From Bacilli bacterium (GTDB lineage: Bacteria > Bacillota_I > Bacilli_A > ML615J-28 > CAG-313), in assembly GCA_017937305.1 (NCBI GenBank), contig JAGBDV010000001.1, positions 66,237-130,236 on the forward strand: 64,000 nt of DNA. Direction: 5' to 3'. The notes beneath the pieces are model-generated. The model was not told the origin of the DNA, did no database searches, and saw nothing but the letters and a program-made list of their open reading frames with translations. The translations under genes were made by a program, and so were the position numbers. Numbering within the stretch: position 1 is the stretch's first letter; every line of letters begins with the position of its first letter. Below, in pieces: positions 1 through 64,000 of this stretch.

Positions 1-44
1 AATCCCAAACCAACTAGTAACAATATTAGATTAAAATCCATCAT
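1..44 (-). CDS. 5' end of a membrane protein running off the window (MMDFNLILLLVGLG...)
   Basis: ATG at 44 with GAGGTG RBS; hydrophobic N-terminus; truncated by the window edge. Confidence 0.55.
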   Translation of the reverse strand, partial: MMDFNLILLLVGLG

Positions 45-287
45 TGTAATTCACCTCTTTTATTTATGACTTTACTCATTTATTATACCAAAATAGTTCT
101 TTTTTGGCAAGTAATCATACCTCAAAAAAGTCAAAAAAGTTAGATTTTACTTTTTTTATTTAAAGATTTTTCCAACATTTGGAAGATATTTTATATTTTT
201 TAAAGTAATTTAAATCATTTTAGTAGGAAAAATTTAAAAAATAATTTCGTTATTATCTTTTTATTTTTTCTATATAATTATATAGAG

Positions 288-326
288 AAAAAGTACTTTA
301 GATTACTAAAATCTAAAGTACTTTTT
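288..326 (-). terminator. Intrinsic terminator after the 1084-aa gene
   Basis: 16-bp perfect inverted repeat AAAAAGTACTTTAGAT/ATCTAAAGTACTTTTT. Confidence 0.8.
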
Positions 327-335
327 ACTTATAAA

Positions 336-3300
336 TTACTTAAATAACTTCTCTAAAATTGTTTTTGCTAAAGCAGAACTTTCTAGTTTTTCTAGATCTT
401 CTTCTGATAAATTATCTAGGTCAAAGTTATCTTGATCTGTACTATTTTGATATGTTTCGATAATAGATTCTACTACATCTGCTGCATCAGAAATATCTTT
501 TTGAGTGTATTCTACATGTGTTTCATTTCCAATAATATCATTAATAATTTGATTTGAAAGTTCAATATTTTCTTCACTTTCTGCAATATTCTTAATTGAA
601 GAAATTAAAGTATCAGTTACTTCTGTATTATTTAAATCTAGGGTATTATCTTGTACAAGCGATGCTACAACTATTGCGTTATAAACAACATCAGATGAAG
701 ATTTCATTACAGCTTGATCTGTAAAGTCTTCATGTACAACACCAGTAAAGATATTATTTAATACTGTTCCTAATACTTTAGTAGAAATAACACTTTCTGA
801 AGAATAGATCATTAAGTCTTTTACCGCATCAGCATCTAAGTCTTCATATTGTTTATCTAAATCAACGTTTTCGATTTTTTCAACAAGATTTAGTAAATGC
901 ATTGCTTCAAAGTTCCATCCATTTACTTCTTCGATTAAATGTTTTTCTTCATTCGTTAATTCAATATCACAATTTGGATCTATATTTGTTGATACTGTAT
1001 CTAAGATTGTATAAATAGAATCTCCAAATACATCACTATATCCTATTGCTGCAACGATTTCTGCAATCATTGTTTTTTCTTCATCAGTTCTAACATCTGT
1101 AAGTAAAGATGAAAAGTCAAGATTATCTAATCCTCCAGTAATAGACATTGCGTTTTTAAATATTGTACACATATAATCTACTTCAGTATTCCAATCTGAT
1201 ACATTTTCATAGTTTAATGTAATGCTGTATTCTGCTAGAGTTTCTTCAATATTAATAATACTAATAATTGATTTGAAAATAGTTTCTTCTTTTCCTTCTA
1301 CAACACTTAAATCAAATACTTTTTTAATTACTTTAATTAAAGTATCTTGAGTAGTAGGATCATTAAAGTCTAATTCTTGTTTATCTAACAATCCTAATGT
1401 TTTAATTTCTTTAAATACGTCAATTAATTTTTCTACATCATTTGTTAGTAATTGATTAATTGATTCTTCAGTAATTAATTCTTTTAGGAAAGATATATCA
1501 ATACTTGAATCCATATTATCAATTAGTTCATGAAGTTTATTTGGAAGTTTAGGAATAATATGATTACTAATAACTGTTGATGATTTTGATGCTTCAAAAA
1601 TATCTTTTATATATGTAGCTAAATTTTCATTATCTAAGATTTTAGTCCATTCGTCTTTATTAAAGTCTAATCCTTGATATGCATCTAAAAACTCTATTAA
1701 GATATCTTTAATACTTGATATTTCAGTTTTCCAATTTGTATTTTTAATTTGTGCAAAATCAAAACCAAATGAACTTAATGATTCGTTTGTTTCTAATTTT
1801 TCTACTAATACATTCATTACAATAGGTAAGATGTAATCTGCAAATACTTCACAATCTAAAATATTAGTAATTGCTTTACTAAGTTCTGTTTGTAATTTAT
1901 TATTTTTAAGTACAGCTTTATAATCATCTGGATTAATATCTAATGTTTGATATGAAATAATTAAATCATGTACTAATACTTTTATTTGGTCTAAGTTATT
2001 TTTCCAATTTACTTCTTTTAATTCATCAAAGTTGATATCTAAGTTACTTAAAGATTCATTTTTTTCTAAGTTTGCAAGAAGAACTTGCATTAGAATCGGA
2101 AGCAGGTTATCTGTAATAATAGTTGATTTTTCAATTTCGTCAAATGTATAAGATACAAAGTCAGGTAATTTTTCGTCATTAAGTGCTACTTTAAAGTCTG
2201 TAAAATCAATATCAACATTTAAATATTCTCGGTAAATATTAAGTGCAGTTGATACAAATTCTGTACCACTTGTTGCCCAATTAATAGTTTTAATATTACT
2301 AAAATCAATATTATAATCTTTAAAGTCACCACTTGTAAATTGTTCTTCTAACATATCAATTCCAAGAGGGATTAAGACTTCAGTAATAAGTTTAACTTTT
2401 AATGTGCCATTAAGTAAGTCTTCTACTAAATTAATTACACCTTCTGATTTAATAATATAATCAATTTCTCCAACATTAATTTCAAGTTCATTATGTTCTT
2501 TTAATACATCAATGATTGCTGCAATACTATTTAGTTCTTCATTCCAATCAAGGTCATTTAGTTTTTTTAAGATATCTCCATATCCATTTTCATCATTACG
2601 CATACTATAAACTGAGTATTCTAATATAGCAGGAATAATTACTCTAATTAATTTACTATCTTTAAGTATACTAGATATATTTTCAATATCATCATCAGTA
2701 AAGTTTGATAATTTTACGATTTTTACTTCTTCACTATTTAATTCATTTACTACATTAACTACTTTAATAATAGATGGAATTGCATCTTTAATACTTAAAT
2801 ATTCATCTAATAATTTTACTTTTTCTCCATGTACTTCAAATGATAAACCACCTGCTACAAATTGAGCATCACAAGATAGTGATTTATTTGTACATAAAAC
2901 TTTAGTTGCAGTATTAAGAATATATTTTTTTGTAATCGTTTCTTCATATAAATCTGCATAATAAATTACTTGGTCTAAAGGTAATCCTTCTTCTTGATTT
3001 TCAGGTTGATAAGAAGCTACATCATGTAGAATTGAACTTGTAAGTGATAATGTACCAAATAAAGGAAGTAATAAAAGAACAAATGCAATTGCAAAATTAG
3101 CTGCACCAAGGGCAAGTCCTAAAAGTTTAGCACCTCTTTTTTCTTTACCAAAGAATATTCTAAGTATTAATCCAATTATTAAGCTTGCTATCCATACTAA
3201 GAATAAACATAAGAAGTAAACAACTATTTTAATAACCATTGTTGAAATTGCGGAAGCAAGTTCTTTTACTTCTGATTCCTCTTGAAGTGATGCATCATCT

Positions 3301-3590
3301 GGGTATATATAATTACTTACTACCATTGTTAATGCACCATTAATTGAGTATGTTTCTTCGGTATATTCTTCTGGGATAATATCTACAATATTATTTATTT
3401 TTCCTAAATCTACTTCTTTTTCCATTACCGCATTAGTAATAGGGCCTAAGAAAATAAATAAACAAATAGTAGGTATTGCAAGAGCAATAAGCTTTCTTAG
3501 TGATTTTTTAAATCCTCTAATTAATCCACCAAGTAAGCAGATTGCTAAAATGATTAATACTAATACATCTAAAATTAAAAAATAATTCAT
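336..3590 (-). CDS. Large membrane-anchored alpha-helical repeat protein, CvpA-like N-terminal TM region
   Basis: 1084-aa ORF with AAGGAGG RBS; several N-terminal TM helices (first: ...LGGLIRGFKKSL); about 91-aa acidic helical repeats. Confidence 0.7.
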   Translation of the reverse strand: MNYFLILDVLVLIILAICLLGGLIRGFKKSLRKLIALAIPTICLFIFLGPITNAVMEKEVDLGKINNIVDIIPEEYTEETYSINGALTMVVSNYIYPDDASLQEESEVKELASAISTMVIKIVVYFLCLFLVWIASLIIGLILRIFFGKEKRGAKLLGLALGAANFAIAFVLLLLPLFGTLSLTSSILHDVASYQPENQEEGLPLDQVIYYADLYEETITKKYILNTATKVLCTNKSLSCDAQFVAGGLSFEVHGEKVKLLDEYLSIKDAIPSIIKVVNVVNELNSEEVKIVKLSNFTDDDIENISSILKDSKLIRVIIPAILEYSVYSMRNDENGYGDILKKLNDLDWNEELNSIAAIIDVLKEHNELEINVGEIDYIIKSEGVINLVEDLLNGTLKVKLITEVLIPLGIDMLEEQFTSGDFKDYNIDFSNIKTINWATSGTEFVSTALNIYREYLNVDIDFTDFKVALNDEKLPDFVSYTFDEIEKSTIITDNLLPILMQVLLANLEKNESLSNLDINFDELKEVNWKNNLDQIKVLVHDLIISYQTLDINPDDYKAVLKNNKLQTELSKAITNILDCEVFADYILPIVMNVLVEKLETNESLSSFGFDFAQIKNTNWKTEISSIKDILIEFLDAYQGLDFNKDEWTKILDNENLATYIKDIFEASKSSTVISNHIIPKLPNKLHELIDNMDSSIDISFLKELITEESINQLLTNDVEKLIDVFKEIKTLGLLDKQELDFNDPTTQDTLIKVIKKVFDLSVVEGKEETIFKSIISIINIEETLAEYSITLNYENVSDWNTEVDYMCTIFKNAMSITGGLDNLDFSSLLTDVRTDEEKTMIAEIVAAIGYSDVFGDSIYTILDTVSTNIDPNCDIELTNEEKHLIEEVNGWNFEAMHLLNLVEKIENVDLDKQYEDLDADAVKDLMIYSSESVISTKVLGTVLNNIFTGVVHEDFTDQAVMKSSSDVVYNAIVVASLVQDNTLDLNNTEVTDTLISSIKNIAESEENIELSNQIINDIIGNETHVEYTQKDISDAADVVESIIETYQNSTDQDNFDLDNLSEEDLEKLESSALAKTILEKLFK

Positions 3591-3650
3591 TGTATTACCT
3601 CCTTATCTTTTCTTTATTATATCATAATAAAAAAAGTTTGACAAGTGATT

Positions 3651-4904
3651 TTAAAATACTTTCATATTAGATATATTTACATTTATTCCTCTTAACTTTT
3701 CAATCAAATTTTCATATCCTCTAGATATTACTTCTGCATGATTAATTATGGTTTTTCCTTCAGCAGATATTGCTGCAATGATTAAAGAAAAACCTGCTCT
3801 TAAGTCTTTTGCATAAACTTCTTTTCCAATTAAATTAGATGGAAAAATAAGTAATGTTTGATTCTTTAAATATAGTGTTGCATTCATTGCAAGTAGTTCA
3901 AAGACTTCTGAATATCGATTATTATATATATTATCTTTTACAATTGAGATATTATTTGCCGATAGTAAAGTACTTACTATTAATTGTTGTAAATCAGTTG
4001 GAAAAAGCGGATAATCATCTGCAATGATTTTTAAGTTACTAAGTTTCTTATTTTTAATTATTCTTAAGTTTTTCTCTTCATATAAAATATTAAGTCCTGC
4101 TTGTTTAAATGTATCTATTACTACTTGTAAATGATCAATATTTAAATCCTTTATTAAGATATTACTTTTTTCAGCTGTTGCTGCAAGACATATATAGCTT
4201 CCTGCTTCTATTCTATCTGGGATAATTTTATGTGTTACTCCAGTTAGTTTTTTTACACCTTTAATCACTATTTCATTATTAATTATTTTAATGTTTGCAT
4301 TCATTTTGTTTAATACTTGGATAAAGTCTAATACTTCTGGTTCTAATGATGGGTTTTTAATTATAGTTATTCCCTTCGTTTTTACTGATGCAAGAATGAT
4401 ATTTATTGTTGTACCTAGTGATTTTGTTTTTAGGGTAATATTTATTGGTAATTTATTTTTTCTTTTAATTAAGATATCATGATTAGTCTCTTTAATAATT
4501 GCTCCCATTTGTCTAAATGCATCTAAATGATAATTTATTGGTCTTTTTTCAAAATCACATCCTCCTGGAATCTTAGTTTTAATTAATCTTTTTTCTGTAA
4601 ATAGTGCTCCCATTAAATAATAAGAAGCCCTAATTTGATTAAGATAAGGGCTTTTAATCACTGACTTAACTTTTCTTCTTTTTAATACTACTTCATTTGT
4701 TTGTTCATTTCGTTTAACACGCACTCCACATAGTTTTAATAATTCAATCATATATTCTACATCTAAAATATTAGGTACATTTTGTAAATAAACTGTTTCA
4801 TTAGTTAGAAGGGGTACAACTAAAATTGGAAGGGATGCATTTTTAGATCCACTAACCTTTATTTCTCCAAAAAGATTAGTTGTTTTTTTTATTTGTAATT
4901 TCAT
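3651..4904 (-). CDS. murA: UDP-N-acetylglucosamine 1-carboxyvinyltransferase (divergent)
   Basis: GSKNASLP, RASYYLMG, PGGC...RP, PDRIEAGS, FPTDLQ and DLRAG motifs. Confidence 0.9.
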   Translation of the reverse strand: MKLQIKKTTNLFGEIKVSGSKNASLPILVVPLLTNETVYLQNVPNILDVEYMIELLKLCGVRVKRNEQTNEVVLKRRKVKSVIKSPYLNQIRASYYLMGALFTEKRLIKTKIPGGCDFEKRPINYHLDAFRQMGAIIKETNHDILIKRKNKLPINITLKTKSLGTTINIILASVKTKGITIIKNPSLEPEVLDFIQVLNKMNANIKIINNEIVIKGVKKLTGVTHKIIPDRIEAGSYICLAATAEKSNILIKDLNIDHLQVVIDTFKQAGLNILYEEKNLRIIKNKKLSNLKIIADDYPLFPTDLQQLIVSTLLSANNISIVKDNIYNNRYSEVFELLAMNATLYLKNQTLLIFPSNLIGKEVYAKDLRAGFSLIIAAISAEGKTIINHAEVISRGYENLIEKLRGINVNISNMKVF

Positions 4905-5007
4905 TTATTTCACCTCATACTTACTTTCATTTTATGCATAAGAGATAATTTTTAAGTCTTTTTTTATTTATTATTTTAAATTTTATGGTATCATATATAT
5001 GAAATAA

Positions 5008-6432
<1,425 letters not shown>

Positions 6433-6659
6433 GAGTAATTGATTTTTTTCAATTACTCTTTTCATTTTAAATATTTATTAAAATTTAGAATTATTCTAAA
6501 TTTTATTTTTTTATTCTAAATGCTTTCTAAATTTTAAAAAAATGAAAATTTTTTCATTGATATTATACTTGAAAAAAAAAGCATAATTTAGTATAATAAA
6601 TATACTCTAAATTTGAGATATTATCAATAAAATTAAATTTATAATAGGGAGGAAAGAAA

Positions 6660-9020
6660 ATGATCAAAGTAAAAAAACGTGACGGCAATATAGTTGATTT
6701 TGATATCACTAAGATTGAGAATGCTATTGCTAAAGCATTTGATTCCGTTAATAAAAATTATAGCAAAGACATTATAGAATTACTTGCACTAAAAGTTACT
6801 GCTGCATTTAATGAAAAAATTGTAGATGGAGTTATCTCTGTAGAAGATATCCAAGATACTGTTGAAATTGTCCTAATTCAAACAAGTTATGTTGATGTTG
6901 CTAAATCATATATTTTATATCGTAAGCAACATGAAAACATTAGAAATATGAGTTCTACCTTCCTTGACTATAAGGACACAATCAACAACTACTTAAAGAT
7001 TAATGACTGGCGTGTTAAAGAAAACTCAACAGTTACTTATTCTGTAGGGGGATTAATTCTTTCTAACTCTGGTGCAATTACTGCTAACTATTGGTTATCA
7101 GAAATTTATGATCAAGAAATTGAAAAGGCACATCGTGAAGCAGATATTCATATTCATGACTTATCAATGCTTACAGGTTATTGTGCTGGATGGAGTTTAA
7201 AACAATTAATTACTGAAGGACTTGGTGGTGTACCTGGAAAGATTACATCTAAACCTGCATCTCACCTTTCAACTTTATGTAATCAAATGACAAACTTCTT
7301 AGGTATCATGCAAAATGAATGGGCTGGTGCTCAAGCATTTTCATCATTCGATACATATCTTGCACCATTTGTTAAAGTAGATAACTTAACATATAAAGAA
7401 ACTAAACAATGTATTCAATCATTTATTTATGGTGTTAATACACCTAGTAGATGGGGTACTCAAGCTCCATTTACAAATATTACTCTTGACTGGGTAGTTC
7501 CTAACGACATGGCAGAACTTAATGCTATTGTTGGTGGAAAAGAAATGGACTTCAAATATAAAGACTGCGTAAAAGAAATGGCAATGGTTAATAAGGCATT
7601 CATCGAAATCATGATTGAAGGTGATGCTAATGGCCGTGGATTCCAATATCCAATCCCTACATACTCAATTACAAAAGACTTTGACTGGTCAGAAACTGAA
7701 AATAATAAATTATTATTTGAAATGACAGCAAAATACGGTACTCCATATTTCTCTAACTATATTAATTCTGATATGGAACCAAGTGATGTAAGAAGTATGT
7801 GTTGTAGACTTCGTCTTGATTTAAGAGAACTTAGAAAGAAATCTGGCGGTTTCTTTGGTTCAGGTGAATCTACAGGTTCTGTTGGTGTTGTAACACTTAA
7901 CATGCCACGTCTTGCATACTTAGCAGAAAATGAAGAAGACTTCTATAAACGTTTAGAAAAATTAATGAATATTTCTGCAAGAAGCCTTAAGATTAAGAGA
8001 AACATTATTACAAAATTATTAAACTTAGGATTATATCCATATACACTACGTTACTTAGGAACATTTGACAATCACTTCTCAACTATTGGTTTAGTTGGTA
8101 TGAATGAAGCATGTTTAAATGCTAAATGGTTAAGAAAAGACTTAACTACTAAAGAAGGTCAAGAATTTACTAAAAATGTTCTTAACTTTATGCGTAACAA
8201 ATTATCTGATTATCAAGAACTTTATGGTGACTTATATAACTTAGAAGCAACTCCTGCTGAATCTACATCATATCGTCTTGCAAAACATGATAAGAAACGT
8301 TACCCTGATATTATTACAGCATCTAAAGAGGATGAAACTCCTTACTATACTAACAGTTCTCATCTACCTGTTAGTTTTACTGAAGATGTCTTTACTGCAC
8401 TAGACATCCAAGATGAACTACAAACATTATATACATCAGGTACTGTATTCCATACATATCTTGGTCAAAGAATGCCTTCATGGCAAGCTTGTGCTGCGCT
8501 TGTTAGAAAGATTGCAGAAAACTACAAGCTTCCATATTATTCAATTTCTCCAACATACTCTGTATGTTCAGAACATGGATACATTGATGGTGAAGCATTC
8601 ACTTGTCCAATCTGTGGGAAGAAAACAGAAGTTTACAGTAGAATTACCGGATACTATCGTCCTGTTCAAAACTGGAATGATGGTAAAGCTCAAGAATTCA
8701 AACATCGTAAAACTTATAATTTATCTACATCAGTATTTACAGAAAAAGAAATTGAAAAAGTTGAAAAAGAAACTCAAAGCGTTAGCCTTGATAAAATTCT
8801 TCTATTCACTACAAAAACTTGTCCTAACTGTAAAATGGCTAAGATGTTACTTGATAAAGCTGGTGTTGAATATACAGCTATCGATGCAGAAGATAATGTT
8901 GATTTAGTAAATAAATTCAATATTAAGAAAGCTCCTACACTTCTTGTTCCTAAGATGGGTGGATATGATATCTTCGAAAACGTTAGTTTCATTAAACAAT
9001 ATATAGAAAGTAGAAATTAA
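6660..9020 (+). CDS. nrdD: Class III (anaerobic) ribonucleotide reductase with N-terminal ATP cone and C-terminal glutaredoxin-like domain
   Basis: ATP cone (VKKRDG); SMCCRL; Zn site CSEHG..CPICG; glycyl-radical motif YSRITGYYRPV; C-terminal TCPNC domain. Confidence 0.93.
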   Translation: MIKVKKRDGNIVDFDITKIENAIAKAFDSVNKNYSKDIIELLALKVTAAFNEKIVDGVISVEDIQDTVEIVLIQTSYVDVAKSYILYRKQHENIRNMSSTFLDYKDTINNYLKINDWRVKENSTVTYSVGGLILSNSGAITANYWLSEIYDQEIEKAHREADIHIHDLSMLTGYCAGWSLKQLITEGLGGVPGKITSKPASHLSTLCNQMTNFLGIMQNEWAGAQAFSSFDTYLAPFVKVDNLTYKETKQCIQSFIYGVNTPSRWGTQAPFTNITLDWVVPNDMAELNAIVGGKEMDFKYKDCVKEMAMVNKAFIEIMIEGDANGRGFQYPIPTYSITKDFDWSETENNKLLFEMTAKYGTPYFSNYINSDMEPSDVRSMCCRLRLDLRELRKKSGGFFGSGESTGSVGVVTLNMPRLAYLAENEEDFYKRLEKLMNISARSLKIKRNIITKLLNLGLYPYTLRYLGTFDNHFSTIGLVGMNEACLNAKWLRKDLTTKEGQEFTKNVLNFMRNKLSDYQELYGDLYNLEATPAESTSYRLAKHDKKRYPDIITASKEDETPYYTNSSHLPVSFTEDVFTALDIQDELQTLYTSGTVFHTYLGQRMPSWQACAALVRKIAENYKLPYYSISPTYSVCSEHGYIDGEAFTCPICGKKTEVYSRITGYYRPVQNWNDGKAQEFKHRKTYNLSTSVFTEKEIEKVEKETQSVSLDKILLFTTKTCPNCKMAKMLLDKAGVEYTAIDAEDNVDLVNKFNIKKAPTLLVPKMGGYDIFENVSFIKQYIESRN

Positions 9021-9022
9021 TT

Positions 9023-9928
9023 ATGATTGATATTATCGTAATTGGCGGAGGGGCAGCTGGAATGACAGCTGCTCTTTACGCTAAAAGAAGCGGAAAAAGT
9101 GTAAAAATATTTGAAAAAGAATCATTTGGTGGACAAATAGCATCAAGTCCTAAAGTAGAAAACTTTCCATCAATAAAAGAAATATCTGGTTTAGAATTAT
9201 CAAACAATATGTTTGAACAAATCATGGAACTAGGGGTTGAATTTGAATGTGAAGATGTACTAGAAATTAAAAAAGAAAATGATTGTTTCAAAGTAACAAC
9301 AGATTATAATACTTATCTTGCAAAATCAGTTATTATTGCAGCAGGTGTAAAACATAGAACTCTTAACTTAAAAGATGAAGAAGAGTTAATAGGTAAAGGT
9401 GTGTCATACTGTGCTGTTTGTGATGGTGCATTTTATAAAGGTAAAGACGTTGCAGTAATAGGTGATGCAAATACTGCACTTCAATATACATTAATGTTAT
9501 CTGATATATGTAATAAAGTATATTTATGTATGCTATTTGACAGATTCTTTGCTGATCAAACACTGGTGGATAGATTAAAAGATAAAGAAAACATTATTGT
9601 TACTAAAGAAATATCACTAAAAGAATATATTCACCTTGAAGAATTAACAGGGTTAAGATTTGAAAATACTCAAACTCATGAAGAAGTATTATTTAATGTA
9701 GATGCTTGTTTTGTTGCAATAGGGCAAGTACCTAATAATGATAGATTTAGTAATCTTGTAGATTTAGATGATAAAGGATATATCTTATCTAGTGATACTT
9801 TAACTAAAACTGAAGGTTTATATGTTGCAGGAGACTGTAGAACAAAAGATGTAAGACAACTTACAACAGCTGTAGGTGATGGTGCTATTGCTGCAATGAA
9901 TGCAGTTAACTATATTAATAAAAAATAG
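9023..9928 (+). CDS. trxB: Thioredoxin-disulfide reductase
   Basis: GGGAAG FAD motif; CAVCDG redox motif; AGD..RQL..AVGDG. Confidence 0.9.
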   Translation: MIDIIVIGGGAAGMTAALYAKRSGKSVKIFEKESFGGQIASSPKVENFPSIKEISGLELSNNMFEQIMELGVEFECEDVLEIKKENDCFKVTTDYNTYLAKSVIIAAGVKHRTLNLKDEEELIGKGVSYCAVCDGAFYKGKDVAVIGDANTALQYTLMLSDICNKVYLCMLFDRFFADQTLVDRLKDKENIIVTKEISLKEYIHLEELTGLRFENTQTHEEVLFNVDACFVAIGQVPNNDRFSNLVDLDDKGYILSSDTLTKTEGLYVAGDCRTKDVRQLTTAVGDGAIAAMNAVNYINKK

Positions 9929-9956
9929 TATATGTGTAAAAACACATATACTTTTT

Positions 9957-10646
9957 TTAATAGCCTCTCAAAATTACTTTTTCGACTACTTCTTCTAATA
10001 TAGATTTATAAGTATTAGCTGTTTCTAAATCTACTTCATGAAGTTTTTGATTCAAGCATGTATCACGTAAAACAAATTTTTGAAGATATAGTTTTTTTGC
10101 ACCTGATACTAATTCTTTCATTTCATTTATTGAATCTAGACTATGAAATTCTTTAACTAAAGTTGTTCTAAATTCAAAGTTAATATTTGATGTTTTTAAA
10201 ATATTAATTGACTCTTTGATATTATCTAAAAATGGATTAACTACTCCGGTTACTAAGCTATAACAATTACTAGATGCTTTAATGTCCATTGCAACATAAT
10301 CTATTAACTTTTTATCAATTAATTCTTTTAACATTTTAGGATTAGTTCCATTAGTATCCAATTTTATAATATATCCTAGATCTTTTATTTGTTTTATTAC
10401 ACTTGGTAATTCTTTATGAAGAGTTGGTTCTCCTCCTGTTACTACTACTGCATCTAGCATCTTCTTTCTTGCTGATAAATAGTTAAGTATTTCTTCCATT
10501 TTTAAAGAAGGTTGTTCTTTAATCAGTGGTGAATTGTGACAGAATGGACATCGATAATTACATCCACTAGTAAATAGTGTACAAGAAATATAACCATCAA
10601 AATCAACAAGTGATAATTTTTCTATTCCACAAAATATACTATTCAT
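9957..10646 (-). CDS. nrdG: Anaerobic RNR activating radical SAM enzyme
   Basis: CNYRCPFCHN, TGGEPTLH, KLDTNGT, FRTT; convergent with the nrdD operon. Confidence 0.88.
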   Translation of the reverse strand: MNSIFCGIEKLSLVDFDGYISCTLFTSGCNYRCPFCHNSPLIKEQPSLKMEEILNYLSARKKMLDAVVVTGGEPTLHKELPSVIKQIKDLGYIIKLDTNGTNPKMLKELIDKKLIDYVAMDIKASSNCYSLVTGVVNPFLDNIKESINILKTSNINFEFRTTLVKEFHSLDSINEMKELVSGAKKLYLQKFVLRDTCLNQKLHEVDLETANTYKSILEEVVEKVILRGY

Positions 10647-12573
10647 TTGGAGTTACCGCCTCATTAGTAATATCTATGACTTCTTCATCAACAAGCATTC
10701 TAGCAAAAGTAAGAGTATCAATTACTTTAATTACATATTTTAATCCTGTATTAGTTTCTGCATCAATAATAATTGTTTGTGCAATATCAGAAAAATATAA
10801 ATCGATTGTTGTACCTGATAAATCTACTAAATCAATTGTTTCACAATTTGTTGCGTTAACCACACCTAAATTAATAGTACTTTGTTTTGCTTTAATAAAT
10901 CCACCATCTTGAGTGATAGAAAAGTTATTTAATAAAGAATCGATAATATCTGTTTTACAAGAATTACCACTATTATTAATTGTTAAATTAGTGACTAAAG
11001 TACTATTATTATATTCAGCTTTTGCATCTTCAAGATTAGTTCCTACACCTGATATATTCAATGTGCTTGATTTTGAAAGAATAGTAATATCACCTTTTAC
11101 ATAATCTAAAACTAATTGTGATGAAGATAAATCTAGTTTTACTGCGTCTACATAAGTTTTAGAAATAGTAAGTTTTGATGAAGAACTTAAAGTAATATTT
11201 AATTCTTTATATGCAATATTATTTAGTGTATTAACAGATCTTGTTGAATTAACTTGCATTAAAACACCATTTAAGTTTTTAAAGTCAATTGTACCAGATT
11301 TATTTTCAACTACTAATGTATGAATTTCACTATCTTCAAATTTTAGATAACTAGATTCATTATTAATATATACAAGATTAAGTTTACTATTTTGTTGAAT
11401 TAAAGTTTGACCTTTAGAAGATTCTACTTTCATTTCAATATCGATATTTGAACTTGCAACAGCAAAGTTAATATCATATCCTTTTACATCAAGTAACTTC
11501 ATTGATGATTTTGCAACACTAACTGTACCTTTAGATTCGATATTTATATTTGCCTTAGATAAAGTAATATCTGATATATCTACAATACTTTCATCCATAT
11601 TGATATTTATTACTAAATCGCTTAAATTTTCAGGAATATAAAATATAATATTTTGCGTTGGTTCATTTAAGAAATTTAAAATATCATATGCTTTAGTCAT
11701 TTCTAATTCTAAATTAAGAGCATTATCTTCTATTTTTAAGTCAAGTTCATGCCTAAATTCATATTGATGTTCTACTAAAAATTCATTAGTTTCTGATGCT
11801 TTAAAATATATATTCCCATTGTATCCATCAATATTAATATATTTAACGCTGTCTTCAATTGTATATAACTCTTTATGACTTGGAGTATCATTTAAACTAT
11901 GTTTTAAGTATCCATTTGTTGTATAACTTACACAAATACAAATAATCATTAATACTAAGAATGAAACAAGTAGTTTTATTTGAACTTTTTGATGATTACA
12001 TTTATCTTCAACAAATCCAGTAATCGTAAATGAAAATATTTTACGGTGTTTATTTTCATCTTTTATTTTAATAACTGGTCCTAAGAAATTAGATAAAAGG
12101 ATGATAAACAAATCTACTACATATACTGTTAATAAAATTACACACAATATATATAACAATACTGCTATTGGAGTAATAAACTTATCAATTCCAATTCCAC
12201 TTTCAAATGTTTTAAACATTAATCCAAACATATTTCCAATTGATTTTAATAAAAAATACATTATTACAAAAAATCCAATTAGAATAAAGAAACTAATAAT
12301 ACATCCAATAATATTATTAAAAATTTGTCTTCTTTTCATGAGTTTCTTGCGCATTGCAAGATAATTTACACCATGTGACTCATATGTGTCTTTCGCAACA
12401 GTTTCAACATCTGGAAGATTTTTAATTACATCTATTTCTTTTTCACCATAGTCTATTGCGTTAGTAATTCTAGTTTGATAATATTGTAATACCTTTGTTG
12501 CATCTTTAGGATTTAAATATTTTAATGCTTCTGCAAGTGCTAAAAGATATTCTTCTTGAGTTTTAAATTCCAT
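10639..12573 (-). CDS. DUF1700-like membrane protein fused to a C-terminal beta-strand-repeat (DUF4097-like) domain
   Basis: Start MEFKTQEEYL at 12573 with AAGGAG RBS; DUF1700-type N-terminus, TM helices, beta-rich repeats. Confidence 0.65.
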   Translation of the reverse strand: MEFKTQEEYLLALAEALKYLNPKDATKVLQYYQTRITNAIDYGEKEIDVIKNLPDVETVAKDTYESHGVNYLAMRKKLMKRRQIFNNIIGCIISFFILIGFFVIMYFLLKSIGNMFGLMFKTFESGIGIDKFITPIAVLLYILCVILLTVYVVDLFIILLSNFLGPVIKIKDENKHRKIFSFTITGFVEDKCNHQKVQIKLLVSFLVLMIICICVSYTTNGYLKHSLNDTPSHKELYTIEDSVKYINIDGYNGNIYFKASETNEFLVEHQYEFRHELDLKIEDNALNLELEMTKAYDILNFLNEPTQNIIFYIPENLSDLVININMDESIVDISDITLSKANINIESKGTVSVAKSSMKLLDVKGYDINFAVASSNIDIEMKVESSKGQTLIQQNSKLNLVYINNESSYLKFEDSEIHTLVVENKSGTIDFKNLNGVLMQVNSTRSVNTLNNIAYKELNITLSSSSKLTISKTYVDAVKLDLSSSQLVLDYVKGDITILSKSSTLNISGVGTNLEDAKAEYNNSTLVTNLTINNSGNSCKTDIIDSLLNNFSITQDGGFIKAKQSTINLGVVNATNCETIDLVDLSGTTIDLYFSDIAQTIIIDAETNTGLKYVIKVIDTLTFARMLVDEEVIDITNEAVTPNE

Positions 12574-12717
12574 AACTCTTTTCTCCTTATATCTATTATT
12601 ATACCATACTTTTATAAATTGATTGTAAATATTGATAAAACAAAGTTTTTTATAATAAAAAATATACATTTTAAAAAAAGTTATAACCAAATTATAGGTT
12701 ATAACTTTTAATTTTAA

Positions 12718-14214
12718 TTAGTTTTCTACTTTATTTCTCATATGAGGGAATAATAATACTTCTCTAATAGTGTCGCATTCTGTAAGTAACATTACTAGTC
12801 TATCGATACCAATACCGATACCACCTGCAGGAGGCATACCATATTCTAGAGCTTCTAAGAAATCAATATCCATATCGTTAGCTTCATCGTTACCAAGATC
12901 ACGCTCTTTTAATTGTTCTACGAAACGTTCTCTTTGATCGATTGGGTCATTTAATTCTGTATAAGCATTTGCAAATTCTTTCTTACCAATGAATAATTCA
13001 AAACGATCTGTAAAGCGTGGATCATCTGGGTTTTTCTTAGTAAGTGGAGAAATTTCAATTGGATGTCCATATAAAATTGTTGGTTGAATTAATGTTTCTT
13101 CTACATATTTTTCGAAGAACAGATTAATAATATGACCATATGTTCTTTGGTGAGCAGGTACTTCAATATGATGTTCTTCAGCAAGCTTAATACATGCATC
13201 AGTATCAAGTTCAAAGAAATTAATTCCTGTTACTTCTTTGATTGCATCAACCATATGAATTCTTTTGAATGGTGCTTTTAATGAAATTTCATGACCATTC
13301 CAAACTAAATCTGTTTTACCTATTACTTTTTCTGCAAGTGTTGTGATTAATCCTTCTGCAAGATCCATCATATCACTTAAATCACCATATGCAAGATAAG
13401 CTTCAACAGTTGTAAATTCAGGGTTATGAGTTGAGTCCATTCCTTCATTTCTAAATAGTCTACCAATTTCATAAACTGCTTCCATACCACCTACAATTAA
13501 ACGTTTTAAGTGTAGTTCTGTTGCGATACGAAGATAGAAATCCATATCTAAAGTATTATGATGAGTAACGAATGGTCTTGCGCTTGCACCGCCTAAGATT
13601 GGGCTTAAAACCGGAGTTTCAACTTCAATATAACCTAAATCATCTAAATACTTTTGAAGACCTCTAATAATTCTAGGTCTAAGGTAAGCAATTCTTCTTG
13701 CTTCTTCATTCATGATTAAGTCTACATAACGACGACGACGTGCTTCTTCTCTATCTTGTAATCCATGGAATTTTTCTGGAAGTGGACGAAGAGCTTTAGT
13801 AAGGTGAGTATATTTTGTAGCTTTTACAGAAAGTTCTCCTGTTTGAGTTTTCATAACAATCCCAGTAATACCGATAATATCACCAATATCAGCTACTTTA
13901 AATAATTCATAATCATCTTCTGATACGCTATCTGCTCTCATAAAGATTTGAATTTTACCTTCTCTATCTTGAATATGCATAAAGCCAATTTTACCTTGAC
14001 GACGTTTAGACATAATACGTCCTGCAATTGATACTTCAACATTTTTTTCTTCTAATTCTTCTTTAGAACATTCTAAGTATTCATTTTTTAACTTTCCTGA
14101 GTTAGATGTTCTTACAAACTTATGTCCAAATGGGTCTAGTCCTTTTGCACGTAAGTCTTCCATCTTTCCACGACGTACTTTTTCTTGTTCTGATAAACGT
14201 AATTCTTCTGCCAT
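12718..14214 (-). CDS. lysS: Lysine--tRNA ligase (class II)
   Basis: [47 protein letters not shown]. Confidence 0.97.
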
Positions 14215-14307
14215 TATAAAGGCCTCCTATAATTAATAATCTTTATTCTTTATGTATTATACCACAAATTATGTTTTCTTGCAAAAATAAAGAATCTAAT
14301 ATATACA

Positions 14308-14335
14308 CATATTTTCATAATTTAAAACATATATT
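14308..14335 (+). promoter_or_regulatory. sigmaE-like promoter of yabPQ
   Basis: cATATT-N14-CATATATT, matching the B. subtilis sigmaE consensus ATAxx-N14-CATAcanT, just upstream of the GGAGG RBS. Confidence 0.6.
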
Positions 14336-14358
14336 TAATTAAGTGGAGGACTTTTATA

Positions 14359-14637
14359 ATGAATAGTGAATTAAAAGAACAAACATTAAGTCTAAATAAT
14401 AGAAAACGTTTAGAAATAACAGGTGTTAAAAAGTTAGAAAGTTTAAATAAAACAGAATTTTTTGTTTCTACAATTTTAGGACTTTTATTAGTAAAAGGAG
14501 AAAATCTAGAAATGCAACATCTTGATATCGAAAAAGGGATTCTTTGGATTGTGGGAATTATTAATTCAATTAGTTATTTAGATGAAGAATTAAACAAGAA
14601 AAAAGATGAAGGGTTTTTTAAAAAGTTATTTAAATGA
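14359..14637 (+). CDS. yabP: Sporulation protein YabP/YqfC family
   Basis: L.LNNRKRLEITGV, T.LG.L.VKGENL, G.I.SI.Y, GFFKKLFK tail. Confidence 0.85.
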   Translation: MNSELKEQTLSLNNRKRLEITGVKKLESLNKTEFFVSTILGLLLVKGENLEMQHLDIEKGILWIVGIINSISYLDEELNKKKDEGFFKKLFK

Positions 14638-15053
14638 TTAAACCATTAAATCTTGAACTTAAAATATTAGTATATATTATTGTTTTTGGGATATACTATT
14701 TTGCAGCAAGCGATATTTTAATATATATTGTTGATAAAAAGAAAAATAATAAAGTATTTAAACTTATTATTGAAATTATATATTTAATATCTCAACTTTA
14801 TTTATCTTATGATTTTTGTTTTAAACTAGATGATGGTTATATTCCTGTTTATTTTCTTTTATTTATTATTATAGGTTTTATCCTATATTATCTATTTATG
14901 AGAGAATATTTTATTAAATGTTTAGATTTTATATCTAAAATTATTAATAAATTAACTCCTTATATTAAGCATTTATTATATTCAAAAACAATATTTAAAA
15001 TTAGATTTAAAAAATTATTTAAAAAAAAGAAAACAAAAAATCAAAATACTTGA
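14634..15053 (+). CDS. yabQ: Spore cortex biosynthesis protein YabQ-like
   Basis: Hydrophobic ORF overlapping yabP by ATGA; conserved yabP-yabQ order. Confidence 0.65.
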   Translation: MIKPLNLELKILVYIIVFGIYYFAASDILIYIVDKKKNNKVFKLIIEIIYLISQLYLSYDFCFKLDDGYIPVYFLLFIIIGFILYYLFMREYFIKCLDFISKIINKLTPYIKHLLYSKTIFKIRFKKLFKKKKTKNQNT

Positions 15054-15078
15054 CACTATATTGATAATTTAGTATAAT
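15050..15078 (+). promoter_or_regulatory. Consensus sigmaA promoter of the tRNA pair
   Basis: TTGACA-N17-TATAAT. Confidence 0.9.
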
Positions 15079-15123
15079 ATTAAGGCAATGTGATAAAAGC
15101 GTTGTAAATATTATATTAAAGAT

Positions 15124-15208
15124 GGAAGGGTAGCGAAGTGGCTAAACGCGGCGGACTGTAAATCCGCTCTCTACGAGTTCGGTGGTTCGAATCCACTCCC
15201 TTCCACCA
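15124..15208 (+). tRNA. tRNA-Tyr (GTA)
   Basis: GGAAGGG/CCCTTCC acceptor stem, GTA anticodon, long variable arm, TTCGAAT, encoded CCA. Confidence 0.97.
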
Positions 15209-15217
15209 TCTTTTTAT

Positions 15218-15292
15218 AGGGCTATAGCCAAGCGGTAAGGCAACGGACTTTGACTCCGTCATTCGTTGGTTCGAATCCACCTAGCCCTACCA
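15218..15292 (+). tRNA. tRNA-Gln (TTG)
   Basis: AGGGCTA/TAGCCCT acceptor stem, CTTTGAC anticodon loop, TTCGAAT, encoded CCA. Confidence 0.95.
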
Positions 15293-15373
15293 TTTTTTTA
15301 TCTACTTAATGAAGCTTCCAATTGGAAGTATTTTTTTTATTAAAAACAAAGAGGAACTAATAAGTTCCTCTTT

Positions 15374-16759
15374 TTATATTAGATATGCAAAAACTATTAA
15401 AGTAATACCATAGTATACTACTATTGCCATAATATCATTTATACTTGTAATAAATGGTCCACTTGCAACAGCAGGATCAATTTTACATTTTTGTAGGATT
15501 ATAGGAATAAGTGTTCCGATTAATCCTGATATTACCATACTAATTAATAAGCTTAAAGATACTACCCCGCTTGTTTTAAATATATCAAAGATATTAAAGC
15601 CAATTGATGGATCAATTATTGTTTTAGTTATACTTAAATATAGTGATACTACAACAAATGATATTAACCCAATTAATAAACCATTAAAGAATGCTATTCT
15701 AATTTCTTTTAATACTAGTCTATTTACTTCTTTTTTTGATATATCTTCATCTGATATTGCACGAATCGTAACAGCTAGACTTTGTGTGCCTACATTACCA
15801 CCCATACCTAGAATCATCGATTGGAAAAATACGATTGCAGGTACTGCCACAATTGCAGATTCAAACACTCTCATAACTAGTGATATTATTAAACCAAGTA
15901 CTAGTAATGCACATAGCCATGGGATTCTTTTTTTGACTGATTTAAAGGTTGATTCTTCTAATTCTTCTTCACTTGTTAAACCTGCTAGTTTTGCGTAGTC
16001 ATCAGATAATTCATCATCAATAACTTCTAAAAGGTCATTAGTAGTTACTACACCTAGTAAAACATTTTTTTCATTTACAATAGGAATAGAGTCTATTTCA
16101 TAGTCTTTTACTAAGATTAAAGCATCTTGGACATTTGTTAAGTCAAGAATTGATGGATATGATTTTTTAATTATATCTTCTAATGAATCTTGTGCACGTG
16201 CTTTAATAAGATCTTTTAATTCAATTGTTCCATATAAAGTTTCATCGTCATTTGTAACATAGATAATTGTAAAGTTATCGTTAGTTGAAGCTTCTTCAAC
16301 TACTGTTTTCATTGCTTGTTTGATTGTGAAGTTTTTCTTTACTACGATATAGTTATTAGTCATGTAACTTGCAATTACATCTTCATCATAACTAGTTAAT
16401 AGTTCAATATCATCAACAACTTCTTCATCCATTAATTCTAGAATTTCATTACGGTCTTCTTCATCTAATTCTTCTAGAATTTCAACTGCATCATCTGAGT
16501 CCATTAACTCAATTAAGTCAGCAACATCTTCTTTTTCTAAATCTTCGATATATTCTTTAACATCATCAAGGTATGTAAATATTTCTGCAAGTTCTTGTTC
16601 ATCAAATGTTTGATATACTTTTTCTAGATCTTCATCGTCTAAATATTCAAAACATCTAGCGATGTCATTACTATGGTAACTAAAGAGCAAATCATGAAGA
16701 ACTGTTACGTCAGTAGTTTCTTTTATTATCTTTATTATTTCTTGTAAGATTTCATCCAT
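15374..16759 (-). CDS. mgtE: Magnesium transporter MgtE
   Basis: Acidic N-domain, CBS pair, KRIPWL, GMGGNVGTQS, DPAVASGPFITSIND. Confidence 0.93.
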   Translation of the reverse strand: MDEILQEIIKIIKETTDVTVLHDLLFSYHSNDIARCFEYLDDEDLEKVYQTFDEQELAEIFTYLDDVKEYIEDLEKEDVADLIELMDSDDAVEILEELDEEDRNEILELMDEEVVDDIELLTSYDEDVIASYMTNNYIVVKKNFTIKQAMKTVVEEASTNDNFTIIYVTNDDETLYGTIELKDLIKARAQDSLEDIIKKSYPSILDLTNVQDALILVKDYEIDSIPIVNEKNVLLGVVTTNDLLEVIDDELSDDYAKLAGLTSEEELEESTFKSVKKRIPWLCALLVLGLIISLVMRVFESAIVAVPAIVFFQSMILGMGGNVGTQSLAVTIRAISDEDISKKEVNRLVLKEIRIAFFNGLLIGLISFVVVSLYLSITKTIIDPSIGFNIFDIFKTSGVVSLSLLISMVISGLIGTLIPIILQKCKIDPAVASGPFITSINDIMAIVVYYGITLIVFAYLI

Positions 16760-16818
16760 GATTATATTCCTCCTCTTTGTTTTTATTATACGACATTTTA
16801 ACTAAATGATTAAATATT

Positions 16819-16846
16819 TTGCTTTAAATAAATTATATGTTATAAT
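16819..16846 (+). promoter_or_regulatory. sigmaA promoter of the RRE/peptidase/kinase operon
   Basis: TTGCTT-N16-TATAAT with TGn extension. Confidence 0.65.
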
Positions 16847-16872
16847 GTTATATATGTAATGAGGTGATTAAG

Positions 16873-17139
16873 ATGAAAATAAAAGAAGGTTTTATGTTAA
16901 GAAGTGTTGCAGATAACTATGTAGTAGTTCCTGTTGGTAAAGCATCTTTAGAGTTTAAAGGTTTAATTAATTTAAACCATGTTGGTGCTTTTATTTGGAA
17001 ATGTTTAGAAAATGATACTACTACTTTAGAAGTTATTAATAAAGTAATTAATGAATATGGAATTGATGAAGAACTTGCAACACGTGATGTAAATAATTTT
17101 ATTAATAAACTTATTGAGGCAAATCTACTAAATGACTGA
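16873..17139 (+). CDS. PqqD-family RiPP recognition element (stand-alone RRE)
   Basis: 88 aa, MKIKEGFMLRSVA...LN.VGAFIW..L...EYGIDEE.A..DV..F...L; ATG at 16873 behind GAGGTG. Confidence 0.85.
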   Translation: MKIKEGFMLRSVADNYVVVPVGKASLEFKGLINLNHVGAFIWKCLENDTTTLEVINKVINEYGIDEELATRDVNNFINKLIEANLLND

Positions 17140-17545
17140 TTATGAACAAGCAATAGAAAAGTATGGTTTTTTTATTGCAACACCTATTGGTACTTCTATG
17201 CTACCACTTCTTAGAGAACGCTTAGATACTGTTAAATTAGTAGCTCCTACTAATATTAAAAAACATGATGTTGTTCTTTATATGCGTAATGATAAAACTT
17301 TAGTATTACACCGCATAATAAGAGTACATAAAGATACTTTTACAATGTGTGGGGATAATCAATGTATCTTAGAAAAACACATCAAAAGAAGCCAAATAAT
17401 CGCCGTTATGGAAGGTTTTTATAGGGAAGAAGAATATTTCCCATGTACTGATAAAAACTATCAAAAATACGTAAGAAAAATTATCTTTAAGCGTCCATTT
17501 AAATATCTTAAACACCTAATTAAAAAAATATTAAAAAGAAAGTAA
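17132..17545 (+). CDS. Soluble S24/S26-family peptidase (Ser-His type)
   Basis: GTSMLP catalytic Ser motif, LHRII, GDN; no TM anchor; overlaps the RRE stop. Confidence 0.8.
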   Translation: MTDYEQAIEKYGFFIATPIGTSMLPLLRERLDTVKLVAPTNIKKHDVVLYMRNDKTLVLHRIIRVHKDTFTMCGDNQCILEKHIKRSQIIAVMEGFYREEEYFPCTDKNYQKYVRKIIFKRPFKYLKHLIKKILKRK

Positions 17546-17555
17546 AAATTAAATT

Positions 17556-18254
17556 ATGCCAAAATATAATATTGCAGGAATAATAGTAGAGATGAATCCA
17601 ATGTTTAATCGAACTATTTCTCAAGCAAAACCTTATTTAACCACTTCTTTAAATAATCCAGATATATCGATTGAGCTAACAATGGAAAAACTAGAAGAAA
17701 TAAAAAAACGTTATAATCACTTAAACTTAGAAGAAATAGAATATATTTTCTTAGGTCAATTATTCTATCGTCATATTCTTAAATATAACGGAATATTACT
17801 TCATTCTTCTTGTGTAGTAAAAGATAATCAAGCATATCTATTTAGTGCTCCATCAGGAACTGGAAAATCAACGCATACAAATCTTTGGTTAGAAGAATTT
17901 AAAGATGCCTATATCTTAAATGATGATAAACCTGCAATCATATTTAAAGATAATACTTTATATGCAGCAGGAACACCATTTTCTGGTAAACATGATATTT
18001 CTAAAAACTTACTTGTTCCTATTAAAGGTATTTGTTTTATTGAAAGATCTTTAAATAACTGGATTAAAGAAATTTCTAGTAAACAAGCTATTTTTGAAAT
18101 ACTTAATCAAACAGAAAGAATCCCATATGAAAACGATATGACTTTAATTTTAAGTCATATTGAAAATATCGTAAAAAATACTAAAATATATAAAATGGGG
18201 TGTAATATTTCTATTGATGCGGTATATACATCTTTTAATGAAATGAGTAAATAA
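17556..18254 (+). CDS. HPr-kinase-like P-loop kinase
   Basis: LLHSSCV, Walker A APSGTGKST, LNDD, GTPFSG. Confidence 0.75.
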   Translation: MPKYNIAGIIVEMNPMFNRTISQAKPYLTTSLNNPDISIELTMEKLEEIKKRYNHLNLEEIEYIFLGQLFYRHILKYNGILLHSSCVVKDNQAYLFSAPSGTGKSTHTNLWLEEFKDAYILNDDKPAIIFKDNTLYAAGTPFSGKHDISKNLLVPIKGICFIERSLNNWIKEISSKQAIFEILNQTERIPYENDMTLILSHIENIVKNTKIYKMGCNISIDAVYTSFNEMSK

Positions 18255-18327
18255 AGGTAAAGAATGAAAATTCTTTACTTTTTTTAAATTAAAAAACTCC
18301 TCTTAATGAGGAGTTTTATTTATTATC

Positions 18328-18867
18328 CTAATAAATTCCAAGTTCTTCTTTTATCATTGCAAAAACAGCATATACTGGTGTATATTTATGTTTTTTAGGA
18401 AGAACCATTTCTAATAAATCTTCAATTTCTTGTATAACACTTGGATTAATATCTTTTAAATTAAGAAGTGTATCTTCAATTAGTTTACCTGCTTTATCTA
18501 ACATTTCACTTCTTTCTTCAGTTAAACGTTCATCACTTAATAAATATCCTTTAACATCATCTAACATAATAGAATAGATAATAAAGGTACTATATTTATT
18601 AAATAGAATCATATCTTTACCAAAGTAATCTTTATAATAAGTATTAATGTCAATTAAGCAATTTGATAAATAACCAAAACCTATTTCAAATATTTCTTCA
18701 AGTTCTGCTTCAATTTTAACATTATCTACATATTTTTTGTAAACGTAATCTAGTACTTCAAGTACATCCATCAAGCAATACATTACACTAGAATTAGTAC
18801 TTTTTAAGTTACCTAGTAATTCTTCATTTTCTATTATATATTTATTATAATCATCATATACATTCAT
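18328..18867 (-). CDS. Hypothetical acidic helical protein (paralog of both halves of 56884-58005)
   Basis: 179-aa ORF with GGAG RBS and a downstream terminator. Confidence 0.7.
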   Translation of the reverse strand: MNVYDDYNKYIIENEELLGNLKSTNSSVMYCLMDVLEVLDYVYKKYVDNVKIEAELEEIFEIGFGYLSNCLIDINTYYKDYFGKDMILFNKYSTFIIYSIMLDDVKGYLLSDERLTEERSEMLDKAGKLIEDTLLNLKDINPSVIQEIEDLLEMVLPKKHKYTPVYAVFAMIKEELGIY

Positions 18868-19002
18868 AAACTTATACTCCTATTTAATGATATTATACTT
18901 TATTTTGAAAGTATTGTCAAATATAAAAAGGCTTGTTTGCTATTTTATTTTATTATTATTAAAATTATGATATAATAATTAATAAGAAAGAGGTATTAAC
19001 AT

Positions 19003-19884
19003 ATGTCAGATATTTTAGTAAAGGCACTTGGATATAACTCCAGTGCTAGAATATATGCAGTAACAACTACTGATGCAGTAAACCTTATTGGAGATAGACT
19101 ATCATATTTCCCTAGTGCTCTAGATGCATTAGGCAGAGTAATGAGTATGGGAGCAATGATGGGTGGTACTTTAAAAGGTGATGAAACTGTTACAATTAGA
19201 ATTGATGGTAATGGTCAAATCGGTAGAATAGTTGTAGATGCAAATGCAAGTGGAGAAATTAGAGGTTATGCTGAAAATCCTCATTGTCACTTTGAATATA
19301 ACGACTTTAGACTTAATGCTAAAGCAACAATTGGTGATAAAGGAATGATTACAGTAATCAAAGATCTAAAACTAAAAGAACCATTTATTGGTTATACTCC
19401 TATTATTAATGGAGAAATTGCAGAAGATTTCGCATATTACTATTCAGTAAGTGAACAAGTACCAACAGCAATTTCACTAGGTGTACTAGTAGATACTGAA
19501 GGTAGAGCAGTTGTATCAGGTGGTTTTATGATTCAATTATTACCAAATACTCCTGAAGAAATTGCAATAGAAATTGAAAACAAAATTAAGAGTATGCCTT
19601 CAATTTCAGAAATGTTATCATCAGGTTTTTCACCAGTTGATATTATTAATAATCTTGCAAAAGATGCACAAATCTTATCAGAAACAAATATTGAATTTAA
19701 ATGTAACTGTTCAAAAGATAAATTTGCAAGAGGAATCTTATCACTTGGTTCAAAAGAAATAAAAGATATCATTGACGAAGATCACCAAGCAAACACAACA
19801 TGTCATTTCTGTGGTTCAGAATATCACTTCTCTGAAGAAGAATTAACTAACCTTTATAATGATGCAAAGAAAGCAGGTAAATAA
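19003..19884 (+). CDS. hslO: Hsp33 redox chaperone
   Basis: GEIAEDFAYY..SEQVP, GGFMIQLLP, CxC...CxxC (CNCS...CHFC). Confidence 0.95.
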   Translation: MSDILVKALGYNSSARIYAVTTTDAVNLIGDRLSYFPSALDALGRVMSMGAMMGGTLKGDETVTIRIDGNGQIGRIVVDANASGEIRGYAENPHCHFEYNDFRLNAKATIGDKGMITVIKDLKLKEPFIGYTPIINGEIAEDFAYYYSVSEQVPTAISLGVLVDTEGRAVVSGGFMIQLLPNTPEEIAIEIENKIKSMPSISEMLSSGFSPVDIINNLAKDAQILSETNIEFKCNCSKDKFARGILSLGSKEIKDIIDEDHQANTTCHFCGSEYHFSEEELTNLYNDAKKAGK

Positions 19885-19885
19885 T

Positions 19886-20899
19886 ATGGAATTAAATTAC
19901 AAACTATTAGAACAAATTATTAATATAGATTCTCCTACAGGTTACTGCAATAAAGTAATTAACTATGTAGCAGAAATTGTAAAAGACCTTGGATATAGCT
20001 ATTACAAAAACCAAAAGGGAAACCTAATTGTTGAAGTAAAAGGAAAATCAAACTACACAAAAGGTTTATCTTCACACGTAGATACTTTAGGTTTAATGGT
20101 AAGAAGCATAAATGCTGATGGAACACTAAAGTTTGCAACACTTGGTGGACCACTACTTAATACATATAATGCAGAATACTGTAAAATTTATACAAGAGAA
20201 GGAAAAGTATATACAGGTACAATCCTTTCTACTTCACCTGCAGTACATGTATTCCCAGATTCAAGAAGTAAAGAATTAAAAGAAGATACAATGTGTGTAA
20301 GACTAGATGAAGTAGTTTACTCAAGAAATGACACACAAAAACTTGGAATTCAAACTGGAGATATTATTGCAATAGATCCAAAATTTGAAATTACAGAAAA
20401 AGGATATATTAAAACAAGATTCCTAGATGATAAAGCAAGTGCATTTCTTTTACTAGAATTACTTAGATACTTAAAAGAAAACAATATCACTCCAGAAGAT
20501 AACCTAAAACTAATCTTTACAACATATGAAGAAGTAGGTTTTGGTGCATCTAATATCCCAAATATTGATGAAATGTTAGCAGTAGATATGGGATGCATTG
20601 GACTAGACTTAAGTTGTACAGAAGAACAAGTATCAATCTGTGCAAAAGATGCAGGTGGTCCATATGACTATGATATGATCACTAACTTAATCAATATCGC
20701 AAAAGAAAAAAATATTTCATACGCAGTAGATATCTACCCATTCTATTCATCAGATGCAACAGCATCACTAAGAGCAGGAAACGATATCAAAGCAGCCCTA
20801 ATTGGTACAGGTGTTGCAGCAAGTCATGGAATGGAAAGAACACATAAACATGGTATGGAAAATACATTTAATTTAATCTTAGGTTATTTAAACATTTAA
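19886..20899 (+). CDS. M42 family metallopeptidase
   Basis: SPTG, SHVD, DDK, EEVG, SHGME; start MELNY at 19886. Confidence 0.9.
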   Translation: MELNYKLLEQIINIDSPTGYCNKVINYVAEIVKDLGYSYYKNQKGNLIVEVKGKSNYTKGLSSHVDTLGLMVRSINADGTLKFATLGGPLLNTYNAEYCKIYTREGKVYTGTILSTSPAVHVFPDSRSKELKEDTMCVRLDEVVYSRNDTQKLGIQTGDIIAIDPKFEITEKGYIKTRFLDDKASAFLLLELLRYLKENNITPEDNLKLIFTTYEEVGFGASNIPNIDEMLAVDMGCIGLDLSCTEEQVSICAKDAGGPYDYDMITNLINIAKEKNISYAVDIYPFYSSDATASLRAGNDIKAALIGTGVAASHGMERTHKHGMENTFNLILGYLNI

Positions 20900-20924
20900 T
20901 TTTATATATTTTATTAAATAACTA

Positions 20925-29437: not shown

Positions 29438-30568
29438 CTATTTTTTCATTTTTAAGTCTTTTAATTGTAAAATGTTTGTATTAAAGCTATTTATTAATTC
29501 TTTTTCTTTATTAAAGTTTAAAATTGCTTCTTTAATTAAAATATTAAGTAGCTCTTTGAATGAATAATCTTTATAAAGGTAAAATGCTAAAGAACCAGGA
29601 ATTGTATTTACTTCATTAAAATATAGTTTATTACTATCTAAATCATATAAGTAATCGATTCTAATAACACCACTAAAGTTAAGAATATTATATATATTTT
29701 TAGTATAGTTTGTTATTTCATTTAGTAAAGATTCATCTATTGGTGCTGGAATTGTTCTATTTTCTTTTGAAGTTTCTTTTAATCCACCACTTGCATATTT
29801 ATCATTAAATGTTAAGTAATTACTTGTTGTTTTTACTTCTTCTACTAGTGATGGGTAAAGTATTCCTTTAGATTTAAAACATGCCATATTATATTCTACA
29901 AAGTTTGTTAGTTTTTCTTCAATTATTACTTTTTTATCATATTTTAATGCGTTATCTATTAAAGTATTAAGTTCTTGAGTATTATTTACTATTTCTATTC
30001 CAATACTAGATCCTAAAGTTGATGGTTTAATAATTAAAGGAAATTTAAAGTTATTAAGTAGTTTATCAACCTTTTTTTGTTTTGTTTCTTTAGTAAGTTC
30101 TATCCATTTGCACATTCTAATTCCCTTAGTTTTTAGTATTTTTTTACACATTCCTTTATCTTGAGCGATACTACTAGATAAGACATTACTACATACATTT
30201 GGTAGTTTTAAGAGGTTTATATAACCTGATAGGTTTCCATCTTCTACTCCTTTTCCGTGTACTACTGGAAAACATATATCTATTTTATAGTGTTTTCTTT
30301 TATAAACTAAATAAGTATTATTGTTCTTTCTAATAAAGTAACAATTTGTTTTCTTATTTAAGTGATGCCCTTCTTTAAAGTAGTTGGTTGTATTTAAATC
30401 TTTTAGATAAATAAATTCATTGTCTTTAGATAAATATACAACAAATGGTTTGTATAAGCTTTTATCTAAGTTTAAAATGGCTTGTAAGCCCGAAATAAGC
30501 GAGATTTCGTGTTCTACACTACATCCCCCAATAAATATGCAAATATTAAGTTTCCCGTCATTATTCAT
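29438..30568 (-). CDS. ddl: D-alanine--D-alanine ligase
   Basis: GG.SVEHEIS, HG..VEDG, KP..LGSSIG, EVNTIPGS. Confidence 0.88.
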   Translation of the reverse strand: MNNDGKLNICIFIGGCSVEHEISLISGLQAILNLDKSLYKPFVVYLSKDNEFIYLKDLNTTNYFKEGHHLNKKTNCYFIRKNNNTYLVYKRKHYKIDICFPVVHGKGVEDGNLSGYINLLKLPNVCSNVLSSSIAQDKGMCKKILKTKGIRMCKWIELTKETKQKKVDKLLNNFKFPLIIKPSTLGSSIGIEIVNNTQELNTLIDNALKYDKKVIIEEKLTNFVEYNMACFKSKGILYPSLVEEVKTTSNYLTFNDKYASGGLKETSKENRTIPAPIDESLLNEITNYTKNIYNILNFSGVIRIDYLYDLDSNKLYFNEVNTIPGSLAFYLYKDYSFKELLNILIKEAILNFNKEKELINSFNTNILQLKDLKMKK

Positions 30569-30572
30569 TTTA

Positions 30573-32096
30573 TCACCTCATTAAATAATTATCTGGTAAA
30601 TCATTTTCAATTAAGATATTTATATATTCATTTTTAAAGTCACTATATTTATTTTTTAAATAAGATAGTGCTTCATTATATGAACTTACTAGTTTATAGT
30701 TTATTTTTAAATCATTTAATAAAGATTTAAGATATTTTAATTCTTTATTATTTACAAGAACAATATCATCTAATAAATCTAAGCTACTAATTATACTTAA
30801 CGCAATACTTTCTTTATACTTACCACCATCTACAATACCTGGAGTAATGATACATTTAATACCACTTAGTCTTTTTAAGACTTTACAAGCTGATATAAAG
30901 CCTTCTACGTTAGAGTTAAAACTATCATCGATATATCTAAATAAAACATTATTAATGTTTTCTTCTTTTAAAGATAAGCGGTTTTCTATATTAGTTAAAT
31001 TTAAAATAGATTCTATAAAATCTTTATCAGAAATATAAAATTTATCATCTAACAACTTTTTTACTCCATAGCAAATCACAATATTATCAATATTATGGTC
31101 ACCTAAAAGTTTTGTTTTAATGTGAATAATTTTTTTATCATATGAGTAAATATCAAATTCAGTATATAAATCATTATAAGTAATATTTGTAGGATAATAG
31201 ATGCCATATTTTTTATTTACACCTAGTGTTTCTTTAACATTAGGATTTGACAAGCCATTTAGATATTTATTACCATAGTTTAAGACTAGTTTTCCTTCTT
31301 CTTGTAAATTTTCTGCAAGTTCCCATTTAGTTTTTAAAACATTATCAATAGTTTTAAAGCTATTCATATGCTGTGGGCCAATTGATGTGATAACTCCAAG
31401 ATTTGGATTAATCATTTTAGCAATTTCTTTTATATCACCAGGGGATGTTGCACCAGCTTCTACAAAGAAGATATCACATAGTCCATTTAAATTATTTAAA
31501 ACATGTTTTGTAATTCCCATTGGTGTATTATATGATTTAGGAGTCATTTCTGTTAAAAAAAAAGGTTGATAAATAGAATGTAACATTTTCTTGATACTTG
31601 TTTTTCCATAACTACCTGTAATACATACAATAAAGGGGTTAATTTTATTTAGTTTTTTCGTACATTTGTTTTTGTAATATCTTTTAATTAAATATTCAAC
31701 TGGATAAATTAAAATACTACTAAGTATTACAGTAAAGGGAAGTAAATATAAAACTAATAGAAACGTTATTTTATTAAATGAATATATAAATGGTATTATG
31801 ATTAAAATTAGATTTATTATTAATAGTCTAAGCATTCTTTTTGTAAGTTTAAGTCTAATGATATATTTTATTTTAATTAATGAAAAAACTAAGATAAAAA
31901 TATATATTAGTAAATCTAAATATGAATTTTTAAATATAAAAAAGATCGATAAATATGTAATTATAATAAATGGAAGGTGAAAATAATATTTTTTTAAGTA
32001 GTTAAAACTAGACTTTATTTTATAGTGATCAAGTTGTAACATAAGTAAGTAATAATATAAACCTTTTAAAATTGGAATTATAAAAATTATTTGCAT
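30573..32096 (-). CDS. murF: Mur ligase, MurF-like, with N-terminal TM helices
   Basis: ITGSYGKTS, TPKSYNTPMG, GPQH, LGDHN, DDSFNSN; adjacent to ddl. Confidence 0.78.
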   Translation of the reverse strand: MQIIFIIPILKGLYYYLLMLQLDHYKIKSSFNYLKKYYFHLPFIIITYLSIFFIFKNSYLDLLIYIFILVFSLIKIKYIIRLKLTKRMLRLLIINLILIIIPFIYSFNKITFLLVLYLLPFTVILSSILIYPVEYLIKRYYKNKCTKKLNKINPFIVCITGSYGKTSIKKMLHSIYQPFFLTEMTPKSYNTPMGITKHVLNNLNGLCDIFFVEAGATSPGDIKEIAKMINPNLGVITSIGPQHMNSFKTIDNVLKTKWELAENLQEEGKLVLNYGNKYLNGLSNPNVKETLGVNKKYGIYYPTNITYNDLYTEFDIYSYDKKIIHIKTKLLGDHNIDNIVICYGVKKLLDDKFYISDKDFIESILNLTNIENRLSLKEENINNVLFRYIDDSFNSNVEGFISACKVLKRLSGIKCIITPGIVDGGKYKESIALSIISSLDLLDDIVLVNNKELKYLKSLLNDLKINYKLVSSYNEALSYLKNKYSDFKNEYINILIENDLPDNYLMR

Positions 32097-32098
32097 AA

Positions 32099-32842
32099 TT
32101 ATACCTCTAAATAACTTTTTAAAACTTTGATAAAGTAACTATAGTTATCAATAAATGGAAAATGAGAACTAGATGGAATAATTACTAACTCACTTTTTTT
32201 AATTAATCTTTTAAATACTTTTGCATCTTTTAGTTTAGTTGTATTATCATTTTCTCCCCAAATGATAAGAGTTTCACAAGGAATATTTTTTAATAGTTTC
32301 TTTTGATCGTATGTTACTGCTTTAATTAACATTTGTTTTAATATGTGTGATGAGTTGATATAATCACTACTTCCACTATTTACTAGTAATTCATTGTATT
32401 TCATTACTTGTTTTGTTAGTTTAAAATAGTGTTTTTTTAGTTTATATAGTTTTATTTTAATCCATTTTTTAATACTTTTATGTTTAATTCCTGCAGAATC
32501 TATTAATATTAATTTATCTATATTTAAAGATGAACTTGCGTATTCTATCAATATTCGTCCACCATATGAGTGACCAATTAATATAGGGTTTATAATATTA
32601 TGTTTAGATATAAAGTCTTTAAAAACTTTTGTTACTTCTTTTACATCAAGGGGGATTTCTAAATTAGATGATTTACCAAATCCTGGTAAATCAATTAAAA
32701 AGATTTCATATTTATTTTTGATTGCACTTACAACATGTTTAAATACCCCTAATGAGCATCCCCAACCATGTAAGAAAATAATTGGTTTCCCGCAACCATA
32801 TTTTTCATAATATATGTTTATTCCGTTATGATAATAAAACAT
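32099..32842 (-). CDS. Alpha/beta hydrolase
   Basis: FLHGWG, DLPGFG, GHSYGG, WGEND, HFPF. Confidence 0.88.
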   Translation of the reverse strand: MFYYHNGINIYYEKYGCGKPIIFLHGWGCSLGVFKHVVSAIKNKYEIFLIDLPGFGKSSNLEIPLDVKEVTKVFKDFISKHNIINPILIGHSYGGRILIEYASSSLNIDKLILIDSAGIKHKSIKKWIKIKLYKLKKHYFKLTKQVMKYNELLVNSGSSDYINSSHILKQMLIKAVTYDQKKLLKNIPCETLIIWGENDNTTKLKDAKVFKRLIKKSELVIIPSSSHFPFIDNYSYFIKVLKSYLEV

Positions 32843-32865
32843 ATTCCACCACTTTCATTTAGTTA

Positions 32866-32902
32866 AATATATGCAATAAAAGTAAATCATATTACATATA
32901 CT
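32866..32902. promoter_or_regulatory. Overlapping divergent sigmaE-like promoters
   Basis: Plus strand ATAAA-N14-CATATACT (32876-32902); minus strand ATATG-N14-CATATATT (32892-32866). Confidence 0.5.
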
Positions 32903-32921
32903 TTTTTAGTAGGAGGAACAT

Positions 32922-33566
32922 ATGTCTAATTTAAACTATCCATATATTGTAAAAAGCTTACCATATGAAATAGTAAGCTTAGAGCCGGTAATTGATAAAA
33001 CAACTTTAGTTATTCATCATGATAAAATATATCTAAATTATATAGAGAAATTAAATTTAATTATAAAAGAAAATAAAGATTTATCTAATTATAGTATTCT
33101 AGAATTAATTTATAATCCTTTTTTAATACCACCAACGATTCTTAATAAAACATTATATTATGCAGGTGGGATATATAATCATGAGTTATTTTTTGATAAT
33201 TTAACTTCAAATAAGCATAATATGATTAATGGTTTATTTAATAAAATGATAATAGAGGAGTATAAATCATTTGATAATTATAAAAATTTTATACTTAAGT
33301 TAGCAGCATCCCCAATTAACTATCATTGGATTATTACAACAATTAATTGTAAAAATAAGATTGATACAATTGGTTTAAAAGATAATGATACGACAATTCC
33401 ATTAAATTTATATCCACTTCTTGTTATTGATATTGCAGAACATGCTTATTTTATTAAGTATCATAATCATAAAGATGATTATGTAAATAGTATTTTTTCT
33501 ATTATTAATTATGATGTTGTTAATGAAAGATTATTAAAGATTATAAATAAGAAAAAGAACTCCTAG
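32922..33566 (+). CDS. Fe/Mn superoxide dismutase-like protein (degenerate)
   Basis: LPY..LEP.I..HH.K, GG..NH, PLL.ID.AEHAY. Confidence 0.75.
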   Translation: MSNLNYPYIVKSLPYEIVSLEPVIDKTTLVIHHDKIYLNYIEKLNLIIKENKDLSNYSILELIYNPFLIPPTILNKTLYYAGGIYNHELFFDNLTSNKHNMINGLFNKMIIEEYKSFDNYKNFILKLAASPINYHWIITTINCKNKIDTIGLKDNDTTIPLNLYPLLVIDIAEHAYFIKYHNHKDDYVNSIFSIINYDVVNERLLKIINKKKNS

Positions 33567-33578
33567 GAGTTCTTTTTT

Positions 33579-34991
33579 TTATCCGATAGAATCTTTCATT
33601 TCTAATTTAATTAATTGATTAAGTTCTACTGCATATTCCATTGGAAGTTCTTTTGCGAAAGGCTCAATAAAGCCCATTACAATCATTTCTGTTGCTTGAG
33701 CTTCAGTTAATCCTCTACTCATTAAATAGAATAATTGATCTTCACTTACCTTTGATACTGTTGCTTCATGTTCAATGTATGAAGAATCATTTTCAACAAT
33801 ATTTGTAGGAATTGTATCTGATGTAGATATATCATCTAGAATGATTGTATCACATTCAATATGTGATTTTGCATTTTTAGCAGAAGCTGCATGTCTTACT
33901 GTACCGCGGTAGTTTACTTTACCTCCACCACGACAGATTGATTTAGAAATGATTTGACTAGTTGTATTTGGTGCTAAATGAATCATTTTTGCACCTGTAT
34001 CTTGGATTTGTTCTGCGCTTGCAAAAGCAATTGAAATTGTTGTTCCTTTTGCACCTTCTCCTGCTAAGATACATGCAGGGTATTTCATATTGATTGCAGA
34101 ACCAATATTACCATCTATCCATTCCATATGTCCATAGTCTTTTACTAAAGTTCTTTTTGTTACTAAGTTAATGATATTATTAGACCAGTTTTGAACTGTT
34201 GAATATCTACAATAACCATGTTTTCCAACAAAGATTTCTACTACAGCAGCATGTAATGAATACTCTGAATATTGTGGTGCAGTACATCCTTCTACGTAGT
34301 GTACGCTTGCTTCATCATCAACAATGATAAGTGTTCTTTCAAATTGCCCCATTTGTTCTGTATTAATTCTAAAATATGATTGAAGAGGTTTTTCTAATTT
34401 TACGCCTTTTGGTACATAAATAAATGAACCACCACTCCATACTGCAGTATTAAGTGCTGCAAACATATTATCAGCTGCTGGAACTACTTTTGAGAAATAT
34501 TCTTGAACAAGTTCTGGATATAATCTAACTGCAGTATCAGTGTCACAGAAGATTACGCCTTTTTCTTCTAATTCTTTTAATGTGTTATGATATACAACTT
34601 CTGATTCAAATTGTGTTGATACACCTGCTAAATATTTTCTTTCTGCTTCTGGAATACCTAGTTTTTCAAATGTTTCTTTGATTGCCTCAGGTACTTCATC
34701 CCAACTTTTTTCTGTTTTTTTACTAGATTTAATATAGTAAATATATTCATCAAAGTTTACACTAGATAGATCTGGTCCAAATTTAGGCCATTTCATTTTT
34801 GCAAATTCTTTATATGCTTTTAGTCTAATATTTAGCATCCATTCTGGTTCATTTTTCATTGCAGAAATTTTTCTTACAACTTCTTCTGAAATTCCTTTAC
34901 CAGTATCATATACATTTTCTACATCAGTGTGGAAACCATATTTATAATCAGTACCAACTATTTGTTCATACTTTTCGTTTTTATTACTCAT
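33579..34991 (-). CDS. sufB: Fe-S cluster assembly protein SufB
   Basis: [39 protein letters not shown]. Confidence 0.96.
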
Positions 34992-35427
34992 CTATTGATT
35001 CCCCCTCTTCTCCATGAATTATTGCACCTGCTGCACGCCATGCAAGAGTTGCACATTTAGCACGTGGTGGATAATTATGGATATTTACATATACTATTGC
35101 GTCTCCTAAACGGTCTTCATCTTCAGGGTAGTTACCTTTGATTAGTTCATAGAAGTCTTCAATAATTTCATTTGCTACTTTAATATCTTTTCCTTTTAAA
35201 GTTTCACTCATAACTGATGCAGATGAGCAACATATTGCACAACCTGTACCAATATGTCTTACATCTTTGATGATACCATTTTCAATACTTAATTGTACTG
35301 TTACATCATCACCACAAGATGGGTTTTTTACTTTTAAAGTTTTATATCCATCGATTAATCCTTTATTTCTTGGATAGTTTCGATGATCTTTTAATACTTG
35401 ATTATATAGATCTGAAATACCAGCCAT
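34984..35427 (-). CDS. sufU: SUF system NifU-like sulfur transfer protein
   Basis: NPSCGD, GCAIC, R.KCATLAW. Confidence 0.9.
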
Positions 35428-35428
35428 A

Positions 35429-36652
35429 TTACCACTCCTTAAAGTATTCAGCTGAGTCTTTTACAGCTTGAATAAATTTATCACAATCTTCAAAATCATT
35501 ATAAATATAGAAGCATGCTCTTAGAGTACCAATTGTATCTAACCATTTAATAATTAATTGAGCACAGTGATGTCCTGCACGTAAACATATATCTCTTTCA
35601 TCAAAGAGTGTAGATGCATCGTGTGGATGAACACCTGTAATGTTAAATGCAATAATACCTGTTTCTACGCTTTTATTATAGATTGTGATTCCATCTATTT
35701 TTAATAACTCATTCATTGTATAGTCTAACAATGCTTTTTCATGACGAACAATTTTATCGTAACCAATACTTTCTATATATTTAATTGCTTCTTTAAATGC
35801 AATTGCTTCTGCAATTGGTGGTGTTCCTGTTTCAAATTTAAATGGAGCATCTTTCCATGTTGATTCATTTTTATAAACTTCATCAATCATATCGCCACCA
35901 AATTCTACTGGACGCATAGCTTTTAAGTATTTATATTTACCATACAAGATACCAAATCCAGTTGGGCCAAACATTTTATGGGCAGAAAATGCTAAAAAGT
36001 CACAATCTAATTCTTTTACATCAACTTTCATATGAGGTACTGATTGAGCAGCATCAACTACTACTACTGCACCTACTTCATGAGCAAGTTTAATAATTTC
36101 TTTAATTGGAGTAATGTATCCCATTACATTTGATACGTGTGTTAATACCACAACTTTAGTTTTATTTGATAAAACTTTTTTAAATGCTTCAACTGTAATT
36201 CTTCCTTCTGAATCAAGTTCTACATATTTTAGTATTGCACCTTTGATATTACATACATTTTGCCAAGGAAGTACACATGAATGGTGTTCTAGTTCTGAAG
36301 AAATTACTTCATCACCTTCTGATAAATTATCCATTCCATAGCTTTGGGCAACTAAATTTAATCCATTTGATGCTCCTTTTGTAAATACAACTTCACGTTC
36401 TTTACAGTTTAAGAACTTTGCACAAACAGTACGTGTTTCTTCATATTCTGTTGTTGCGGTATAACTTAACTTATATACACCACGATTAACGTTTACTCCA
36501 TATTTTTCATAGTATTCGTCTAGTTTATCAATTACGCATTTAGGTTTTAAAGAAGTAGCACCACTATCCAAATAAACAAGATTTGGATTATTAACTAAAA
36601 CAGGAAAATCATTCTTAACATTTAATAAAACCTTTTTATCTGGATAACTCAT
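35429..36652 (-). CDS. sufS: Cysteine desulfurase
   Basis: YLDSGATS, EHHS, DAAQS, FSAHKMFGPTG, RAGHHCA. Confidence 0.96.
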   Translation of the reverse strand: MSYPDKKVLLNVKNDFPVLVNNPNLVYLDSGATSLKPKCVIDKLDEYYEKYGVNVNRGVYKLSYTATTEYEETRTVCAKFLNCKEREVVFTKGASNGLNLVAQSYGMDNLSEGDEVISSELEHHSCVLPWQNVCNIKGAILKYVELDSEGRITVEAFKKVLSNKTKVVVLTHVSNVMGYITPIKEIIKLAHEVGAVVVVDAAQSVPHMKVDVKELDCDFLAFSAHKMFGPTGFGILYGKYKYLKAMRPVEFGGDMIDEVYKNESTWKDAPFKFETGTPPIAEAIAFKEAIKYIESIGYDKIVRHEKALLDYTMNELLKIDGITIYNKSVETGIIAFNITGVHPHDASTLFDERDICLRAGHHCAQLIIKWLDTIGTLRACFYIYNDFEDCDKFIQAVKDSAEYFKEW

Positions 36653-36666
36653 TTTTACTCCTCCTT

Positions 36667-37356
36667 CTATAATTTACTAACGAAATGTTCGCTTATTTCT
36701 TTTCTTAATTCTACATCATCAATTCTATCAAGTAAAGGTTGTACAAAACCAAGTACAATTAGTTTTGATGCTTCTTTTTCATCTAATCCTCTACTCATTA
36801 AATAAAATAAATCTTCTTTACTTATTGAACCAATGCTTGCAGCATGGTTTGCTATTACATCATATTCATCAATATATAGATTTGGCATGGCTTTTATCTT
36901 GGCACCTTTTGATAAAGTTAAACCTTTAGCTTTTTGTCTAACTATACTTTTACTAGCACCTTTTACAATTTTTGCATTGTTATTTAATACCATTAAAGCT
37001 TCATCTACTGCGATAGCATAATTTGCGAAATCACTTACAGTTTCTTTACAGTTATGTAATAACATAATGTTACTTTCTAGTTTAGCATTACCACCAACTA
37101 ATAATACATTTAAAACATTACATGTTGCGCCTTCTGCTTCTAATGCAATTGTTTCATTTAAACTAGCTGTTTTATCTGTTGTTGCAACATTATAAATATT
37201 AAGTACGGAACCTTTTTTTAAGACTGCTTGTAAGTTAAATGCACATGAATTACTACCATCATTAAAAACAATAATTGTTTTATGTTCGTTTTCTTCTAAG
37301 AAATATTCCTTACTGCAACAAACATTGGTAACTTTTTCAACTACTACATTAGCCAT
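36667..37356 (-). CDS. sufD: SufD-like Fe-S assembly protein (short)
   Basis: [25 protein letters not shown]; position in the suf operon. Confidence 0.85.
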   Translation of the reverse strand: MANVVVEKVTNVCCSKEYFLEENEHKTIIVFNDGSNSCAFNLQAVLKKGSVLNIYNVATTDKTASLNETIALEAEGATCNVLNVLLVGGNAKLESNIMLLHNCKETVSDFANYAIAVDEALMVLNNNAKIVKGASKSIVRQKAKGLTLSKGAKIKAMPNLYIDEYDVIANHAASIGSISKEDLFYLMSRGLDEKEASKLIVLGFVQPLLDRIDDVELRKEISEHFVSKL

Positions 37357-38192
37357 TATTTGTCACCTTTGTCCATAGCATTCCTAACAGCACAAGTACC
37401 TAAAATATTATTAGTAATATTTGGACCATCATCTAGTTCATCTAATCCTAATTCTTCTTTTAACCAATCATATCCTTCTTTGTCTACTTTTTCCATTAAT
37501 TCTAAACCACCTGACTTAACAACTACACCATTCATTAAAATATGAACATAGTCAGCTTTGATATAGTCAAGTAGTCTTTCGTAGTGAGTAATGATTAACG
37601 AACCGAAGTTTTCAGATTTCATATCATTTACATTTTCACCTACAATTCTTAATGCATCAACATCAAGTCCTGAGTCAATTTCATCTAGAATTGCAAATTT
37701 AGGTTTAAGTAATTTCATTTGAAGAATTTCATTACGTTTCTTTTCACCACCAGAGAATCCTTCATTTACATAACGATGTGGTAAGTCTTCACGCATTTTT
37801 AATTCTTCACATGCTTTATCTAAAGAACGAATAAATTTAAGTAAAGGAAGTGTTTCACCCTCTGCAAGTCTTGCGTGCATAGCAGTTTTAATGAAATCTG
37901 AGTTTGTAACACCTGTTATTTCACTAGGATATTGCATTGCAAGGAATAATCCTTTTCTACTTCTTTCATCAACACTCATTGAAAGAACGTCTTCTCCATC
38001 AAGTAAAATTTGACCACTTGTTACTTGATATTTATAGTGTCCCATAATTGTAGCAGCAAGTGTAGATTTACCAGTACCATTTGGTCCCATAACTACATGG
38101 AATTCACCAGTATTTAGTTCTAGATTAACACCTTTTAAGATTTCTTTTCCTTCAACGCTTACATGTAAATCAATAATTTGTAATTTTGACAT
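37356..38192 (-). CDS. sufC: Fe-S assembly ATPase SufC
   Basis: GPNGTGKST, NEGFSGGEKKRNE, LDEIDSGLD. Confidence 0.96.
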   Translation of the reverse strand: MSKLQIIDLHVSVEGKEILKGVNLELNTGEFHVVMGPNGTGKSTLAATIMGHYKYQVTSGQILLDGEDVLSMSVDERSRKGLFLAMQYPSEITGVTNSDFIKTAMHARLAEGETLPLLKFIRSLDKACEELKMREDLPHRYVNEGFSGGEKKRNEILQMKLLKPKFAILDEIDSGLDVDALRIVGENVNDMKSENFGSLIITHYERLLDYIKADYVHILMNGVVVKSGGLELMEKVDKEGYDWLKEELGLDELDDGPNITNNILGTCAVRNAMDKGDK

Positions 38193-38412
38193 TTTTAATT
38201 GCCTCTACTTTCTTTTGATTATTAATTATTATTACCAATATTTATAATAACAAGATAATAAAACTAATTATTTTGTTTTCCTCAATATATTATTATACCA
38301 AATTTTTACATTATTATCATTAAATATGGTAATTAAAGTTTTTATTAACAAAAGGATTTAACAAAACAATAAAAACTACTATAACATAAGCTATAGTAGT
38401 TTAATTATTTTT

Positions 38413-39204
38413 TTAAAATAAAGGAAGGTTTTCTCCTACTTTAACCCAGAAACTAACAATTTTATTATCTCTTAAAACTAAAATTGCTCCTTCTAAGAAT
38501 TCAATAGCTTCATCGAAAGAATAAACCTTCTTTTCTCCAATACATATCCAACCTGATTTTGGATCATAATATGTATCATCTTGTTTATTAACTTGGATAT
38601 ATGTTTTGTTTCTTAATTCTACACCTTGTGTTTCAACACTTAGTTTTCCTTTAACAAAAGTAGGAGTTTTTAATTTTTTCTTAAGCCAAATTGATCTAGG
38701 AAGTAATCCTTTTATACCAATTACTTCTTTAGATACTGGATCTACTTCTAATCCTGCAAAGCCAATACCTATAGAGATTAAAGAATTTGAATGGTCTGGA
38801 AATCCTAGTGAACTTTTTTCTACATTATATATAAATTTATTTATATCATTTGTTTTTTCATAGTTAATTAAAACTTTAATTTTATCGTTTTCTTCAAATG
38901 CTTTAAAGTGTTTTCGGTGTTGCATGAACTCAACGATTAATTCTGTTTCTTTTTCAAATGAACCAAGCATTTTTGTTTTTTGTTTTTTAGAAAAATATCC
39001 ATTATACCAGCTTGCAACAGGAAATAAAACTAGTACTACTAAAAAACATATAAATAAACCCCAGCTAAATTCACTTGATAAAACTTTCATAATAATTATA
39101 CCAACTATTGCTGCAGCAGAAATTACTGTATTGATTATTGGTGCAACGATAGTGGGTTTATTTTTCTTTTTATCATTTTCAATATCTTTACTTACGTTTA
39201 ACAT
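38413..39204 (-). CDS. Hypothetical membrane protein (2 TM)
   Basis: 263-aa ORF with two N-terminal hydrophobic helices. Confidence 0.65.
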   Translation of the reverse strand: MLNVSKDIENDKKKNKPTIVAPIINTVISAAAIVGIIIMKVLSSEFSWGLFICFLVVLVLFPVASWYNGYFSKKQKTKMLGSFEKETELIVEFMQHRKHFKAFEENDKIKVLINYEKTNDINKFIYNVEKSSLGFPDHSNSLISIGIGFAGLEVDPVSKEVIGIKGLLPRSIWLKKKLKTPTFVKGKLSVETQGVELRNKTYIQVNKQDDTYYDPKSGWICIGEKKVYSFDEAIEFLEGAILVLRDNKIVSFWVKVGENLPLF

Positions 39205-39215
39205 ATTTACTCCTA

Positions 39216-39560
39216 TTAATATTTACCCCATATTCCACTGAAAATATCTTCTTTACTTTCAATTTTATAGGTTACTCTGTCTTCTGCAAAAAATACTACA
39301 CAATAATATTTTACTGCGATACCTTTTTCAAATTTCTTTTGAGCATCTTTAATTGAACTTGCTCCATCAAACCAATATTGAAATTCAAAATATTGTTCAT
39401 TTTCTGTATCATCTGGTTTTCCCATAAGGGCATGTACTTTATCTGGGGTCATTCCTACTTTAATTTTTTTAAAGTTTTGATCGCTTGCTTCACCTTTTGC
39501 ACAACCACATAGTGATAAAAACAATAATACTACTATAAATAATAATTTAAATCTTTTCAT
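39216..39560 (-). CDS. Lipoprotein with a SmpA/OmlA (BamE)-like motif
   Basis: Lipobox LCGC; KIKVGMT...V..LMGKPD. Confidence 0.6.
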   Translation of the reverse strand: MKRFKLLFIVVLLFLSLCGCAKGEASDQNFKKIKVGMTPDKVHALMGKPDDTENEQYFEFQYWFDGASSIKDAQKKFEKGIAVKYYCVVFFAEDRVTYKIESKEDIFSGIWGKY

Positions 39561-39660
39561 TTAGTTATACCTCTTATTTATATTATAACATAAGTTTAAA
39601 CTAAATATCAATTTTAAAGAAAAAAAAGTTGATAGATAAAATCTATCAACTAATTATTAA

Positions 39661-40011
39661 TTATTTTTTTAAATCTTCTTCAGTAATTACACGATACTCA
39701 GCTGATTTAGCTTCACCGCCTGCAATTGCAATAATGATACCTTTAGCTTCTTTGCCTTCATCAAGTTTTGCTTTGATTTCGTCATAAGATTCGCAACCTT
39801 TAACAGCAATTACAACACCAGTATTAATAACTGGAATAATAATTTCAATTGCTTCATCGCCTAAATCCTCTTTAACTTGCGCTAATGTATAACATTCTCC
39901 AGCTTCAGCTGCTTCATTTACTTTGTCAGCATACTTTTGAGAAACTTTACTACAGCTAGCTAATGATACAACTAATACTAAAGCAACTAAAATTGCAAAT
40001 AATTTTTTCAT
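39661..40011 (-). CDS. Hypothetical lipoprotein
   Basis: Lipobox LASC; AGAAGGAG RBS. Confidence 0.7.
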   Translation of the reverse strand: MKKLFAILVALVLVVSLASCSKVSQKYADKVNEAAEAGECYTLAQVKEDLGDEAIEIIIPVINTGVVIAVKGCESYDEIKAKLDEGKEAKGIIIAIAGGEAKSAEYRVITEEDLKK

Positions 40012-40174
40012 TTTTTATTCCTCCTTCTAAATGATACGTTGATAATATACCACTTTTAAAAATTAAATTCAACTTTTTAATTAACTAGAAATATTAGAAT
40101 GCATTTAATTGCAACTAGAATACATTTAAAAACACCCTCAAAAATATGAGGGTGTTAGTTTTTAATTTAAGGAA

Positions 40175-43100
40175 TTATTTAGAGTAATCCATTGAAAGAT
40201 ATTTTTGATACATTGCGTATCTTCTCTTAGCTTCTTCTTTATTAACAGCTAATAATTCTTCAGCCTTAGCAGGGTTGATGTTCTTTAATTGAGCATAACG
40301 AGTTTCACCCATTAAGTATTCATCATATAAATCCCAGTTAGGTTCTTTAGAGTCAATTTGAAGTGGGTTAAGACCTTGTTCAGCACGACGAGGGTCGAAA
40401 CGAAGAAGTGTCCAATAACCACATTCAACAGCAAGTTTAGCTTCAACTTGTGATTTGCCCATACCTTTTCTTAAACCATGGTTGATACATGGTGAATAAG
40501 CAATAACGATTGATGGACCTTTGTAAGATTCAGCTTCACGCATAGCTTTTAATAATTGAGCTTGGCTAGCACCGTGAGATACATATGCAACATATACATG
40601 ACCATAAGACATTGCGATAGCAGCTAAGTCTTTCTTCTTACCACATTTACCACTAGCTGTGAATTTAGCGATAGAAGCAGTTGGAGATGATTTAGATGAT
40701 TGACCACCAGTATTTGAGTAAACTTCTGTGTCAAGTACTAAAATGTTAATATCTTCTTGGTTAGCGATAACATGGTCTAGACCACCGTAACCGATGTCAT
40801 AAGCCCATCCGTCACCACCGAATACCCATTGTGAACGTTTAACTAAATGATCTTTTAATGAAAGGATACGTTTAGCAACATCACAACCACATTCTTGAAG
40901 AAGTGGAACTAACTTATCAGCAACTTCTCTAGTTACTTGATAATCATCTTTATTTGCAAGCCATGTCTTGAATAATTCTTGAACTTCAGGTTTACCATGA
41001 CCTTCTTCTAATGCATTTTCCATTAATGTAGCAATTTGATCACGAAGAGCATTACCACCAGCAAGCATACCGAAACCAAATTCAGCATTGTCTTCGAATA
41101 GTGAGTTAGCCCATGCAGGACCTTGACCTTTTTCGTTAGTTGTATATGGAGAAGCAGGGAATGAACCACCATAAATTGATGAACATCCTGTTGCGTTAGC
41201 AACTACCATATGATCACCGAATAATTGAGAAATTAATTTAACATATGGAGTTTCACCACATCCACCACAAGCACCTGAGAATTCAAATAATGGTTGAGCA
41301 AATTGAGAGTTCTTAGGGTTAGCAGTCTTATCTACTAATGAATCTTTATAAGATACATTTTCGAAGAAATATTTAGCTTGTTCAGCTTGACCAGCGTTAA
41401 CTGCAGTTTCAATTGGAACCATCTTAAGAGCTTTTTCACCTTTCTTACCAGGACATGTGTTTACACAAACTTCACAACCTGTACAGTCAAGTGTAGAAAT
41501 TTGGATAGAGTATTTTAATCCTTCTAAGCCTTTACCAATTGCAGGAAGTACGATTGTTCCTTCTGGAGCATTAGCCATTTCTTCTTCAGTAGCAAGGAAT
41601 GGACGAACTACAGCATGTGGACAAGCGAATGCACATTGGTTACATTGAATACAGTTTTCAGAATTCCATTGAGGAACGAAGTTAGCAATACCACGTTTTT
41701 CCCATGCAGCTGTACCAGCAGGTAATGTACCATCTTCATAACCATTGAATGCAGAAACTGGTAAGTCATAACCTTTAACAGCGTTAACTGGATCACAAAC
41801 GTTTCTTACAAATTCTGGACGGTTTTGATCAACTGCTACTACTTCTGGTTCAAGTTTCTTCCATGCAGATTTAACTTTAACTTCAACTAGTGCATCTCCA
41901 CCAGCATCAATAGCTTTGTAGTTTAAGTCAACGATAGCTTGACCTTTCTTAGAATAAGCTTTGAATGCATATTTCTTCATTAAATCTTGAGCAGTTTCAT
42001 AAGGCATGATTTGTTCATTTAATTTGAAGAATGCAGATTGTAAAATAGTATTAGTTCTACCACCAAGACCGATTTCGCGAGCTAGGTTAACAGCATCGAT
42101 AATATAGAATTTAGCATGTTTTTCAGCTAATTGTTTCTTGAATGAATTAGGTAAGTGTTCTTCGATTTCTTTCTTAGAATGAACTGTGTTAAGTAAGAAT
42201 GTACCACCATCTTTAAGTGCTGATAACATATCATATTTACCAACATATGATTCTAATGAACATGAAACGAAGTCAGCTGTAGATACTAAGTAAGGAGCGT
42301 TAACTGGTTTAGGACCAAAACGTAAGTGAGAACGAGTTACACCACCAGATTTTTTAGAGTCATATGCGAAGTAAGCTTGAGCATATTGATCTGTGTTGTC
42401 ACCGATGATTTTAATAGTGTTCTTATTAGCACCAACTGTACCATCACTACCAAGACCCCAGAATACAAGTTCTGTAGCACCATCTAATAATTTAACTTCT
42501 TTACCAACTGGAATTGATAGGTTAGTAACATCATCATTGATACCAACTGTGAAACCATTCCAACCTTTTTTAGCTAAGTGAGCAAATACAGCAATCATTT
42601 GAGCAGGAGTAGTATCTTTGCTAGATAAACCGAATCTACCACCGATGATGAATGGAGCTTTCTTACCATTGTAAGCAGCACATACATCTAGGTATAGAGG
42701 TTCACCAAGACATCCTGGTTCTTTAGTTCTGTCAAGAACAGCAATTCTCTTAACTGTTTCAGGTAATACTTTGAATAAGTATTCAGTAGCAAATGGACGA
42801 TATAAGTGAACATTTACACAACCAACTTTTTTACCTTTTGAATTTAAGTAATCAACTGCTTGTTTAATTGTGTCACAAACTGAACCCATTGCAATAATAA
42901 CATCAGTAGCATCTTCTGCACCATAGTAAACAAATGGAGCATATTCTCTACCAGTTACTTTAGAGATTTCAGACATGTATTCTGCAACAACTGCAGGAAC
43001 TTCGTTATAGAATTTATTTTGAGCTTCTCTAGTTTGGAAGTAAACGTCATCATTTTGAGCAGTACCACGAGTTACTGGATGTTCAAATGTTAAAGCACGT

Positions 43101-43717
43101 TTACGGAATGCTTCTACAGCATCACGATCTAATAATTTATCAAATACTTCATAATCCATAACTTCAACTTTTTGAATTTCGTGTGAAGTACGGAAACCAT
43201 CAAAGAAGTGCATAAATGGAACGCTAGTTTTAATAGCAGAAAGGTGAGCAACACCACCTAAGTCCATAACTTCTTGAACTGAAGAAGATGCAAGCATAGC
43301 AAAACCAGTTTGACGACAAGCCATAACGTCTTGGTGATCGCCAAAGATAGATAAGCTTTGTGCAGCAAGAGCACGAGCAGAAACATGCATTACACCTGGT
43401 AATAATTCACCAGCGATTTTGTACATGTTTGGAACTTTTAATAATAAACCTTGAGAGGCAGTAAATGTTGTAGTTAATGCACCAGCTTGAAGTGAACCGT
43501 GAACTGTACCAGCAGCACCAGCTTCTGATTGCATTTCAACAACTTTGATTGGCATACCAAATAGGTTTTTCTTACCTTTTGATGACCATTCTTCTAAATA
43601 CTCAGCCATTGGTGATGACGGAGTAATAGGGTAGATACCAGCTACTTCAGTAAATGCATAGGCACACCAAGCAGCTGCTTGATTCCCATCCATAGATTGG
43701 AAAACTTTTTTAGACAT
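40175..43717 (-). CDS. nifJ: Pyruvate:ferredoxin (flavodoxin) oxidoreductase
   Basis: YPITPSS, SEAGAAG, two 4Fe-4S motifs, NATGCSSIYGG, GGDGWAYDIG. Confidence 0.97.
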   Translation of the reverse strand: MSKKVFQSMDGNQAAAWCAYAFTEVAGIYPITPSSPMAEYLEEWSSKGKKNLFGMPIKVVEMQSEAGAAGTVHGSLQAGALTTTFTASQGLLLKVPNMYKIAGELLPGVMHVSARALAAQSLSIFGDHQDVMACRQTGFAMLASSSVQEVMDLGGVAHLSAIKTSVPFMHFFDGFRTSHEIQKVEVMDYEVFDKLLDRDAVEAFRKRALTFEHPVTRGTAQNDDVYFQTREAQNKFYNEVPAVVAEYMSEISKVTGREYAPFVYYGAEDATDVIIAMGSVCDTIKQAVDYLNSKGKKVGCVNVHLYRPFATEYLFKVLPETVKRIAVLDRTKEPGCLGEPLYLDVCAAYNGKKAPFIIGGRFGLSSKDTTPAQMIAVFAHLAKKGWNGFTVGINDDVTNLSIPVGKEVKLLDGATELVFWGLGSDGTVGANKNTIKIIGDNTDQYAQAYFAYDSKKSGGVTRSHLRFGPKPVNAPYLVSTADFVSCSLESYVGKYDMLSALKDGGTFLLNTVHSKKEIEEHLPNSFKKQLAEKHAKFYIIDAVNLAREIGLGGRTNTILQSAFFKLNEQIMPYETAQDLMKKYAFKAYSKKGQAIVDLNYKAIDAGGDALVEVKVKSAWKKLEPEVVAVDQNRPEFVRNVCDPVNAVKGYDLPVSAFNGYEDGTLPAGTAAWEKRGIANFVPQWNSENCIQCNQCAFACPHAVVRPFLATEEEMANAPEGTIVLPAIGKGLEGLKYSIQISTLDCTGCEVCVNTCPGKKGEKALKMVPIETAVNAGQAEQAKYFFENVSYKDSLVDKTANPKNSQFAQPLFEFSGACGGCGETPYVKLISQLFGDHMVVANATGCSSIYGGSFPASPYTTNEKGQGPAWANSLFEDNAEFGFGMLAGGNALRDQIATLMENALEEGHGKPEVQELFKTWLANKDDYQVTREVADKLVPLLQECGCDVAKRILSLKDHLVKRSQWVFGGDGWAYDIGYGGLDHVIANQEDINILVLDTEVYSNTGGQSSKSSPTASIAKFTASGKCGKKKDLAAIAMSYGHVYVAYVSHGASQAQLLKAMREAESYKGPSIVIAYSPCINHGLRKGMGKSQVEAKLAVECGYWTLLRFDPRRAEQGLNPLQIDSKEPNWDLYDEYLMGETRYAQLKNINPAKAEELLAVNKEEAKRRYAMYQKYLSMDYSK

Positions 43718-43865
43718 AAATAATTCCTCCTATTTATTTCATACGAATCTATTATATCATAATTTGTCTTTTTTGAAAAGAGAAAATACCTATAATTTAT
43801 ATTAGCGTCTTTTTTTAAAGGAATAAAAGAAAAAGGTACTACTTAAATAGCACCTTATTTTTTAA

Positions 43866-44993
43866 TTAATCTTCTTGTTTTTTTCCCCATCTACAAAATC
43901 TTCCGATAAAACTTACAACTACACCACATGCAAATGCAAATAAGCTTGCGATAACAGCAAATGTAAAGTTACCATACATAAATAAATTTAAGATTCTTGA
44001 ATATTCTGTATAGTGATAGCTTAAGTAATAATCTTGAGAAATTAATGTTGCAAATGTTAATAAACCAAATGTAATTACTCCATTACCAATACTATTAATA
44101 AATGCACGAGGGTATTTTCTTCCTCTTGCTCCTTGTAAGCCTTTAAAGATTAAACCAATTAATCCACCTACAATAACTACTAATACTACACTTATGCAAA
44201 ATAGCGGGAATGGATTATAGAAGTTTGCATCATTTGTCACTGCTTTAACTTTATCAATTAATCCTAAGTCTTTATAAGCTTCCTGGTTCCATACAGCTTT
44301 ATCGATAGTCCATGCATTTTTCCAAGCACCTAAGAAATGTTTTAAATAAACTCCTTTATTTCTAAAATCTAAAGTAGTTAATTCCATTAGTTCATAGTCA
44401 TGACCAAAATATGCAAGTAAAAATTCATCTGCAACCCATTGAATTGCGTTATTAGTTAAGTATTCTTTTACTTCATCATTAGTTGTAAGTCCAGTTGATT
44501 CTTTAACAATTTTATAAATGTTAGATTTATACGTACTTAATTCTGCATAAACCTCAATTAGTCTTTCACTTTCAAATTCATTTTCTCCTAACGAATCTAC
44601 TAGCATTTTTTCAACTATTGCCATTTCTTCTTCTGTTGATTGAGCATTAAGTGGTCCTGTACCACCAATTTGGGCTTCATAAATTTTATTTAAGACTTCA
44701 TATTTATTAACTTCATAGAATTTTTCTGGATCTTCTTCAATGATTGATAAAGCAAACTCATTATAAGTTTTAAAGTTCTTCTTGAATTCTTCTTGAGAGT
44801 CTTTATCCATTTTACTAAAATCAGCTTTATTTCTGTATATAGCAAGTGTTGGATCAATGATTGTTGCAATCATCTCTGTATTATTTTGATTAATTTTATC
44901 TTCATCAAACTTATAAATAGGAGTTACAAACATAAGTACTAATGCTATAGTACTAACTAAAAACATCACTGTATATAATAATTTCTTTAACAT
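43866..44993 (-). CDS. Hypothetical membrane protein with a large extracytoplasmic loop
   Basis: Start MLKKLL at 44993 behind AAGGAGG; N-terminal TM plus C-terminal TM helices. Confidence 0.65.
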   Translation of the reverse strand: MLKKLLYTVMFLVSTIALVLMFVTPIYKFDEDKINQNNTEMIATIIDPTLAIYRNKADFSKMDKDSQEEFKKNFKTYNEFALSIIEEDPEKFYEVNKYEVLNKIYEAQIGGTGPLNAQSTEEEMAIVEKMLVDSLGENEFESERLIEVYAELSTYKSNIYKIVKESTGLTTNDEVKEYLTNNAIQWVADEFLLAYFGHDYELMELTTLDFRNKGVYLKHFLGAWKNAWTIDKAVWNQEAYKDLGLIDKVKAVTNDANFYNPFPLFCISVVLVVIVGGLIGLIFKGLQGARGRKYPRAFINSIGNGVITFGLLTFATLISQDYYLSYHYTEYSRILNLFMYGNFTFAVIASLFAFACGVVVSFIGRFCRWGKKQED

Positions 44994-45094
44994 TGATAAA
45001 ACCTCCTTTAATGTAAGTGTATTATACACTTTTTTTTAACTTATTGCAACATTTTATAATCATTTTTTTGATAATTATGTTATACTAATCCTAG

Positions 45095-46735
45095 ATGGAG
45101 GGAAAAGATATGAAAGCTTTACTTATTGGTATTAATTCAAAATACATTCATCCTAGTGTTTCTTTATACCAACTTCGTGCAAATACTACATATGAATGTG
45201 ATTTAATTGAGCTTACAATCAAAGATAGAATAAATACGATACTTGATAAATTAAATAAACTTGAATTATCTAGTTATAATGTTTTTGCATGTTCATGTTA
45301 TTTATGGAATATCGATAAATATTTAGAACTTATACCTATTTTAAAAACATATAATTCTTCTGCAAAAATTGTCTTTGGAGGACCAGAAGTAGCATATGAT
45401 GCAAATTATTTCTTATCAAATTTTTCCTATATCGATTATATTTTAGAAGGTGAAGGTGAGCTTAGTTTCCATGAACTTTTAGAATATTTAGATAATAAAA
45501 GATCAATAAATAATGTATCTAATCTACATTATTTAGAATATAATTTACCTAGCTTTACATATGCAGCACATCCTGATTTAAATAAAATTAAGCTTGCTAC
45601 ACTAGATATTTTAGACTATCAAAATAGAATAATTTATCTAGAATCAAGTCGTGGATGTCCATATCATTGTAGTTATTGTACCGCATCATTAGATAATTTA
45701 GTTAGATACTTTCCACTTGAAAAAGTACTAAATATTCTTTATACTTTAATGATTAACAAGACTAAAGTTGTGAAATTTTTAGATAGAACCTTTAATGCAA
45801 ACTATGAATATATGATGCAGATTTTAGACTTTATTGACATGCACAATATATGTACAGTATTCCAATTTGAAGTTGTTGGAGAGCTTATAAAAGAAGAAAC
45901 AATAAATAAAATTGCAAATTTAAAATCTAAATATCTTCGTTTTGAAATAGGTATTCAATCTACAAATAATATTGTAAATGAAGCAGTATGCAGACGTCAA
46001 AATATGGATAAACTAAAGAAGAATATATATCTATTAAACAAGACAAATAAAGTAGATTTACATATTGATTTAATTGCGGGACTTCCATATGAGACAAAAG
46101 AATCTTTTATTAATTCATTTAATGAAGCATTTTTATTAAGAGGAAAAGAGTTACAACTAGGCTTCTTAAAATTCTTAAGAGGAACTAAAATGCTTGATAT
46201 GGTTGATGAACATGAGTATAAATATTCAAAGAAAGCTCCATATGAAATTATATCAAATAAATATTTATCAAGTGATGATTTAAAAGAAATAGAAATGGTT
46301 GAGAAGTCTTTAAATAGATATTATAATAGTGGTATACTTCCAAAACTATTTAATTATCTTTTAGATAATAATTTAGTTTCATCATATTATGAATTCTTTA
46401 AAGGTTTATATAAAGAATTAGAACATTATCAAAAAGATGAATTATTTAAAATACTTGATGATTATTTAAAATTATTATTCCCAGAAAACTATGATTATTT
46501 ACATCATATTTTATTAATTGATTACTTAGAAAACTTTAAAGTAAAACCTAAGATTTGGTGGGATTATAAAAAAATTGAAAATAGAGAAGAATTATTTAAT
46601 ACTATATGTATGAAAATTCCATCTCTTTCTTTAGAACTTCTTTATAGGTATAGTGTTGTGTTGATTTATAAAAATGAAGTCTTCCTTATTATATATAAAG
46701 ATTTTAATGCTACATCATACAAAGTTACATTATAA
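45095..46735 (+). CDS. B12-binding-domain radical SAM protein (DUF4080-type C-terminus)
   Basis: GGPEV, ESSRGCPYHCSYC, DRTFN, EIGIQS, DLIAGLP. Confidence 0.85.
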   Translation: MEGKDMKALLIGINSKYIHPSVSLYQLRANTTYECDLIELTIKDRINTILDKLNKLELSSYNVFACSCYLWNIDKYLELIPILKTYNSSAKIVFGGPEVAYDANYFLSNFSYIDYILEGEGELSFHELLEYLDNKRSINNVSNLHYLEYNLPSFTYAAHPDLNKIKLATLDILDYQNRIIYLESSRGCPYHCSYCTASLDNLVRYFPLEKVLNILYTLMINKTKVVKFLDRTFNANYEYMMQILDFIDMHNICTVFQFEVVGELIKEETINKIANLKSKYLRFEIGIQSTNNIVNEAVCRRQNMDKLKKNIYLLNKTNKVDLHIDLIAGLPYETKESFINSFNEAFLLRGKELQLGFLKFLRGTKMLDMVDEHEYKYSKKAPYEIISNKYLSSDDLKEIEMVEKSLNRYYNSGILPKLFNYLLDNNLVSSYYEFFKGLYKELEHYQKDELFKILDDYLKLLFPENYDYLHHILLIDYLENFKVKPKIWWDYKKIENREELFNTICMKIPSLSLELLYRYSVVLIYKNEVFLIIYKDFNATSYKVTL

Positions 46736-46766
46736 CAAAAGACTAGTAATTTTATTACTAGTCTTT

Positions 46767-47096
46767 TTAAAATGGAATATACATTAAAAATCCAAAGCTA
46801 AATGAAGTTAAATTAAGAATTAAACTTAATAAAAGAGCTTTTTTAAATTTTTTAATTTTAATATTATATATTAAAACTTCAACAAATAAAATTACAATTT
46901 CTAATGCTGCAACAACAACTATATATTTCCATAACTCAGAATTAACAAATTGATTTACAATCAAGTTTAAACTAACATTTGTTATGATATTGATAATAAT
47001 AGAATAAATTAAGAATACAAGGTTCTTTTTTATTATTAGAATAACGATGCCTTCTATTAAAATTGTTAAGATAAGTGCTTTTATTATTTCCCACAT
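46767..47096 (-). CDS. Small 4-TM membrane protein with polar intramembrane residues
   Basis: LTILIE, NIITN, EIVILFVE, NLTS motifs. Confidence 0.65.
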   Translation of the reverse strand: MWEIIKALILTILIEGIVILIIKKNLVFLIYSIIINIITNVSLNLIVNQFVNSELWKYIVVVAALEIVILFVEVLIYNIKIKKFKKALLLSLILNLTSFSFGFLMYIPF

Positions 47097-48121
47097 TTTT
47101 CTAACCTCGTCGTATAATAAATACCATAAATAGAAAGTACAACTGAAAGAATTACTAAAATTGTATAACTTATTACTTCATATTGATATATAAGACCTAT
47201 CGCAACTCCTGGAAATAGTGATGCAGCTAGTAATCCAAAGTTTAATCCTTCATATCCAGGATTTATTTTATTTAATTCAAATAATGTTATTGGCATGCTT
47301 ATATTAATAAGAATAGTGCCTATTAACATTAGAATAAAAATATGATCTAACAATAATAATATAATTCCACATAAAACTAAACTTACAAAGATTACTTTTA
47401 AGCTTCCAAATATATCTTTAAGTAATCCACCAATAAACTTTCCAAATGCGCTTGCAATTCCAAGTAACGCAATAAATGTTATATTCATTTCAAAATCATA
47501 GTGTATTATTTTTCCTACAAACGATCTAATAAATACTACAACTACTATAAACATTACTGCAAATATTTTTTTAGACATTTTAATTTCATTAGCAATAGGT
47601 TTAATTTCTTTATTTAAGTTCTCTTTATATAATAAACATACTACAATTATTAAGATGATGTAAAGAATAATCGGAATTATTAATAATATAGTAGTATTTT
47701 TAAAGTTAGATCCAAGCATTAATCCTATTGCACCTAATGAAACAAATAGTCCTAAATGCCATGCTTTGTTAGTTGAAAAATTAGTGCAAATTTTTCCTCC
47801 TGCTACATGGAATAGTTGATTAGCAAGCCCTAAGAATACACAAGATAAAATTAAATTATTTAATGCTGCTCCTAAAATAATAAATAAAACTGTAGCAAGT
47901 AATAAAGGTTTTTCCTTATGAAACTTATCAATAAGTATACCTGCAAGTGGCTGCATTAAAAAAGCAACCCCATTGTATAAAATAAATATTAAAGTATGAT
48001 CAAAAATATAAATATTACTTAAGCCTTGCATTACTTTAAATACACAGACTAAATCACATAGAAAATGTAAGATTGATAATATATAAATTATACATTGATT
48101 TTTACCACTAATTTTTTCCAT
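47084..48121 (-). CDS. MFS-like multi-pass membrane protein
   Basis: About 12 hydrophobic segments; HFLCD, QPLAG, NQLFHVAGG. Confidence 0.65.
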   Translation of the reverse strand: MEKISGKNQCIIYILSILHFLCDLVCVFKVMQGLSNIYIFDHTLIFILYNGVAFLMQPLAGILIDKFHKEKPLLLATVLFIILGAALNNLILSCVFLGLANQLFHVAGGKICTNFSTNKAWHLGLFVSLGAIGLMLGSNFKNTTILLIIPIILYIILIIVVCLLYKENLNKEIKPIANEIKMSKKIFAVMFIVVVVFIRSFVGKIIHYDFEMNITFIALLGIASAFGKFIGGLLKDIFGSLKVIFVSLVLCGIILLLLDHIFILMLIGTILINISMPITLFELNKINPGYEGLNFGLLAASLFPGVAIGLIYQYEVISYTILVILSVVLSIYGIYYTTRLEKCGK

Positions 48122-48126
48122 AAATT

Positions 48127-48585
48127 TTATTCAGGTTGTTCTACTGGAATTATTTCATATTCTATTGTGACATTTACAACTAATCTAATAAAATTTCTTT
48201 TTCCAGTATCATAAACAATAATATCTTCTTCTGTAAAATCATATGGTAAAGTTATTTCAATTTCAGTTCGATCTTCTTTAGTTAAAATGATAGATTCAAT
48301 ATGGTGTGAAATTATTTCAATTTCATAGTAGCATTCATCTTCTTTAGAATAATATTTTCCTGTCTTTAGTGCTTTGGCTACTTGATTATTTATAGTAGTT
48401 GAATCTAAAGTTGTAACATTAGTAGCAATCTTTGAGTTTATTTCATTACGCGATGATAAAAAGTCATCTATAATAACAGTATTGATTTCTAAAGTAGTAC
48501 GTTGATCTCTACATGCATTAAAAGGGGATGCAACATCTAAAAATAAAAGTCCTGCACAAATTAATAATAATCTAAAATTTTTCAT
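48127..48585 (-). CDS. Hypothetical exported protein
   Basis: Short signal peptide followed by DVASP; first gene of a tightly packed 3-gene run. Confidence 0.6.
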   Translation of the reverse strand: MKNFRLLLICAGLLFLDVASPFNACRDQRTTLEINTVIIDDFLSSRNEINSKIATNVTTLDSTTINNQVAKALKTGKYYSKEDECYYEIEIISHHIESIILTKEDRTEIEITLPYDFTEEDIIVYDTGKRNFIRLVVNVTIEYEIIPVEQPE

Positions 48586-48709
48586 AGTTTTCCTCCTCTA
48601 TATAAATAAAACAAATAAGTTACAATATTGTGACTTTTTTATATTATATAATTTCTTTTTTAAATTGTAAACTAATATATAAAGAAAAACAAAGAATTAC
48701 TTCTTTGTT

Positions 48710-49573
48710 TTAATCATTTTTATTTTTTCCAAATATTTCTTGATAGATAATACTTTTAGATACTTTTCTATCTTTTGCAACCATCTTTAAAGCTTCTTTA
48801 AAATGAATTCCTTGTTCGATATAGAAGTTATAGTGTTCTTTGATAGATAAATTATTTAAATCACTTGTAACATCATCTTCTTGTTTACCTTCAATTATTA
48901 AAACCATTTCACCCTTTATTTCTTCTACTACTTCTAATATTTCAGAAACTGTTCCTCTTAGTATTTCTTCATATTTTTTTGTTAGTTCTCTTGATAAAGT
49001 AATTTTTCTATTACCAAAGATTTCTTTTATATCTTCTAGTGTTTCTTTAATTCGATGAGGTGCTTCATAAATAATAAGGGTTTCTTCTTTATCAACTAGA
49101 TTTAAAAGTTCTTTTTTTCTTAAAGATTGTTTACTATTTAAGAAACCATGAAAATAAAAGTTTTTTGTTGGAAGTCCGCTTGCGCAAAGTGCTGTAAGTG
49201 ATGCAGATACTCCTGGGATAACTACGACATCAATACCCTCTTCTAATGCATCATGGCATGCGAGATAACCTGGATCACTAATTCCTGGAAGTCCAGCATC
49301 TGATACTACTGCAATGTTTTTTCCATTTTTGATTTGTTCTACTAATCCTTTTGTAAGATCATTTTCTGTCATTACATTATATGCTTTTAAAGGTGTATGA
49401 ATATCAAAATGACTTAATAATTTAGATGTTATTCTTGTATCTTCACAGTATATTAAGTCTACTTGTTTTAATGTTTCTATAGCTCTAAAAGTCATATCAT
49501 CAAAGTTTCCAATTGGAGTTCCGATTAGATATAACTTTGGACTATCGTTATTTGATTTTTGTCTTTTAAGCAT
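48710..49573 (-). CDS. rsmI: 16S rRNA (cytidine1402-2'-O)-methyltransferase
   Basis: TPIGN..D.T.RA, EDTR, VSDAG.P.ISDPG, RELTK.YEE. Confidence 0.95.
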   Translation of the reverse strand: MLKRQKSNNDSPKLYLIGTPIGNFDDMTFRAIETLKQVDLIYCEDTRITSKLLSHFDIHTPLKAYNVMTENDLTKGLVEQIKNGKNIAVVSDAGLPGISDPGYLACHDALEEGIDVVVIPGVSASLTALCASGLPTKNFYFHGFLNSKQSLRKKELLNLVDKEETLIIYEAPHRIKETLEDIKEIFGNRKITLSRELTKKYEEILRGTVSEILEVVEEIKGEMVLIIEGKQEDDVTSDLNNLSIKEHYNFYIEQGIHFKEALKMVAKDRKVSKSIIYQEIFGKNKND

Positions 49574-50324
49574 GGTTATCCTCTTTATAATTAAAGATTT
49601 TTAAGATTTCTTTTGTATATTTATTTTCTTCATTATATACATATAGTGGTGGTAGGATTTTTAAACCACCTTTTTTCTTTGATTTTTTTCCTTCAATAAA
49701 TACTACTAGTGCTTCTTCTGAAGAAGTCTTAGGGTATACAAATAATAATCTTTTTGGTTCTATATTATTATTTCTAAAGGCTTCTAAAATATCCATTAGT
49801 CTTTCTACACGGTGTACCATTGCGAAAGTTCCACCATCTTTTAACAATACGTTAGCAGAATGTACTACATCATTAAGTGTTACTTTTACTTCATGTCTTG
49901 CAATTTTTAAGTATTCGCTTTCTTTTACTAAAGAGTCGTCTGAATATTTAAAATATGGTGGATTAGATGTTACAACATCATACTGAGCAACACCTAGTGT
50001 TTTATGAATTTCTTTCATATCACCATTATAAATAGTGATTTGTTCTGTTAGGTTGTTTAGTTCTACACTTCTTTTTGCTAGATCAAAACTTTCTTCTTGA
50101 ATTTCTACACCATGTATTAAAGCTTTAGTCCTTAAAGATAAGAAGATGGGAACATAACCATTCCCACATCCTAAGTCTATAATTTTTTTAGTAGTTTTAT
50201 TTATCCCTACATAATATGCAAGAATAGTTGAATCAAGTGAAAAATTAAACATATCAGGTCTTTGAATTATTTTTAGTCCTGGATATCCTAATAAATCGTT
50301 TACTACTTCGTTATTTTTTATCAT
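49566..50324 (-). CDS. tRNA1(Val) A37 N6-methyltransferase (YabB/TrmN6-like)
   Basis: FSLDS, DLGCGNG, NPPYF, IARHE. Confidence 0.88.
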   Translation of the reverse strand: MIKNNEVVNDLLGYPGLKIIQRPDMFNFSLDSTILAYYVGINKTTKKIIDLGCGNGYVPIFLSLRTKALIHGVEIQEESFDLAKRSVELNNLTEQITIYNGDMKEIHKTLGVAQYDVVTSNPPYFKYSDDSLVKESEYLKIARHEVKVTLNDVVHSANVLLKDGGTFAMVHRVERLMDILEAFRNNNIEPKRLLFVYPKTSSEEALVVFIEGKKSKKKGGLKILPPLYVYNEENKYTKEILKIFNYKEDNHA

Positions 50325-51306
50325 TTTTATTATTCTTTTTCTTCTTATTATTTTTATTATTTTTTACAAATGGTTTGTAGATTTTTTTCTTTCCTTTATC
50401 TTCTTCTTTTTCTACAACTACTTCATCTACATTTTCTACTGGTTCTTCACTTAAATCGTTTGTTACAACCAATTCGCAATCTGGTTCGTTAGGGTTACGT
50501 GGTACAACTAGTGATACTTGTTTTGCTTCATAGCGTACTGGAGCTCCATCTGGGTTTTCTTGTACCGAAACGATCTTTTTGATATAGTCTACATTTACTA
50601 CTTTGCAACAAGCACAGTTAGGTGTTTTTACAAGTTGCCCAATGTTTGGAACTTCTTTCTTTAGTTCAAGATATAGTTCATGTTCATATCCAATACAGCA
50701 CATTAGTTTTCCACAAACACCACTGATTTTATTAGTGTTTAAACTCATACCTTGGTCTTTAGCCATTTTCATTGTTACAAAATCAAAGTTATTTAAGCAT
50801 GTTTTACAACAAATAACTCTTCCACAACTACCAAGTCCACCTACTACTCTTGCAGCTTCACGTGGTCCTATTTGACGTAGTTCTACACGTGTTTTAAAGT
50901 GTGGGGTAAGTAACTTTAATAACTCTCTAAAGTCGACTCTATCTTCAGCAGAATAATAGAAGATTACTTTTGAAGAGTCAATTGTATATTCACAATAAAG
51001 TGGTTTCATTGGAAGATTTAGTTCATTAACATATTTTTTGAATATATTGAAACTTTCTGGTGCCATTTCTTCATGTTTCTTTTCAATAATTAAATCATGA
51101 TTATTAGCTTTTCTGATTACTGGTTTTAGTTCATGTGATAGTTCATCATCTTCAACATTTCGGTTTTCGATAATGACTTTACCTAGTTCTAAGCCCCTTA
51201 CTGTTTCAACTATTGCGTATTCACCTACTTTAAATTTATATTCTAGTGGTGAAAAGTAATATACTCTACTGGCATTTTTAAACTGAATGCCTACAATTTC
51301 TTTCAT
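50311..51306 (-). CDS. ricT: PSP1-domain protein (Stage 0 sporulation YaaT/RicT)
   Basis: RVDFREL, ELRQIG.R, G.CGR.ICC, ISG.CGKLMCC. Confidence 0.88.
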   Translation of the reverse strand: MKEIVGIQFKNASRVYYFSPLEYKFKVGEYAIVETVRGLELGKVIIENRNVEDDELSHELKPVIRKANNHDLIIEKKHEEMAPESFNIFKKYVNELNLPMKPLYCEYTIDSSKVIFYYSAEDRVDFRELLKLLTPHFKTRVELRQIGPREAARVVGGLGSCGRVICCKTCLNNFDFVTMKMAKDQGMSLNTNKISGVCGKLMCCIGYEHELYLELKKEVPNIGQLVKTPNCACCKVVNVDYIKKIVSVQENPDGAPVRYEAKQVSLVVPRNPNEPDCELVVTNDLSEEPVENVDEVVVEKEEDKGKKKIYKPFVKNNKNNKKKKNNKNDKK

Positions 51307-51315
51307 TGTATCCTC

Positions 51316-52278
51316 CTATAGTTCGACAAAAAGACTAGTATATAGTAAATCTACATTTACATGGTAGTTTAGTCTTTCTTCGTACATATTTAATAGTTCT
51401 AAGTCGTCTAGAACTTTTTGTTTATTAATTTGTTCTTCTTTAATATTATTTAATATACTATTAAAGTATTTTACTGGTTCATTGTTTGCTTTCTTAAATA
51501 ATTCTTGATGTATTAAAATAAGAATATCAAAGAAAATCCAGTGCCAACTTTTATCTTTTTCTTGATCTAATAGTTGTTTATTTAAATAGTATTCTACATA
51601 TTGATCACGTTTTTTATATGGTGCTGCAACGATCTTTTTTGCAAGATTGATAAATAATACTAATTTTCCCTCTTCAATAAATTTCTTTGCTTCACCAAAG
51701 TCTGCAGTAATATGACTAATTACATATGCTGCATCTTTATCTACACCCATATTTGTAAGTTGATCTACTATGAATGTTTTAGAGACAGGTTTAAAGTGAA
51801 TATATTGAGTACGTGAAACAATTGTATCTAATAATCTTTTATGATTGTTTGTTAGTAAAATTGCATAGTGATCTTTTGCAGGTTCTTCTAAGAATTTTAA
51901 AAGTGCATTAGCAGCTGATGAATTCATTTTATCAGCATCTTTAATTATATATATTTGTGGGCCTTTTTCTAGACTTGTCATTGAGAAGTCATGCATTAGG
52001 TTTTCCACTTGTTCTTTTCTAATTACATCACCAATAGTTTCTATTAATACAACATTCATATGTGAGTTGTATTCAATTCTTTCACAAATATTACATTTTA
52101 AGCAAGGTGTTTCTGATTCACATAACAGCATCATTGCAAAGTATTTTGCTGCTTCTAAAGTACCAGTACCAGAATCTCCTTCAAATAGATAAGCGTGTAC
52201 TAGTTTATCGCGTTTTTTAGCATTTTGTAATAGTTTTAAAACTTCTTGTTGATTTGTTTTTAATTCTTCATATGTCAT
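51316..52278 (-). CDS. holB: DNA polymerase III delta' subunit
   Basis: HAYLFEG, PC.KC..C, ADKMN.SAANALLKFLEEP, TIVSR. Confidence 0.92.
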   Translation of the reverse strand: MTYEELKTNQQEVLKLLQNAKKRDKLVHAYLFEGDSGTGTLEAAKYFAMMLLCESETPCLKCNICERIEYNSHMNVVLIETIGDVIRKEQVENLMHDFSMTSLEKGPQIYIIKDADKMNSSAANALLKFLEEPAKDHYAILLTNNHKRLLDTIVSRTQYIHFKPVSKTFIVDQLTNMGVDKDAAYVISHITADFGEAKKFIEEGKLVLFINLAKKIVAAPYKKRDQYVEYYLNKQLLDQEKDKSWHWIFFDILILIHQELFKKANNEPVKYFNSILNNIKEEQINKQKVLDDLELLNMYEERLNYHVNVDLLYTSLFVEL

Positions 52279-52919
52279 CCCATACGCTCCTTAATGAATG
52301 GATATAGGACATTTTTAACAGTGTCTAATACTTCTTGTTTAGTTTGTTCTCCATTTACTACAACTACTCTATCTTTAAATAAATCTGCAATTGTAAGATA
52401 GCCTTCATATACTTTTAAATGGAAAGGCATTTTTTCGTGTTCTAAACGGTCCATATCTCTTTCATCTTTTTTAATTCTAGTCATTCCTATTTCAGGATGT
52501 GTACATACTAAAATAGTTAAATCTGGGTATAAACCTTCTGTTGCGAATTGATTCATATTTAATACATTTTCAACGCCTAGTTCTCTTGCAAAACCTTGGT
52601 ATGCAAGTGATGAATCTAAGAATCGATCGCATAAGATAATTTTTCCTGCTTCTAATGCGGGAATGATTGTTTTTGTAATATGTTCTCTACGACTTGCAGC
52701 ATATAGTAATGCTTCAGTTTTTGGATCCATTCCCATATTATCGTTATCTAAGATTAATTCTCTTATTTTTTCTGCAATATAACTTCCACCAGGTTCACGT
52801 GTATAAACTACATCATAACCCATTTCTAAAAGTTCTTGTTTTACTGTTTGTAAAGCACTTGATTTGCCAGAACCATCATTTCCTTCAAATGTAATAAATA
52901 AACCTCTCATAGTACGCAC
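52275..52919 (-). CDS. tmk: Thymidylate kinase (start may be ATG at 52910)
   Basis: FITFEG.DGSGKS, TREPGG, CDRF.DSS.AYQG. Confidence 0.95.
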   Translation of the reverse strand: MRTMRGLFITFEGNDGSGKSSALQTVKQELLEMGYDVVYTREPGGSYIAEKIRELILDNDNMGMDPKTEALLYAASRREHITKTIIPALEAGKIILCDRFLDSSLAYQGFARELGVENVLNMNQFATEGLYPDLTILVCTHPEIGMTRIKKDERDMDRLEHEKMPFHLKVYEGYLTIADLFKDRVVVVNGEQTKQEVLDTVKNVLYPFIKERMG

Positions 52920-53000
52920 TCTCTCCTATTATATATATTATATCAAAAAATATAAATTTTATAAAGTGATATGTTAATTTATAGTTTTTTTATTTTTCCT

Positions 53001-53029
53001 GCATAATTTCATTTATTTATTTAATACTA
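53001..53029 (+). promoter_or_regulatory. sigmaG-like forespore promoter
   Basis: GCATA-N17-AATACTA, matching the B. subtilis sigmaG consensus GHATA-N17/18-MATACTA. Confidence 0.55.
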
Positions 53030-53046
53030 TATAGTGAGGTGAAATT

Positions 53047-53262
53047 ATGAATGATAAAAGAATTAATAAATTAAATGATCGTAAAAGAAAATTAGATCAT
53101 GAATATAATCAAGGAAAAGATTATTTTATGGAAACGAGTATGGAAAATTTTATAGAACCTAATAGGTTGTATAATAATTCAATGTATCAATCATTTGTTA
53201 ATACTTTAAATGAAAAGTATCAAGATGAATCTATAAATGAAAAAAATAGTCCTAGAGATTAG
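53047..53262 (+). CDS. Small hypothetical protein (71 aa), probably forespore-expressed
   Basis: GAGGTG RBS; sigmaG-like promoter; lone + strand gene in a - strand block. Confidence 0.6.
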   Translation: MNDKRINKLNDRKRKLDHEYNQGKDYFMETSMENFIEPNRLYNNSMYQSFVNTLNEKYQDESINEKNSPRD

Positions 53263-53264
53263 GA

Positions 53265-54029
53265 CTATTTTTCAATTTTCTCTATACTACCAATATATTT
53301 TTCATCATAGTGTACTTCCCATAAGTATAAACCCTGAGGAGCTGCTACGAATGGTGCAAGGCGTCTTTCTTTACCATCAAGTATTCTTTTAATATCTTCA
53401 GGTTTAAATCTACCTTCACCTACTTTTAACATTAACGCAACAATGATTCTAACCATATTATACATGAATCCATCACCAATAATAGAAAATTCTAAGATTC
53501 CATTTTCTACTTTTAAAGTGAATGATTCAATTGTTCTTATTGTATTTTTTGTTATTTTGTTTTTAGAAAAACTTTTAAAATCATGTGTTCCTACGATATA
53601 TTCCATTGCGAGTCTAATATTATTAATATTAATACGATCATGGAAAAATAACATATAGTTAGATTTAAGTGGATCAAATTCATTTATCGAAACTAAATAG
53701 CGATATTCTTTTTTTAGCGCACATTTTCTTGAATGAAAGTCATTTGGTACAAATCTTATTTCCTTTATATAAATATGAGGAAAGATATGTTTATTTAATA
53801 CTTTTCTTAAGTTTTCACAAGGAATAAATTGTTCATTATCAAAATGTACTACTTGACCTTTAGCGTGGACGAAGGCATCAGTTCTACCTGCTCCATGAAT
53901 TATTATTTTTGTTTTAAATATGATAGATAGTTTTTCTTCTAAGACTTCTTGAACACTAATTTCATCAGGTTGTCTTTGAAATCCATGGAAAAAACTACCG
54001 TCATAACTTATAATCATTTTGTAACGCAT
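53265..54029 (-). CDS. truA: tRNA pseudouridine(38-40) synthase
   Basis: YDGS.FHGFQ, GRTDA.VHA.GQ, GFMYNMVR. Confidence 0.95.
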   Translation of the reverse strand: MRYKMIISYDGSFFHGFQRQPDEISVQEVLEEKLSIIFKTKIIIHGAGRTDAFVHAKGQVVHFDNEQFIPCENLRKVLNKHIFPHIYIKEIRFVPNDFHSRKCALKKEYRYLVSINEFDPLKSNYMLFFHDRININNIRLAMEYIVGTHDFKSFSKNKITKNTIRTIESFTLKVENGILEFSIIGDGFMYNMVRIIVALMLKVGEGRFKPEDIKRILDGKERRLAPFVAAPQGLYLWEVHYDEKYIGSIEKIEK

Positions 54030-55033
54030 TATATCACACTAACTACAATTATTGATGTAACAATAACTATTGTAACAATAAAACTAAATAGATCACTTAA
54101 GCTAAATTTCATAACATTTAATTTACTACGAGGAGCTCCAGGGATATATCCTCTTGCTTCCATGGCATCTGCTAAATCAGCTGCACGTTTAAATGATATT
54201 ACCAACATTGGAATTAATAATGAAATTATTTGTCCAATTTGTTGTTTAAGTGTTCCTTCTTTAAAATCAACACCACGACTTGATTGTGCTTTTAAGATTT
54301 TTCCTGTTTCGTTAAATAATGTAGGTATAAATCTAAGTGCTAAACTTATAATCATTGCGAAAATACTTACATTAATTTTTAAGTATGTAAGTGGATGTAA
54401 ATACCATTCTATTGCACTTGTAAGATCAGTTGGTTTAGTGGTAAGTGTTAAAACTGTTGAAAGCATAATTACTAGGAATATTCTCATAAAGAAAAATGCT
54501 CCATTAAATAAACCATCTTCATATAGATTTAAAGTAACAGTAGTAAAGCTATATCCTAAATCATATGTAAGTAGATAAATTGATAAACATGTAAGAATTA
54601 AGAATACTATTAGTTTACATGGAATAAATTTTCTAAAGATTATAAATAATATAATCCATAATAAAATTATTCCAAGGCCTAGTATACTTAAGTTTAGATT
54701 TAGATTAGGGATTAAGATTTTATCTCCTTGGGGAGTAAGTAGTTGAATAATAAATGTAAATACAAATAAGAATGCTAGTTGTTTTAAACTATTTAAATAT
54801 TTAAGTAGTGAGATTTTAGTAAATAAGACAATTATTAAAATTATTACAGCAAATACTAAAAGCATAACAAATGATGCAAGGCGTCCAAAACTATTATTAA
54901 CTGGTTTAGGTATTAAAAATACTGAAACCATTAATAACATTAGTGATAATAATTTAGTACGAGGATCAAGTTTATGAATTATACTTTTTCCATCAACATA
55001 TTGACCAAGTGCAATATTATTCATTAATGTCAC
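54029..55033 (-). CDS. ecfT: ECF transporter T component
   Basis: GQY....S.IHKLDPR.K, LRFIPTL, AQSSRG, AMEARG. Confidence 0.93.
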   Translation of the reverse strand: MTLMNNIALGQYVDGKSIIHKLDPRTKLLSLMLLMVSVFLIPKPVNNSFGRLASFVMLLVFAVIILIIVLFTKISLLKYLNSLKQLAFLFVFTFIIQLLTPQGDKILIPNLNLNLSILGLGIILLWIILFIIFRKFIPCKLIVFLILTCLSIYLLTYDLGYSFTTVTLNLYEDGLFNGAFFFMRIFLVIMLSTVLTLTTKPTDLTSAIEWYLHPLTYLKINVSIFAMIISLALRFIPTLFNETGKILKAQSSRGVDFKEGTLKQQIGQIISLLIPMLVISFKRAADLADAMEARGYIPGAPRSKLNVMKFSLSDLFSFIVTIVIVTSIIVVSVI

Positions 55034-55964
55034 CTCCTAGTATCACAGTTTCTAATTCTTCTTTTGATAAAGGAAGATGTGTATAATTAATAAGTCCTTT
55101 TTCTTTTAGTTTTACTGCAAGATTTGCAGAAGTAGGTAAGTCTAAATTAAATTTATGTAAACGTTCAATATTTCCAAATAAATCACGTTTATTTCCATCA
55201 AATACTAGTTTCCCTTGATCCATTACAATTACACGTTTTGCATATTTTCCAACCACGTTCATATCATGAGTAATCATAATAATAGTTTTTGAAGTTTCTT
55301 TTTGAATATTTACAAGTAAGCTCATTAATTCATCTTTACCTTTTGGATCTAGTCCTACTGTTGGTTCATCTAGCACAATAACATCCGGATTAAGTGCAAT
55401 TATTCCTGCTATTGCAACTCTTCTCATTTGTCCACCAGATAAGCTAAATGGACTTTTTTCAAGTACATCTTTTGGAAGTCCTACAATTGTACAAGCTTTC
55501 TTTGCTTCAAGGCGAGCTTCTTCATCAGATAAACCAAAGTTCTTAGGCCCAAACATTACATCTTTTAAAACTGTTGATTCAAATAATTGATATTCAGGAA
55601 ATTGGAATACTAAACCAATGTGTTTTCTTAAGTCTTTTAGGTGGCTTGAATAAATTACTTTATTACCACGTGCAAATAATTTTTTATTATCAATGAAATT
55701 ATATTTAAGTCTATTTTTCTTTGTGTTTAATTTATAAGGGTGTTTTACTACTTTAATAACATTTTTATCAAAGACAGTAATTTGACCGCTTGTTGGAAGG
55801 AGTAATGCATTCATGTTTTGGACTAATGTACTTTTTCCACTTCCGGTATGTCCTAATATACAAATGAATTCATTTTTTTCTGATATTTCTAAGCTTACTT
55901 CTTTTAGTGTTAGAGGTGCATTATATGAGTATTTATAATTTACTCGTTGAAAGTTAATTCCCAT
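55017..55964 (-). CDS. ecfA2: ECF transporter ATPase A2
   Basis: GHTGSGKST, FQFPEYQLF, SPF.LSGGQMRR; basic insertion before the Q-loop. Confidence 0.92.
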   Translation of the reverse strand: MGINFQRVNYKYSYNAPLTLKEVSLEISEKNEFICILGHTGSGKSTLVQNMNALLLPTSGQITVFDKNVIKVVKHPYKLNTKKNRLKYNFIDNKKLFARGNKVIYSSHLKDLRKHIGLVFQFPEYQLFESTVLKDVMFGPKNFGLSDEEARLEAKKACTIVGLPKDVLEKSPFSLSGGQMRRVAIAGIIALNPDVIVLDEPTVGLDPKGKDELMSLLVNIQKETSKTIIMITHDMNVVGKYAKRVIVMDQGKLVFDGNKRDLFGNIERLHKFNLDLPTSANLAVKLKEKGLINYTHLPLSKEELETVILGGDINE

Positions 55965-56749
55965 AATGCTTCCTCTATTAAAGATTTGTTTTTATATTCT
56001 TTATTTTTTAAGTTATGAATAATTGAAACACTTTCCATTGTTTTTAAGCCACTTGCCTCTAACACTAATTCGTTCTTAAAAACTTCTTTTGGTGTTCCAT
56101 CTGCAACAACAAATCCATTGTTTAATACTATTATTCTATCAGCATAACTTGCTTCTTCTAAATCATGCGTAATTACAATAATAGTTTTATTGTTTTCTTT
56201 TTTAATCTTCTTAATCATTTCGTTTACTTCTTTAGTTCCTTTTGGATCTAGCATTGAAGTAGATTCATCAAAAATCATTAGTTCACATTCTAAAGCAAGG
56301 GCTCCAGCTATTGCGACACGTTGTTTTTGACCTCCTGATAATTCTTCAGGAGCATGATCGATAAAATCTTCCATACTTACTAATTTTAAATATTTATGAA
56401 TTCTTTCTTCCATTACCTCACGAGGTAAATTTTTATTTTCTAGTCCAAATGCAATATCATCTTTAACAGTTACACCAACAAACTGATTATCTGGATTTTG
56501 GAAGATAATACTCATATGATTTCTACATTCATCAATTGTTTCTTGAGAAAGTAATTTATCGTTAATATATATTTCACCACTACTAACTTCTAAAAGTCCC
56601 ATCATAATTTTTGCGATAGTACTTTTACCACTTCCATTATGTCCAAGTATTGCAACCATTTCACCATCGTTAATTGTAAGGTTAAAGTTTTTTAATACAA
56701 CACTTTCTTCATCATAAGAAAAATTAACATTATTAAATCTTACTTTCAT
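55940..56749 (-). CDS. ecfA1: ECF transporter ATPase A1
   Basis: GHNGSGKST, FQNPDNQF, LSGGQKQR; start MKVRF at 56749 behind AGGAG. Confidence 0.92.
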   Translation of the reverse strand: MKVRFNNVNFSYDEESVVLKNFNLTINDGEMVAILGHNGSGKSTIAKIMMGLLEVSSGEIYINDKLLSQETIDECRNHMSIIFQNPDNQFVGVTVKDDIAFGLENKNLPREVMEERIHKYLKLVSMEDFIDHAPEELSGGQKQRVAIAGALALECELMIFDESTSMLDPKGTKEVNEMIKKIKKENNKTIIVITHDLEEASYADRIIVLNNGFVVADGTPKEVFKNELVLEASGLKTMESVSIIHNLKNKEYKNKSLIEEALWELTFNE

Positions 56750-56883
56750 ATGGAACTCCTTTCTTTTAGTATATTTTTTATTTATATATATTATAGCATA
56801 TTTTTCTTTATTATTCAATTGCAATGGAATAAAAGAAAAAAGATTGTTAAATATATATCATACTTAACAATCATATCATTTAA

Positions 56884-58005
56884 TTATTTACTTTTTATAA
56901 ACACTGTATATAAAAATTCAATTTCTTCTTCTAATTTGTTTATTGCAATTTCATGATGTTCGCATAAATCATCTAATAAATCAACACCATATAAAACAAA
57001 TTGTTCAAAGTCATCCATATTATTTTCTAAGATACTTTCATAACACGCAACAAAATAATCACCAAGACCTTCATCGTTTTCAACAATATCTCCAAATGAT
57101 TCAATTATATCTTTAACAAGTGATGCATAATAAATTAAATCTTTATATTTAACCACATATTCAATTCCATATAAATCAAATATACGGTGTAGTTCAGATA
57201 AATAAATATTATAATAGTTAGTTAGTTCAATTATTAACGCATCAATAATGTCTTCATTATTTTCATCAAATATTACTTGCTTATCTCTTTTTGCGAAAAC
57301 TAATTTTAAAATAACATTCTCTAATTTTAGTAATCTATTATATAAAGATATATCTTCTTTTTCCATTAACTTAAATAATTCTTCGAAACTTCCCATATTA
57401 TTTAAGAAATCTTGAATAGCACCTTCAATAAATTCTTCTTTATTTGGTGTTTGATCAGATATAAGAGTTTTTACAATCTTGAATATTATAATACTTGGAT
57501 AAAAACCATCATATGTCTTTGATATTTCTGTTATTTTATTAGATATATATTCTGAATAACTTTCAGTTACTTCTGCTTTATTATATAAAATATCATTTAA
57601 TTCTTTTAATTCATCTTTTACCCATGAAGAATCCATATTCTTACTTTCAACAAACATCAATAAATCTTCTAAAATAGAGATATAATAAACTACAATTATA
57701 TAATTATTAAAAAGTTCCACATCTTCATTTAATATTTTATAATATACTAAATCTAAAAACTCTATTGTATATTTAATTTTATTAATAATTGAATTTAAAA
57801 AATCCTCGTGTTCAAAATAATCAATTACATCATCAGATAATATAATATCACTTTTATTATCATAATAATATTTTAAACTATCAATTATACCTTCAAATAA
57901 TGAATCAACATATTCACAATTATTATAAATAACTTCTAGTTTTTCTTTTACTGTATCATAATATTCAAAAAAATCTAAATAAATCTTTTCTATTTCCTTA
58001 GTCAT
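56884..58005 (-). CDS. Hypothetical acidic helical protein with two tandem domains
   Basis: Start MTKEIE at 58005 behind AAAGGTG; both halves resemble 18328-18867. Confidence 0.65.
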   Translation of the reverse strand: MTKEIEKIYLDFFEYYDTVKEKLEVIYNNCEYVDSLFEGIIDSLKYYYDNKSDIILSDDVIDYFEHEDFLNSIINKIKYTIEFLDLVYYKILNEDVELFNNYIIVVYYISILEDLLMFVESKNMDSSWVKDELKELNDILYNKAEVTESYSEYISNKITEISKTYDGFYPSIIIFKIVKTLISDQTPNKEEFIEGAIQDFLNNMGSFEELFKLMEKEDISLYNRLLKLENVILKLVFAKRDKQVIFDENNEDIIDALIIELTNYYNIYLSELHRIFDLYGIEYVVKYKDLIYYASLVKDIIESFGDIVENDEGLGDYFVACYESILENNMDDFEQFVLYGVDLLDDLCEHHEIAINKLEEEIEFLYTVFIKSK

Positions 58006-58260
58006 CTTTTCACCTTTATATATATATTTAATACTGTTATTTACCTTCATATACATTATACTATAAAATAATAAAAAAAGATAGCATAAGAAATAAAATA
58101 TAAATGTTTATTATATACTTAATGAAACTTTCTTTTAAATGATGAAAAACTAATACTCTATTCTTCTATTAAATTATATATATTTTTTATAATATTAATA
58201 AGATAAAGTAAATTAAAATATAAAAAAAGATTTTTAGGTTTCCCTAAAAATCTAATTTTT

Positions 58261-60669
58261 TTACTTATTAGGATCTTCAGTTAATACTGGTTCCCAAACA
58301 CTTACTCCTAAGAAACTACTAGAAGTTGGTGTACTACTATAATAGTTATTTGAAGCATTAATTACACTTGTAGATTCATTCTTAATATGATAAGTAGCTT
58401 TTGAATTTAAAATTGAGTTATTATGAAGTTCTGCAGTAAATTTTGTTGCTCCGCTAGCCATTCTTAATAGCATATAAGAATTATCAACAACGTTGTTTTC
58501 CATTAAAATACTTGATCCTGTGTGTCCGGATGTTACGCCAGCAATATATAATGCTCCATGACTACCAGCTGTTTGTCCACAATTAGTGAAAATATTATTT
58601 GAAACATTAATAGAAACATTAGAACAGTTAGCAAACCATAAAAGATATTGTCCGTAATCTTTAAATGTATTTCCAGTGAATGTAATATTACCTTGAAGAC
58701 CATAGTTACCATAACTTGAAGAAATAATTTTGATTGCATCAGTATATAAAGTTTTGTCTGAACTTCCCAAGAAAACAGAATCTTTAACTGTAAAATTATT
58801 TATACCATAACCATAGAATAAAGTAGGGCGTTTTGGTGAATTTTCCACTTTAAAATTAGAAATTATTAAATTGTTAACTTCATTTCCTTTACTGCCTAAA
58901 CATTTAAATAAACCATTTGAATTTGAACTAAATAATGATTGTTTAGCAATGATAGTATATGATAATGTACAATTTGAAATTCCAGCAGAAATCAAAACAG
59001 ACTCAGTTGTGCCTAATAATTGATCTGAAAGATAAAAACCATTAAATGTTACATTGCTTGCACTTACAGTTATTTTCTTAATAATAGACTCATTTTGTCT
59101 ACTGCCAGTATTTGGATCAACATCCGCATTAGCTCCTAATAAAGTAATGCCAGAAACAGAAATATTTACATTTTCGTTAAACTCATCTCCAAATGAATAA
59201 ATTACATCATTTTCATTAGCTACAGCTAAAGCTGAATTAATACTTGTGAATGCATTGACACCAGCAGTATATTCAACACCATTTACTATAAATTTACCAT
59301 TTTTAAAATCTTGACAAACAACAATATTAGGATTATATTTTTCTAATATTGTTTTATCAGTTGAAGTTATTTCAACTACAACCGGAGCATCCATAATCCA
59401 TAAAGCATATAAATCTTTATTTCCATGAGAATTAGTTGGAATAGAAGTAATTGCTGTTCCTTCACAATCCACAGTATCAAACCAACCACCAAATTTACCA
59501 TTAACTATTGTAAGATTATCAGCAGTTGGTAATACAATTTCACTTGATTCATAATTATAAGAAGTTACAAGTGTAGAATTGCAAGCTCCAGCACCTAAAT
59601 GATAATTTATAGAATAATTTGTTGGTGTAAATTTAGCAAATAAAGAACGAGATAAACCTTGCTTAGTAATAGATTCACCACTTAAACTTTCGTTTTCAAA
59701 CCATCCTTTAAAATCATAAAATTCTTTAGTAGCAATAGGAAGTATTTCTCCACCGCCATAGTGACTCTTATTGCCAAATAAACTTAAATCTTCAAACATA
59801 CGAACTTTTACGTTACAAGTAGATGTATTAGGTACATCAAAATCAGCATATAAGTTTAATGCTTTTTCTCCCATTGTAACTATTTTCTTAATTGTTGCAT
59901 GAGCAGTCTTATCTGTACATGTTGAAGAACTTTCAAATGCACCAATAACATAATCATAGTCAGTACCAGAATACTTATCACCCGAAGTTGCTACTGCAAC
60001 AACTTTGTATAAATCTAATTCTTCAATATATTTGAAATATATTTTATACCAATATAGACCAGTAGCACCTGAAGGGTTAGAAGAAGGACTCATACCAATA
60101 TAATAACCAGTTCCACTTCCTGTGTTATATCTAGTAACAGCATATTGATAATCTGCTACTAATTCTCCACCATTTAAATTAAATGTAGTTTCACTTGCGT
60201 CATATACAGCTTTTACAAAGTCACCTTCAGTACCTTTTTCGTAAGCTTCAACTGCAACTTCTGATAAGTTTCTTGTAACTACATTTTCAGAATATGTATA
60301 AACTTCTCCTGTTTTTACATAAGCTCTTACAGTAATGTCTTGCACAGCAGCACTCTTAGGGAAGTTAATCATGGTAGCATGGTAAGTTCCATCTTCTTTT
60401 AACCCTTCAACTTCTTGTGCAACAACATTTGCAGTGTCTTTATTTAATTGTTCAGCAGTAAGTTCTCCTTGTGCAAATAAGAAACCATATACTTGGCCTT
60501 CTGCAGCATTTTCAACTTTTGCTTCCCATCTTAAACCGTTATTTCCATCAGTTCTAATTTGTACGCCATCAGTTAAAGCAACACTTGTTTCGCCTTCAGC
60601 TTTTACTAACACTACACTTAGTGATAGAACCATAAAAACAACTAATAAACTTAAAAATATTTTTTTCAT
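58261..60669 (-). CDS. Secreted protein: shared N-terminal beta domain, InlB-B/Listeria-Bacteroides-like repeats, C-terminal beta-helix (pectin-lyase-like)
   Basis: Signal peptide VKA|E; GVQIR..GLRW..YGF..NFPKS..RAYV; FNLNGG / LP...F.GWF repeats; Asn/Ser beta-helix periodicity. Confidence 0.78.
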   Translation of the reverse strand: MKKIFLSLLVVFMVLSLSVVLVKAEGETSVALTDGVQIRTDGNNGLRWEAKVENAAEGQVYGFLFAQGELTAEQLNKDTANVVAQEVEGLKEDGTYHATMINFPKSAAVQDITVRAYVKTGEVYTYSENVVTRNLSEVAVEAYEKGTEGDFVKAVYDASETTFNLNGGELVADYQYAVTRYNTGSGTGYYIGMSPSSNPSGATGLYWYKIYFKYIEELDLYKVVAVATSGDKYSGTDYDYVIGAFESSSTCTDKTAHATIKKIVTMGEKALNLYADFDVPNTSTCNVKVRMFEDLSLFGNKSHYGGGEILPIATKEFYDFKGWFENESLSGESITKQGLSRSLFAKFTPTNYSINYHLGAGACNSTLVTSYNYESSEIVLPTADNLTIVNGKFGGWFDTVDCEGTAITSIPTNSHGNKDLYALWIMDAPVVVEITSTDKTILEKYNPNIVVCQDFKNGKFIVNGVEYTAGVNAFTSINSALAVANENDVIYSFGDEFNENVNISVSGITLLGANADVDPNTGSRQNESIIKKITVSASNVTFNGFYLSDQLLGTTESVLISAGISNCTLSYTIIAKQSLFSSNSNGLFKCLGSKGNEVNNLIISNFKVENSPKRPTLFYGYGINNFTVKDSVFLGSSDKTLYTDAIKIISSSYGNYGLQGNITFTGNTFKDYGQYLLWFANCSNVSINVSNNIFTNCGQTAGSHGALYIAGVTSGHTGSSILMENNVVDNSYMLLRMASGATKFTAELHNNSILNSKATYHIKNESTSVINASNNYYSSTPTSSSFLGVSVWEPVLTEDPNK

Positions 60670-60679
60670 AAGTTACCTC

Positions 60680-60811
60680 CTATTCGAAGAAACCTGAATC
60701 ATCATTGCTATCTTTCCAAGGATAATCAAAGATTGTACTTGAATTAGCAGTTTCAATTTCAGTTTCGTATTCAATAATTTCGATAGAAGGAGTTTCATAA
60801 TTTTTATTCAT
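60680..60811 (-). CDS. Unannotated 43-aa RiPP-precursor-like peptide MNKNYETPSIEIIEYETEIETANSSTIFDYPWKDSNDDSGFFE
   Basis: Manual translation; GGAG RBS; TAG stop overlaps the next gene's GGAGG RBS; paralog of 21656-21781. Confidence 0.8.
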   Translation of the reverse strand: MNKNYETPSIEIIEYETEIETANSSTIFDYPWKDSNDDSGFFE

Positions 60812-60989
60812 TTTCTTTCTCTCCATATCTTAAAATTATAGTAAGTATTAATAGGTAAACAATTTTGTCGCCTAATTTATTTAGGTTCTGCAAAAAAGTT
60901 TATCTTTTTTTAAGCTTTTTTAATTACTTCTTACTTCATTTTGCCAGTAATAAAAAAGTTTACCTTTTTAAGACATATACTACATATGT

Positions 60990-60998
60990 ATTTTATCA
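60990..60998 (-). promoter_or_regulatory. Extended -10 promoter for the peptide/802-aa operon
   Basis: TGATAAAAT downstream of the upstream gene's terminator. Confidence 0.5.
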
Positions 60999-61013
60999 TA
61001 TTGTGTAAGAAAA

Positions 61014-61027
61014 AGAAAGCGTTTACA
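61014..61027 (-). promoter_or_regulatory. cre-like (CcpA/LacI-family) operator
   Basis: TGTAAACGCTTTCT fits TGWNANCGNTNWCW and overlaps the expected -35. Confidence 0.55.
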
Positions 61028-61040
61028 TATTTTTTTATAA

Positions 61041-61070
61041 AAAATTAGGGTTCTACTTATGTAGAACCCT
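61041..61070 (-). terminator. Intrinsic terminator
   Basis: AGGGTTCTAC-ATAA-GTAGAACCCT plus U-rich tail. Confidence 0.85.
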
Positions 61071-61076
61071 TAAATT

Positions 61077-62546
61077 TTATTTATTTTGTTCTTTATACCA
61101 ATCTGGTAAATATTGTTCATAACCTCTAAATTTGAAGATCTTTGTTTCATGTAGGCGAAGATTTTCTTCTCCAGTTACTTTGTTTTCAAAGTCTTGTAAT
61201 TCTTCATTCCATACTGCAACACCATTAGTAAGTGTTAAATCATAGTAACCTTTCATAGTTGGAGAGCCTTGGAATGTAAAGTTATCTTCACCATATGTAG
61301 TGAATTTCATTGTTCCGTTTACTGCATTCCAGTATACATTTAAGTTTTCTGAAATTCTAGGTGCTTTATAGAATCTATCAATAGCATTTGCAGCTGGGTG
61401 TCCTGATGCTCCATCAAGATTATAAGTATTGTTTTGAGTAGGTTTTCCAGGTTTTGCTTGATATTGATTAGCACGTGCAGCAGAAATTGCAATTCCATAT
61501 GGATTTAAAGTGTCAAGTAAATCTTGAGAGTTAGATCCATGTGAGCCATGGTGAGCTGCTTTATATAATGTTACTTCTGGTAAATCTTCATTTTTAAGTA
61601 AAGATGCTTCTGAAGCTGTTGTTAAGTCACCAGCTGTAAAGAATTTAAAGTCTTTATAATAGAAGATTACTGCAAGTGATTCACCGTTTCCTGCTGATGA
61701 TTCGTTTTGTGTAATATATTGACCAGTATTTAATACTTCAAAATAGAATTCTTCTGTTAAGTAATATGTATCAGATGCTCCATTTAAGAAGTTTACTGAA
61801 TCATATGCTGAATGATATTGCATTCCAAGTGGAATATATTTATTTCTAGTTTTAAGTACATTACCAGAACCTGATCCGCCGTAGTCTACCATTAGTGAAA
61901 TGTTTTCTACATTTTCTAATGCTTTAATTAAACCATCAATATGGTCACCATCACTATGAGAAACCATTAAACAATCTAAGATACCATCAGTACAATGCTC
62001 AGTTACAACTTGATTTACAAATTGTCCATCGTATTCATAGCCTGAGTCAATTAAGATTTCAACATTACCTTTTTTGATAAATAATGAATCTGCATATATA
62101 TGTTGCATTTCAATAAAGTAAATTTCTAAAGGTTCATCTTCACCTTCATTACCAATATAAATTGGATCTTCTGGAGAAATACCAGAACCAACACCAAGTT
62201 GTTCTACTTTATTTGAAGAATCTACAAAGATACTATCAGTAATATATCCTTTACCATCTACATAAGCACTTACAACTACGTTACCGTTTTTAAGTACTGT
62301 TACGTTTCCTTGATTATCAATGTTTAATACTTCTGGATTTGAACTTACCCATAGGATATCTTCAGTTACTTCCTTAGTAGTTTTAGCTTCAAGTTGGAAG
62401 ATATCTCCAACACGAACGTCTAATTCGTTTACTGCAACGTTATCTTTTAGAATTTCTAATGAAATCATTCCTTCATCTGTTAAAGAAGCACAACCAGTTA
62501 AAGCTACTGCTAATAATAAAATAATTAAACAAATAAATTTTTTCAT
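61077..62546 (-). CDS. Lipoprotein: Ig-like (Big_2) domain plus ComEC/Rec2-like metallo-beta-lactamase domain
   Basis: Lipobox LTGC; ILIDSG, SHSDGDHIDG, FFTAGDL, KAAHHGS. Confidence 0.8.
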   Translation of the reverse strand: MKKFICLIILLLAVALTGCASLTDEGMISLEILKDNVAVNELDVRVGDIFQLEAKTTKEVTEDILWVSSNPEVLNIDNQGNVTVLKNGNVVVSAYVDGKGYITDSIFVDSSNKVEQLGVGSGISPEDPIYIGNEGEDEPLEIYFIEMQHIYADSLFIKKGNVEILIDSGYEYDGQFVNQVVTEHCTDGILDCLMVSHSDGDHIDGLIKALENVENISLMVDYGGSGSGNVLKTRNKYIPLGMQYHSAYDSVNFLNGASDTYYLTEEFYFEVLNTGQYITQNESSAGNGESLAVIFYYKDFKFFTAGDLTTASEASLLKNEDLPEVTLYKAAHHGSHGSNSQDLLDTLNPYGIAISAARANQYQAKPGKPTQNNTYNLDGASGHPAANAIDRFYKAPRISENLNVYWNAVNGTMKFTTYGEDNFTFQGSPTMKGYYDLTLTNGVAVWNEELQDFENKVTGEENLRLHETKIFKFRGYEQYLPDWYKEQNK

Positions 62547-62559
62547 GTTGTTCTTCCTC

Positions 62560-64000
62560 CTATTTCATTAATTTGATATCATCAAAGTTAACACGTCTTC
62601 CGCAACCTTCAACTAAGACAATTGCAACACGTTTTGCTCCTTCTGGTAGTTTTACACGGAATGTTTCAAAAGTAGTATTATTTAATGTAATAATATTGTC
62701 AGAAGCAGTCCAAGTTGTACCATCATCGAATGTGTATTCAATTCTAACTTTTGCACCAAGTACATCATTTCCATAAATGCAAGCTACAAATTCAACTACA
62801 TTATATTCACCAGCTTCTAGAATTTCAATTCTAGCAGTTTCACTAGCTGTATCACGCATTTGAGCACGGATTGAGAATGTACCATTATATTTATCGTTAG
62901 TTGCAGCAGCGATTAATGCATTTCTTAACATCCATTTATGTTTAGGAGTTCCAAGTTCAACAATACCTTCAGCATAACTACCTTTTGTTTCAGAGTTACC
63001 CCAACTGTTTGCAGGAAGTGCATCTTCTAAGTCTAATGTAGCAACAACTTCATATACTTTTTCATCTTTTGCTTCAACAGTAACTACAAATTCTTTTTGT
63101 AAAGTTTTACCATTAATTTCAATAGTAGCTACTAAAGTTACAGTAGCAGGAGCATCAGTATGAGTAACAGCACCAGTTGTAGGGTTAATTTGTTCGTTAT
63201 CAGAATCCCATGTTACTGTTGCATCAAATCCAGCAATAGTAGTAGGTAATTCAATTGTATCAACTGCAAATCCAACAGCAGGTGTAATATCAAGTTTTTC
63301 AGCAGCAGAAGTTAGTAAATCATCAGTAGATATTTCACCAAAGTCTATGTCTTTAGCTTCTAAGATTAAAAGTTGAGGGATAATTTCTCCTGTACTATAT
63401 GCAATAACTACAGAAGTAAATTCAAATTCTTTTCCTGGACTAACAATTTGTAATAGTGAACTAATTGCGTTAAATTCTTCTTCTTCAGAATATGTTGTAT
63501 CTACTCTAAATGTTGCTTCAACGCCATCAACTGTAGCTAAGAAGTTATATGATTTTGTACTTGTAGTAACACTCTTAAGTATTGCAGTACCAGTAATGTA
63601 TGAACATTGGTATGCACCCATTACTTCTTGGCTTGCAACATTTAATCCGTTAACATTTGTAGGTTCACATTGAATATCTTCATCAATTACTTTGAAGTAT
63701 TCAACTTCTGTGATTTCAGATAATCCACGATATGTTTTCTTTAGACCACCAATTTCATATACTTTTCCAGCTTCTACTGGCATTGTATCATTATTTTGAG
63801 AATAAATGTAGAAACCTTCTGAACCATTTTGAACAAAGTAATTTACATTACTATTTTTTGAAGGACTCATGTGAGTAACTAAACCTTTAACTTTAATTGG
63901 TGTACCATCTTCACATGACATGTATTCTTCATGTGTAGTGTATTCCATATTAGCCCAATCTCTTGAATAAGTTGGTTCATCTGCTTTTTCAAATGTTAAT
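62560..64000 (-). CDS. 3' part of an extracellular multi-domain protein (OB-fold-like, Ig-like, beta-sandwich); starts beyond the window
   Basis: Reading frame is open to the edge (LTFEKADEPTYSRDWAN-M...); VKGLVTH..YFVQ..G.YIY; LPT..ATVTW.S; RRVNFDDI. Confidence 0.7.
   Translation of the reverse strand, partial: LTFEKADEPTYSRDWANMEYTTHEEYMSCEDGTPIKVKGLVTHMSPSKNSNVNYFVQNGSEGFYIYSQNNDTMPVEAGKVYEIGGLKKTYRGLSEITEVEYFKVIDEDIQCEPTNVNGLNVASQEVMGAYQCSYITGTAILKSVTTSTKSYNFLATVDGVEATFRVDTTYSEEEEFNAISSLLQIVSPGKEFEFTSVVIAYSTGEIIPQLLILEAKDIDFGEISTDDLLTSAAEKLDITPAVGFAVDTIELPTTIAGFDATVTWDSDNEQINPTTGAVTHTDAPATVTLVATIEINGKTLQKEFVVTVEAKDEKVYEVVATLDLEDALPANSWGNSETKGSYAEGIVELGTPKHKWMLRNALIAAATNDKYNGTFSIRAQMRDTASETARIEILEAGEYNVVEFVACIYGNDVLGAKVRIEYTFDDGTTWTASDNIITLNNTTFETFRVKLPEGAKRVAIVLVEGCGRRVNFDDIKLMK

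Follow-up and report, generated by a model that had tools for sequence, protein, structure and literature searches.

Linear polyphosphorylated peptides (LPPs) were first described in 2026, from clusters of the Bacillales with the gene set lppA-K-B-S-D-N, the type being that of Paenibacillus alginolyticus DSM5050 (Popov et al., Nat Commun 2026;17:6633, PMC13381572). Experiments on this system revealed a +80 Da series on Ser3 of the peptide and a cleavage after T-1 that depends on the peptidase LppS (catalytic residues S29/H68/D93) as well as on the RRE, and in LppB the Pro and the Tyr of the leader are recognized by N33 and D70, respectively; the leader motif is given as YxxPxVLxHQxIxFETxxS or, in short, Px9Fx[T/A] (PMC13381572). 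The definition of LPPs is based on SSN cluster 1, in which membership requires an edge of E <= 1e-23, and the "HprK kinase" group of the LPP clusters includes matches to TIGR04249 (Popov et al., PMC13381572). The same paper contains, in SSN clusters 4 and 9, pairs of an SpI and "RRE others" from Desulfosporosinus, Dehalobacter, Anaerocolumna, Ruminococcus and Firmicutes CAG:56, which are listed only: their precursors and LPP RREs are given as "ND", and kinase, product and function were left unexamined (PMC13381572).

Parts of this equipment are found in other systems as well. Phosphorylated lasso peptide clusters of the paeninodin/pseudomycoidin type combine a B1-type RRE and a [Y/W]xxP leader with an HprK-like kinase that acts on a precursor Ser, in their case the C-terminal one, and optionally with an NTP_transf_5 enzyme, but they depend on a cyclase of the Asn-synthetase type and in most cases also on a B2 cysteine protease. 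The SynChlorMet (Scm) cassette joins ScmC and the PqqD protein ScmD to two radical SAM/SPASM enzymes.

We have analysed an operon of three genes in a window of 64,000 nucleotides (the whole stretch of DNA under study), and with a probability of roughly three in four we consider it to be the recognize-cut-phosphorylate core (B-S-K) of an LPP-type RiPP pathway that acts in trans on three YExPxIEI peptides; binding, cleavage and phosphorylation we infer by analogy with the LPP enzymes. The first-pass annotation of this DNA had proposed a new peptide-maturation system without a characterised product. This novelty has to be given up, since LPP clusters with the same gene set have been published, with phosphorylation and SpI-dependent cleavage shown (PMC13381572). 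Its idea of processing in trans, with leader binding, an S26-type cut in place of B2 and Ser phosphorylation, has gained backing from comparative evidence and from the homologous LPP biochemistry (PMC13381572).

The window copy is a stripped-down, divergent version of the LPP-type pathway. It has in common with LPP clusters a discrete Tyr-type RRE, an anchor-less archaeal-type SpI peptidase and an HprK/ScmC-type kinase, the absence of both cyclase and B2, and a YxxP leader that is predicted to end in hydrophobic-x-Thr, with a Ser near the start of the core. An association with capsule/EPS loci is also shared (here via LppN in congeners), and precursors "elsewhere in the genome" likewise appear in the table of Popov et al. 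(PMC13381572). However, the window RRE and peptidase have only about 30% of their residues in common with LppB and LppS, the operon lacks LppD and LppN, and the precursors are multi-copy, dispersed and paired with genes for giant surface proteins. Furthermore, its cores are conserved, acidic sequences of just 19-22 aa, whereas LPP cores are long, variable and rich in Gly, Pro and Asn.

The operon and its three proteins

The genes for RRE, peptidase and kinase are tightly packed on the plus strand at positions 16873-18254, as seen in the ORF list and the sequence (Table 1). The RRE and peptidase genes share 8 nt (ATGACTGA), and the kinase gene starts 10 nt past the peptidase stop codon. None of the three products has a TM-like segment (maximal hydropathy over 19 residues below 1.0, as compared to 3.03 for a signal-peptide control). 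The gene order and positions, the terminator and the sigma-A promoter had all been part of the first-pass annotation. The ORFs lie exactly where it placed them, and the terminator is matched by a terminator-like bidirectional 10-bp hairpin at 18293-18317, which the terminator scan reports on both strands, together with an AT-rich hairpin and T-run at 18257-18285 that can be read from the sequence. The promoter is the less certain element: it is visible by eye, with an RBS (GAGGTGA) between it and the ATG at 16873, but the consensus scan is silent on it because the -35 box matches at only 3/6 positions. The trio is surrounded by the genes for MgtE, a 179-aa protein, Hsp33 and an M42 peptidase; neither the MsbA-like exporter LppD nor LppN is found among the flanking genes.

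Table 1. Positions of the operon, its signals, the precursor peptides and the associated domains (a slash marks the predicted cut).
Feature	Position	Strand	Remarks
Promoter-like site	16819..16846	+	TTGCTT, 16 nt, TGtTATAAT (extended -10); read by eye
lppB-like discrete RRE, PqqD fold, 88 aa	16873..17139	+	PF05402 PqqD, E 8.5e-16
lppS-like archaeal/ER-type signal-peptidase homologue without membrane anchor, 137 aa	17132..17545	+	TIGR02228
lppK-like HprK/ScmC-type P-loop kinase, 232 aa	17556..18254	+	TIGR04249 ScmC, 2.2e-7, below cutoff
Terminator region	18257..18317	.	between the convergent kinase gene and 179-aa gene
Precursor 1, 41 aa	21656..21781	-	MNKQYENPTIEIVEFDTENILT / ASGTFGGVETGDKELDFWE
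Domain X, C-terminus (residues 391-496) of 507-aa secreted protein	21831..22148	-	encoded directly before precursor 1
Signal peptide and Ig-like domain X, N-terminus of 802-aa InlB-B-repeat surface protein	60118..60669	-	encoded directly after precursor 2
Precursor 2, 43 aa	60680..60811	-	MNKNYETPSIEIIEYETEIET / ANSSTIFDYPWKDSNDDSGFFE
Precursor 3, intact	G000:C18:12836-12961		another contig

The RRE gene is the sole PqqD gene in the assembly, and its product matches PF05402 with 58.5 bits (cutoff 23.4). In BLASTP comparisons, the "RRE others" of SSN clusters 4 and 9 match better (37-48% identity, 40-48% for cluster 4; E 1e-15 to 1e-26) than LppB does (about 30% identity, E 2e-5 to 0.39). The window RRE shares with them the N-terminus MKIKEGFML and the same hairpin insertion; relative to LppB, its beta-hairpin is longer by 5 residues and its N-terminus is short. 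The solved LppB structure, 9x8z, is matched in a PDB sequence search at E 0.027, which is weaker than the match to TbiB1, such that the placement of the RRE in the LPP clade is not given by sequence alone. At the level of single residues, N35, D72 and F76 align with N33, D70 and F74 of LppB, while the lasso protein PbaB1 has Gly and Gln where LppB has N33 and D70. Judged by this alignment, the window RRE has the Asn/Asp pair that serves in LppB to fix the Pro kink and to recognize the Tyr of the YxxP motif.

For the peptidase, the predicted catalytic residues are S22, H60 and E81, which align with S29, H68 and D93 of LppS, the acid thus being Glu here and Asp in LppS. The GTSMLP (S22) and HRII motifs named in the first-pass annotation are present, the latter as LHRII (H60), and so is a GDN motif (D75). 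H60, R61, G74, D75 and E81 do not vary among 22 homologues, and S22 is retained in all of those in which its region is present. A Pfam search with the peptidase gave no match, its NCBIfam signal-peptidase matches were all sub-threshold (TIGR02228, 2.9e-6), and PDB sequence searches with the protein alone or as a profile produced only marginal SPase/SEC11 matches; the fold was settled by a structure-based search. The AF2 model (pLDDT 95.3) has the fold of clan SF and matches SpsB, SipA, LexA and UmuD. By BLASTP, the peptidase is 34-37% identical to the SpI proteins of SSN clusters 4 and 9 (E 1e-7 to 1e-15), and the SpI and "RRE others" pairs of these clusters are the closest sequences to the two window proteins. 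Identity to cluster-1 LppS is 30-33%; of three such sequences, two aligned at E 1e-3 and 5e-6, and the third gave no alignment at E <= 10. In these comparisons to sample sequences, the peptidase stays short of the cluster-1 edge, and the RRE is not placed in the LPP clade.

The kinase carries the motifs LLHSS, SAPSGTGKST and NDD, and among 12 homologues no variation is seen in LLHSS, SAPSGTGKSTHT, ILNDDKP and GTPFSGK. Homologues of the kinase have PF27840 "ScmC" as their precomputed Pfam family. A PDB sequence search with the kinase profile returned nothing useful, and a literature search on ScmC/SynChlorMet returned unrelated acronyms only. The likeness to the SynChlorMet cassette consists of two weak family-level matches, kinase with ScmC and RRE with ScmD, both far below cutoff. 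However, the flanks of the trio contain no radical SAM genes, and a signal-peptidase-type protease is found instead.

Precursor peptides and their distribution

Two YxxP peptides had been named as substrates in the first-pass annotation, and both exist at 21656 and 60680, but the full inventory of the assembly is three intact precursors and one decayed copy. The three intact ones are located 3.4 kb and 42 kb from the trio and on a separate contig, respectively. Precursor 1 has the RBS AGGAGG, lies 13 nt past the gene for a 507-aa protein and 4 nt ahead of one for a 60-aa lipoprotein, and has a syntenic orthologue in a 75%-identical relative. Precursor 2 lies 10 nt upstream of the gene for an 802-aa secreted protein and has an alternative upstream ATG at 60826.

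All elements of the general pattern are present in the precursors: YxxP, a hydrophobic-x-Thr and, at core position 2-4, a Ser. The conserved Thr is found 13-14 residues past the Pro, which is 1-2 residues more than the 12 in LppA, and the published Px9Fx[T/A] as written is not matched by the leaders. An earlier F/Y-E-T in the leaders, 5-7 residues after the Pro, has F/Y at +7 and T at +9 counted from the Pro. The cut site was modelled on LppA, which is cleaved after T-1, and both this site and the position of the phospho-Ser are guesses. Depending on the cut site chosen, a Glu falls at position 8 or 9 of core 1 and at 7 or 8 of core 3.

Transferring what is known of the LPP enzymes to these proteins suggests the following course of events. 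By homology with LppB, the RRE would capture the YxxP leader as an added beta-strand, with N35 fixing the Pro kink and D72 hydrogen-bonding the Tyr. The kinase, like LppK, would add one or more phosphates to the conserved Ser at core position 2-4. The cytoplasmic Ser/His peptidase would dock on the sheet formed by RRE and leader and cut after [I/V]-x-Thr, as expected from LppS. The released product would be a linear, acidic phosphopeptide of 19-22 residues, typically ...SVVIEFPW...DFFE, without a macrolactam, and in congeners it may be modified further by an LppN-like NTP-transferase in capsule/EPS loci.

Peptides and trio are linked by their distribution across genomes. Among 300 sampled Bacilli genomes, of which 50 (about 1 in 6) are peptidase-positive, the peptidase occurs in 19 of the 20 that carry a peptide (Fisher p = 1e-15), and outside the organism's own order in 12 of 13 (p = 7e-10), both values being uncorrected for phylogeny. 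The first-pass annotation had held that operons commonly occurring without such peptides would speak against a link; the peptide-positive genomes mostly favor it, but 31 of the 50 peptidase-positive genomes have no peptide detectable with this model, which may reflect divergent precursors. In at least 10 other genomes the peptide is encoded 1.2-8 kb from the peptidase, and the congener G006 has a precursor at a distance of about 5 kb from its trio. In L083, L087, L091, L094, L099, L118 and L130 the peptide gene immediately precedes the kinase gene, and in L029 it is next to a peptidase paralogue. Within the genus, the presence or absence of peptide and trio agrees in 10 of 11 genomes. One genome (G003) has peptides and no detected trio, but its syntenic contig stops about 1.1 kb upstream of the M42 gene, and we therefore read this as an assembly break rather than as a counter-example.

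Missing genes and other readings of the locus

The claim that cyclase and B2 are absent extends beyond the window. No credible match to a lasso cyclase (PF00733) or to B2 (PF13471) was found in the 72%-complete assembly itself or in 9 relatives, including 97%-complete ones, and in a search of the own genome and the congeners G006, G007 and G010, Asn_synthase gave only sub-threshold PP-loop matches and Transglut_core3 none. These three congeners are 97% complete and carry the trio together with up to 15 peptides. Another genome (G039) has a 653-aa Asn_synthase-family ORF on another contig, which could be AsnB or a cyclase. The genome search suggested at first pass also covered nucleotidyltransferases: LppN (PF14907, NTP_transf_5) is absent from the own assembly, and in congeners PF14907 is found elsewhere in EPS loci, or adjacent to the kinase in G037, G039, G029 and G002.

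These results bear on whether the pathway makes a lasso peptide after all, with cyclase and B2 encoded in the 28% of the genome that is missing from the assembly and the peptides serving as lasso precursors, which have a Thr near the leader end and Asp/Glu at core position 7-8. The leaders do resemble those of Firmicutes lasso peptides (YxxPxI...T), and cores 1 and 3 have a Glu near position 7-9. However, the near-complete congeners that bear the trio lack both enzymes, and a dedicated SpI-type peptidase fills the role of B2, as it does in the cyclase-less LPP clusters. We consider a lasso product very improbable and have rejected it. Hardly more plausible is that the peptidase serves the big secreted proteins as a housekeeping or dedicated signal peptidase of the SipW type. 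It has the motif set of archaeal-type SPases, but it is predicted to be cytoplasmic in the absence of a TM anchor, it is translationally coupled to the RRE, it is kept beside PqqD and ScmC in many lineages, and the family profile scores housekeeping SPases far lower.

That trio and peptides are unrelated, the trio maturing another substrate and the small ORFs being accessory or regulatory to the adjoining surface-protein genes, deserves somewhat more weight, though it too is improbable. The distances between peptides and trio and the 31 peptidase-positive genomes without a detected peptide would fit such a separation, as would the fact that the peptides are coupled much more tightly to the surface-protein genes than to the trio. 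It is at odds with the genome-wide co-occurrence of peptide and peptidase, with the same peptide family adjoining kinase or peptidase genes in Acholeplasmataceae and Clostridia, and with a YxxP leader that suits an Asn/Asp Tyr-type RRE which is the only RRE of the genome. We see a slightly better, if still small, chance that the kinase-like protein is no Ser polyphosphorylating kinase, but catalyses another group transfer or acts as a scaffold, in which case the product would merely be leader-trimmed. ScmC owes its family name to radical-SAM cassettes of unknown chemistry, the TIGR04249 match lies below its cutoff and the sequence search found no PDB relative; moreover, homologues of the protein also occur alone or with only PqqD. 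But its His, P-loop and DD motifs are intact and do not vary among homologues, the experimentally active LppK group includes TIGR04249-type proteins (PMC13381572), and the Ser at core position 2-4 is conserved.

Giant surface proteins as possible partners of the peptides

The precursor genes of this assembly (3/3), and 23/28 across relatives, directly adjoin the stretch that encodes one particular Ig-like domain, here called domain X, within a giant secreted protein. The spacing is 9-16 nt, and the precursor lies before the gene if the domain is N-terminal and after it if the domain is C-terminal. A purine riboswitch is found ahead of one precursor/surface-protein operon. The 802-aa protein matches the domain-X HMM over residues 1-184 (E 6.7e-76) and has a Flg_new repeat further on; when every ORF of the genome was searched, the 507-aa protein was matched at E 4.8e-6. 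Pairwise BLASTP between the two is near-insignificant (E 0.019), such that the shared domain is visible only at the profile level. No Pfam family was found for domain X, and its AF2 model (pLDDT 74.6) matches only generic Ig/FN3/CBM21-like sandwiches, so that a specific function cannot be assigned.

It is tempting to speculate, as a tentative idea with the odds against it, that the LPP-type phosphopeptides of this group are dedicated partners of giant surface proteins rather than free antibiotics or signals, and that the processed peptide binds or is attached to domain X. The core, SVVIEFPW...DFFE, is conserved and not hypervariable. The peptide would be phosphorylated and possibly phospho-glycosylated via LppN and the capsule locus before binding or attachment, and could, for example, tether the domain-X protein to a cell-surface polymer. 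If true, this would be the first function for the LPP family.

The present locus extends the logic of the LPP clusters of Bacillales to a related clade, probably a sister group, with many carriers among gut Bacilli, Acholeplasmataceae and Clostridia, and it illustrates that a K-B-S trio without an adjacent precursor gene can have identifiable candidate substrates elsewhere in the genome. These candidate substrates are genetically locked to giant surface proteins via one domain. Taken together, the observations provide a testable lead on the function of the family, namely peptide-domain binding and surface display or anchoring.

Domain content of the operon and its likeness to a published system

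The window comes from a gut MAG (1.43 Mb, 27.7% GC, 72% complete) whose nearest public relatives carry the labels Erysipelotrichaceae or Bacilli bacterium. The operon of an RRE, a Ser/His peptidase and a P-loop kinase read by the first-pass annotation was borne out by domains, motifs and fold. PF05402 clearly identifies the 88-aa protein as a PqqD/RRE (E 8.5e-16), the sole PqqD of the whole assembly, and its gene overlaps by 8 nt with that of the 137-aa peptidase. The latter has no Pfam match, and its signal-peptidase matches are all sub-threshold (TIGR02228, 2.9e-6); among its motifs are the archaeal/ER-type boxes GTSMLP, DVVLY, LHRII and GDN. H60, R61, G74, D75 and E81 do not vary across 22 homologues, and every homologue that has the S22 region keeps this residue. 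The AlphaFold2 model of the peptidase (pLDDT 95.3) matches SpsB, SipA, LexA and UmuD in Foldseek with probability 1.0. The kinase (232 aa) has the invariant motifs LLHSS, SAPSGTGKSTHT, ILNDDKP and GTPFSGK; its family numbers more than 3,000 proteins, and these carry the newer Pfam PF27840 'ScmC'. No TM-like segment was found in any of the three proteins. A hairpin terminator lies 3′ of the trio, and a promoter ahead of it, read by eye only, is plausible. The convergent 179-aa gene next to the kinase gene adjoins the trio in 4/4 closest relatives (L053-L056), not beyond those four.

Features in the window, in the rest of its assembly (G000) and in relatives' genomes
Feature	Location	Strand
Three-ORF operon (RRE, peptidase, kinase)	16873-18254	+
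179-aa protein, no family assignment	18328-18867	-
Predicted lipoprotein, 60 aa (MKQLFVFILVLCGFFLVSC...)	21469-21651	-
Precursor 1	21656-21781	-
Purine riboswitch aptamer RF00167	23409-23505	-
Precursor 2	60680-60811	-
C18 precursor	G000:C18:12836-12961	
Decayed precursor-like ORF	G000:C11 ~14990-15070	
Precursor subfamily (MKKEFETPTIEIINFDENINLGPNDEWYDSNVDMGGWI), 1609-aa secreted protein, beside trio	L137 (G006:C3) 8461-13409	
Lipoprotein, precursor, kinase, RRE, peptidase, domain-X giant protein, contiguous	L091 (Acholeplasmataceae MAG) 3820-9023	
Domain-X gene directly after kinase gene	L087 (Acholeplasmataceae MAG) 9453-14094	
653-aa ORF with Asn_synthase domain (E 5e-15)	G039:C21:6258-6668	

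The system had been proposed as a candidate new one, but its kind is already described as linear polyphosphorylated peptides (LPP), a class defined by Popov et al., Nat Commun 2026 (PMC13381572). LPP clusters comprise LppA with a YxxP leader, the HprK-like kinase LppK, the RRE LppB and the archaeal-type SpI LppS, as well as the exporter LppD and the NTP-transferase LppN, and no cyclase. In B. subtilis, core Ser3 received up to four phosphates from LppK, and LppS (S29/H68/D93) cut the leader off after T-1, which happened only with LppB presenting the leader (PMC13381572). The definition is based on cluster 1 (Bacillales) of that paper's peptidase groups, the SSN clusters, while clusters 4 and 9 were left unexamined (PMC13381572).

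Compared with Supplementary Data 1 of that paper, the window RRE shares 40-48% identity with SSN cluster 4 'RRE others' (E 1e-21 to 1e-26) and 37% with cluster 9, but only ~30% with LppB (E 2e-5 to 0.39). Likewise, the peptidase is 34-37% identical to the SpIs of clusters 4 and 9, versus 30-33% for cluster-1 LppS. The Tyr/Pro-recognition residues are as in LppB, with N35 and D72 aligning with N33 and D70, whereas the third catalytic residue of the peptidase is Glu instead of the Asp of LppS. Judged by sequence, we file the window system as an LPP variant on a sister branch, probably LPP-like in its working and outside the group that defines LPP. By analogy, the chemistry of the trio would be the same as that of LPP, and the match to the published mechanism lends support to the earlier proposal that the RRE binds the leader, the peptidase cuts and the kinase phosphorylates.

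Precursor peptides and their association with the trio

Both YxxP peptides noticed in the first pass are present, but their count of two was too low: when the whole assembly was scanned for the motif, three intact paralogues came up, along with a decayed copy on contig C11 (MKMKESF*MPTIEIINFSTAITT...), which has an in-frame TAA within an FxxP motif. The three intact peptides have M-x-K-x-Y-E-x-P-x-I-E-I in common, with a conserved [I/V]-x-T ~13 residues beyond the Pro; each also has a Ser at one of core positions 2-4 and DF[F/W]E at the C-terminus. T22 is the residue preceding the predicted cut in precursor 1, and T21 that in both precursor 2 and the C18 precursor; the phospho-Ser is likewise a prediction, as are any further modification, export and the biological role of the peptides.

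In a set of 41 relatives, kinase and peptides go together; the only mismatch within the genus is G003, whose syntenic contig stops just at the expected trio site. Among 300 Bacilli genomes (>= 90% complete), an LppS-like gene was found in 50, the peptide in 20 and both in 19 (Fisher p = 1e-15, phylogeny ignored), and outside the own order the peptidase is present in 12/13 genomes that carry the peptide (p = 7e-10, phylogeny ignored). Ten of the co-occurring genomes have the two 1.2-8 kb apart. In a comparison of 80 loci, the kinase gene is immediately preceded by a gene of this peptide family in Acholeplasmataceae (L087, L091, L099) and Clostridia (L083, L094, L118, L130). A peptidase paralogue is found two genes upstream of a precursor in G039, and one precursor sits beside the trio in the congener G006. 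Genome-wide, G006 has 15 precursor-like genes; the subfamily at L137 precedes the gene of a 1609-aa secreted protein, whose N-terminus differs and is not domain X, the Ig-like domain described below. Because of this co-occurrence and adjacency, the prospect that homologous operons are common in genomes without such peptides is largely countered, although the peptide was not detected, with our peptide model, in 31/50 peptidase-positive Bacilli genomes.

Variation in gene content and the search for lasso enzymes

Companions of the kinase in the 80 loci are PqqD (44), peptidase (22), ABC ATPase (16) and NTP_transf_5 (6). In the genus, the LppN-like NTP_transf_5 gene is unlinked to the trio and lies inside EPS/capsule loci (L133, L135, L136 and L134, from G006, G003, G007 and G010, respectively), among epimerase, dehydratase, flippase and glycosyltransferase genes, which echoes the capsule association of LPP (PMC13381572); it was not found in the own assembly (72% complete). 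RRE and peptidase genes were not found within the L087 locus.

The absence of a cyclase, claimed earlier for the window, extends in enzyme searches to the own assembly and nine relatives: neither a Transglut_core3 protease nor a real Asn-synthetase-like cyclase was found in the 72%-complete assembly, and neither came up in the nine relatives, including 97%-complete congeners with the same trio. The 653-aa ORF of G039 is a candidate AsnB or lasso cyclase; G039 belongs to another family and has the K-N-B-S set as well.

Precursor genes beside giant secreted proteins

Every precursor gene in the own genome abuts a gene of a giant secreted protein. A profile of domain X, built from the N-termini of proteins encoded downstream of precursors, matches exactly three proteins of this genome. 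The domain is N-terminal in the 802-aa and 1632-aa proteins, with the peptide gene 10-15 nt upstream, and C-terminal in the 507-aa protein (residues 391-496, E 4.8e-6), with the peptide gene 13 nt downstream. In 11 genomes, it is encoded on the same strand <=400 bp from 23/28 non-redundant peptides, mostly 9-16 nt away. Domain X has no Pfam family, and its model is a generic Ig/FN3-like sandwich.

The RF00167 aptamer (53.7 bits, gathering score 37) lies upstream of the operon in which precursor 1 and the lipoprotein gene accompany the gene of the 507-aa surface protein; this operon is an unusual member of the purine riboswitch regulon. The lipoprotein gene begins 4 nt after precursor 1, and in G001 (L030/L047) and L087, too, precursors are flanked by small lipoprotein genes of a similar kind. 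The peptide cores are conserved rather than hypervariable. Together, the adjacency to domain X, the conserved cores and the shared riboswitch operon suggest that the peptides, once mature, may act for the surface proteins encoded next to them.

Follow-up and report, generated by a model that had tools for sequence, protein, structure and literature searches.

A putative LPP-like RiPP precursor, translationally coupled to a large secreted protein and predicted to be processed in trans

The closest described counterpart of the locus reported here is the linear polyphosphorylated peptide (LPP) pathway, encoded by lppA-K-B-S-D-N of Paenibacillus alginolyticus DSM5050 (Popov et al., Nat Commun 2026, PMC13381572). 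In this pathway a SipW-like peptidase, to which a recognition protein (RRE) hands the YxxP leader, cleaves after T-1 (PMC13381572), and an HprK-like kinase polyphosphorylates core Ser3, whereby both cleavage and polyphosphorylation are RRE-dependent (PMC13381572). D70 of the RRE protein LppB hydrogen-bonds the leader Tyr, and the Trp-specific RRE of paeninodin has a Gln at this position (PMC13381572). The LPP paper makes no mention of surface proteins (PMC13381572). Two other systems with related components are the paeninodin-type phosphorylated lasso peptides of Bacillota and SynChlorMet (SCM).

The DNA analysed here is a stretch of 64,000 nucleotides, hereafter called the window, from a genome assembly of 1.43 Mb (27.7% GC, 72% complete), which was scanned as a whole. 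The original prediction, made from the letters of the window, had reported an ORF for a small RiPP precursor near one end, and upon re-reading both the coordinates and the sequence proved to be an exact match. The gene, named P2, occupies positions 60680-60811 (-), comprises 43 codons followed by a TAG stop codon (60680-60682, -), and encodes MNKNYETPSIEIIEYETEIETANSSTIFDYPWKDSNDDSGFFE (translation of the window). The features of the P2 locus, and of a second gene with the same leader, are as follows:

21656-21781, minus strand: peptide 1 (P1), same leader and different core, downstream of a 507-aa protein gene and upstream of a 60-aa lipoprotein gene
58228-58253, minus strand: terminator-like hairpin just past the 802-aa gene
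58261-60669, minus strand: 802-aa secreted partner, with signal peptide, N-terminal head domain, InlB B-repeats and, by eye, C-terminal beta-helix-like repeats
60175-60597, minus strand: predicted beta-sandwich head domain, residues 25-165 of the 802-aa protein (HMM; AF2 of a homologue)
60676-60682, minus strand: TAGGAGG, the P2 stop codon fused with the RBS of the 802-aa gene (sequence read)
60680-60811, minus strand: P2 precursor gene, with a leader of about residues 1-21, YETPSIEI as the YxxPxI recognition motif, and the predicted core ANSSTIFDYPWKDSNDDSGFFE
60819-60824, minus strand: P2 RBS GGAGAG, 7 nt ahead of the ATG
60834-60839, minus strand: candidate TATAAT -10 box of P2 (sequence read)
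61047-61070, minus strand: terminator-like hairpin at the end of the upstream 489-aa gene, marking the start of the P2 transcription unit

The end of P2 reads TTC GAA TAG GAGG, and the ATG of the 802-aa gene lies 10 nt past the stop. This overlap of stop codon and RBS had been noticed originally and taken as a sign of translational coupling. It was found again in 19/19 homologous peptide-protein pairs from other assemblies, in every case as a TAG inside GGAGG, with 8-15 nt between the TAG and the next ATG, and such strict conservation supports the proposed coupling. Independent gene callers predicted a 41-44-aa gene, located 10-14 nt upstream of the 802-aa homologue, on every public contig examined. 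Among 22 P2-type genes pN/pS was below 1, both in the leader (0.46) and in the core (0.52), and by this measure the amino-acid sequence of P2 is under purifying selection. Judged from sequence, P2 is a real gene. A 48-aa version, starting from an in-frame ATG at 60826, five codons upstream, was judged unlikely; the 43-codon reading is preferred, since this ATG overlaps the GGAGAG RBS and, in the orthologous locus L088, does not keep the reading frame. The stretch TTTTAAGATATGGAGA upstream of P2 is conserved in homologues. The TATAAT box was absent from the promoter-scan output because of a poor -35, and is therefore listed as a candidate only. The pair formed by P2 and the 802-aa gene is flanked by the two hairpins and so has the appearance of a two-gene operon. 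Directly upstream of it lies the gene for a 489-aa predicted lipoprotein (LTGC lipobox; 61077-62546, -), the C-terminal half of which is metallo-beta-lactamase fold-like by eye (HxDxDH), and a homologue of which carries a precomputed Pfam Big_2 match.

The second gene, P1, lies 39,030 bp from P2. The two products are identical at M1, K3, Y5, E6, P8, I10, E11, I12 and E18, which confirms the earlier claim of a common leader, MNKxYExPxIEIxE[FY], in two peptides 39 kb apart. A six-frame scan of the whole genome, as had been proposed at the time, returned, besides P1 and P2, a third peptide with the leader motif, on contig C18, and one decayed copy, but nothing further, which makes three intact copies. 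The third peptide, P3 (MCKYYETPSIEIVNYESEILTAEASVVIEFPWADGETDFFE), is encoded directly upstream of the gene for a 1632-aa secreted protein. The decayed copy, MKMKESF-stop-MPTIEIINFSTAITTYNYVLE-stop, contains an in-frame TAA, is located outside the window (contig C11:14995-15054, +), and is related to the type C peptides of the Erysipelotrichaceae MAG SIG222 (hereafter G031). The operon encoding the 507-aa protein, P1 and the lipoprotein is preceded by a purine riboswitch aptamer (Rfam RF00167, 53.7 bits; 23409-23505, -). No Rfam element was found ahead of the P2 operon, suggesting that the two operons are under different regulation. The 60-aa lipoprotein encoded after P1 (21469-21651, -) ends in GWLPWV, and a leader-type peptide ending in GWLPWL occupies the syntenic place in G031 (L061, G031:C8:262-396) and in a second relative, G033 (L074, G033:C307). 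Of note, G033 also encodes a signal-peptide protein with the C-terminus DGLPWL. On these sequences, the GWLPW[LV] tail is delivered either behind a lipoprotein signal or behind a YxxP leader, and the presence of the same tail in a lipoprotein of this genome and in a leader-type peptide of its relatives suggests that such tails act outside the cell.

The RiPP interpretation originally rested on a conserved leader combined with a variable core, so that a leader no more conserved than the core would have spoken against it. Among 48 distinct peptides, an anchored 11-residue leader block showed 55% mean pairwise identity versus 28% for the rest, and was the more conserved part in 95% of the pairs, figures that are biased since this set was collected via the leader. 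A fairer test is provided by the ten closest relatives of P2, since these were found via the partner protein or whole-peptide profiles. Here, the invariant columns amounted to 13/15 for residues 1-15, 3/6 for residues 16-21, 3/11 for residues 22-32, 1/9 for the acidic linker and 2/3 for the FFE tail. In both comparisons the leader was thus more conserved than the core, and the RiPP pattern is supported. The accompanying claim that the cores differ held in part: they are variable, but they are not free to change, as P2-type relatives keep one Ser (Ser25, invariant in the ten closest), a [FY]PW motif (Pro31, Trp32) and a C-terminal FF[EA]. Variation is found mainly ahead of the Ser and in the acidic linker. 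Being conserved and located directly after a Thr-containing junction, Ser25 is the natural candidate for phosphorylation. There are two candidate cleavage sites. Cleavage after T21 (IET|ANSS) would leave Ser at +3 and +4, which fits the Ser +3 of LPP, and cleavage after T17 (YET|) would fit the 'FET' of LPP.

The size of the peptide family was estimated with a profile search of 1.84 billion representative proteins (E <= 1e-3), which returned at least 5,657 clusters at 50% identity. The consensus of the family reads MKKxYxxPxIEIVxFxxEDIITTSG; the core that comes after it is short and mostly acidic, and 74% of the sampled members have an aromatic residue within their last six positions. In the sources that name them, family members are called 'hypothetical proteins'. 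Searches of P1 and P2 against Pfam and NCBIfam, and of ten typical family members against NCBIfam, gave no match, nor did a PDB sequence search with P2, and the leader motif string was not found in any paper as a peptide motif.

Genes for a possible processing machinery are located 42 kb from P2, in the same window:

16864-17139, plus strand: discrete RRE of the PqqD family, predicted binder of the P2 leader (Pfam PqqD 9.5e-16, above cut-off)
17132-17545, plus strand: 137-aa soluble S26/SipW-like peptidase, predicted leader peptidase, with Ser22, His60 and Asp75 in the motifs GTSMLP, LHRI and GDN
17556-18254, plus strand: 232-aa P-loop protein, ScmC/HprK-related, predicted Ser kinase, with the motifs SAPSGTGKST and NDDKP

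The RRE matched the NCBIfam family lasso_PqqD_Bac (3.6e-10) and, in the PDB, the sequences of 5v1u, 9x90_B (PbaB1, 0.006) and 9x8z_B (LppB, 0.029), which places it, among proteins of known structure, closest in sequence to the lasso B1 proteins TbiB1 and PbaB1, together with LppB. Its motif ATRDVNNF has an Asp four residues ahead of the conserved Phe, and this Asp aligns with D70 of LppB and Q79 of PbaB1, based on a position numbering that was verified on eight PbaB1 residues named in PMC13381572. Among 181 sampled family members, the first leader residue of the YxxP motif is Tyr in 176, Phe in 5 and Trp in 0 cases, and therefore the Asp at the LppB D70 position fits a Tyr-type leader. The peptidase matched TIGR02228 with 2.9e-6 and 27 bits, versus a curated cut-off of 52. 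Its profile also matched SpsB (4e-4), SEC11A (1e-3) and SEC11C, and S22, H60 and D75 were invariant in 12 homologues. Homologues of the kinase-like protein matched ScmC (8/9), HprK_rel_A (6/9) and HprK_rel_B (2/9), all below the curated cut-offs, and one of them, encoded on the metagenome contig L109, carries a precomputed Pfam PF27840 (ScmC) match. Comparing the kinase profile with the PDB by sequence returned no HprK structure, only P-loop matches to guanylate kinase.

The trio shares with LPP a discrete PqqD-type RRE in which the Tyr-fixing position is an Asp. Its other two members are candidates, on matches below cut-off, for the soluble leader protease related to archaeal-type Ser/His/Asp signal peptidases and for the HprK-related P-loop kinase of LPP. 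The two systems also have in common that there is no macrolactam cyclase, and that a Tyr-type YxxPx[V/I] leader is followed by a Thr and a nearby Ser. However, the leader in our family, MKKxYxxPxIEI[IV]xFxxEDIITTS, differs from the LPP consensus YxxPxVLxHQxIxFETxxS: only YxxPx[IV] and the later Thr-x-x-Ser are in common, the middle being off by 2-3 residues in spacing. Cores are short here (about 20 aa) and acidic, with aromatic tails. In contrast to LPP, the enzyme set consists of three genes, and neither the NTP-transferase LppN nor the MsbA-like exporter LppD has a counterpart beside the trio; no exporter or NTP-transferase gene was found in this 72%-complete genome. Of the 11 genomes of the genus, 6 have NTP_transf_5, which in G031 and in a further relative, G039, is not located beside the trio. 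Related enzyme clusters of the same taxonomic order, in other genera, include NTP_transf_5 and ABC transporter genes. Finally, LPP precursors are clustered within capsule loci, whereas here they are scattered, with 3-15 copies per genome, each coupled to a large secreted-protein gene.

Paeninodin-type systems resemble the locus in their discrete B1/RRE protein, HprK-like kinase and [Y/W]xxP leader, and the closest RRE matches are indeed lasso B1 proteins. They differ in that the locus has no cyclase C and no B2 protease, that its leader is Tyr-type and not Trp-type, and that the paeninodin kinase targets the C-terminal Ser of the lasso. Lasso cyclase and B2 protease were absent from 11/11 genomes of the genus, one of which is 97% complete and encodes 15 precursors, and the weak PF00733 matches in the genus were confined to PP-loop ORFs of ~250 aa. 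SCM is represented by ScmC (TIGR04249), the best family match of the kinase-like protein (best 4.8e-12 among homologues), and, more weakly, by ScmD (TIGR04248), matched by the RRE with 1e-6; all SCM matches are below the curated cut-offs and, in contrast to SCM, there are no radical-SAM partners beside the trio. Taken together, an LPP-like pathway, rather than a generic RiPP pathway, is supported by these comparisons.

The original prediction had suggested, as an inference, that dispersed precursors are served by one enzyme set. There is one peptidase gene per genome, versus 3 precursors in this genome, 15 in G031, 8 in G033 and 5 in G039. When 106 genomes of the order were searched with a leader-only profile, 25 were positive, comprising 22/22 genomes with a strong peptidase match and 3/84 without, the latter three being 84-88% complete. 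The corresponding Fisher p value of 7e-20, counted irrespective of phylogeny, is an overstatement, since genomes that are related do not count as independent samples. In other genera the precursor is found inside the enzyme cluster, with the order peptidase-lipoprotein-peptide-surface protein (L037, L042, L047) or NTP_transf_5-RRE-peptidase-peptide (L039). On L109, an unrelated metagenome contig of 24.7% GC, the genes for ScmC, PqqD, peptidase, NTP_transf_5, surface protein, peptide and a small lipoprotein follow each other in one run, and the surface protein (581 aa, InlB-repeat) resembles the 507-aa protein of the window. Comparative evidence, namely the single trio per genome, the co-occurrence of leader and peptidase, and the clustered precursors elsewhere, lends good support to the suggestion of a shared enzyme set. 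Two other arrangements were observed. In the clusters of family f2 (L037, L041-L043, L047) a 236-249-aa lipoprotein gene lies between the peptidase and peptide genes, and one of these lipoproteins weakly matches the head-domain HMM (6e-5). Tandem Cys-rich peptides with a similar leader, e.g. MTKKYEKPTIQIIKFQTEAFCTSVSFECTSTPMLCYNQMENLI, are encoded away from large secreted-protein genes (L010, L012, L025; G084:C1, G083:C159), and may represent a different RiPP class using a similar RRE motif.

The partner of P2, the 802-aa protein, matched Pfam Flg_new (3.8e-8) and has homologues named 'InlB B-repeat-containing protein'; no C-terminal anchor was seen in it. Its head domain of about 135 residues, with the motif DGVQIRTDGNNGLRW, is the first domain past the signal peptide in P2-type partners. 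An AF2 model of a homologue of this domain reached pLDDT values of 75-93, and Foldseek comparison with the PDB gave generic Ig/Fn3/CBM-like matches only (best E about 1e-3). The domain is also present in the 1632-aa partner of P3 and, distantly, at the C-terminus of the 507-aa partner of P1. BLASTP similarity between the 802-aa and 1632-aa proteins is confined to residues 1-155, which suggests that peptide, signal peptide and head form a module ahead of unrelated passenger regions. Between the 802-aa and 507-aa proteins BLASTP similarity is marginal (E 0.018), and the domain relationship is visible by HMM only, with E-values from 3e-10 to 7e-5 in a small database for P1-type partners and 3e-7 for the 507-aa protein of the window. 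Exactly three head-domain proteins are encoded in this genome, and these are exactly the three beside peptide genes.

Based on these data, our preferred reading, to which we assign a probability of about 0.72, is that P2 is the precursor in an LPP-like RiPP pathway acting in trans, and that its mature peptide most likely acts outside the cell together with the head domain. This agrees with the earlier RiPP reading and refines it to an LPP-like, trans-acting pathway with scattered precursors coupled to surface proteins. P2 would be transcribed from its own promoter region and translationally coupled to the 802-aa InlB-repeat protein, and the TAG/GGAGG coupling implies that peptide and protein are made together. 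The subsequent steps, i.e. binding, cleavage site, phosphorylation, export and head-domain interaction of the P2 product, are what we infer from the comparisons above. The leader motif Y5-x-x-P8-x-I10-E-I would be bound as a beta-strand by the single PqqD-type RRE (16864-17139), which would hand the peptide to the Ser/His/Asp protease (17132-17545) for a cut most likely after Thr21, alternatively after Thr17. The HprK/ScmC-like kinase (17556-18254) would then most likely phosphorylate Ser25, possibly Ser24, just ahead of a hydrophobic block. The predicted product is an acidic linear peptide of roughly 22 residues that keeps the [FY]PW motif and ends in the FFE tail, and it could serve, for example, as ligand, tether or assembly factor of the beta-sandwich head domain. 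That the mature peptide works with this domain outside the cell is suggested by the finding that the peptide gene always abuts the domain-encoding end of the partner gene.

It is conceivable, though in our view unlikely, that P2 is a genuine LPP-like precursor with a diffusible product, such as a signal, metal binder or antimicrobial, that is functionally unconnected to its neighbour, the adjacency then reflecting a co-duplicated promoter-plus-RBS cassette. About 42 of the 48 peptide genes lie within -47 to +48 nt of a gene for a large signal-peptide protein, or in tandem with such a peptide, and this adjacency extends over two families of the order and unrelated metagenome contigs, which argues against a merely diffusible product, as does the position of the gene: P2-type peptide genes lie upstream of partners with an N-terminal domain, and P1-type genes downstream of partners with a C-terminal domain. 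Likewise, the TAG/GGAGG coupling is strictly kept, and the core subtype follows the partner type. With P3 in this genome and the copies in relatives, the expectation that further copies should stand beside surface genes was borne out. Other aspects are easier to reconcile with a diffusible product. Not every head-domain protein has its own peptide, those with one amounting to 6/9 in G031 and 4/7 in G039 (~60%), and the partners are functionally diverse: apart from InlB-repeat proteins, the secreted partners of other peptide subtypes include giant BspA-type LRR/DUF6273 proteins, an endonuclease I, and one protein that has both N- and C-terminal flagellin domains. Two further arrangements were noted within the family. 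In G031, MKKEFETPTIEIINFDENINLGPNDEWYDSNVDMGGWI is present in at least six near-identical copies (L070-L073, L075, L077) that are without a Thr-x-Ser junction, and most of them overlap by 10 nt the start of a gene for a giant BspA-type LRR/DUF6273 protein. On a higher-GC metagenome contig (L107:2375-10150), a family peptide is encoded downstream of an 83-aa ORF that is head-domain-end-like by eye, and ahead of a gene whose product, of >1700 aa, matches the N- and C-terminal flagellin families of Pfam.

Docking of peptide and head domain was examined with AlphaFold2 single-chain fusions, for which genes that naturally lie in frame were joined by reading through the stop codon. In the fusion from G031, which has the upstream-type order of P2 (peptide, 6 residues, signal peptide, head), the domain was modelled with pLDDT 75-93, and the peptide was disordered (pLDDT 35-45) and did not dock. 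The L109 fusion, of downstream type (C-terminal domain, 9 residues, peptide), likewise showed no docking, with pLDDT 70-84 for the domain and 22-27 for the peptide. That neither fusion docked the peptide is in line with a diffusible product, as is the acidic nature of both partners (net charge -13 for the head domain and -4 for the core). The disordered peptides in the two models lower our belief in a simple binding of the unmodified core, yet fusions of this kind are weak tests, consisting of a single chain with shallow alignments and an unmodified peptide that still has leader and signal peptide attached. A possible mimicry of a partner-domain strand by the core, seen in a MAFFT alignment of SSTIFDYPW on ATMINFPK, was rejected as a chance likeness, since shuffled sequences equalled the score in 14-80% of trials (z <= 1.2).

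P2 might also be an unmodified small protein or a regulatory upstream ORF that opens or loads the RBS of the 802-aa gene, with an incidental likeness to RRE motifs. The P2 stop codon inside the downstream RBS would suit such a role, and members of the peptide family are RiPPs by prediction from sequence alone. We nevertheless regard this as improbable, since selection acts on the amino acids and keeps YxxPxIEI nearly invariant, since regulation of this type would make no sense for P1-type members, which lie downstream of their partner, and since the presence of the peptide tracks the peptidase gene over 106 genomes and the peptide is encoded inside enzyme clusters elsewhere. A lasso precursor, to which the YxxPxL-type leader, the Thr at -2 (TA| spacing), an N/S...D7 core suited to a 7-residue macrolactam ring, and the lasso B1 proteins as best NCBIfam and PDB matches of the RRE would point, is very improbable and was rejected, because neither an Asn-synthetase-like cyclase nor a transglutaminase-like B2 protease is present in the 11 genomes of the genus, and because relatives vary both at the first core residue (N/E/A) and at the acidic position.

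Returning to the preferred reading of P2 as an LPP-like precursor acting with its partner, the locus would represent a stripped-down LPP machinery serving precursors that are scattered over the genome and tied, gene by gene, to large secreted proteins. We found no description of such a peptide/secreted-protein pairing in the literature, and it hints at the purpose of a RiPP class that was described in 2026 (LPP). If the pairing is functional, the combination of peptide and head domain offers a direct experimental route to peptide function, and it may show how wall-poor gut Bacilli display surface proteins without known anchors. A more speculative extension, which we put forward as a long shot, is that peptide and head domain make up a surface-protein sorting or anchoring system that has so far gone unrecognised in low-GC gut Bacilli. 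In such a system, an LPP-type phosphopeptide would be exported and attached to the envelope, perhaps via its phosphoserine, and would serve the co-translated partner's head domain as receptor or tether. The lipoprotein-borne acidic-aromatic tail at the P1 locus would then be an alternative presentation of the tail. If true, this would provide both a function for the LPP class and an explanation for more than 5,600 unannotated peptide clusters.
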